Notes under the pieces: model-generated | What the model saw: the letters and a program-made list of their open reading frames with translations, nothing else | Told to the model about the DNA's origin: nothing | The model's database searches: none | Made by a program: the position numbers and the translations under genes | Part shown: positions 1 to 15,725 of the stretch, piece after piece | Position numbering within the stretch: position 1 is the stretch's first letter | How the letters are laid out: each line of letters opens with the position of its first letter | Assembly: GCA_038240295.1 (NCBI GenBank) | Contig: JBBSDW010000082.1 | Span: 1-15,725 of the forward strand | DNA from: Candidatus Kapaibacterium sp. | Lineage (GTDB): Bacteria > Bacteroidota > Ignavibacteria > Palsa-1295 | Reading direction: 5' to 3' | DNA: 15,725 nucleotides

Positions 1-527
1 GACAGTGGCAACAACAGACCTTATCACACCAGGCTGCGTCACAGCAGCAGCAACAGCGGCAACCGCAGCAATCTGCTCAGCGTGCAGGTACAGCAAACAT
101 CGCAAATCGTGGATCGGGCAACGTCACGCAAATGACAACTGCGAACGGTCGCAGGGTCGTGGTGATCCACCGGGACGGTGGCGCAAATGGCGCGGCTGCA
201 AGTTCGGAACGAGGCTGGGGTCAAGGATCGAGCGCCGGTCGAAGCGATCAGGGCGGTCGCAGCGGCCAGGGCTATGGCAGAGTCTCGGGTGGCAACGGCT
301 CGGGCAGCAGCAGATCGGGTGGCAATAGCTCGGGAGGAGGCAGAGCATCTTCGGGCGGTGGTTCCAGAAGCTCCTACGGCGGCGGATCTTATTCGGGCGG
401 CAGTGGTCCTGGCAGCGGTGGCAATAGTGGAGGCGGTGGCAATAGTGGAGGTGGAGGTGGTGGCGGCCGTGGCAACGGCGACGGCGGTTCCAACAGCGGA
501 GGCGGCGGCCGTGCGCATTCGCGATAA
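1..527 (+). CDS. 3'-terminal fragment of a gene entering from upstream. It encodes a Gln-rich then Gly/Ser/Asn-rich low-complexity C-terminal tail (...GGNSGGGGNSGGGGGGGRGNGDGG...) with stop TAA at 525-527
   Basis: Frame 3 (positions 3,6,...) is open from the window edge to TAA at 525-527. All six frames are open across this GC-rich repetitive tract, so the frame choice rests only on codon preference (tcg/ggc, as in neighbouring genes). Nucleotide-level tandem repeats (ggtggcaatagtggagg x2, about 418-453) lie inside it. Confidence 0.4.
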   Translation, partial: QWQQQTLSHQAASQQQQQRQPQQSAQRAGTANIANRGSGNVTQMTTANGRRVVVIHRDGGANGAAASSERGWGQGSSAGRSDQGGRSGQGYGRVSGGNGSGSSRSGGNSSGGGRASSGGGSRSSYGGGSYSGGSGPGSGGNSGGGGNSGGGGGGGRGNGDGGSNSGGGGRAHSR

Positions 528-554
528 AGCTGTTCGTAACTAATTTAACTATCA

Positions 555-581
555 TTAACTAAACGCGCGACATTCTATAAT
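555..581 (+). promoter_or_regulatory. Candidate sigma70-like promoter for the downstream outer-membrane protein gene: TTAACT (555-560), 15-bp spacer, TATAAT (576-581)
   Basis: An AT-rich 90-bp intergenic tract sits immediately upstream of ATG 617. It contains an exact TATAAT hexamer. The -35 element is weak and the spacer is short. Confidence 0.25.
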
Positions 582-616
582 GTCAACAAGCTTGTCGGTA
601 CAACGCTGCGTCCAAT

Positions 617-2140
617 ATGAGAAATACAACTGATCGTTTCGTTACTTCTTTCTTTATCGCCTTTCTTCTTTGCGGTGCGGTTATCGGCGTTGAGGGCGTT
701 CGCGCTCAGGGTCTCAGTGATGCACTTCGTGTTTCTACGAACGAACTTCCAAGCGGGCCTCGCGCAACGGGTCTGAATGGATCGCAAATTGGAACCCCAG
801 GTGGATTCGACGCGCTGCAATGGAATCCTGCTGCAATTGCACCCAATGAGTTCAACGAGGTAGGCGTATCGCTTTATTATCGCGGTCACAATTCGGAAGC
901 ACAATTTCTCGGGACATCGCTAGGCGATAACATTACGACGATGTCGCTTGGCTCGCTTGGGCTAACTTCCGTTTCGCCGACGCGTAGAGGTCATCTCGTC
1001 TTCGGTCTATCGTACGATCAGGTTCGGGATTATACTTCGAGCTATTCTTTTAGCGCGGTCAATCCGAATTCTTCGTTTCTGAATACGCAAGGTTTTGTCA
1101 ACGATCCGGGCCTTGGCCCAAAAACGGAGCCAAACCAGTCATATCTCGATCAGACAAATCTTGCATGGCAGTTGCACCTGACATACAATGTACCCGACTC
1201 GGGTGTAGCATCGCTCAAGACGCCGTTCGCCGGCGGCTTGCAGCAATCGGGCACGGTCACGCAGGAGGGTGGAATGCACGCACTTCGCGGAGGCGCAGCG
1301 ATAGATATCGCTGAAGGAATTTCCGTAGGCGCGGCGCTCAATCTTTATTACGGCACGTACACGTATCGTCGCGACTTAGTGGAGAAAGATGTTGCGGGCC
1401 TGTTCAATTCTGGTGATTCCACACCCAATAATTTCAGAAGCGCAGATATCATTGACACACGGGACCAGGAGCAGACAGGTATCAGTCTAAAACTTGGGTT
1501 GCTCGCGTATCAAAATGACTTTGTAAAATTCGGCGCAACGATCGAAACACCGGGTGTCTATCACGTGAGCGATCACTTTCATCGCTCAGGTACCGCGGAC
1601 TTTTATCACGCAAGTTATGTCAGTACGCCAAACGTCGAAACCGATTTGACAAATACGTACGACATGACCACGCCGCTAAAGCTCGGAGCCGGTGTGTCTT
1701 TTCATTTCCTGGGCGCTTCTCTTATGGGTAGTGCGAACTACCAGGATATGTCGCAGACACGGTTCTCGAATAGCGATGTAGATCTTTCGAACTTGAACGA
1801 CGATGCGCGCAAGAACTTGCGTGGCGTACTCTCGTGGCAGATCGGCGCCGAATACATCATTCCATTTGCAGGAATTGCGCTGCGGGCAGGGTACGGCGTC
1901 GAGCCATCGTCCTATAAGAACGACCCTTCGACCTACGATACAAAGACCCTCTCGTTCGGCGCAGGAGTCTTGCTAAGTAAGTCCTTCGTGATCGAAGCGG
2001 GGTATCAGCGGGTAACGTATACGACCGACCATTTGCTCTACAGCGATCTTGATGTCGCCGGCAACCCTGTCAGCGCCGCGATCAACGTCGACGCCGTTAA
2101 ACGCGACCAGGTCTCCGTTGGATTTGGCTATCGATTCTAA
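617..2140 (+). CDS. FadL/OmpP1/TodX-family outer-membrane beta-barrel channel, possibly PorV/LptO-like given the T9SS context
   Basis: N-terminal Sec signal peptide (MRNTTDRFVTSFFIAFLLCGAVIGVEGVRAQ). An NPA motif lies early in the mature protein (LQWNPAAI), as in the FadL hatch domain. The body shows alternating amphipathic beta-strand patterns. The C-terminus ends in an aromatic residue (...VGFGYRF), typical of OM beta-barrels. Length is 507 aa. Confidence 0.75.
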   Translation: MRNTTDRFVTSFFIAFLLCGAVIGVEGVRAQGLSDALRVSTNELPSGPRATGLNGSQIGTPGGFDALQWNPAAIAPNEFNEVGVSLYYRGHNSEAQFLGTSLGDNITTMSLGSLGLTSVSPTRRGHLVFGLSYDQVRDYTSSYSFSAVNPNSSFLNTQGFVNDPGLGPKTEPNQSYLDQTNLAWQLHLTYNVPDSGVASLKTPFAGGLQQSGTVTQEGGMHALRGGAAIDIAEGISVGAALNLYYGTYTYRRDLVEKDVAGLFNSGDSTPNNFRSADIIDTRDQEQTGISLKLGLLAYQNDFVKFGATIETPGVYHVSDHFHRSGTADFYHASYVSTPNVETDLTNTYDMTTPLKLGAGVSFHFLGASLMGSANYQDMSQTRFSNSDVDLSNLNDDARKNLRGVLSWQIGAEYIIPFAGIALRAGYGVEPSSYKNDPSTYDTKTLSFGAGVLLSKSFVIEAGYQRVTYTTDHLLYSDLDVAGNPVSAAINVDAVKRDQVSVGFGYRF

Positions 2141-2165
2141 ACCGAAAAAAGCTTAAAGACCTTCA

Positions 2166-2718
2166 GTACAAAGAGATAAATTTGACCTCGACTCTACTTT
2201 GTTAAACAAGTCATCCTGAGCCCGACGAAGGATCTTATCGTAGGTTTGGCTAAATGTGTAAGTTCTGGCGATAGCAACGGATTGTACTAGAACTCATGAA
2301 GCGATGCGAACGAAATGCAAGATTCTTCATCGGGTTCAGAATTACCGTTTAAAAGCGTGTTGCTGGAAATAAGCAGTAACGCGTTTTCGAGAATCGAGGT
2401 CGGGTTGAACTCCGACCTACATCGAACGTAGGTCGGGATTCATCCCGACCGCGCTCTGTACAAAGAGATAAATGTTGGCCTCGACCCTACTCTATTTATC
2501 AAGTCATCCTGAGCCCGACGAAGGATCTTATGGTAGGTTTAGCTAAATCTTTAAGTTCTGGCGAGATCAACGGATTGTCCTCGAACTCATGAAGCGATGC
2601 GAACGAAAAGCAAGATTCTTCGTCGGGTTCAGCATGACCGTTTAAAAGCGTGTTGCTGGTAATACGCAGTAACGCGTTTTCGAGATTTGAGGTCGGGTTG
2701 AAACCCGACCTACATCGA
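2166..2718 (+). repeat. Two tandem copies of a ~260-nt noncoding, hairpin-rich unit (copy 1 2166-2425, copy 2 2458-2718, period ~292 bp) joined by a 32-nt hairpin spacer (2426-2457). Candidate duplicated structured RNA or repeat family. Strand not established.
   Basis: Direct alignment by eye gives roughly 85-90% identity over ~260 nt. Conserved blocks include caagtcatcctgagcccgacgaaggatcttat, ctcatgaagcgatgcgaacgaaa, ccgtttaaaagcgtgttgctgg, gcagtaacgcgttttcgag and gaggtcgggttgaa.ccgacctacatcga. No ORF of 60 aa or more in any frame. Each unit has a 27-nt long-range inverted repeat (copy 2: 2503-2529 against 2612-2638) and several local stem-loops. Confidence 0.8.
2398..2450 (+). other. Cluster of three overlapping hairpins built from alternating GGTCGG(G)/CCCGACC segments: H1 2398-2417, H2 2412-2436, H3 2431-2450. 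This gives mutually exclusive pairings, like an attenuator or a recombination site.
   Basis: ggtcggg-ttgaact-ccgacc, then ccgacctac-atcgaac-gtaggtcgg, then ggtcggga-ttca-tcccgacc (a perfect 8-bp stem). Segments 1:2, 2:3 and 3:4 are each complementary. Copy 2 keeps only one hairpin (2691-2710). Confidence 0.5.
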
Positions 2719-2735
2719 GAGGCCAGATTTTTTTT
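2691..2735 (+). terminator. Weak or non-canonical candidate intrinsic terminator at the end of the repeat array: a 7-bp GC-rich stem (GGTCGGG-ttgaaa-CCCGACC, 2691-2710) followed 17 nt later by T8 (2728-2735)
   Basis: Hairpin and T-run are read directly. The T-run is not contiguous with the stem, so efficiency is doubtful. It abuts the stop (2745-2747) of the convergent minus-strand gene. Confidence 0.25.
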
Positions 2736-2744
2736 CGTTAGATT

Positions 2745-4688
2745 CTACTTCAATTGCAATAGATTCAACGAATACCCGCCATCGCCGGATAGGATACGAA
2801 CTTGATACGTACCAGTGCAAAAAAGCTCAGTGCTAATAAGCGCTGGATGGTTCGGCGAAAGTTGAGTGGCACTCCGGGAGACAAGTTTGCCAAGCGCATC
2901 GAAGACCTCGATCGTCACTTCTCCCAGATCGGCGTCGGAATGAATCAATGCATACGTGCTCGCGGGGTTTGGGATGATGCGCAGAGTCGGAATCTTGCTG
3001 TAGCGTGTGAATTGGGAGATCAGTGGTGTGCCGCAGCCGAGTTTGCCGCAGACAGTGCTGATGATCGGCGAAGCTGTTATGGCGCAGATCTCTGAAGATT
3101 GCGTGATCACAAACGAGTCGAGAATAACGCTCGTGCAACTGCTGTCCTTCGGATAAATATGAAAGACGGCATATCCGGCTACATTTCCTTTCATTGAAGC
3201 TGCAGCTTGCGGAAAGAGCACATGCGCGAAGCCAACCCAGCGCGCCGTCGTGGCGTCGATCTGGCGGCCAGCTTGATACGATCCTGCATAGACCAGCATC
3301 GTCGTATCGTAACGAACGGCAAAGTCAAGATCACCAATAAACGATTGACTACTCGAAATGATCGGCACATAAATACTGCCGCCGATCGTGTCGTTGGAGA
3401 TATCCGCGGTCGTGAATGTGACCGTGGGAGCGTCACCACCGACTGCACTCAACGGGATGGTTTGTTCTTCGCCGCTTGCGAAGATATGCAACCGTGCAGC
3501 GTAGCTGCGAGCACTGGTAGGCAAAAAGATAACGCTCACAGAATCTCCTCTCGAAGGTATCGCTACGAAATTGAGTGAGTCAGCTCCATCGATGCTGAAC
3601 GAATCGATCGATGGCGTCCCGCAAAGCCCCAGCACTGCAAGTCCCATGCTGACGTCCGAGCAGGGCAGGACCGTATCGGGAAAATTCACCGACAGTGGTT
3701 GCACGCTCAGACCAATGCGCGGCACCACGGAATCGCCGCCGCTATTTGTCGTGCGCCAGACATTGCCTTCGGAGTCAGTGGCAACGATGATGTTGTCGGT
3801 GATCGCCGAGATCAGACGCGTGTCATACGTATTACTCGGTCCGCCGATACTCGTCCAGATTACACCATGATCGACGGAGCGGTAAATGCCATCCGTGATA
3901 GAGGGACAATAGACTGCGTTAGGAGAAACCGCAATGCTCCCGCAGAAAAAGGGATGATTCCTGCTAACCTGATTTGTCCAGGTCGCACCCAGATCTGTTG
4001 TTAAAAACAGTTGCGAGTACGCGTCGGAAGGGGAGATGTAATCTTCGTTCGAAAGCACGACTCGCGAAAGCTGGCAAGAATCGACGCCGAACGTAAACGA
4101 ATCGAAGTCGATCGCGCCCGCGCTCGCAACCCACGTGGCGCCCATGTCAGTAGAGCGATGCAAAAATCCGCCTCCCTGATCGCCGCCAAAATAGAGAACC
4201 GATCCGTCGCGGGACGTCGTGATATAAAATGAAGCAGGGGATTGCACCACATTTTTCCAGGACGCGCCAGCATCGGTCGATAATGCTATCACGCCCGAGG
4301 AATAGGCGATGGCAGCAACCATTGGCGAGCCGATAAAGCAGGCGGAGAGCGCCGCGCCGACGCTCGCCAGCTTCCAGGTCGTACCGCCATTACGTGTGAT
4401 ATAGGTGCCATTGATACAGGCGGCGATCCCGTTCGAGGCATCGATGAACTGGATGTCGTTGGCCGTGACAATGTTTCCGACCTTCGCCCAGGTAATGCCG
4501 AGATCATCCGAGCGGAACACGCTCCCTTTCGCGAGCCAAAGTCTGCCGTCGCGGTAGCTCATCGCACCGTTGCTGCCGGCCGGAACAAGATTCGGTGCCA
4601 CCATCTTCCACTGCGCTTCCGAACGGATCGGAAGCGCGAGTGTGAGCGAGGTGAGCATAACCAGAATGATGAGCACCGATAGTCTCAT
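2745..4688 (-). CDS. Secreted BNR/Asp-box repeat beta-propeller protein (sialidase/Ycf48/sortilin-like fold) with a T9SS C-terminal sorting domain
   Basis: Signal peptide MRLSVLIILVMLTSLTLALPIRSEAQ. Multiple S-x-D-x-G-x-T-W Asp-boxes (SDDLGITW, TRNGGTTW, STDAGASW, STDMGATW, TTDLGATW, SVDHGVIW). The C-terminal ~75 aa (IIPNPASTYALI...VTIEVFDALGKLV...GTYQVRI...) match the Por_Secre_tail pattern. Confidence 0.85.
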   Translation of the reverse strand: MRLSVLIILVMLTSLTLALPIRSEAQWKMVAPNLVPAGSNGAMSYRDGRLWLAKGSVFRSDDLGITWAKVGNIVTANDIQFIDASNGIAACINGTYITRNGGTTWKLASVGAALSACFIGSPMVAAIAYSSGVIALSTDAGASWKNVVQSPASFYITTSRDGSVLYFGGDQGGGFLHRSTDMGATWVASAGAIDFDSFTFGVDSCQLSRVVLSNEDYISPSDAYSQLFLTTDLGATWTNQVSRNHPFFCGSIAVSPNAVYCPSITDGIYRSVDHGVIWTSIGGPSNTYDTRLISAITDNIIVATDSEGNVWRTTNSGGDSVVPRIGLSVQPLSVNFPDTVLPCSDVSMGLAVLGLCGTPSIDSFSIDGADSLNFVAIPSRGDSVSVIFLPTSARSYAARLHIFASGEEQTIPLSAVGGDAPTVTFTTADISNDTIGGSIYVPIISSSQSFIGDLDFAVRYDTTMLVYAGSYQAGRQIDATTARWVGFAHVLFPQAAASMKGNVAGYAVFHIYPKDSSCTSVILDSFVITQSSEICAITASPIISTVCGKLGCGTPLISQFTRYSKIPTLRIIPNPASTYALIHSDADLGEVTIEVFDALGKLVSRSATQLSPNHPALISTELFCTGTYQVRILSGDGGYSLNLLQLK

Positions 4689-4715
4689 TGGGCGTAGCGC
4701 GAAAACCAGCGCATC

Positions 4716-5693
4716 TTATTTCACTGGTCCATTTACGTTTAGCAACGGTGTAAGCTTCGAATCGAGTGGAGCAATCACAAAGGTCGCATTTTTCGAATTC
4801 GCAAGATCCTTCAGCGTCGTGATGTAATTGTATTGCAGGTATTGATTCGTCAGCGAACTTGCGATGATCTTCTGCGCATCCGAAATACCGCCAGCTTCGA
4901 CGCGCTTTCGGTCGGCCTCCTGCGACTCGCGCTGGAGTACGTACTGCATCTTTTGCGATTCCTGCTCGGCAGCGATCTTCTCGTCGATCGCGGTGCGCAC
5001 TTTCTCCGGCAATAAAATATCGCGAAGCAGAACCCCTTCGAGGATTATGCCGCGATTCTTGAACGAGCCGATCAACTTATCCCGAACCGTATTCGTATAA
5101 TCATCTCGTCTCGAAGCATAAAGGTCGGTCGCAGCATAATCAACCGCCGCATCGCGAAGCGAAGAGCGGATCTCCGGGCGCACGATCTTCTCCACATAAT
5201 CGAGACCGATCTTATTATAGACGACCGGTGCGCTGCTTGGCGAGAGATGATATTGTACGGTCACTTCGAGTTGCAGCGTGAGCCCATCTCGGCTGAGCAC
5301 CTGGATCGCATCGTCGCCTTTGAGCTGGCCTTCATTTGTCTTCGCCGACATCGTGTAAGCCTGCGTACGAATGTCCATGCGCACAACATTCACGAGCGGG
5401 TTGATCACATGAAAACCCGATTCAAGGGTTTCCGAACTCGTCTGTCCGAAGAGAACCTGAATGCCGACTTCGCCCGGCTCAATGGTGACGAATGCGCCAA
5501 AGGCCAGCACCAGCACGGCGAGTGAAATGAAGAGCGGGCCAGCTATGCCGAGCGCCCGGTGGATCGTTTCGCGCTGACGAACTTCGTTGCCGTATTGACC
5601 GGTCGGCCCGATCGTAAGTGCAAAACGTTTTTTATTGGCGAGCGCGAGAATTCCTAAAACGAGGAGGATTGCAGCGAAAAAGAGCGATTCCAT
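4716..5693 (-). CDS. SPFH/band-7 (prohibitin/HflC-like) membrane protein
   Basis: N-terminal transmembrane helix (MESLFFAAILLVLGILALANKKR). The body resembles band-7 domains (...QVLSRDGLTLQLEVTVQYHL..., ...LLPEKVRTAIDEKIAAEQESQKMQYVLQRESQEADRKRVEAGGISDAQKII...). It lies 27 bp upstream of, and on the same strand as, the BNR gene. Confidence 0.8.
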   Translation of the reverse strand: MESLFFAAILLVLGILALANKKRFALTIGPTGQYGNEVRQRETIHRALGIAGPLFISLAVLVLAFGAFVTIEPGEVGIQVLFGQTSSETLESGFHVINPLVNVVRMDIRTQAYTMSAKTNEGQLKGDDAIQVLSRDGLTLQLEVTVQYHLSPSSAPVVYNKIGLDYVEKIVRPEIRSSLRDAAVDYAATDLYASRRDDYTNTVRDKLIGSFKNRGIILEGVLLRDILLPEKVRTAIDEKIAAEQESQKMQYVLQRESQEADRKRVEAGGISDAQKIIASSLTNQYLQYNYITTLKDLANSKNATFVIAPLDSKLTPLLNVNGPVK

Positions 5694-5770
5694 GGTAGTG
5701 TGTTAGCGTAATAATGAGTGCGAATTTACTGGTTTCCCAGCGCGTTTCTCTGATTCCACTTATGCGAATC

Positions 5771-6439
5771 ATGGCAAAACTCATTTCGCTCAACGTTGGC
5801 CTTGCTCGTACGACGCCCGCTACAGAGCCGCCGTTCAATCGGGAATGGACTTCCGGCATCTGGAAAGATCCGGTCGAAGGAAAGCATTTTTTGAGCATTC
5901 CAAAAACGAAACGCACCCCGGCGCTCGCGGGAGATCAGCAGCAAGACCCAAGATATCACGGCGGTCCTGACAACGCGATCAACGTATACCCGATCGAGCA
6001 TTATGAACGCTGGCGCAAACATCTCCACCTTGCTAAGCTTGGCTTTGGCGCATTCGGCGAAAACATCACAAGCGAAGGCTTGACCGAGGCAAGCGTCTGC
6101 GTGGGCGATTCATTCGCGGTGGGCGATGCGATCCTGCAGATCACACAACCCCGCCAACCCTGCTGGAAACTTGCCTGGAAATGGAAAGCAAAAGATTTCG
6201 TGAAAGACCTCGTCCAAGCTGGCACAACCGGCTGGTACATGCGCGTGCTCAAAGAAGGCACTATACAGACGGGCGACACGATCACGCTACTTGAACGACT
6301 TCATCCCGATTGGACGATCGACCGACTCAACGGCGCTATGCTGGATAGATGGCTCGACACTGAGATCGCTCGCGAACTAATCGAAATGCAGGAGCTCTCA
6401 AACTCGTGGAGAGCCACGTTCGAAAGTCGCGTGAGGTGA
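5771..6439 (+). CDS. MOSC-domain protein (YiiM-like molybdenum-cofactor sulfurase C-terminal domain family)
   Basis: MAKLISLNVGLARTT... N-terminus and a GAFGENITSEGL...VCVGD...ILQITQPRQPCWKL core typical of MOSC/YiiM. The ORF is open from 5714, and ATG 5762 is an alternative start, but ATG 5771 gives the canonical N-terminus. It is divergent from the SPFH gene. Confidence 0.75.
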   Translation: MAKLISLNVGLARTTPATEPPFNREWTSGIWKDPVEGKHFLSIPKTKRTPALAGDQQQDPRYHGGPDNAINVYPIEHYERWRKHLHLAKLGFGAFGENITSEGLTEASVCVGDSFAVGDAILQITQPRQPCWKLAWKWKAKDFVKDLVQAGTTGWYMRVLKEGTIQTGDTITLLERLHPDWTIDRLNGAMLDRWLDTEIARELIEMQELSNSWRATFESRVR

Positions 6440-6653
6440 TAGAATAAAGCTGGTCAAGTGTTTTGCCAAATGGAGGCATTACGTGGACGTCGCGACCCAC
6501 GCAATTCCCGCCTACGTGGTAATGACACCTGCGTTCGTGTAGTGTCTTTCGGTTGTCATTCTCGCGGAGGCTGGAATACACGTTTGGGTCGCCGTAATGC
6601 GGGTGATGGATTCAAAGGTTTCTACCCTCAATGGTACTCACAATTTTTCGTTG

Positions 6654-6661
6654 TATATTTG
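6654..6661 (+). promoter_or_regulatory. Candidate Bacteroidota-type -7 promoter element TATATTTG (TAnnTTTG consensus) upstream of the 6735 operon
   Basis: The motif is read directly, about 75 nt upstream of ATG 6735. The expected -33 TTTG partner is not clean. Confidence 0.25.
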
Positions 6662-6734
6662 CATCCGACTCTACCTGTCATCGTTTCCTACGTTCTTTTC
6701 GATCGGCCAGAATTTGAAGCAGTTGCGAATTTCC

Positions 6735-7643
6735 ATGTTGGGAGTTTTCGCGATCAGCGCGCTTACAGTGCTGATGGCGTTTTGCGTGCTACCTGCCAAT
6801 TTGTTTGCGCAGCATCCCTATAAATACGACGTCGAATATCAATCGGGACGGAACGAGCTTTTTGTCTGGATGCACTTCGATTCTTCAACAGACGTAAACT
6901 ACGTACGTCAGAACGATTCGAGCGATGCGATGCCGCTCAAACGTGTCGATGTAAAAAGAATTTATTCGATCTCCGATCCGATTCGACCGCCGCATGAGAT
7001 CGAATGGACTTCGCATAAGGATGATGGCTGGGTGCCGATCGATCTCGATGCCTGCGATTGTCTCGGGCATGTTCGTTCCACGGCATTTCATCTTCTCGAT
7101 GCCAAACTTGGCCTGAGTTATCGGGGCAATAGCAGCTATACCCGAGTAACGCAAACGGGGCCGGTCGCAGAGAATTCTGTGTTCTTTAACCCGTTCAACA
7201 AGGGCGGCACGAACCTCGATATTGAGGCGGGCGCTGCGATCGGGTGGAGGGTTCATCATTGGGACCTCGGTCTGCAAGTCGAAGTGATCCCGACAGACGG
7301 CTTCTTTTATTTTCCGATCGCACTGCACGCGCGCTATTATTTCCTGAACGATTGCTGCACATGGAATCTCTTCGTGAACGCTGGCATTCCGTTCGATTTC
7401 CAAACGGGTGCACCGATCTTTATAACGCCGCTCTTCGATAGAAGGCAGCGCAGATATTTCAGCGCAGGTATCGGAAAGATCTGGCCGATGAACGAGTCGC
7501 ATGATTTCGCGATCGACTTGGGATACCGATATATGGTGATCCCGCTCGATCAGATCCAGTGCTGCCCGAGCATCGAGTTTCAGAATCGATTTCCAGCGCG
7601 CGAATCGCAGTCGATCTTTTTACAAGCAGGTTTATCATTTTGA
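6735..7643 (+). CDS. Secreted ~300-aa protein, candidate small outer-membrane beta-barrel. First gene of a three-gene operon.
   Basis: Signal peptide MLGVFAISALTVLMAFCVLPANLFAQ. An in-frame TTG at 6714 would add MKQLRIS and give a better charged n-region. The C-terminal half has alternating amphipathic strands (DLGLQVEVIP, FYFPIALHARYYF, NLFVNAGIPFDF, FAIDLGYRYMVIPL) and ends ...FLQAGLSF. The ORF is open from 6597, but that N-terminus lacks a signal peptide. Confidence 0.65.
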   Translation: MLGVFAISALTVLMAFCVLPANLFAQHPYKYDVEYQSGRNELFVWMHFDSSTDVNYVRQNDSSDAMPLKRVDVKRIYSISDPIRPPHEIEWTSHKDDGWVPIDLDACDCLGHVRSTAFHLLDAKLGLSYRGNSSYTRVTQTGPVAENSVFFNPFNKGGTNLDIEAGAAIGWRVHHWDLGLQVEVIPTDGFFYFPIALHARYYFLNDCCTWNLFVNAGIPFDFQTGAPIFITPLFDRRQRRYFSAGIGKIWPMNESHDFAIDLGYRYMVIPLDQIQCCPSIEFQNRFPARESQSIFLQAGLSF

Positions 7644-9988
7644 TGAGAATCTCAGGAATGCAAATTTTCAGCAGTCTGCAATTGCGGCAAGCCCCACGCT
7701 GGGCCTTGTTTGCGATCGTACTTCTGGCTGGCTGCATTCAGCACACGTTCGATCCGCAGCAGCTTAATCTGCATACGGTGGTCATCCAGACGCTAAAATC
7801 AACAGGGGCGGCTGCGAAAAATGTCGATGTCGCGCTCTTCGATGATAACACGACAACCGCCAACGAAATCTTTTCTGGAAATACCGGCGACTCGGGCGCG
7901 GTATCGATTCGGCTTGAGATCCCAACTTTCGGCCATAGCTATTCGCTAAGGATCAAGAAAAACGATGCGCTCGGCCAACTCATTTTCGCGCGGACGATCT
8001 ATCCGCTCAATCTGAAGTGCGTCGATACGCTGATCCAGATCGTGGTGCCGGAGGCCGACACGACCGTGCAGCGCGATTCCGTTTGCGGCCAGGATGTTCA
8101 GCGAACGTTAACATTCTTTGCCTGTGCTGACACTGAGGTAACACAAGCCTACACGCTCACAAACTGTTCGAACGCACCATATGTGGTGACAGCGAGCAAA
8201 TTTATTCTCGGCTCGCCATTTTCAGTCACCCCGGCTTCAGCCACGATTGCGCCTGGTCTTTCACAGCAGTTCACGATCACCTACGATGGACGAGGTCAAA
8301 CGGCGGACGCGAGCGCAAAACTTACGCTGACAACCACACCAGCCTCCGGCAATGTAACGCTCATTCTCATCGGCCATTTGCGACACGATTGCACGACGCC
8401 GACGCAGCAGATCGTTTGCGGTCAAAACGGAATTTCCGATGTGGTTCGCTTTGGTACTGTTTGCCAAAACGAAGTCACCGGCGCTGAATGTGTATCGCTT
8501 ACAAATACGAATCCAAGCGCTATTACGGTGAGCTTCCCGCAGGCGCCGATCCCGTTTAGTTACGTCGTGACCGATAATGCCGGCGCACAGCACGATGCCT
8601 CGCAGCCGCTCGTACTCAAGCAGGGAGAAAGTGTGACACTCTGCTTTTCGATCGATCCGCTTACTTCCGGTCTGATCAATGCGGATCTAAAATTGCCAAT
8701 GATCTGCGAGGGAAATCCTACGACGTTCACGTACGATATTCCACTCTTGGCGGTCTCGAAGATTTGCAACAATTGCCTTTGCACCGATTATTTCCACGAT
8801 CCGGTCGTGCTTGCGACGAATGTGAAAACGGGCGGCGATACCACCATCACGATCGAGATCTATCGTAACGATCTCAATTGCCCCGTGACGATCGATAAGG
8901 TTGCGCTTGTCGATGCGCTCTCCGAATGGACACTCGTTTCCGTAACACCTGCAGTACCGACGGTCGTGCCGACGGGAAGCCCAGTGACAGCTACGCTGAA
9001 ATTTCATGCGACGCATGCAGGAGCAAATATCGATCATCTTCATTTCAGCATTCTTCCTCAGGGCGCTACAACTCCGTGCACCGGCGAGATCATGCTAAAA
9101 GGGACGGGATGCAACGCAGCATGCGCCGCTGTCCTCATGCCGCCTGAGTGGTTGCCGAGTCCTCTTCCAAACGGACTCGACACATTGTTCTTTACCCAGA
9201 ATGGCGTTCCGCTCGTGTTTGTGAGCACCGCTGGAAGTTCGAGTATAAGCGATGAAGAGTGCATCACACTAAAGATGCCCGACACCGCATGCTCTGCTTC
9301 GACGTTCACGATCGTGCCACCGCGGAGTGCAATGTGGAGTGTGGCTACCACGCCTTCGCCATTGGTACTTGCTCCAGGCGCGATTGCGACCGTTTGCGTT
9401 CGCTTCACCGCTCCCGTGATCGATGAGGTCAGAAAAGATTTTACCCAGGCCGGACTTGAATTAAAGTATACAGACCTCCTGAAGATCATCGATCCGAATG
9501 GCTGCATGAAGAATGTACCGCTCAAGGCTGTGGTCGATACGCTGCCCGAATGTAAGGAATTTGATCTTGCACAGTACGGCTTTATCGGCTCGCAAAACGT
9601 GGTCTATCGTGAAATTTATTCGTTCGGCGGCGGAAGGCAGGACAACGTTCCGGCAGCGACAGGCGGCGCGCCGTCGTTCGGCGATATCTATCTTAAGAAC
9701 GCAACGCTCTTTAGCAGCGTCTCTGGCAACACGCCCCCAGGATTCTTCTTCTGGAAGAACAGCCAGACGCCGATCTGCAATAATATTCAGACAGTCACAT
9801 CGAGCCTGACTACGCTTGGACCTGCCGGACTAAGCTACACGTCAACGCTCACACTCGCCCAATATGATTGGATCGTCGTGAAAGTGACAGCAGGGACGTA
9901 TGCAGTGATCCAGGTAACGGCGACCTATCTTGATGGATTCAACATCCCTCATGCGGTCTGCTCGGTCATTTATCCATTTTATTACTGA
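7643..9988 (+). CDS. Large Cys-rich lipoprotein (~780 aa) composed of at least four tandem Ig-like/ASH-like (choice-of-anchor-D-like) beta-sandwich domains
   Basis: The start ATG 7643 overlaps the upstream stop (ATGA). Lipobox ...FAIVLLAGC. Internal protein repeats, e.g. VCGQDVQRTLTFFAC...TLTNCSNAPYVV...IAPGLSQQFTITY...KLTLTT against VCGQNGISDVVRFGTVC...SLTNTNPSAITV...LKQGESVTLCFSI...DLKL. About 30 Cys. No T9SS C-terminal domain. Confidence 0.75.
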   Translation: MRISGMQIFSSLQLRQAPRWALFAIVLLAGCIQHTFDPQQLNLHTVVIQTLKSTGAAAKNVDVALFDDNTTTANEIFSGNTGDSGAVSIRLEIPTFGHSYSLRIKKNDALGQLIFARTIYPLNLKCVDTLIQIVVPEADTTVQRDSVCGQDVQRTLTFFACADTEVTQAYTLTNCSNAPYVVTASKFILGSPFSVTPASATIAPGLSQQFTITYDGRGQTADASAKLTLTTTPASGNVTLILIGHLRHDCTTPTQQIVCGQNGISDVVRFGTVCQNEVTGAECVSLTNTNPSAITVSFPQAPIPFSYVVTDNAGAQHDASQPLVLKQGESVTLCFSIDPLTSGLINADLKLPMICEGNPTTFTYDIPLLAVSKICNNCLCTDYFHDPVVLATNVKTGGDTTITIEIYRNDLNCPVTIDKVALVDALSEWTLVSVTPAVPTVVPTGSPVTATLKFHATHAGANIDHLHFSILPQGATTPCTGEIMLKGTGCNAACAAVLMPPEWLPSPLPNGLDTLFFTQNGVPLVFVSTAGSSSISDEECITLKMPDTACSASTFTIVPPRSAMWSVATTPSPLVLAPGAIATVCVRFTAPVIDEVRKDFTQAGLELKYTDLLKIIDPNGCMKNVPLKAVVDTLPECKEFDLAQYGFIGSQNVVYREIYSFGGGRQDNVPAATGGAPSFGDIYLKNATLFSSVSGNTPPGFFFWKNSQTPICNNIQTVTSSLTTLGPAGLSYTSTLTLAQYDWIVVKVTAGTYAVIQVTATYLDGFNIPHAVCSVIYPFYY

Positions 9989-10000
9989 TCACTGAGTGCC

Positions 10001-11899
10001 ATGAAACACTTCGCGATCATTCTTACGCTCGGCCTCATCGTTGGCTCGATACTCGACGGTTGCTCCGGGTCGTCCGCACTTTCGCCCAACGCTGGCGAAC
10101 GTTGCGAATCGCCTTCGAAAAAAGAGGGGAATGTTGGTAATGTGATCAACTCGGCGACCGATGATTACGCGCCGAAGTTTATCGGCAACCGGTTGATCTA
10201 TTCAACAGGTATACACATCGCGGGAAAGCATCCCAAGGATCTTCAATCGGAATTCGCAAGTTCCGATCACAGCGGCAATTTTACGCAGGGACGCGTCAAT
10301 CGAGGCTGGGCCCAGGGGCAGTTGCTCGGTTCATCGCCATTCCAGGGGATCCCGCTCGATCTCAACGAGGGCGCATTCGATGTATTGCCCGACAAACATT
10401 ACGGAGTCTTTGCTGCCGAGCGATTGACGGGCGGCGGTGGCCAGTCGTCGCTGATGGATCTCTATGAAGTGCAGTTGAACGATCAGTTTCATGCAACGAG
10501 CACACCCGAACCGATCGCGGGCGTCAACGATCCGGAAGCATGGGATAGCCAGCCTACTTTGAGCGAAGATGGCAATACGCTTTATTTCGTAAGCGATAGA
10601 AATATCTCCGGCAGCGGACCAAGAGGCAATCAACATATCTGGCGTTCAACGCGAAATGGTGGAGCATGGTCGCGACCGATGCTTTTGCCAAAACCATTCA
10701 CATCTACGGGCAACGATGTTTCGCCGAATGTTGGACCCGATGGTTATTTCTATTTTTCATCAGACGGTTCGCCCGATGGTTTGGCCGTGCCAGAAGGAAT
10801 GGGTAGGCGCGATATCTATCGTGTGCCGATCATGAATGGTGAACTTGATGGTACGCCCGAGCGGCTCCCCGCACCCTTCAACTCACCGCAGGACGACGAT
10901 TTTCCGTTCGTCACTCGCGACAAACAATGGATGTTTCTTGCAAGCGATCGCGATTCAGGTTGCGGTCGCCGCGATATCTACGCTTTTCCTGTGCCTGTTT
11001 CGATTCATCTTGCAGGTATCGTGACGCAGACAGTTGAGACCGACGAAGGCTTTGGGCCGGCGCAGGGCATTCAGACGAATCTCTACATCGACGATCACAC
11101 GGCGAACAAACGCTATTCGATCCAGACGACGCAGAAGGGCGAATACGAGGTGCTCCTCAGGCCCGACCACCAATATACCGTAAGCGTTGCCGATTTCGGA
11201 TGCGCCGATCAAACCGGTGCGAGCAGCGTAGATGCCGTTCGCCCGAATGGCTGGGACACTACCTACGTTAGAAATTTTGCGTTGAAACGTAATACGATCA
11301 GTATCGTGCTTGGCAAGCAAAGCAATGTTCCTTTTTTCATCACCGGTTACTGGCGGCCGAATACTGCGGAAAATCTTGCAGCATTCAAACTCCGCAGAGT
11401 AACCGACACGGCCTTCGCGCACATTATTTATATCGACCCGACCGATTACAATTACGAGCAGGGCAGCGCAGAGGTCGATCAGATCTTCGAGAAACAGGTC
11501 TATCGCCCTATCCTCGATTCGATCCTGCCGTTGCTCGGTACTGCATGCTACGATTCAAATTACATCCTTCATCTCAACGTCGAAGGCTATACCGATAAGG
11601 ATTGCATCCACACCGACCGCTATCTCGATCAGAATGTTGCCGACAACGAGATCCCAGTCAACAACGGTGATATGATGGACGGACCCGAGTGCGGCAACAA
11701 AAAGCTTTCGATCCTTCGCGCATATTTTGCGAAGGAAATGATCAAGGAGCATTTGATGCAGGATCCGAAGTTTGCAGCCTACTATAATCAGGGCCGCATT
11801 AAGATCACCTCACATGGCCGAGGGATCGATCACACGGTCAAGAGCAACCAGGGCTTTAACCGGCGTGTCGACGTGACCGCCGAGGTCGAGCGCCGTTGA
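10001..11899 (+). CDS. Lipoprotein with PD40/TolB-like beta-propeller repeats, a carboxypeptidase-regulatory-like domain and a C-terminal OmpA-like peptidoglycan-binding domain. This is the PorE-like architecture of a T9SS component, lacking the N-terminal TPR region.
   Basis: Lipoprotein signal MKHFAIILTLGLIVGSILDGC. PD40-like repeats (DDYAPKFIGNRLIYS, WDSQPTLSEDGNTLYFVSDR, DVSPNVGPDGYFYFSSDG, DDDFPFVTRDKQWMFLASDR...RRDIYAF). A carboxypeptidase-regulatory-like stretch (LAGIVTQTVETDEGFGPAQGIQTNLYI...TTQKGEYEVLLRPDHQYTVSVADFGC). An OmpA_C-like end (NVEGYTDKD...NKKLSILRAYFAKEMI...NRRVDVTAEV). Starts 12 bp after the previous gene. Confidence 0.8.
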   Translation: MKHFAIILTLGLIVGSILDGCSGSSALSPNAGERCESPSKKEGNVGNVINSATDDYAPKFIGNRLIYSTGIHIAGKHPKDLQSEFASSDHSGNFTQGRVNRGWAQGQLLGSSPFQGIPLDLNEGAFDVLPDKHYGVFAAERLTGGGGQSSLMDLYEVQLNDQFHATSTPEPIAGVNDPEAWDSQPTLSEDGNTLYFVSDRNISGSGPRGNQHIWRSTRNGGAWSRPMLLPKPFTSTGNDVSPNVGPDGYFYFSSDGSPDGLAVPEGMGRRDIYRVPIMNGELDGTPERLPAPFNSPQDDDFPFVTRDKQWMFLASDRDSGCGRRDIYAFPVPVSIHLAGIVTQTVETDEGFGPAQGIQTNLYIDDHTANKRYSIQTTQKGEYEVLLRPDHQYTVSVADFGCADQTGASSVDAVRPNGWDTTYVRNFALKRNTISIVLGKQSNVPFFITGYWRPNTAENLAAFKLRRVTDTAFAHIIYIDPTDYNYEQGSAEVDQIFEKQVYRPILDSILPLLGTACYDSNYILHLNVEGYTDKDCIHTDRYLDQNVADNEIPVNNGDMMDGPECGNKKLSILRAYFAKEMIKEHLMQDPKFAAYYNQGRIKITSHGRGIDHTVKSNQGFNRRVDVTAEVERR

Positions 11900-11916
11900 T
11901 TTAAGCTATGGCGTTA

Positions 11917-13752
11917 TCAGTGCACGATGCTGATCGCGCTTCGCGCAAATCCGGCCGGCGTTCTTAACTCCGCATAATAAACGCCAGACGGAAGCTTCGT
12001 TGCATCGAAGCGTTCGAGGTGTTCGCCTGCAGTTATTTCTTTTTCGAGAACATTCGCAACCTTGCGGCCTTCGACATCGAAGATCGCGAGTGAGACGTTC
12101 GTCCGTTCGGCGAGCGAAAATCGGAATGTCGTTGAAGTGTTAAGCGGATTTGGATAATTCTCCTCGAGCGTCGCGTTTGAAGTTGGCGAACTAATACGAA
12201 CCGCACCTACCGGAGCGGCATCGATCGGCACCCAGGCAGCGTAGGGATTCGTGATGCCGTCGTTCGTTCGCTCATCGCACCAAACAGGAATCGTGTAATT
12301 ATCGGTCATGATCGTCGCCGCGTAATCGCCGACGCCGAAGGAAGCAGACTGATTTGTTGAAAATGCACCGTGATCGGATGATTTGGAGGAAACGATCTGA
12401 TTGGTAGCAAACGTAAGCCCGCCATCGTAAGAATTCGCAGTATAGGCGTTGGTGATCAGCGAATTCACATCGGTTCTTCGATCATACCAGCTGATACCGA
12501 TGATCCCCCGACGGTTCACAGCGATGCTCGGATTATAATGATCACCCAGTCTCGTCTCGACATCATCATTGACGGTTGAGGGAGCCGACCAGGTTGCCCC
12601 GTTATCGGTTGAACGAGAAAAATAAATGTTGAGCGGTGTCGTTGCAGCATTGAGCGTACCGTTGGCGCACCAGGTCAGATAAAGAAATCCGAGGTGACTT
12701 GTTTGCGAGGTATCGATCGTAAAATTCGGACACGGGTACTGCCGACCCTGTTCGATACCCGGAACGGGATGACTATCATCCAGCGAAAATCCCGGAAAAT
12801 GCACATCCACGGCTTTTTGAGCTGTCGAAAAGGTCACACCTCCATCGTTCGAAACAGAATGCCAGATCGCGAACTGACTTCCATCCTGCGATCCAAAAAA
12901 AGTGCAGTGAACACCGCCTTTTGGATCTACGACCACATTCGGAAACTGGACCATGGCAAAATTTGCACCGGCGATCAGCGAACCGAGTTGATTGAAGCTC
13001 GTCCCATTCGGGATCATTCGGCGAACCTGGATCGATGCCGTGCGATTGATCGAAACGATCGCGGCGTAAAGCGATCCGCGATAAGGAGAATTGCTCCGAT
13101 CGGCCGCGAGCCATTCTTTGTCGTATGCCTGCGAAGCGCTTTGCGTGATCGTCCCGCTCGCAACATACCCATTGGGGGCGCGAGTGAACGTGGCGCCGCC
13201 ATCCGTCGAGCTTGCCCAATAGATCTTGTTATAGTAGTAACTCTGGTTGTTTGCAAAAAAGTAAATGTCGATCCAGGCCATATAGAGCTTGCCATCAGCG
13301 CCCCAGGTGAACATCGGATCGCCGCCGCCGCCGACCAAGGTGTTCTGCTCGACCGGCAGAGGAGTGAAGCTCGATTTTTTCCATGTGCGGCCAAAATCCT
13401 TCGTGTAGTAGATCGGGCAAACAACTCCGAGGGTGCTCGCCGTATTGATCGGCGAGACGATGATATTCGTGCTGTCGGCTGGATTCATCGTCGCAAAAAC
13501 CTCTGCCTCCGCCGTGCGTTCGATATCGACATCAATCTCCCGGGGCCCGCCAAGTGTCTCACGTTTGTGTTCCGTTTCATTCGTCTTGGCAATCGCAGGA
13601 CCTCGCATCATCGAGGATTTCTCTCGAAGATACTTAGCGATAAGGCTATCGCCCATCCACATCGATTGCGCCGAAACAAGCGCAGGCAGCGATGCAAACG
13701 CGAGCACAAGGATAATTGCAACAGCAATTATACGGACAGGTGTTTTTTTCAT
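11917..13752 (-). CDS. Secreted BNR/Asp-box repeat (sialidase-like or glycoside-hydrolase-like beta-propeller) protein with a T9SS C-terminal sorting domain
   Basis: Signal peptide MKKTPVRIIAVAIILVLAFASLPALVSAQ (the ORF is open to 13800, but the 13752 ATG gives the canonical signal). Asp-boxes KDFGRTW, SSTDGGATF, SVSNDGGVTF, SRSTDNGATW, NSYDGGLTF. C-terminal domain ...NYPNPLNTSTTFRFSL...VSLAIFDVEGRKV...LPSGVYYAELRT... Confidence 0.85.
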   Translation of the reverse strand: MKKTPVRIIAVAIILVLAFASLPALVSAQSMWMGDSLIAKYLREKSSMMRGPAIAKTNETEHKRETLGGPREIDVDIERTAEAEVFATMNPADSTNIIVSPINTASTLGVVCPIYYTKDFGRTWKKSSFTPLPVEQNTLVGGGGDPMFTWGADGKLYMAWIDIYFFANNQSYYYNKIYWASSTDGGATFTRAPNGYVASGTITQSASQAYDKEWLAADRSNSPYRGSLYAAIVSINRTASIQVRRMIPNGTSFNQLGSLIAGANFAMVQFPNVVVDPKGGVHCTFFGSQDGSQFAIWHSVSNDGGVTFSTAQKAVDVHFPGFSLDDSHPVPGIEQGRQYPCPNFTIDTSQTSHLGFLYLTWCANGTLNAATTPLNIYFSRSTDNGATWSAPSTVNDDVETRLGDHYNPSIAVNRRGIIGISWYDRRTDVNSLITNAYTANSYDGGLTFATNQIVSSKSSDHGAFSTNQSASFGVGDYAATIMTDNYTIPVWCDERTNDGITNPYAAWVPIDAAPVGAVRISSPTSNATLEENYPNPLNTSTTFRFSLAERTNVSLAIFDVEGRKVANVLEKEITAGEHLERFDATKLPSGVYYAELRTPAGFARSAISIVH

Positions 13753-13830
13753 TTGATCAATGACGTCAGAAGCTAACCGATTGAGAAACCCAAGCCTCAC
13801 AGAAAAGTTACACGCGCTTTCTAGGAGTTG

Positions 13831-13855
13831 TTAGTTCTTAGGGCTTAGTTCTTAG
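13831..13855. promoter_or_regulatory. 11-bp direct repeat TTAGTTCTTAG x2 (13831-13841 and 13845-13855, period 14 bp), 80-100 bp upstream of the minus-strand BNR gene start. Candidate regulator-binding site.
   Basis: Exact repeat read directly. A second direct repeat, GGGGGATGACGCA (13858-13870) and GGGGAGATGACGCA (13914-13927), lies further upstream. Confidence 0.3.
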
Positions 13856-14002
13856 TTGGGGGATGACGCAGTCAGCACACGAATTAAGAATCCGCAGGGC
13901 GTATCTTTATTTGGGGAGATGACGCAATAGAAAGTGGCTGAATGCTCCGAGTTCTTTTTGTAGGCGATCAACTTCAGTTTGACCTTATCGGAGCACTCAG
14001 CA

Positions 14003-14383
14003 CTAAAATGCTATCGAGCCGAGACCATCGGACGAGGGCGCATTGAGGATGCCTGGACGCGGATCGGAACTGGTACGCAAAAAAAGGTACCGAGACGAAC
14101 AACGATTCTGGAAATGTAAGAGCTGATCTGCATATCGATTTAACAAAAAAAGAGCTTCTAAAAACCGGAAGTAACTTTGGGCAAATCGAGTTCTTGCCAA
14201 GACCATACCACGAAATGTTTCAACTGACTCGGATGCCTCATCTTGATCGCTAAGTGAGTGGAAAAAGGCCCAAATCCGAGCCCTATGGCCAATAATTTCA
14301 TTTTGAAGTTTTACTTGGGTTATCGACCAGTTACCATGCATCAGCCTGCCCAATTGTCGCATTGTGAAGAAATGAGATGGCAC
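14003..14383 (-). CDS. Questionable small ORF (126 aa) inside the low-GC noncoding gap. Hypothetical protein if real.
   Basis: This is the only ORF over 100 aa in a ~950-bp gap. No recognisable motifs, and the composition is atypical for the neighbouring genes. Confidence 0.15.
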   Translation of the reverse strand: MPSHFFTMRQLGRLMHGNWSITQVKLQNEIIGHRARIWAFFHSLSDQDEASESVETFRGMVLARTRFAQSYFRFLEALFLLNRYADQLLHFQNRCSSRYLFLRTSSDPRPGILNAPSSDGLGSIAF

Positions 14384-14570
14384 TTGACCTAAAATGCTTC
14401 AACACCAAACCCGAGATTTCGGCGTAAATTGGGTGAGTTGGGACGAATTCTATTAACTCACGTGAGATCGATCTTCCTGATTTCAGCCGTTGCATGGCTT
14501 TTCCTGATGGAGGCGACCATGTCGTCTTCGCAATTGAGTTGGGGGAGTAAGGATCAGCGAAGGTAACGAG

Positions 14571-14695
14571 GTGGGGTACGCTTTAGCTTGCCCCATCGAA
14601 TCGAAAAACATCGCACTTTGCATCTTGGTGTAACTCTCAGACCAAGATATCCTTGAAGCGAAAAAGTGATTGGGGCAAGCTAAAGCGTGCCCCAC
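14571..14695. repeat. ~125-bp near-perfect palindrome: 25-bp inverted-repeat arms (14571-14595 and 14671-14695, 24/25 complementary) enclosing nested inner stems (cacttt/aaagtg, and atcttggt 14622-14629 against accaagat 14641-14648)
   Basis: GTGGGGTACGCTTTAGCTTGCCCCA against TGGGGCAAGCTAAAGCGTGCCCCAC. The centre is the loop gtaactctcag. It lies 11 nt downstream of the stop of the minus-strand ferritin-like gene. Confidence 0.7.
14658..14693 (-). terminator. Candidate intrinsic terminator for the ferritin-like gene (minus strand): hairpin GGGGCA-cgcuuuagcu-UGCCCC followed by AAUCACUUUUUCG
   Basis: The proximal palindrome arm forms its own 6-bp GC-rich hairpin, 12 nt after the TAA stop. A U5 run follows 5 nt after the stem, which is a weak U-tract. 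Confidence 0.3.
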
Positions 14696-14706
14696 ATTTC
14701 TTGGGC

Positions 14707-15725
14707 TTACTCTCCGATGATTCGTGCGAGTTCTTTGTGCGAGATTGTCATTGCTACTTGCGGGTCGATGATTCCGAGTGCGAGCAGGCGGTCGATCGCG
14801 GCCTTTTTGGTTTCGTCTTCGATTGTTTGGACGGAGTCGGTTTTGAAGATGTGTTTGAGCCAGTGGACGCCTTTTGAGAGGTGAGTCCGTTCGTCGGCGT
14901 TTACATAGTCGAAGACGCGGCCTGTGAGGTCATCGCCTTTTTCGTAGGCTTCGCGTGCGTAGCGGAGGCATTCCTGGACTATGTTCGCTTCGCCGAAAAG
15001 GTTGATCTCGGCGAACGAATATTTCGCTTCCATTTTTGCACGGACTTTAATACCGAGCAGCCGATTCAAAAGATCGAACGGATCGTAGCCGAGCGACTCG
15101 AGCGATTTATGTCCGAGTTCCGTGTGACGGGTCTCGTCCCAGATGATTCGCGCAAGGTCAAAATCGAATCCGAAGGGAACATCGGTGATCTCGTAGAGTA
15201 CGTTACCGAATGTTTCAATCGCGTCCATCTCGTCGCGTTGTGTGCGAACGAGCGATAGACGGGTTTTATCAAATTCGGATTCGTATTCGATCTTACCTGC
15301 ATCGGCCACGTGATAATCGTAGGTCGTTTCGAATGTCTTGAATCGTGCATCGCGTGTGCCTACGAATGAACGCTGGAAGGGATGTGCGCCGTTTGAACGG
15401 AGAAATTCCGGCCGCGGTACCTTCGGCAAAAGTCCGGTGATGCCCCCAATAGAGCGCAACATTTTTTCGATGTGGTATTCCCACTTGCGGATCGAATGTT
15501 GCTCGTACCCGCCTTCGATATAGGCAAGCGATGCGCCTTTGCCCCATGCGATCATTTCGTCGTAATCAATGAGTATTTGCTTCATCGACCGGATCGTCGG
15601 CGCATCCGCAACCTGGTCGGTGTGCGAGATGTGTTCGGCGTAGGCACGACGAAGGTGGGGAAGGATCACGTTGTAAAGCGCTGCAAGAAAGTGCGCCGGT
15701 GATTCGGCCTGGAGCAGTTCGGCAA
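14707..15725 (-). CDS. Ferritin-like di-iron carboxylate-type protein (two ExxH motifs: DETRHTELG, ADERTHLSKG). N-terminus truncated by the window edge.
   Basis: Stop TAA at 14707-14709. The reading frame stays open past the listed GTG at 15669 to the window end (...AELLQAESPAHFLAALYNVILPHL...), so the true start is outside the window. Two EXXH motifs ~85 aa apart suggest a ferritin-like four-helix-bundle metal site. Confidence 0.7.
   Translation of the reverse strand, partial: AELLQAESPAHFLAALYNVILPHLRRAYAEHISHTDQVADAPTIRSMKQILIDYDEMIAWGKGASLAYIEGGYEQHSIRKWEYHIEKMLRSIGGITGLLPKVPRPEFLRSNGAHPFQRSFVGTRDARFKTFETTYDYHVADAGKIEYESEFDKTRLSLVRTQRDEMDAIETFGNVLYEITDVPFGFDFDLARIIWDETRHTELGHKSLESLGYDPFDLLNRLLGIKVRAKMEAKYSFAEINLFGEANIVQECLRYAREAYEKGDDLTGRVFDYVNADERTHLSKGVHWLKHIFKTDSVQTIEDETKKAAIDRLLALGIIDPQVAMTISHKELARIIGE

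Follow-up and report, generated by a model that had tools for sequence, protein, structure and literature searches.

RESULTS

A tandem repeat lies between two convergent genes

The window, meaning the whole 15.7-kb stretch of DNA that was analysed, is one complete contig (15,725 bp). Its + strand carries, at positions 617 to 2140, a gene for a FadL/Toluene_X-like outer-membrane protein, as judged from the open reading frame (ORF) list and from homologues that have PF03349. Its - strand carries, at positions 2745 to 4688, a gene for a BNR/Sortilin-type T9SS-sorted protein, recognised from the ORF list, a Pfam scan and homologues. Both genes converge on a repeat. The homologues of both flanking genes include some annotated as Candidatus Kapabacteria. 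A first-pass annotation had described the gap between these genes as free of ORFs, and the longest ORF fully within it is indeed only 38 aa.

Analysis with Tandem Repeats Finder resolved positions 2166 to 2718 into 1.9 copies of a 293-nt period with 90% matches and a score of 929. Gapless alignment of 2182-2425 with 2475-2718 likewise gave 90% identity, in agreement with the tandem duplication at 85 to 90% identity that had been reported. The unit length of about 260 nt given at that time has to be revised to 293 nt, because copy 1 holds an additional hairpin. From the same tool, the repeat search and the alignment, copy 1 spans 2166-2458, the extra junction hairpin included, and copy 2 spans 2459-2718, neither being assigned a strand; a faint likeness beyond copy 2 runs on to about position 2740. 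The copies differ at 24 positions. Each 293-nt unit contains a head-to-head heterodimer of xGTC-tagged palindromic units, a 14-bp hairpin and one or two GTAG-tagged palindromes, and this cluster, which resembles REPs (repetitive extragenic palindromes), occurs at one locus only in the window.

The inverted arms are themselves hairpins of two stem subtypes

The heterodimer of copy 1 begins with a type-A palindromic unit on the + strand at 2210-2236, found by repeat search and assigned to a family by motif matches, which reads aGTC-ATCCTGAG-CCCGA-CGAAGGAT-CTT. The same search found this 5' arm unchanged in copy 2 at 2503-2529, so that the identity of the 5' arms noted in the first-pass annotation holds. 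The 3' arms are inverted type-A units, located on the - strand at 2319-2345 in copy 1 (reading GTAATTCTGAACCCGATGAAGAATCTT) and, by repeat search, at 2612-2638 in copy 2 (reading GTCATGCTGAACCCGACGAAGAATCTT). The arms at 2503-2529 and 2612-2638 are each 27 nt long and 89% complementary, with 82 nt between them, and the three matches for the arm were reproduced in 0 of 200 shuffles. Read as + strand RNA, the long duplex of copy 2 has one C.C mismatch and two G.U pairs, the same defects that had been listed for a 27-nt inverted repeat enclosing about 82 nt.

Each arm can also be read as a hairpin of its own. In the sequence ATCCTGAG / CCCGA / CGAAGGAT, eight stem positions opening with A-T and T-A enclose a loop of 5 nt, and stem positions 6 and 7 are the non-Watson-Crick pairs G.A and A.G. 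Two stem subtypes are present in the window, ATCCT...AGGAT in the 5' arm and, on its own strand, ATTCT...AGAAT in the 3' arm; both have the tandem G.A pair and the 5-nt loop. A double change from C:G to T:A distinguishes the arms. Within each local hairpin this change is compensatory; the long duplex is weakened by it, with a G.U pair remaining at arm position 22 and, at position 6, a mismatch that is C.C in copy 2 and C.A in copy 1. The second G.U pair, at arm position 11, stems from a G-to-A change in the core. Sequence, alignment and subtype comparison showed that the local stem ATTCT/AGAAT is intact in the 3' arm of copy 1, contrary to the view that this arm had decayed and that copy 2 was the maintained one.

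Both dimers carry their tags on the outside, share the 82-nt spacer and join arms of the two stem subtypes. The tags of the four arms are AGTC, AGTC, GGTC and GGTA; three of the four contain GTC, with a first base other than that of CGTC or TGTC, and the arm tail is CTT. With nearest-neighbour parameters, the local arm hairpin is weak in the window (-4.4 kcal/mol, z about 0), and the predicted fold of this locus is dominated by the long duplex.

A 14-bp hairpin and three GTAG-tagged palindromes complete the unit

Downstream of the 3' arm, sequence and fold searches identified a hairpin, here termed hairpin C, with a 14-bp stem (AAAAGCGTGTTGCT / GCAGTAACGCGTTTT) at 2352-2387 in copy 1. Its counterpart in copy 2, at 2645-2680, has a fold energy of -18.9 kcal/mol (z = -4.4); neither was assigned a strand. 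This feature had been recorded as a small TTGCTG/CAGTAA hairpin with differing loops; it is true that only the loop varies between the copies, but the stem is more extensive than described.

Three GTAG-tagged palindromes were found by repeat search: B at 2397-2420 on the - strand (reading GTAGGTCGGAGTTCAACCCGACCT), B' at 2428-2450 on the + strand (GTAGGTCGGGATTCATCCCGACC) and B'' at 2690-2713 on the - strand, at the end of copy 2 (fold energy -16.8 kcal/mol). All three have the form GGTCGGG-N6-CCCGACC with GTAG at one end, a stem of 6 to 7 bp and a loop of 6 nt, and the two inverted B-type copies end in CCGACCTAC. B and B' make up a dimer with tags inside, 7 nt apart, and B' together with its neighbour makes a 26-nt palindrome of -38.8 kcal/mol. 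Two earlier observations are thus borne out, namely that both copies close with a GGTCGGG...CCCGACC hairpin (B and B'') and that the junction between the copies partly duplicates this terminal hairpin (B'). GTAG-tagged REPs and REPINs are mobilised by RAYT (TnpA-REP) transposases, and their hallmark is GTAG at one end of a short palindrome with a stem of 5 to 13 bp and a loop of 2 to 20 nt; they form multi-copy families in which REPs flank the RAYT gene. No further copy of the GTAG palindrome was found outside the locus in 1.5 Mb of retrieved loci, and the B hairpin had 4 matches in viral contigs, which is about chance level.

The arms match a hairpin family found across phyla

Motif matches place the arms in a dispersed family of hairpins that spans several phyla and has the form xGTC-ATCCTGAG-loop-CGAAGGAT-CTN. 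The motif ATCCTGAGC-N4-CGAAGGAT had at least 120 matches in viral contigs; the 4 matches of the B hairpin, which is GC-matched and likewise has 17 specified bases, served as the control. An exact 23-mer of the window arm was present in a Candidatus Kapaibacterium MAG (two contigs), a Polaromonas MAG and a Pirellulales MAG, and a degenerate arm pattern matched 32 metagenome loci. A 30-mer of the commonest family variant, which has a GAAG loop where the window has CCGA, matched plasmids of Hymenobacter, Phocaeicola, Planktothrix, Gloeothece, Nostoc and Granulicella. The plasmid matches sit in unannotated DNA or in ordinary protein-coding genes, and no repeat or RNA feature was annotated at them in the records inspected.

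When hairpins were matched on stem and core alone, with the tag left unconstrained, 128 distinct sequences were obtained. The 4-nt tag at the 5' side was TGTC in 65, GCTC in 13, CGTC in 9 and CCTC in 9; the tail was CTN in 66 of the 128, and the loops were mostly GNAG or YTGT. Some units of the family stood alone, others lay in direct tandem, and others formed inverted pairs with 40 to 60 nt between them. Seven more dimers were seen elsewhere, all seven with tags outside and often with arm loops that are not complementary to each other. In a crude test, no bias was detected in the orientation of hairpins relative to neighbouring genes (29 same-strand, 37 opposite-strand). In Pfam scans, no transposase turned up among neighbouring genes, whether of the window or of the Kapaibacterium loci, nor among ORFs bracketed by inverted hairpins; no RAYT gene was found in the window or related loci, and clustering of 1,922 ORFs near hairpins yielded phage structural genes only.

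The nearest genome having the exact arm is the Kapaibacterium MAG, in which two contigs carry 11 copies within 13 kb. At one of its loci (L121), four intergenic regions in a row, at 3100-3300, 5430-5910, 6817-7135 and 7550-7820, hold arrays that repeat about every 155 nt. A short hairpin comes first in each array unit, with an inverted, long-looped hairpin after it, and the arrays alternate between the same two stem subtypes as the window arms, and between orientations. They occur in both orientations, between divergent and convergent genes alike, and their neighbours are housekeeping genes (GcpE, rhomboid, a BNR/T9SS protein and a PASTA protein) with no transposase. The BNR gene of L121 is a full-length homologue of that in the window, 32% identical, and an array follows it too. 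A shared ancestral array behind the two BNR genes was considered and judged a coincidence, because all intergenic regions at L121 have arrays and a closer relative (L284) has none.

The remainder of the unit had no counterpart in the collections searched. The whole unit gave no BLAST match in about 290 retrieved loci, plasmids and phages, and a 23-mer of the spacer gave none in metagenome contigs; the 82-nt spacer, hairpin C and the GTAG hairpins had no match elsewhere in the sequences searched. A literature search with DNA and peptide strings returned nothing relevant.

The element is absent from syntenic relatives

The orthologue nearest to the FadL-like gene, at 76% aa identity (loci L158-L161), has rplO 155 nt downstream, and a 55% orthologue has a DUF4921 gene 30 nt downstream. 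Neither the unit nor the arm motif was found at either orthologous locus, in up to 21 kb examined. On the other side of the repeat, L284 retains the Band_7-BNR gene order, with a BNR protein of 54% aa identity and a Band_7 gene of 76% nucleotide identity; downstream of its BNR gene lies an unrelated 187-nt spacer in which the element was not found. On this comparison of sequences, the element is lineage-specific. A short-read assembly of the same organism ends at window position 2233, within the 5' arm, in keeping with a repeat, since assemblies typically break at repeats.

Neither RNA family searches nor the two copies point to a small RNA

The Rfam scan that the first-pass annotation had proposed as a check found no family at threshold when the window was scanned in gathering mode. 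Extended to the window plus 15 related loci, in gathering and E-value modes, it returned only tRNAs and sub-threshold RF02901. This model (AaHKsRNA41) has a gathering score of 97; the - strand reached 32.3 bits and the + strand 24.6 bits, in an alignment that rests on the arm motif CUGAGC-N4-CGAAG. A hammerhead or other ribozyme core in the CUGA...GAA motif was considered and rejected, as the hammerhead core was not satisfied by eye and Rfam agreed; the first-pass annotation had likewise reported no hammerhead or riboswitch core. A tRNA scan found none. One weak sigma-70-like match was detected, on the - strand, where 0.8 were expected from shuffles in a scan that models sigma-70 promoters only. 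A run of eight T residues lies on the + strand at 2728-2735, 15 nt past the last hairpin, with no canonical terminator, and the scan of the window found no intrinsic terminator.

The repeat is predicted to fold stably on both strands, at -111.6 kcal/mol (z = -8.3) on the + strand and -89.9 kcal/mol (z = -5.7) on the - strand; the strongly negative z-scores are due to the inverted repeats. Of the 24 differences between the copies, 15 fall at positions unpaired in the copy-2 fold (binomial P = 0.012), an enrichment that is biased because the structure used for the test came from copy 2. None of the 24 is compensatory, and eight of the nine differences at paired sites break the pair in copy 1. 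The two copies thus give no support for RNA-level selection, and the constraint on RNA structure, long-range fold included, that had been proposed from them is not upheld.

Covariation was assessed in a set of sequences for which only the core CTGAGCGAAGCGAAG was fixed and the flanks were left free. In this core-only set, the first pair past the core was T-A in 21 sequences, G-C in 17, C-G in 17 and A-T in 8. The first position past the core was paired in 69 of 115 sequences, compared with 43 expected, and at least four further contiguous pairs were present in 11 of 108, compared with a permutation mean of 1.6 (maximum 7 in 1,000). Across these aligned sequences, the covariation preserves the predicted local hairpin of the arm and not the 27-bp long duplex.

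DISCUSSION

Relation to known palindromic repeats

Two REP superfamilies were described by Di Nocera, De Gregorio & Rocco (2013; PMC3733652). As characterised there, the CGTC-tagged superfamily includes Neisseria dRS3 and Rickettsia RPE-4 and RPE-6, comprises four families (CGTC-1 to CGTC-4) and is listed from five phyla. Its units have an unpaired, terminal CGTC tag, with variants TGTC and CCTC, a stem of 8 to 9 bp opening with A-T, a loop of 4 to 5 nt and a 3-nt tail with the consensus CCA (PMC3733652). They are mostly arranged as head-to-head dimers with tags outside and spacers of 20 to 100 bp; heterodimers are common, some copies are intragenic, occasional clusters reiterate dimers plus flanking DNA, and the class is presented there as having no associated transposase (PMC3733652).

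The arms resemble this superfamily in many respects. The arm family has a terminal unpaired tag that commonly ends in GTC, and the published forms dominate (TGTC in 65, CGTC in 9 and CCTC in 9 of 128); the stem has eight positions opening with A-T and T-A, the loop is 5 nt and the tail 3 nt long. The window dimers are head-to-head and heterodimeric with a spacer of 82 nt, and dimer plus flanking DNA is reiterated. Some copies of the arm family lie inside genes, and no transposase was found beside the copies examined. The stem of the arm family differs, however, in having an invariant tandem G.A/A.G (CTGAG...CGAAG), whereas the described families are Watson-Crick. The family tail is CTN rather than CCA, and the window tags are AGTC and GGTC, with one GGTA. 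The arm family is also wider than the five listed phyla, spanning Cyanobacteria, Acidobacteria, Planctomycetes and many viral contigs. Compared with the description in PMC3733652, the tandem-G.A type may be undescribed there, perhaps because the screen, as outlined in that paper, dropped palindromes having more than one mismatch.

The three window palindromes with flanking GTAG, a stem of 6 to 7 bp and a loop of 6 nt are similar to GTAG-tagged REPs and REPINs, and two of them dimerise with tags inside; unlike those repeats, they had no further copy in the sequences searched, and no RAYT gene was seen. As a mosaic of palindromes in alternating orientation, the locus is also reminiscent of E. 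coli BIMEs. RF02901, an Aggregatibacter sRNA found by RNA-seq, has as its 5' domain a long hairpin in which both arms carry the core GCUGAGCUUGCCGAAGC, inverted. The likeness is confined to the arms, the better match is on the - strand, and its score falls far below gathering. The paper defining the Aggregatibacter sRNA contains no mention of repeats.

Origin of the locus and alternative explanations

In our view, this Kapabacteria-like genome most probably carries here a cluster of palindromic DNA repeats of the REP type, reiterated in tandem with flanking DNA. On this reading, the arms form a head-to-head REP dimer, a REPIN-like unit. The first-pass annotation had offered a structured repeat family as its second choice, and it is this option that fits arms drawn from a widespread hairpin repeat family and terminal hairpins that are GTAG-tagged. 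Its first choice, a novel small RNA, is not supported: no Rfam family at threshold, no promoter match above shuffle level and no terminator were found, and syntenic relatives lack the element. The dimer would have been acquired by REP-type spread, whose mechanism is poorly understood and probably based on single-stranded DNA; the CGTC/TGTC class has no known transposase of its own. Dimer and flanking DNA may then have been reiterated once, through slippage or unequal recombination between palindromes, and the additional B' palindrome found where the copies meet would fit such an event. Any effect on the cell would be secondary. Because the cluster lies at the 3' ends of two convergent genes, the hairpins, if transcribed from either gene, would act as stable 3'-UTR structures, and by analogy with proposals made for REPs elsewhere they could hinder 3'-exonucleases or reduce convergent read-through.

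A classical MITE would account for the same arms as the 27-bp terminal inverted repeats of a 136-nt, IS-derived element mobilised by a DDE transposase and later duplicated with its flanks. The inverted repeat around 82 nt fits such an element in size and form, comparable inverted pairs occur at other metagenome loci, and the short-read assembly of the same organism breaks within an arm. MITEs had been set aside in the first-pass annotation for want of terminal inverted repeats, an argument that overlooked the 27-nt inverted repeat, itself the head-to-head REP dimer. We regard this origin as unlikely on other grounds: no target-site duplication is present at the arm boundaries (TATCAA| ... |CGTTTA), the whole 136-nt element was not found elsewhere (metagenome contigs, about 290 loci, plasmids and phages), and no transposase gene lies near any copy examined. 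Arms also occur solitarily and in direct tandem arrays, the loops of the two arms are often non-complementary in other dimers, and every arm forms a hairpin of its own whose stem covaries; the covarying hairpins fit REP units and not transposase-binding ends.

The two remaining alternatives, both improbable, assign the locus a role in RNA. A novel structured sRNA, or a duplicated pair of sRNAs, on the + strand would rely on the 27-bp duplex and the downstream hairpins, and we hold it to be very unlikely. The folds are very stable and better on the + strand, the G.U pairs arise on that strand only, and RF02901, with its weak match to the arm motif, is an sRNA detected by RNA-seq. That match, at 32 bits, falls short of the gathering score (97), the lone sigma-70-like match lies on the - strand at shuffle level (1 compared with 0.8 expected), and no intrinsic terminator accompanies it. 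The excess of copy differences at unpaired sites inherits the bias of the copy-2 structure, compensatory changes number zero, and eight of nine paired-site changes are disruptive. The unit is also missing from syntenic relatives and from every collection scanned, and its arms are generic repeats with no orientation bias to genes in the crude test. If instead selection for a dedicated bidirectional termination or mRNA-stabilising module, and not repeat spread, were primary, one could explain a cluster between convergent ORFs with stable hairpins on both strands and the T8 run at its + strand end. Such a module appears highly improbable given that the scan found no canonical terminator, that arrays in the related Kapaibacterium MAG also lie between divergent genes, in promoter regions, and that the orthologous intergenic regions of relatives hold nothing similar.

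Significance

As a probable cluster of REP-type repeats, the locus is a real feature with an ordinary explanation, and a false lead for a new sRNA is removed. The remaining interest is the hairpin family, which is cross-phylum, present on viral contigs and without an Rfam entry. As a speculative proposal with only a small chance of being correct, the tandem-G.A hairpin could go beyond a usual lineage-specific REP and be an uncatalogued element whose near-invariant apical core, shared across several bacterial phyla and many phage contigs, is recognised on one strand (ssDNA or RNA) by a conserved protein. Such a protein might be an HUH-type nuclease or some other enzyme for mobilisation or processing, and the clusters seen in Kapabacteria, this one among them, would then be its amplification products. 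Hairpin-rich, low-energy intergenic duplications in Kapabacteria/FCB genomes can be REP clusters. The TGTC-tagged palindrome, whose tandem G.A core is fixed, is abundant in viral contigs and across phyla, and a model of it would help annotators because the palindrome breaks assemblies and seeds spurious ORFs.

Tandem hairpin arrays in a related Kapaibacterium contig

Tandem arrays of the arm hairpin were found in four successive intergenic regions of another Candidatus Kapaibacterium MAG contig (JBBRNY010000065.1, locus L121:3100-7820), in which the hairpins alternated in orientation with a period of approximately 155 nt. The BNR/T9SS gene of this locus (3394-5433) was flanked on both sides by inverted array copies, which were 84% complementary over 170 nt.

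The core hairpin in AaHKsRNA41 and in other loci

The stretch of the window matching RF02901 (AaHKsRNA41) was located at 2425-2645 on the minus strand. The 5' domain of this Rfam sRNA family consists of the CUGAGC-N4-CGAAG hairpin as an inverted pair, and the Aggregatibacter "sRNA" could in fact be the transcript of a REP dimer.

The core hairpin was also observed in a Polaromonas MAG (L122:1430-1470 and 2180-2262), in short direct tandems with differing stems, such as GGGCTGAGCCTGTCGAAGCC. Since the first of these pairs apparently lies within an AraC-family ORF (987-2075, minus strand), it may represent an intragenic REP insertion. In two viral contigs (L052:9720-9840 and L081:1782-1880), the hairpin GCCATCCTGAGCCTGTCGAAGGATGGC and a CT-rich spacer formed perfect tandem arrays with a period of 49 nt.

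Assembly break within the repeat

An independent short-read assembly of the window's sequence (Logan contig SRR24807096_56287) ended at window position 2233, within the 5' arm of copy 1. Repeated k-mers are typical points for assemblies to break in this manner.

Other repeats and ORFs in the window

Upstream of the BNR_2/T9SS gene at 11917-13800 (minus strand), the intergenic region contained, at 13826-13930, 4.6 tandem copies of the heptamer AGTTCTT (13826-13857) and two copies of GGGGA(G)ATGACGCA, near 13858 and 13913. At the contig start, several short tandem repeats with periods of 3, 9, 15, and 18 nt (42-460) fell inside overlapping ORFs, suggesting a low-complexity, repeat-containing coding region. 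The ORFs at 6597-7643 and 7559-9988 (GTG start), both read from one strand, shared 85 nt (7559-7643); the true start of the second gene is probably further downstream.

What the first reader, a model, noticed from the sequence alone, without database searches (positions are those of the whole stretch)
6735..11899. Three-gene envelope operon: small OM beta-barrel, multi-Ig-domain Cys-rich lipoprotein and a PorE-like PD40-CRD-OmpA lipoprotein
The genes are tightly packed and co-oriented. Gene A's stop overlaps gene B's start as ATGA at 7641-7645, and only 12 bp separate B from C. All three products are envelope proteins (signal peptide, lipobox, lipobox). I do not recognise this combination of a beta-barrel, a ~780-aa lipoprotein of repeated Ig-like/ASH-like domains and a peptidoglycan-anchored beta-propeller lipoprotein as a described system. 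It is flanked on both sides by T9SS cargo genes. It could be an uncharacterised outer-membrane/peptidoglycan-bridging complex or an accessory module for secretion or surface attachment.
Basis: partly seen in the sequence, partly recalled or inferred. Interest (0 to 1): 0.65.

Follow-up and report, generated by a model that had tools for sequence, protein, structure and literature searches.

The report
Conserved barrel, Ig-lipoprotein, cell-wall-anchor operon
Three adjacent genes encode a small outer-membrane barrel, a large cysteine-rich lipoprotein and a PorE-like protein predicted to bind the cell wall; the trio keeps the same order across Kapabacteria and Ignavibacteria, has not been described before, and most likely forms a wall-anchored outer-membrane complex of unknown role.

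Summary
Genes A (6735-7643), B (7643-9988) and C (10001-11899) are co-oriented. A and B overlap by 1 nt (TGATG, not ATGA). B and C are 12 nt apart.

- **B:** a lipoprotein with 25 Cys, 21 of them invariant. One HYDIN/ASH-type Ig domain passes threshold; the other Ig domains are inferred. No structure was obtained.
- **C:** a lipoprotein with a PD40 propeller, a CRD sandwich and an OmpA-like domain. Sequence profiles miss the OmpA-like domain, but a confident model matches Pal, MotB, OmpA and the PorE C-terminal domain. It keeps PorE's peptidoglycan-binding Asp/Asn/Arg triad. It lacks PorE's TPR domain and scores far below the PorE family cutoff.

The order A-B-C recurs in every one of 11 loci long enough to test, from two bacterial classes, with unrelated flanks. 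The best reading is a PorE-PorP-like, peptidoglycan-anchored outer-membrane complex that holds a modular Ig-rich lipoprotein. A link to type IX secretion is only suggestive. I rate it a new variant of a known kind, of moderate interest.

The parts
6735..7643 (+). Gene A: secreted outer-membrane protein, 302 aa. Signal peptide aa 1-25, N-terminal beta-rich domain about aa 27-115 with the conserved SDPIRPP motif, and a small C-terminal beta-barrel aa 119-302 ending in Phe. The three Cys pairs C107xC109, C207C208 and C276C277 are invariant among the close homologues.
7089..7640 (+). Beta-barrel portion of A (aa 119-302). DSSP calls nine strands, so I describe it as 8 to 10 strands.
7643..9988 (+). 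Gene B: lipoprotein of 781 aa (lipid Cys31 at 7733-7735). An invariant QHT..P.Q motif follows the Cys directly. [quoted passage not shown] It has 25 Cys, 21 of them invariant in 7 orthologues.
   Evidence: Sequence. Alignment. Pfam. Orthologue Pfam hits fall in different modules. Weak internal repeat signal, D1 to D4 at 51% probability. B length varies from 318 to 853 aa among loci.
8132..8365 (+). HYDIN/VesB/CFA65-like (ASH/PapD-type) Ig domain of B, aa 164-241. This is the only B domain that passes a curated threshold.
   Evidence: PF22544 scores 47 bits against a cutoff of 25.5, E 3e-12. ASH scores 24.5 bits, below its cutoff of 27. The PDB profile hit to HYDIN 2ys4 has E 0.05.
9551..9985 (+). 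C-terminal domain of B (aa 637-781, ...GTYAVIQVT...YPFYY). No family assignment. It lies within the part of B that still aligns with the short Ignavibacteria B proteins.
   Evidence: Alignments. No Pfam, NCBIfam or PDB sequence hit.
10001..11899 (+). Gene C: PorE-like lipoprotein of 632 aa (lipid Cys21 at 10061-10063). It has a PD40 beta-propeller, a CRD sandwich and an OmpA-like domain, and no TPR domain.
   Evidence: Pfam PD40 E 5e-11. Partial NCBIfam hits: CHU_0125_OmpA 110.5 bits against cutoff 620, and T9SS_PorE 77.6 against 600, both over aa 36-434 only. hhalign to a canonical Kapabacteria PD40-OmpA protein gives probability 100% over the N-terminal region, propeller and CRD (aa 1-398).
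10133..10990 (+). PD40 beta-propeller region of C (about aa 45-330).
   Evidence: Pfam PD40 repeats. Aligned to the PorE and CHU_0125 models and to P0060.
11003..11311 (+). Carboxypeptidase-regulatory-domain-like (transthyretin/CnaB-type) beta-sandwich of C (aa 335-437).
11336..11896 (+). Divergent OmpA-like peptidoglycan-binding domain of C (aa 446-632). The putative binding triad is D532 (11594-11596), N566 (11696-11698) and R573 (11717-11719). The D-to-N spacing is 34 residues against 8 in PorE, an insertion of about 26 aa.

Best explanation
A, B and C are one transcription and function unit encoding an outer-membrane complex tied to the cell wall.

Shown:
- The three genes are co-oriented and almost contiguous, and their order is conserved.
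- A models as a small OM beta-barrel with an extra N-terminal domain.
- B is a lipoprotein with at least one ASH-type Ig domain and many conserved cysteines.
- C is a lipoprotein with a PD40 propeller, a CRD and an OmpA-like fold. It retains the Asp/Asn/Arg triad that binds the diaminopimelate stem in PorE, Pal and OmpA.

Inferred mechanism:
- C sits on the inner face of the outer membrane. Its OmpA-like domain binds peptidoglycan non-covalently.
- C's propeller holds barrel A, as the PorE WD40 domain is thought to hold PorP.
- The A-C pair fixes in place the modular, disulfide-stabilised Ig-rich lipoprotein B. B would be either a periplasmic stalk or, if flipped outward, a surface protein.
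- The logic matches the PorE-PorP anchors proposed to hold non-mobile surface proteins in Flavobacterium, but it is built from a barrel family and a client family specific to Ignavibacteria and Kapabacteria.

The cellular role is not known. Candidates are envelope integrity, surface display and a secretion accessory.
For: - A-B-C order with gaps of at most about 105 nt (under 45 nt in all but one locus), or overlaps, in the window, L001, L004, L006, L007, L011, L012/13, L014, L015, L016 and a 517-kb JGI contig. HMM classification confirmed this, and the flanks are unrelated.
- A fold.
- C-terminal fold of C and the invariant triad.
- Ignavibacteria C orthologues add an FtsN/SPOR-like tail, a second wall-binding module: ftsN E 1e-6, SPOR E 0.047, and P0035 carries PF05036.
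- PorE's WD40 domain is implicated in PorP binding, and its PG-binding residues are essential (PMC12773672).
- porP-like genes lie next to porE-like genes in F. johnsoniae, and PorP-PorE-like anchoring of non-mobile surface proteins has been postulated (PMC9143113).
- A barrel immediately followed by a PD40-OmpA gene also occurs in a canonical form in Kapabacteria (L018).
- There are no internal promoter or terminator signals above chance.
Against: - No interaction among A, B and C was tested; no multimer prediction was possible.
- The 26-aa insertion between Asp and Asn could alter the binding pocket.
- B has no structure model, and its side of the membrane is unknown.
- A shows no sequence relation to PorP/SprF, or to the OMP_b-brl_2 barrel that partners the canonical PD40-OmpA gene.
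- C is not always a lipoprotein. The L011 and Ignavibacteria orthologues lack the Cys.
Confidence: 0.5

Rival explanations
1. The trio is a dedicated type IX secretion accessory. C would be the clade's PorE-type anchor, A would stand in for a PorP- or PorG-like barrel, and B would be a T9SS-associated scaffold or a client attached after secretion.
For: C shares the propeller-CRD-OmpA-like layout of PorE. T9SS cargo genes flank the window trio. A PorQ-family gene lies directly upstream of A in L004: PorV_fam 146 bits against cutoff 90, and T9SS_PorQ 188 against 220. PorZ (265 against 260) lies two genes upstream in L001. Cargo genes lie within 10 kb in about half the loci.
Against: B has a lipobox and no type-A or type-B CTD. 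A gives no PorP/SprF or PorG hit. C scores 78 bits against the PorE cutoff of 600 and lacks TPR. At least one Kapabacteria genome encodes separate, more PorE-like PD40-OmpA proteins scoring about 270 bits. About half the loci have no T9SS gene nearby. From general knowledge, T9SS cargo genes are abundant in these genomes, so chance proximity is plausible; this was not quantified.
Confidence: 0.2
2. The trio is a general envelope-integrity tether, working like Pal/TolB or CHU_0125. C staples the outer membrane to peptidoglycan, and A and B are membrane partners or spacers. In Ignavibacteria the SPOR tail would bias it towards division sites.
For: The best NCBIfam hit of C is the CHU_0125 outer-membrane integrity family, at 110 bits. 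Deleting CHU_0125 causes OM leakiness and hypervesiculation (PMC5891637). C has the OmpA-like fold and triad. Ignavibacteria orthologues carry an FtsN/SPOR-like tail. The trio is conserved across two classes, as expected for a housekeeping function.
Against: The score is far below the CHU_0125 cutoff of 620. TolB scores 11.9 bits against 343. A plain tether does not explain a strictly linked family-specific barrel and a large lipoprotein of variable length. The window's C has no SPOR tail. B appears split into two ORFs in two metagenome assemblies, which may be frameshifts.
Confidence: 0.2
3. The trio is the outer-membrane partner of an Mla/MCE-type lipid transporter.
For: In L012/L013 and L016, mlaE-mlaF-mlaD lie directly upstream on the same strand, with gaps of 28-34 nt leading into the A-like gene.
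Against: Those loci belong to one closely related lineage: MlaD matches at E 1e-195 and the downstream genes are the same. No mla gene is near the trio in the window or in L001, L004, L006, L007, L011, L014, L015 or L017. No MlaA-like domain is present.
Confidence: 0.05
4. The three genes are unrelated envelope genes that merely sit together, or cargo of a mobile island.
For: Integrase genes lie near the trio in L004 and L005. The flanks vary among genomes.
Against: The same order, tight spacing and 1-nt overlap persist from 62% down to about 25% protein identity across two classes. GC content is uniform across the trio and its flanks. No repeats border the trio. The L004 integrase has XerC/D-type domains.
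Confidence: 0.05

Closest known systems
PorE (PG1058) and the PorE-PorP sub-complex of the Bacteroidota type IX secretion system
   Same: C is an OM lipoprotein with a beta-propeller, a CRD sandwich and a C-terminal OmpA-like domain in the same order. It conserves the three PG-binding residues: PorE D576/N584/R591 correspond to C D532/N566/R573. It is encoded next to an OM beta-barrel gene, as porE-like genes often sit next to porP-like genes.
   Different: C has no TPR domain. Its NCBIfam PorE score is 78 bits against a cutoff of 600. Its OmpA-like domain is undetectable by Pfam because of an insertion of about 26 aa. The partner barrel A is a small OmpA/NspA-like barrel with no PorP/SprF signature. 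A third gene, the Ig-rich lipoprotein B, is inserted between them. A role in secretion is untested.
F. johnsoniae clusters of a type-B-CTD protein, a PorP/SprF-like barrel and a PorE-like anchor
   Same: Both have the three-part logic of a large Ig-rich cell-envelope protein, an OM barrel and a PG-binding PorE-like protein, encoded together. In Flavobacterium these are postulated to anchor non-mobile surface proteins to the wall (PMC9143113).
   Different: B is a lipoprotein without a type-B CTD (TIGR04131 gives no hit). From memory, the usual F. johnsoniae gene order is cargo-barrel-anchor, whereas here it is barrel-B-anchor; I did not verify the Flavobacterium order. The A and B families are restricted to Ignavibacteria and Kapabacteria.
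CHU_0125 family OmpA-like outer-membrane integrity protein (Cytophaga hutchinsonii) and Pal/TolB
   Same: CHU_0125 is the best NCBIfam match of C. Both are lipoproteins that would link the outer membrane to peptidoglycan. C's PD40 propeller is of the TolB type.
   Different: C scores only 110 bits against a cutoff of 620, over the propeller and CRD. It has no match to the family's N-terminal region or OmpA region. TolB scores 12 bits against 343.
Small 8-stranded OM barrels (OmpA TM domain, NspA, OmpW, PagL, OprF-N)
   Different: Sequence similarity is not detectable. A has an extra N-terminal domain of about 90 aa and three conserved cysteine pairs. Most Ignavibacteria members are themselves lipoproteins with an extra CxxC after the lipobox.

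Membership tests
PorE family T9SS protein (NF052230) | Whole-protein score at or above the curated cutoff (600 bits) | tested here: not met
   77.6 bits, aligned only to model positions 142-511.
PorE family T9SS protein | N-terminal TPR domain (PorE residues 25-149) | tested here: not met
   No TPR Pfam hit in C or in 5 orthologues. True PorE-like hits carry TPR families; C and its orthologues do not.
PorE family T9SS protein | OM lipoprotein with a beta-propeller followed by a CRD | tested here: met
PorE family T9SS protein | [quoted passage not shown] | tested here: met
PorE family T9SS protein | Required for T9SS cargo secretion; binds PorP | not testable with these tools
   Needs genetics and pull-downs.
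CHU_0125 family OmpA-like OM integrity protein (NF053607) | Score at or above 620 bits over the full length | tested here: not met
   110.5 bits, model positions 153-478 only.
OmpA family (PF00691) | Sequence-profile match to the OmpA_C-like domain | tested here: not met
   No hit at E up to 10 for five C-terminal domains. PDB profile search found none. hhalign against Pal, OmpA and P6 matched 17 columns at 31% probability.
PorP/SprF family (PF11751 / TIGR03519), for gene A | Profile match | tested here: not met
   No Pfam or NCBIfam family for A, nor for 42 A-family members beyond one DUF481 hit at E 0.0098.
Small 8-stranded OM beta-barrel fold, for gene A | Closed antiparallel barrel with a C-terminal aromatic residue and a signal peptide | tested here: met
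T9SS cargo (type A CTD TIGR04183/PF18962, or type B CTD TIGR04131), for gene B | C-terminal sorting domain | tested here: not met
   No NCBIfam hit at E up to 0.1 and no Por_Secre_tail hit in B.
ASH/HYDIN/PapD-like Ig repeat proteins, for gene B | Several tandem Ig-like domains | tested here: inconclusive
   One domain is above cutoff (PF22544, 47 bits, aa 164-241). Orthologues hit the same family in other modules. Internal repeat signal is weak. No structure model was possible.
Tol-Pal (TolB TIGR02800) | TolB equivalog score at or above 343 bits | tested here: not met
   11.9 bits.

The most novel reading that the evidence does not exclude
The trio is a previously unrecognised envelope machine conserved at class level in Ignavibacteria and Kapabacteria. 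A dedicated small barrel (A) and a wall-bound PorE paralogue (C) would together position or display a disulfide-rich, length-variable Ig lipoprotein (B). This would be a route for anchoring a large envelope or surface protein that uses a lipid anchor rather than a T9SS C-terminal signal. In some lineages it is coupled to septal peptidoglycan (SPOR tail) or to Mla lipid transport.
Probability: 0.2. Interest if true: 0.65.

Novelty: new variant of a known kind. Interest (0 to 1): 0.42.

Why it matters
Ignavibacteria and Kapabacteria are deep-branching relatives of the Bacteroidia, and their envelopes have hardly been studied. This work defines:
- a strictly conserved three-gene module built around a divergent PorE paralogue;
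- two protein families, A and B, that have no curated model;
- an OmpA-like domain variant that sequence profiles miss.

If the module proves to be a wall-anchored holder for a large lipoprotein, it would extend the PorE-PorP anchoring principle beyond type IX secretion. It would also help explain how these bacteria organise their outer membrane. For now the practical gain is better annotation of about 60 protein clusters per family and a clear set of experiments.

Tried and rejected
- **Sequence detection of the OmpA domain.** Pfam on full C, on 5 orthologues and on isolated C-terminal domains at E up to 10, PDB phmmer and profile searches, and hhalign against Pal, OmpA and P6 all failed or were marginal. 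Only the structure model resolved it.
- **Structure of B.** I then spent the last prediction job on the C-terminal half of C. B therefore has no model.
- **Fold library.** The afdb50 library was unavailable.
- **B against the PDB.** The profile search gave only marginal hits.
- **B self-comparison.** It gave weak repeat signals.
- **A against the barrel that partners the canonical Kapabacteria PD40-OmpA gene.** No relation.
- **Wider synteny survey.** The genome scan found 2 loci. The first metagenome scan attempt failed for lack of conserved columns. The second found only 1 locus.
- **Mla linkage.** Rejected as general because it occurs in one lineage only.
- **Conserved flanking genes.** None found.
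- **Mobile-island idea.** Rejected on uniform GC and absence of bordering repeats.
- **Bacteroidota BAM accessory subunits (BamG, H, M, P).** Considered because of the upstream BamG/PorV-like ORF. A, B and C do not resemble them.
- **RNA and signal scans.** Rfam, tRNA and promoter/terminator scans found nothing relevant.
Full report
**1. The observation**

The window carries three co-oriented ORFs at the stated positions: A at 6735-7643, B at 7643-9988 and C at 10001-11899.
- A begins with a classical signal peptide (…ANLFA|QHPY) and ends in …GLSF.
- B has the lipobox LLAG-C31.
- C has ILDG-C21. Its orthologues have canonical LTGC, LAGC, LVGC or IAGC lipoboxes.
- The A/B junction reads TTGATGA.
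- The B-C spacer is 12 nt, as stated.
- The public gene call for A starts at 6597 (348 aa). That start would put 71 residues ahead of the predicted cleavage site. ATG 6735, or the in-frame TTG at 6714 (MKQLRIS…), fits a signal peptide better.
- T9SS type-A CTD cargo genes lie on both sides, at 2745-4688(-) and 11917-13800(-). An SPFH gene and a MOSC gene separate the upstream one from A.

**2. Gene A**
- No Pfam or NCBIfam model matches A.
- The word-indexed search of 5.8 billion clusters found 13 relatives.
- An exhaustive HMMER search of 1.84 billion representatives with the family profile found only 63.
- None of 42 members tested matches a Pfam family convincingly.
- The AlphaFold model from 13 sequences (pLDDT 72) shows a beta-rich N-terminal domain (about aa 30-80) and a barrel from aa 119 to the C-terminus.
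- Three cysteine pairs (C107xC109, C207C208, C276C277) are invariant among the 13 close homologues and largely kept in the wider family.
- Most Ignavibacteria members are themselves lipoproteins, with an extra CxxC just after the lipobox.

**3. Gene B**
- Only one domain passes a curated threshold: a HYDIN/VesB/CFA65-type (ASH/PapD-like) Ig domain at aa 164-241 (47 bits against 25.5).
- In orthologues the same family hits other modules: aa 281-361 of the L015 protein and aa 528-592 of the L011 protein. Several modules are therefore probably of this type.
- Profile self-comparison is weak, with a best probability of 51%.
'Multi-Ig' is therefore plausible but only partly shown.
- B has 25 Cys, 21 of them invariant in seven orthologues.
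- It has an invariant QHT..P.Q motif immediately after the lipidated Cys.
- It has a conserved C-terminal domain of about 145 aa with no known family.
- B length varies from about 320 to about 850 aa between lineages. The N-terminal module and the C-terminal part stay detectable at weak similarity. This looks like a modular protein of adjustable length.
- B has no T9SS CTD of either type.

**4. Gene C**
- Pfam detects PD40 repeats (E 5e-11) and a weak CRD.
- NCBIfam gives partial hits to CHU_0125_OmpA (110 bits, cutoff 620) and T9SS_PorE (78 bits, cutoff 600). Both cover only aa 36-434.
- No sequence method detects an OmpA domain.
  - OmpA-like peptidoglycan-binding domains for aa 446-632: Tp0624 at 9.8, OmpA-C at 9.4, MotB at 9.3, TagL and OprF-C at 9.1, Pal at 8.6, RmpM at 8.6 and the PorE C-terminal domain 6top_B at 8.0.
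- In PorE the DAP moiety is bound by Asp576, Asn584 and Arg591 (PMC7192894). Asp576 and Asn584 are essential for function (PMC12773672).
- C has GYTD532 … GN566KKLSILR573. The Asn-Arg spacing is the same as in PorE, and all three residues are invariant in 22 sequences.
- An insertion of about 26 residues between Asp and Asn explains why profiles fail.
- C is not a PorE family member. It lacks the TPR domain and scores far below the cutoff.
- A canonical Kapabacteria PD40-OmpA protein scores about 270-280 bits on the same models (P0060); P0061, an unlabelled homologue with the same architecture, scores about 265. Its genome carries two such genes, one preceded by an OMP_b-brl_2 barrel (L018).
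- C is homologous to that protein over the N-terminal region, propeller and CRD (hhalign probability 100%, aa 1-398).

**5. Synteny**

Contig look-ups and HMM classification of all ORFs show A, then B, then C, adjacent and on one strand, in every locus with room for them:
- the window, L001, L004 (same as L010), L006, L007, L011, L012 (same as L013), L014, L015 and L016;
- a 517-kb JGI contig for which only gene calls were available.

Protein identity to the window falls to about 25-33% in the Ignavibacteria loci. Named records are Candidatus Kapaibacterium and Ignavibacteriae/Ignavibacteria MAGs. Flanking genes are not shared.

**6. Context clues**
- mlaE-mlaF-mlaD lie directly upstream in L012/13 and L016. 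These loci are closely related and no other locus shows this.
- A PorQ-family gene is directly upstream of A in L004, and PorZ is two genes upstream in L001.
- CTD cargo genes lie within 10 kb in about half the loci. From general knowledge these organisms encode many cargo proteins, so I treat the T9SS link as suggestive only; I did not quantify it.
- Ignavibacteria C orthologues are 870-930 aa long because of a Lys/Glu/Pro-rich linker and an FtsN/SPOR-like end. This is a second wall-binding module and strengthens the peptidoglycan inference.
- The L011 and Ignavibacteria C orthologues lack the lipid Cys. In most Ignavibacteria loci A carries a lipobox instead, as in L012 and most family members; in L011 the A-like gene is split and begins with an ordinary signal peptide.

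**7. Mechanism**

The best-supported reading is a wall-anchored outer-membrane complex.
- C binds peptidoglycan through its OmpA-like domain.
- C uses its propeller to hold barrel A. This is the arrangement inferred for PorE and PorP.
- Together they fix B in place.

Whether B faces the periplasm or the surface is open. The Kapabacteria B N-terminus is not acidic. The Ignavibacteria ones carry Asp/Glu soon after the Cys, which, from memory, resembles the Bacteroidota surface-export signal.

The three-part logic parallels the F. johnsoniae clusters in which porP-like genes sit next to porE-like genes. Those pairs are postulated to anchor non-mobile type-B-CTD proteins (PMC9143113). Here A is not PorP/SprF and B has no CTD. 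So the trio works like that system but is not a member of it.

Rivals are a true T9SS accessory, a Pal/CHU_0125-like integrity tether (PMC5891637), an Mla partner, and mere co-location. Each is scored in its own section.

**8. Novelty and verdict**

Searches of the held literature found no description of this trio. The recently defined Bacteroidota BAM subunits do not resemble it. C is a new, divergent variant of the PorE/CHU_0125-type anchors. A and B are uncurated, clade-restricted families. The function is unknown. I rate this a new variant of a known kind, of moderate interest.

Noticed in passing
window 2182-2425 and 2475-2718: Two copies of a 244-nt direct repeat (90% identical, 293 nt start to start) fill the 2141-2744 intergenic gap. 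There is no Rfam match. They could be a repeated intergenic element or a pair of small RNA genes.
   Followed up: partly
window 617-2140 (+): This 507-aa outer-membrane protein has weak, sub-threshold hits to BamG (41 bits against cutoff 250) and to the PorV/PorQ family (37 against 90). It is probably a FadL-fold barrel. It is not conserved next to the trio in other loci.
   Followed up: partly
window 1-555: The left end has raised GC (0.57) and low-complexity Gly/Ser/Asn-rich or Ala-rich open frames on both strands. It is probably the tail of a truncated gene. The five ORFs tested have no Pfam hit.
   Followed up: partly
window 6440-6734: A 295-nt non-coding gap lies upstream of A. The public gene call for A starts inside it at 6597 (348 aa). 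ATG 6735 or TTG 6714 gives a proper signal peptide.
   Followed up: yes
L012/L013 4595-13240 and L016 1-7554: In one Ignavibacteria lineage the trio sits in a co-oriented run: mlaE-mlaF-mlaD, A-like, B-like, C-like, then a conserved 192-aa lipoprotein. Gaps are 17-34 nt from mlaD onward.
   Followed up: yes
L012 10001-12634; also L014, L015 and P0035: Ignavibacteria C orthologues (870-930 aa) carry a Lys/Glu/Pro-rich linker and an FtsN/SPOR-like C-terminal module. The Kapabacteria (window) protein lacks both.
   Followed up: partly
L018 6666-11467: A Kapabacteria genome has two canonical PD40-OmpA genes (510 and 488 aa). The second is preceded by 18 nt by a 283-aa OMP_b-brl_2 barrel. This is a simpler barrel-plus-anchor pair, and its barrel is unrelated in sequence to A.
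   Followed up: partly
L004 8718-9782; L001 5972-8341: A PorQ-family gene lies directly upstream of A in L004. A PorZ gene lies two genes upstream of A in L001.
   Followed up: partly
L014 7666-9959; L016 3029-4328: The B-like gene is split into two ORFs (180+598 aa in L014, 312+89 aa in L016). These may be assembly frameshifts or decay.
   Followed up: no
window 7736-7765 (B aa 32-41): Residues Q33, H34, T35, P38 and Q40 of B, directly after the lipidated Cys, are invariant in all Kapabacteria orthologues. This suggests a specific docking or sorting signal.
   Followed up: no

What the first reader, a model, noticed from the sequence alone, without database searches (positions are those of the whole stretch)
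10001..11899. PorE-like domain architecture (beta-propeller + CRD + OmpA_C lipoprotein) without the N-terminal TPR region
The combination of a lipoprotein signal, PD40/WD40-like propeller repeats, a carboxypeptidase-regulatory-like beta-sandwich and an OmpA_C peptidoglycan-binding domain matches the described architecture of the T9SS component PorE of Porphyromonas gingivalis. Here only ~50 aa precede the first propeller blade, so the TPR module appears absent. The OmpA_C domain also carries a ~40-aa insertion between GYTD and the LS..RA helix (IHTDRYLDQNVADNEIPVNNGDMMDGPECGNKK).
Basis: partly seen in the sequence, partly recalled or inferred. Interest (0 to 1): 0.55.

Follow-up and report, generated by a model that had tools for sequence, protein, structure and literature searches.

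The report
Divergent PorE-like cell-wall tether lipoprotein
This gene encodes an outer-membrane lipoprotein with a propeller, a small beta-sandwich and a highly diverged peptidoglycan-binding domain; it is a distant paralogue of PorE-type proteins rather than PorE itself, and it sits in a conserved three-gene operon.

Summary
The ORF at 10001-11899 (+), 632 aa, is real and has full-length homologues at E down to 1e-274.
- a lipobox cysteine (C21);
- no TPR region;
- a PD40 beta-propeller (about residues 45-332);
- a CRD-like beta-sandwich (334-437);
- a C-terminal OmpA-like domain (443-632).

It is not a PorE orthologue:
- It scores 78 bits against the PorE profile (cut-off 600) and 110 bits against CHU_0125 (cut-off 620).
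- TPR-less architecture is normal in this clade (Ignavibacteria and Kapabacteria).
- Canonical PD40-CRD-OmpA paralogues occur in related genomes, some next to a family gene.

The gene is the last of a conserved operon: an outer-membrane beta-barrel, an Ig-like lipoprotein, then this protein. The most likely role is tethering an outer-membrane complex to peptidoglycan. I rate it a new variant of a known kind, of modest interest.

The parts
10001..11899 (+). g3: 632-aa lipoprotein with PD40 propeller, CRD-like sandwich and divergent OmpA-like domain (the finding)
   Evidence: ORF. Full-length homologues. AF2 model, mean pLDDT 84.7.
10001..10063 (+). Signal peptide and lipobox ending at Cys21
   Evidence: Read from the sequence. 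The cysteine is conserved in the closest homologues.
10133..10996 (+). PD40/TolB-like beta-propeller, about residues 45-332
   Evidence: Pfam PD40, E = 5e-11. PorE and CHU_0125 profile alignments. Strand pattern of the model. Foldseek TolB hits.
11000..11311 (+). CRD-like beta-sandwich, about residues 334-437
   Evidence: Weak Pfam CarboxypepD_reg, E = 0.019. The PorE profile match extends to profile position 511. All-beta segment in the model.
11327..11896 (+). [quoted passage not shown]
11597..11695 (+). Family-specific insertion, residues 533-565, between the peptidoglycan-binding Asp and Asn
   Evidence: The D-to-N spacing is 33 residues here and at least 27 in 148 family members, against 7 in 64 of 66 canonical domains. 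Y541 is conserved inside the insertion. It is modelled with pLDDT of about 87-95.
6735..7643 (+). g1: operon partner, about 300-aa predicted outer-membrane beta-barrel protein (signal peptide; C-terminus ...AGLSF)
   Evidence: It lies upstream in the same order in about 40 related loci. Only weak OMP beta-barrel profile hints. It forms its own family with no Pfam domain.
7658..9988 (+). g2: operon partner, about 776-aa lipoprotein (lipobox LLAGC) with HYDIN/ASH-type Ig-like domains; its stop codon is 12 nt before the g3 start
   Evidence: Pfam HYDIN_VesB_CFA65-like_Ig, E = 3.8e-12. Conserved position. Sequence read.

Best explanation
g3 is a periplasm-facing outer-membrane lipoprotein that ties an outer-membrane protein assembly to the peptidoglycan.

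Its lipid anchor holds it at the outer membrane. Its C-terminal domain has the OmpA/Pal/MotB fold and keeps the three residues that hold the meso-DAP of the peptidoglycan stem peptide. In PorE these are Asp576, Asn584 and Arg591; here they are D532, N566 and R573. The propeller, and perhaps the beta-sandwich, serves as the protein-binding platform. The most plausible partners are the two co-transcribed products: g1, an outer-membrane beta-barrel, and g2, an Ig-like lipoprotein. This mirrors the way PorE bridges the PorP barrel to the cell wall.

Evolutionarily, g3 belongs to a paralogous family of the PD40-CRD-OmpA group (PorE, CHU_0125) that is specific to Ignavibacteria and Kapabacteria. In this family the OmpA domain has diverged and gained a conserved insertion of at least 20 aa in the loop that lines the binding pocket.

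Shown: the architecture, the fold, conservation of the three residues, the conserved operon, and paralogy with canonical forms.
Inferred: peptidoglycan binding, the g1/g2 partnership, and the physiological role (envelope integrity or anchoring of a surface complex).
For: Fold
- hhalign gives E = 2.6e-7.
- The C-terminal profile gives marginal PomB and MotB hits in the PDB.

Binding residues
- D532 is present in 181 of 183 family sequences, N566 in 178 of 183, and R573 in 181 of 183.
- Their role in PorE is taken from PMC7192894 and PMC12773672.

The same divergent domain sits where peptidoglycan anchors normally sit
- It is fused C-terminally to OMP_b-brl barrels, which is the OmpA layout.
- It is followed by a SPOR domain in the 870-aa paralogues.

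Operon
- The order g1, g2, g3 with 12-14 nt gaps is conserved in about 40 loci at 25-60% protein identity.

Precedents
- PorE-PorP-PG1035 complex: PorE bridges peptidoglycan and the PorP barrel (PMC9143113).
- CHU_0125 is needed for outer-membrane integrity (PMC5891637).
- Canonical Kapabacteria PD40-OmpA genes also follow a beta-barrel gene.
Against: - No binding experiment has been done.
- The insertion lies exactly in the loop between the Asp and the Asn and could narrow, cap or re-specify the pocket. I could not inspect model coordinates.
- g1 and g2 are linked to g3 only by gene order.
- g1 is not recognisable as PorP/SprF, and g2 has no detectable type-B CTD.
- The lipobox has an unusual Asp at position -2.
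Confidence: 0.62

Rival explanations
1. g3 is the functional PorE of this organism's type IX secretion system, a streamlined TPR-less orthologue that anchors the secretion machinery to the cell wall.
For: - It has the same domain order as PorE without the TPR region.
- The contig encodes two T9SS type-A CTD cargo proteins and a PorV/BamG-like barrel.
Against: - It scores 77.6 bits against the PorE profile (cut-off 600), lower than its 110.5 bits against CHU_0125.
- Canonical PD40-CRD-OmpA proteins of the same clade score about 3.5 times higher on the PorE profile. They co-occur with this family, sometimes as neighbours.
- Many genomes carry two copies of the divergent family.
- The conserved operon partners are not detectably PorP-like.
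Confidence: 0.12
2. g3 is a fused TolB-plus-Pal analogue that maintains the outer membrane or constricts it at cell division, independent of any secretion system.
For: - The propeller is most similar to TolB, and the C-terminal domain is Pal-like in fold.
- The long paralogues end in a SPOR domain that matches FtsN. That SPOR domains target septal peptidoglycan is from my own knowledge, not from a tool result.
- In some Ignavibacteria the operon directly follows mlaE-mlaF-mlaD.
- The best profile match is CHU_0125, an outer-membrane-integrity protein.
Against: - The window protein itself has no SPOR domain.
- The Mla linkage is limited to a few loci.
- The TolB profile scores only 11.9 bits against a cut-off of 343.
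- This reading overlaps with the best explanation rather than excluding it.
Confidence: 0.18
3. The C-terminal domain no longer binds peptidoglycan. The insertion and extra helices have turned it into a protein- or glycan-binding module, and g3 is a periplasmic scaffold.
For: - The domain is invisible to Pfam OmpA, and neither NCBIfam match reaches it.
- The exhaustive profile search finds only 404 clusters, far fewer than the OmpA superfamily would give, and every hit scanned was a family member.
- An insertion of at least 20 aa sits in the pocket-lining loop in every family member that matches the motif.
Against: - The three ligand-binding residues and the NRR motif are nearly invariant across 183 diverged sequences. 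That is hard to explain without retained ligand binding.
- The domain replaces the canonical one in OmpA-type barrel fusions.
Confidence: 0.08

Closest known systems
PorE (PG1058/PGN_1296) of Porphyromonas gingivalis, T9SS component; NCBIfam NF052230
   Same: - Outer-membrane lipoprotein with a beta-propeller, then a CRD, then an OmpA-like domain.
- The Asp/Asn/Arg peptidoglycan-binding residues are kept.
- The propeller and CRD align to the PorE profile, E = 6.4e-22.
- PorE works with an outer-membrane barrel, PorP. Here a barrel gene lies in the same operon.
   Different: - No TPR domain.
- 77.6 bits against a cut-off of 600.
- The OmpA domain is not detectable by sequence and carries an insertion of about 26 aa plus longer helices.
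- The operon partners are not recognisably PorP or type-B CTD proteins.
CHU_0125 family (Cytophaga hutchinsonii 'Pal'); NCBIfam NF053607
   Same: - PD40 plus OmpA-type outer-membrane protein.
- Best-scoring curated profile: 110.5 bits, E = 8e-32.
- It has a documented role in outer-membrane integrity.
   Different: - CHU_0125 has TPR and a canonical OmpA_C domain that is 40% identical to E. coli Pal.
- The window protein matches only profile positions 153-478 and is far below the cut-off of 620.
Canonical TPR-less PD40-CRD-OmpA proteins of Kapabacteria and Ignavibacteria (for example P0043 = MCX7737330.1, 488 aa)
   Same: - Same clade and same TPR-less architecture.
- About 30% identity over the propeller.
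- Also preceded by an outer-membrane barrel gene.
   Different: - They have a canonical Pfam OmpA domain (E = 2e-25) with 7 residues between the Asp and the Asn.
- They score about 270-280 bits on the PorE and CHU_0125 profiles.
- They have no Ig-like lipoprotein partner gene.
MotB/PomB and Pal/OmpA C-terminal peptidoglycan-binding domains
   Same: - Same GxTD...N..LS..RA...NRR motifs.
- PomB and MotB are the only OmpA-type PDB chains that the C-terminal profile touches, at marginal E-values.
   Different: - The family has an extra N-terminal helical segment, a long helix 1, and the insertion between beta-2 and helix 2.
- The domain is about 190 aa, against about 100-130 aa.

Membership tests
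PorE (T9SS), NF052230 | Whole-protein score at or above the curated cut-off (600 bits) | tested here: not met
   77.6 bits. Residues 36-434 match profile positions 142-511 only.
PorE (T9SS), NF052230 | N-terminal TPR domain (PorE residues 25-149) | tested here: not met
   No TPR family in Pfam at E <= 1. The profile match starts after the TPR region. Only about 25 residues separate C21 from the propeller.
PorE (T9SS), NF052230 | Beta-propeller followed by a CRD beta-sandwich | tested here: met
   PD40, E = 5e-11, and CarboxypepD_reg, E = 0.019. Profile alignment through the CRD. AF2 model. TolB-like Foldseek hits.
PorE (T9SS), NF052230 | C-terminal OmpA_C-like domain with peptidoglycan-binding Asp, Asn and Arg | tested here: met
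   [not shown]
PorE (T9SS), NF052230 | Outer-membrane lipoprotein | tested here: met
   The signal peptide and conserved Cys21 were read from the sequence and alignment. No dedicated predictor was run.
PorE (T9SS), NF052230 | Complex with PorP and requirement for T9SS secretion | not testable with these tools
   The neighbouring barrel g1 gives no PorP/SprF match.
CHU_0125 family, NF053607 | Whole-protein score at or above 620 bits, with TPR + PD40 + canonical OmpA_C | tested here: not met
   110.5 bits, covering profile positions 153-478 only. No TPR and no Pfam OmpA.
[quoted passage not shown] | Pfam OmpA gathering score | tested here: not met
   No hit at E <= 1. The family profile finds only 404 clusters in 1.84 billion proteins, far fewer than the OmpA superfamily would give, and the hits scanned carry PD40, SPOR or OMP_b-brl but no Pfam OmpA.
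[quoted passage not shown] | Beta-alpha-beta-alpha-beta-beta fold shared with OmpA, Pal and MotB, plus the ligand-binding residues | tested here: met
   [not shown]
[quoted passage not shown] | Actual binding of peptidoglycan | not testable with these tools
   Needs sacculus or muropeptide binding assays.
TolB, TIGR02800 | Score at or above 343 bits, with the N-terminal TolA-binding domain and a six-bladed propeller | tested here: not met
   11.9 bits. Only the propeller resembles TolB.

The most novel reading that the evidence does not exclude
The g1-g2-g3 operon encodes a previously undescribed envelope complex of Ignavibacteria and Kapabacteria. It would consist of a small outer-membrane barrel, a large Ig-like lipoprotein and a wall tether, built on the same principle as PorP-cargo-PorE. 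Its OmpA-like domain would have been remodelled by a conserved insertion in the pocket loop so that it reads a different or additional peptidoglycan feature.
Probability: 0.25. Interest if true: 0.55.

Novelty: new variant of a known kind. Interest (0 to 1): 0.36.

Why it matters
- It defines a protein family that standard annotation labels only as 'PD40 domain-containing' or 'hypothetical'. The C-terminal domain profile finds at least 404 clusters at 50% identity, and at least 569 loci occur in GTDB species genomes.
- These proteins are in fact cell-wall tethers whose OmpA-like domain current profiles miss.
- A PorE-type architecture outside Bacteroidia should not be read as PorE. The clade holds several paralogous PD40-OmpA lineages.
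- The conserved pairing of such tethers with outer-membrane barrel genes suggests a general building principle for anchored outer-membrane complexes in this superphylum.
- The insertion offers a natural experiment on how the OmpA pocket tolerates remodelling.

Tried and rejected
- Sequence searches against the PDB. The single protein gave nothing. The full-length family profile gave only designed propellers. The C-terminal profile gave only marginal PomB (0.034) and MotB (0.55) hits.
- Foldseek on the full-length model was dominated by propellers and said nothing about the C-terminal domain. I therefore modelled that domain alone.
- Exact look-ups of the window protein and of g1 found no record. 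The organism could not be named. Cluster look-up shows only that the window is a whole 15,725-bp NCBI contig.
- I tested whether g1 is PorP/SprF-like and whether g2 carries a type-B CTD. There was no support in Pfam or NCBIfam, in the PDB or in homologue annotation.
- I tested whether the Mla operon is a general neighbour. It is present only in a few Ignavibacteria loci, so I rejected it as a family feature.
- The afdb50 fold library was not available.
- No tRNA or Rfam element lies in the window.
- The promoter and terminator scan gave fewer sites than the shuffled controls.

Full report
**1. The observation**

The window holds an ATG-initiated ORF at 10001-11899 (+) of 632 aa. It is a genuine gene. 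A search of 5.8 billion proteins returns full-length homologues: P0001 (62% identity, E = 1.3e-274), P0003-P0008, P0014 and P0029, plus a set of proteins of about 870 aa from Ignavibacteria.

The N-terminus, MKHFAIILTLGLIVGSILDG-C21, is a signal peptide ending in a lipobox cysteine. The six closest homologues keep that cysteine.

Pfam finds PD40 repeats (E = 5e-11) and a sub-threshold CarboxypepD_reg match (E = 0.019, residues 362-408). It finds no TPR and, notably, no OmpA domain at E <= 1. NCBIfam aligns residues 48-394 to CHU_0125_OmpA (110.5 bits, cut-off 620) and residues 36-434 to T9SS_PorE (77.6 bits, cut-off 600). In both cases the match covers only the propeller and CRD part of the profile.

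**2. The C-terminal domain**

No solved structure is found by sequence with the single protein. The full-length family profile finds only designed propellers.

- Profile comparison. I compared a profile of the family's last 200 residues with a profile of the C-termini of canonical PD40-OmpA proteins. hhalign gives 93.4% probability and E = 2.6e-7. It aligns the GYTD strand, the GN.KLS.LRA helix and the G.G...NRR end.
- PDB profile search. The C-terminal profile gives marginal PomB and MotB hits.
- Structure. AlphaFold2 on the full-length family alignment gives mean pLDDT 84.7. On the C-terminal 201 residues alone it gives pLDDT 91.1 and pTM 0.89.

The fold is therefore OmpA-like, but it is no closer to PorE than to any other member of the superfamily.

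**3. Binding residues and the insertion**

In PorE the side chains of Asp576, Asn584 and Arg591 hold the meso-DAP of the stem peptide (PMC7192894). Asp576 and Asn584 are required for gingipain secretion (PMC12773672).

The equivalents here are D532, N566 and R573. They are invariant in the 23-sequence alignment. In 183 diverged family sequences they are present in 181, 178 and 181 respectively, and R621 of the NRR motif in 179.

The Asn-to-Arg spacing is the canonical 7. Between the Asp and the Asn there are 33 residues, against 7 in 64 of 66 canonical PD40-OmpA proteins. In 148 family members the spacing is never below 27; it is most often 31-33 and reaches 72 or more in the long forms.

The insertion contains conserved positions (Y541 is Y or F in 181 of 183 sequences, and G556 is also conserved) and is modelled with high confidence. 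I could not inspect coordinates, so its effect on the pocket is unknown.

**4. A separate family**

An exhaustive HMMER scan of 1.84 billion representative proteins with the C-terminal profile finds only 404 clusters at E <= 0.001. That is far fewer than the OmpA superfamily would give. The hits I scanned show PD40, with or without CRD or SPOR, or OMP_b-brl with no Pfam OmpA, so this appears to be a discrete family.

The domain occurs in three architectures:
- PD40-CRD-domain, the window type; a stand-alone subfamily of about 580 aa also has PD40 followed by this domain;
- the same followed by a linker and a SPOR domain, about 870 aa;
- an N-terminal OMP_b-brl barrel plus the domain, about 460 aa, which is the layout of OmpA itself.

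All three place the domain where a wall anchor is expected. This supports retained peptidoglycan binding.

**5. Distribution and paralogy**

A scan of one genome per GTDB species finds at least 569 loci. The best 80 are all MAGs, labelled mostly Ignavibacteria, Kapabacteria, 'Chlorobiota' or 'Bacteroidetes'. The closest is only 36% identical, and several genomes carry two copies.

Canonical TPR-less PD40-CRD-OmpA proteins exist in the same clade. P0043 and P0044 have Pfam OmpA at E about 1e-25. They score about 265-280 bits on both the PorE and CHU_0125 profiles, roughly 2.5 to 3.5 times the window protein's scores.

Canonical and divergent genes co-occur on the same contigs:
- they are adjacent in L056, L057 and L077, and on the same contig in L052 and L058;
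- L057:9714-11717 is confirmed by Pfam as PD40 + OmpA.

Lack of TPR is therefore a property of the clade. The divergent family is a paralogue, not the lineage's PorE orthologue. Whether the source genome itself has a canonical copy cannot be checked. The window is a complete 15,725-bp contig and contains none.

**6. Genomic context**

g3 is the last gene of a tight operon.

- g1 (6735-7643) has a signal peptide and ends in ...AGLSF. Its orthologues end in ...RFGLTF, a typical outer-membrane barrel terminus, and are 26-69% identical.
- g2 (7658-9988) starts 14 nt after g1. It has a lipobox (LLAGC) and HYDIN/ASH-type Ig-like domains.
- g3 starts 12 nt after g2.

The order g1-g2-g3 recurs in about 40 loci, including the distant Ignavibacteria long forms.

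g1 has no Pfam or NCBIfam family beyond faint barrel hints and only 'hypothetical' relatives. g2 has no detectable type-B CTD.

In a few Ignavibacteria the operon follows mlaEFD, but this is not general. The canonical Kapabacteria PD40-OmpA gene is likewise preceded by an OMP_b-brl_2 gene. So the pairing 'barrel gene then PD40-OmpA tether' recurs.

The contig also encodes two T9SS type-A CTD proteins and a weak PorV/BamG-like barrel. The organism therefore has a T9SS.

**7. Interpretation**

The best-supported reading is an outer-membrane lipoprotein that tethers an outer-membrane assembly to peptidoglycan. It would do so through a diverged but functionally conserved OmpA-like domain, with the propeller as the docking platform.

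The model for this is PorE bridging PorP to the wall (PMC9143113). A second precedent is CHU_0125 maintaining outer-membrane integrity (PMC5891637).

The g1/g2 partnership and the physiological role are inferred from gene order only. The rivals, with the evidence for and against each, are given in their own sections:
- a true PorE orthologue;
- a TolB/Pal-like division or integrity factor;
- loss of peptidoglycan binding.

**8. Novelty and score**

PD40-OmpA lipoproteins are common, and the TPR-less form is ordinary in this clade. The headline of the finding is therefore unremarkable.

Three things go beyond current annotation:
- the OmpA-like domain family with a conserved pocket-loop insertion, invisible to the profile libraries searched here;
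- its modular reuse in three architectures;
- the conserved three-gene operon.

I rate this as a new variant of a known kind, with interest 0.36.

Noticed in passing
window 6735-7643 (+) and 7658-9988 (+): An uncharacterised outer-membrane barrel (g1) and an Ig-like lipoprotein (g2) form a conserved operon with the finding's gene in about 40 related loci. Neither belongs to a curated family.
   Followed up: partly
window 617-2140 (+): A 507-aa protein with weak, sub-threshold matches to the BamG (E = 1.2e-10) and PorV/PorQ (E = 2.3e-9) barrel families.
   Followed up: no
window 2745-4688 (-) and 11917-13800 (-): Two BNR/sortilin-type propeller proteins end in T9SS type-A C-terminal sorting domains, so the organism has a type IX secretion system.
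   Followed up: partly
P0219, P0267-P0276 (about 455-467 aa proteins): The same divergent OmpA-like domain is fused to an N-terminal OMP_b-brl barrel. This gives an OmpA-style protein whose wall-binding half Pfam does not recognise.
   Followed up: partly
P0012, P0018, P0124, P0171 (long paralogues; for example L005:10001-12634): Family members of about 870 aa add a low-complexity linker and a C-terminal SPOR domain matching FtsN, a second peptidoglycan-binding module.
   Followed up: partly
L005/L006 4595-7506; L020-L023: In some Ignavibacteria the g1-g2-g3 operon lies directly downstream of mlaE-mlaF-mlaD, on the same strand.
   Followed up: partly
L088-L091 7131-9467: Canonical Kapabacteria PD40-CRD-OmpA genes are preceded at an 18-nt gap by an OMP_b-brl_2 barrel gene. 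A second PD40-OmpA paralogue lies 3 kb upstream.
   Followed up: no
L084 6696-9722; L057 5502-11717: The subfamily of about 580 aa stands alone. In L084 it is next to alanine racemase. In L057 it is convergent with a canonical 667-aa PD40-OmpA gene and lies near a LysM protein.
   Followed up: partly
window 4716-5693 (-), 5714-6439 (+), 14707-15669 (-): Ordinary neighbours: an SPFH/Band 7 protein, a MOSC/YiiM protein and a DUF455 protein. The Band 7 and MOSC pair is also upstream of the operon in L003.
   Followed up: no

Follow-up and report, generated by a model that had tools for sequence, protein, structure and literature searches.

REP dimers have been known since the 1980s and were later framed mechanistically as the REPIN/RAYT system. 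In Pseudomonas fluorescens SBW25, REPINs are extragenic and non-autonomous, and the REPs flank a single RAYT gene (Bertels and Rainey, 2011, PMC3116915; PMC3337134). The REPs of Escherichia coli carry an internal mismatch and a 5′ tetranucleotide tag (GTAG), both of which are needed for binding and cleavage by the HUH/Y1 enzyme TnpA_REP (YafM), whose gene is flanked by REPs; bases 3-4 of the tag specify the cleavage dinucleotide (Messing et al., 2012, PMC3479197). In E. coli BIMEs, REPs of defined Y/Z types are combined with linker motifs to which IHF or gyrase binds. The ends of IS200/IS605 elements and PATEs also contain subterminal imperfect hairpins, which are recognized in single-stranded DNA by a Y1 transposase and are not accompanied by TSDs; in IS200/IS605 elements, the left end differs from the right and the transposase gene is multi-copy.

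The GTAG superfamily comprises short imperfect stem-loops with an unpaired tag at one end, divided into sub-families with alternative complementary stem bases (Di Nocera et al., 2013, PMC3733652). Its published "HH dimers" have their tags outside and spacers of 20-100 bp, within which small stem-loops are possible; copies lie near or overlap stop codons and are linked to tyrosine transposase genes, and GTGG is a known variant of the tag, for example in the GTAG-20 repeats of Opitutus terrae (PMC3733652). In the 2013 survey, GTAG repeats were recorded for Proteobacteria, Cyanobacteria, Chloroflexi, and PVC, with Bacteroidota/Kapabacteria and Acidobacteriota not listed (PMC3733652).

The element considered here is a 125-bp palindrome in a stretch of DNA of 15,725 nt (hereafter the window) from a relative of Kapabacteria, the clade in which RAYT/REP loci of the same family were found. 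With a probability of about 0.88, it is a head-head (tag-outward) dimer of two inverted RAYT-associated REPs and thereby REPIN-like. Its layout is that of the REPINs of Bertels and Rainey (PMC3116915) and of the HH dimers of the GTAG superfamily, with which its arms share the short imperfect stem-loop, the unpaired tag at one end, and the alternative complementary stem bases (PMC3733652). The 75-nt spacer with its small stem, the outward tags, the GTGG tag, and the site next to a stop codon likewise agree with the published dimers. The internal mismatch, the 5′ tetranucleotide tag, the HUH/Y1 enzyme, and the flanking of its gene by REPs are shared with the E. coli system (PMC3479197), and the subterminal imperfect hairpins, the Y1 transposase, and the lack of TSDs with IS200/IS605 ends and PATEs. 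By contrast with the SBW25 REPINs, the REP sequence is different, the host is a relative of the Kapabacteria and not a gammaproteobacterium, and a single copy was seen, with a spacer not found elsewhere.

Architecture and Folding of the Element

The features of the locus, in order along the window, are as follows.

11917-13752, minus strand: BNR / Por_Secre_tail gene, the next minus-strand gene after the gene-free stretch
13753-14570, no strand: gene-free stretch of ~800 nt between the REP dimer and the BNR / Por_Secre_tail gene, outside the REP element
14571-14595, tagged strand plus: left REP copy; GT tag, hairpin GGGGTA-C-GCT-TT-AGC-T-TGCCCC, then A
14596-14670, no strand: spacer of 75 nt, with an 8-bp stem and a 6-bp CACTTT/AAAGTG pairing, not conserved elsewhere
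14671-14695, tagged strand minus: right REP copy; 5′-GTGGGGCACGCTTTAGCTTGCCCCA, reading TGGGGCAAGCTAAAGCGTGCCCCAC on the plus strand
14696-14706, minus strand: gap of 11 nt separating the REP dimer from the stop codon of DUF455
14707-15725, minus strand: 3′ part of the DUF455 (ferritin-like) gene, PF04305, cut by the window end; stop codon at 14707-14709

The preliminary description had presented the element as a near-perfect palindrome with nested stems. Repeat analysis and folding bear out the arms and the stems: the inverted repeat 14571-14595 / 14671-14695 has 25-nt arms that are complementary at 24/25 positions (96%) and separated by 75 nt, and the spacer contains a perfect 8-bp inner stem with an 11-nt loop (14622-14629/14641-14648), as well as the second, 6-bp pairing CACTTT/AAAGTG seen in the folds. 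The symmetry is confined to the arms and these 8 + 6 bp, the rest of the 75-nt spacer being asymmetric, which makes "near-perfect" an overstatement for the full 125 bp. The arm sequence had 0 occurrences in 200 shuffles of the window. As had been predicted, the element forms a very stable extended hairpin as RNA, the 151-nt region folding with -62.4 kcal/mol on the minus strand (z = -6.8 versus shuffles) and -70.5 kcal/mol on the plus strand (z = -7.9). As single-stranded DNA, the 125-nt element folds with -39.4 kcal/mol (plus, z = -10.2) and -37.6 kcal/mol (minus, z = -8.2), and the 75-nt spacer alone folds no better than shuffles (plus, -8.9 kcal/mol, z = -1.9; minus, -8.4 kcal/mol, z = -1.3). 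The long hairpin of paired arms is the minimum-energy fold on both strands, and single arms fold by themselves as single-stranded DNA with -4.6 to -9.4 kcal/mol.

Each arm is an imperfect hairpin too, GGGGCA-A-GCT-AA-AGC-G-TGCCCC, which suggested a repeat unit rather than a locus-specific palindrome. This property had been missed in the preliminary description and proved to be the key feature. On its tagged strand, the arm has the layout 5′-GT-GGGGCA-Y-GCT-TT-AGC-T-TGCCCC, with a short unpaired tag. In each REP, an outer stem of 6 bp and a conserved mismatch surround the invariant inner core CATGCTTTAGCTTG, and the unpaired GT together with the first two stem bases constitutes a GTGG tag (GTAG elsewhere). 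The left tag lies on the plus strand (5′-GTGGGG..) and the right tag on the minus strand, so that the tags point outward. The left copy is two positions off the family consensus, GTGGGGCATGCTTTAGCTTGCCCC, and the right copy one. Common to both arms is a derived G at position 16, the mismatch position, where the family consensus has A; the two arms thus either represent a single sub-variant in two copies or have undergone homogenisation. This G variant is rare elsewhere, and a metagenome scan for it gave four matches, all in unrelated GC-rich contigs.

A Family of Tagged Hairpins in Other Genomes

A genome scan with the pattern GGGGYANGCTWWAGCNTGCCCC, covering one genome per species (GTDB set), matched 83 loci, most of which represent one oriented motif, GGGGCAAGCTAAAGCATGCCCC-AC (GT-GGGGCATGCTTTAGCTTGCCCC on the opposite strand). 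The oriented 24-mer GGGGCAAGCTAAAGCATGCCCCAC, with copies per genome read within 8-kb pieces of MAGs, is present in several copies per genome in Bryobacterales/Solibacteraceae and Kapabacteria-type MAGs; it is found in Ca. Kapaibacterium MAGs (L005, L028, and L042) and in MAGs labelled as Bacteroidota (L012, L055, L068, and L071). Perfect palindromes with other cores, among them GGGGCAGGCTTAAGCCTGCCCC, GGGGCACGCTATAGCGTGCCCC, and a Mucilaginibacter site (GGGGCATGCTAAAGCTTGCCCC), were left out of the census as unrelated or as members of other families. Viral contigs scanned with the family consensus yielded no match, and a full-text search of the literature for the REP core sequence found no paper containing the CAAGCTAAAGCATG-core motif.

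Among 78 copies collected by their core (11-14 nt), the core is invariant, CATGCTTTAGCTTG; in 68-73 of them the hairpin is followed on its 3′ side by AC, complementary to the 5′ GT tag, and the opposite flank is random. The unit is thus the hairpin plus a one-sided tag. The hairpin has a conserved mismatch at positions 7/16, and its outer stem varies by compensatory pairs, namely GGGGCA/TGCCCC, AGCGCA/TGCGCT, AGAGCA/TGCTCT, GGGACA/TGTCCC, GGCACA/TGTGCC, and GGAACA/TGTTCC. Covariation analysis found 18 double-change cells, compared with 3.2 ± 1.5 in shuffles, with the best register at slide 0, in a set that was seeded by the GGGG..CCCC pattern and filtered for at least 5/6 outer pairs, which inflates its paired fraction; the compensated variants were supplied by additional copies lying close to seeded ones and by loci retrieved via their proteins. 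The full tag is GTAG in L098-L103, whereas the window and most other copies have GTGG; the third and fourth tag bases are paired with, and change together with, the 3′ foot of the hairpin (AG..CT versus GG..CC, i.e., GTAG..CTAC versus GTGG..CCAC). This pairing of the last two tag bases distinguishes the family from the E. coli REPs; by analogy with TnpA_REP, the covariation would fit a guide-like role of tag bases 3-4. Hairpin pairing, internal mismatch, and one-sided tag are all kept across the family.

This pattern bears on the idea, raised in part by the dyad symmetry and by the position of the element upstream (~820 nt) of the next minus-strand gene, that the palindrome is a double-stranded site for a dimeric regulator, or a cruciform site, controlling the downstream BNR/T9SS gene. 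What covariation maintains is pairing within the strand rather than one particular duplex sequence, the motif is found beside many kinds of unrelated genes, often directly after stop codons, and the start of the BNR gene is far away; such a site is the least probable of the explanations considered.

In the fetched loci, pairs of REPs are most commonly oriented RF, i.e., tag-outward (11, against four FR and two FF), and 72 copies are singletons. Family dimers lie 0-11 nt past an upstream stop codon in L028, L042, L012, L099, L101, and L103, so the position of the window dimer, which was confirmed to begin 11 nt past the minus-strand stop codon, is typical. Gaps in dimers elsewhere measure 5-50 nt, and that of the window is the longest (77 nt between the 22-mers). 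L099 contains two tag-outward dimers with a shared conserved spacer. The window spacer is unrelated to the spacers of other dimers: in blastn and tblastx searches of the 75-nt spacer and of 13753-14706 against all fetched loci, the arms alone matched, and a metagenome scan for exact-arm doublets with a 60-90-nt spacer gave no match. Because its spacer is the longest of the family and without homolog, the window doublet may consist of two REPs that enclose unrelated DNA and may not be a REPIN replicating as a unit.

The same observations can be set against a second kind of mobile DNA, a MITE descended from an insertion sequence of the DDE type, in which the 25-bp arms would be terminal inverted repeats served by a cut-and-paste transposase. 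The length of the arms, the size of ~125 bp, and the absence of the element from orthologous loci are as such a MITE would have them. Nevertheless, each "TIR" is itself a hairpin that also occurs singly (the 72 singletons), spacers are wholly different between dimers, the only transposase found beside the motif is a Y1/HUH RAYT, and the flanks of the element (..AACGAG / ATTTCT..; GGTAACGAG / element / ATTTCTTGG) contain no direct repeat, i.e., no target-site duplication. This origin is very improbable. "MITE-like insertion" was nonetheless the closest of the options in the preliminary description: its dispersed, inserted character is retained, in that the arms belong to a dispersed repeat family and four orthologous loci lack the element, and its class is not, a Y1/HUH-linked REP dimer without target-site duplication taking the place of a MITE.

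Association with RAYT Genes

In L041 (Bryobacteraceae) and L005 (Ca. Kapaibacterium), ORFs with motif copies on either side encode proteins with the HUH motif PNHVH and a Tyr-containing motif, ESYDH or ESHDH; PNHVH and ESYDH are present in the L005 and L012 proteins. Both ORFs match Pfam Y1_Tnp and exceed the cutoff of 80 bits of NCBIfam NF047646 (REP-associated tyrosine transposase), with 95.7 bits for L041 and 87.2 bits for L005. Unlike IS200/IS605 transposases, they score far below the cutoff of 55 bits of the IS200 equivalog (31 and 18.5 bits, respectively), and the gene lies after dnaK in four genomes. Two further RAYTs, in L012 and L040, were identified by tblastn. In L005, L012, and L041, the motif directly flanks the RAYT, typically in the order [tagged REP]-spacer-[inverted REP]-RAYT-[REP].

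A homology search with the L005 protein retrieved 2460 relatives, several of which are named "REP element-mobilizing transposase RayT" (JGI, NCBI) or "REP-associated tyrosine transposase." Four fetched RAYT relatives (P0126, P0129, P0130, and P0136; 52-59% identity) are all flanked by the same REP family, with the canonical tag (ATGTAG-CGCATGCTTTAGCTTGCGCT). Altogether, seven independent RAYT loci are directly flanked by the family (L005, L012, L041, L098, L099, L101, and L103), and REPs of the family are dispersed in Kapabacteria/Bacteroidota and Bryobacterales genomes. The Kapabacteria-type RAYT lies directly downstream of dnaK in L012, L098, L099, and L101; a RAYT that is single-copy and inherited vertically would be expected to keep its position in this way (PMC5581495). 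The RAYT of the closest DUF455 relative is another one (25-27% identical), accompanied by a REP of its own, GTAGGGGCACTCCGCGAGTGCCCC, so that the REP/RAYT content of the clade is patchy. It is mildly surprising that RAYTs of Bryobacteraceae (Acidobacteriota) and Kapabacteria, only 36-37% identical, are flanked by one and the same 22-nt REP consensus.

The window itself contains a single dimer, and tblastn detected no RAYT in it, intact or decayed. Scans of the genome and metagenome collections did not recover the source genome, which is sampled by this 15.7-kb window and the 3.8-kb Logan contig L001, and we infer the link between the window dimer and a RAYT from the relatives. It could be argued that the dimer is the relic of a RAYT locus, an upstream REP pair left behind when the gene was deleted or decayed into the ~800-nt non-coding stretch: the RAYTs in L005, L012, L098, and L101 are preceded by such a tag-outward dimer, that of L012 has a 50-nt spacer with its own hairpin, and an unexplained gene-free stretch adjoins the dimer in the window. 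However, a profile HMM of five RAYTs, run at maximum sensitivity on all window frames, found nothing, its best hit (E = 0.5) lying outside the gene-free stretch; tblastn was negative as well. Moreover, in RAYT loci the gene comes after the right-hand (F) arm, a side occupied by DUF455 in the window, and in relatives the RAYT lies after dnaK and not near DUF455. A relic of this kind is very improbable, if slightly less so than the other alternatives.

History of the DUF455 Locus

The ferritin-like assignment of the neighboring gene was confirmed by the match to PF04305 and by orthologues named DUF455 or ferritin-like. An exact-protein look-up of the DUF455 fragment, the gene being cut by the window, returned no record; the best named relatives of the protein are from Ca. 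Kapaibacterium/Kapabacteria, and one of them (P0020, 74%) is encoded on the same 3.58-Mb chromosome as L012. L001 matches the window and ends 5 nt inside the left arm; the sequence is also present in SRA run SRR24807096. No gene was called in 13753-14570, either in the window or on L001.

The preliminary description had proposed a comparison with the orthologous intergenic region as a sign of insertion. At four orthologous DUF455 loci (76-92% amino acid identity), the family REP is absent from every one. In P0001 (92%) and P0003 (78%), DUF455 is followed after 14-16 nt by a convergent gene of ~402 aa and by ruvC, and in P0002 (80%) and P0004 (76%) by other neighbors. DNA homology with the closest relative of the window ends exactly at the DUF455 stop codon, and the gene order at the dimer is unlike that of all relatives examined. 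The dimer and the ~800 nt of gene-free DNA (13753-14570) thus mark a lineage-specific rearrangement, in which they take the place of the ancestral convergent neighbor gene seen in relatives. The window dimer sits exactly at this synteny breakpoint.

These loci also bear on an origin unconnected with mobile DNA, namely that the element evolved locally as an RNA structure (a bidirectional terminator, or a structure stabilising the 3′ end of the DUF455 mRNA), with selection at the locus maintaining its symmetry. The very stable fold on both strands, the site 11 nt after the stop codon, and the U-rich stretch that follows the proximal hairpin on the minus strand all speak for such a structure. On the other hand, four orthologous loci lack the element, its arms form a repeat family in dozens of unrelated loci and phyla in which they flank RAYTs, and neither RNA search lends it support. 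A terminator scan of 13700-14900 on both strands called no terminator at 14571-14695, because the minus-strand U-run begins 6 nt after the proximal stem (..GCCCCAAUCACUUUUU), and the proximal arm does not stand as the terminator-like hairpin followed by a U-run that had been proposed. Searching the window against Rfam 15 gave no gathering-level match, and the sub-threshold matches were limited to eukaryotic miRNA hairpins (22.5 and 20.1 bits versus 90 and 117), which were read as chance. As an origin, the local RNA element is already largely refuted, and we consider it very unlikely. The symmetry that had been taken as a sign of selection or recency is accounted for by the presence of two copies of one repeat, so that selection at the locus to maintain it is not needed.

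Several other classes of element were tried and set aside. A canonical intrinsic terminator was rejected, the U tract not following the hairpin immediately and the scan having made no call; a CRISPR repeat was dropped in the absence of an array, and an integron attC site in the absence of a matching core. A scan for tRNA and tmRNA returned nothing relevant.

Possible Mechanism and Effects on the DUF455 Transcript

If the system works as E. coli TnpA_REP (PMC3479197) and the Pseudomonas REPINs (PMC3116915) do, a RAYT would bind the tagged hairpin on single-stranded DNA and cleave beside it, whereby REPs or REPINs would be copied or moved in trans. The dimer may have arrived downstream of DUF455 in this lineage, at the point where gene order departs from that of the relatives.

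Once in place, the dimer would be carried in the 3′ UTR of the DUF455 transcript, where its stem-loop could block 3′-5′ exonucleases or attenuate read-through. Located 11 nt past the stop codon, it could also impede the terminating ribosome; such an effect was reported by Liang et al. (2015), as cited in PMC12306157, for REPs of E. coli that lie within 15 nt of the stop. That the dimer acts as a 3′ RNA stabiliser, as the preliminary description had put forward, is plausible as a secondary effect, by analogy with E. coli REPs.

Implications

The kind of element described here, a small piece of parasitic or domesticated DNA, is already known, and what is new is only the REP family and its hosts. 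For annotation, a conspicuous palindrome is explained as a REP dimer, and the family can be searched for with the consensus GT-RGNGCA-T-GCT-TT-AGC-T-TGCNCY. A REP/RAYT family is thereby recorded in Kapabacteria-type Bacteroidota and in Bryobacterales, and the REPIN-RAYT picture gains non-proteobacterial examples, including a RAYT with a conserved position after dnaK. The covariation between GTAG..CTAC and GTGG..CCAC could offer a way of examining how the cleavage site is chosen by the tag.

A more far-reaching reading, which is tentative and on balance unlikely, is that either the REP-RAYT code has been frozen across phyla or REPs/REPINs have moved between phyla of soil and peat, and that the dimer mediated or accompanied the replacement of the DUF455 neighbor. 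Movement of REPs/REPINs between phyla, if true, would speak against the view of REPIN-RAYT systems as essentially vertically inherited. For DUF455 itself, the element is most likely a passenger, which may, as E. coli REPs suggest, incidentally stabilise the mRNA of the gene or damp its translation.

Gene order and non-coding DNA at the DUF455 locus

Synteny between the window and its relatives breaks exactly at the stop codon of DUF455 (window 14707 versus position 7398 in L089 and L090 and position 5330 in L106). In the relatives at 92% and 78% identity, a convergent gene of ~402 aa and ruvC lie 14-16 nt downstream of DUF455; in the window, this place is taken by the REP dimer, a non-coding stretch of 800 nt, and a BNR/T9SS gene that runs in the same direction as DUF455. 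The non-coding stretch (window 13753-14570, ~800 nt), bounded by the REP dimer on one side and the BNR/Por_Secre_tail gene on the other, contains no called gene and comprises the following repeats:

13831-13855: TTAGTTCTTAG, two copies
13840-13870 and 13896-13926: direct repeat, 31 nt, 71%
13937-13950 and 13988-14001: inverted repeat, 14 nt, 93%

No match to this stretch was found in Rfam, and no homolog among all fetched loci. It may represent a long 5′ UTR or promoter region, a decayed gene, or an ncRNA.

Two genes in the window encode proteins of the BNR/Sortilin type, each with a Por_Secre_tail domain (T9SS sorting) at the C-terminus:

2745-4688, minus strand
11917-13752, minus strand

The window also encodes PD40 and Ig-like (HYDIN/VesB-like) proteins, and the neighbors of DUF455 in relatives likewise include secreted-protein genes of the BNR/Por_Secre_tail/PD40/Ig-like kind.

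The sole public contig found with the neighboring gene, Logan contig L001 (SRR24807096), has the same sequence as the window and terminates exactly 5 nt into the spacer of the REP dimer, beside the left REP (L001:1-30 = window 14571-14600, reverse strand). This end looks as if the assembly graph had broken at a repeat, which hints at more REP copies in the SRR24807096 sample.

REP structure and RAYT distribution

Among the REP copies in L098-L103, L005, L012, and window 14571-14695, the last two bases of the tag pair and covary with the hairpin's 3′ foot (GTAG...CTAC versus GTGG...CCAC), a pairing reminiscent of that between guide and cleavage site in IS200/IS605 and TnpA_REP. In L099, a Kapabacteria-like contig, two tag-outward REP dimers (2819-2911 and 3626-3720) have a similar spacer of ~50 nt (TTxTAACAAxAxxTGAGTAAG..); therefore, the copied unit in that genome looks like the doublet rather than a single REP.

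The Kapabacteria-type RAYT lies directly downstream of dnaK in four genomes, namely L012 (1688-4351), L098, L099, and L101 (RAYT at 3001-36xx), with REP dimers occupying the dnaK-RAYT spacer, and after mutS in L103. The conserved position after dnaK suggests vertical inheritance of this RAYT. The closest relative (L090; DUF455 92% identical in amino acids) carries a different RAYT-like gene ~5 kb from DUF455, the product of which is 25-27% identical to other RAYTs. This gene has inverted REPs of its own, GTAGGGGCACTCCGCGAGTGCCC, on either side:

L090:838-866: REP
L090:1028-1582: RAYT-like gene
L090:1600-1628: REP

At the matching site in L089, from another sample, only a 75-aa ORF is called. 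RAYTs of Bryobacteraceae (Acidobacteriota; L041:56-703) and Kapabacteria (L005:3249-3957, L012:1673-2407) are only 36-37% identical and are flanked by the same 22-nt REP consensus. The occurrence of this consensus in both phyla reflects either deeply conserved recognition or cross-phylum transfer.
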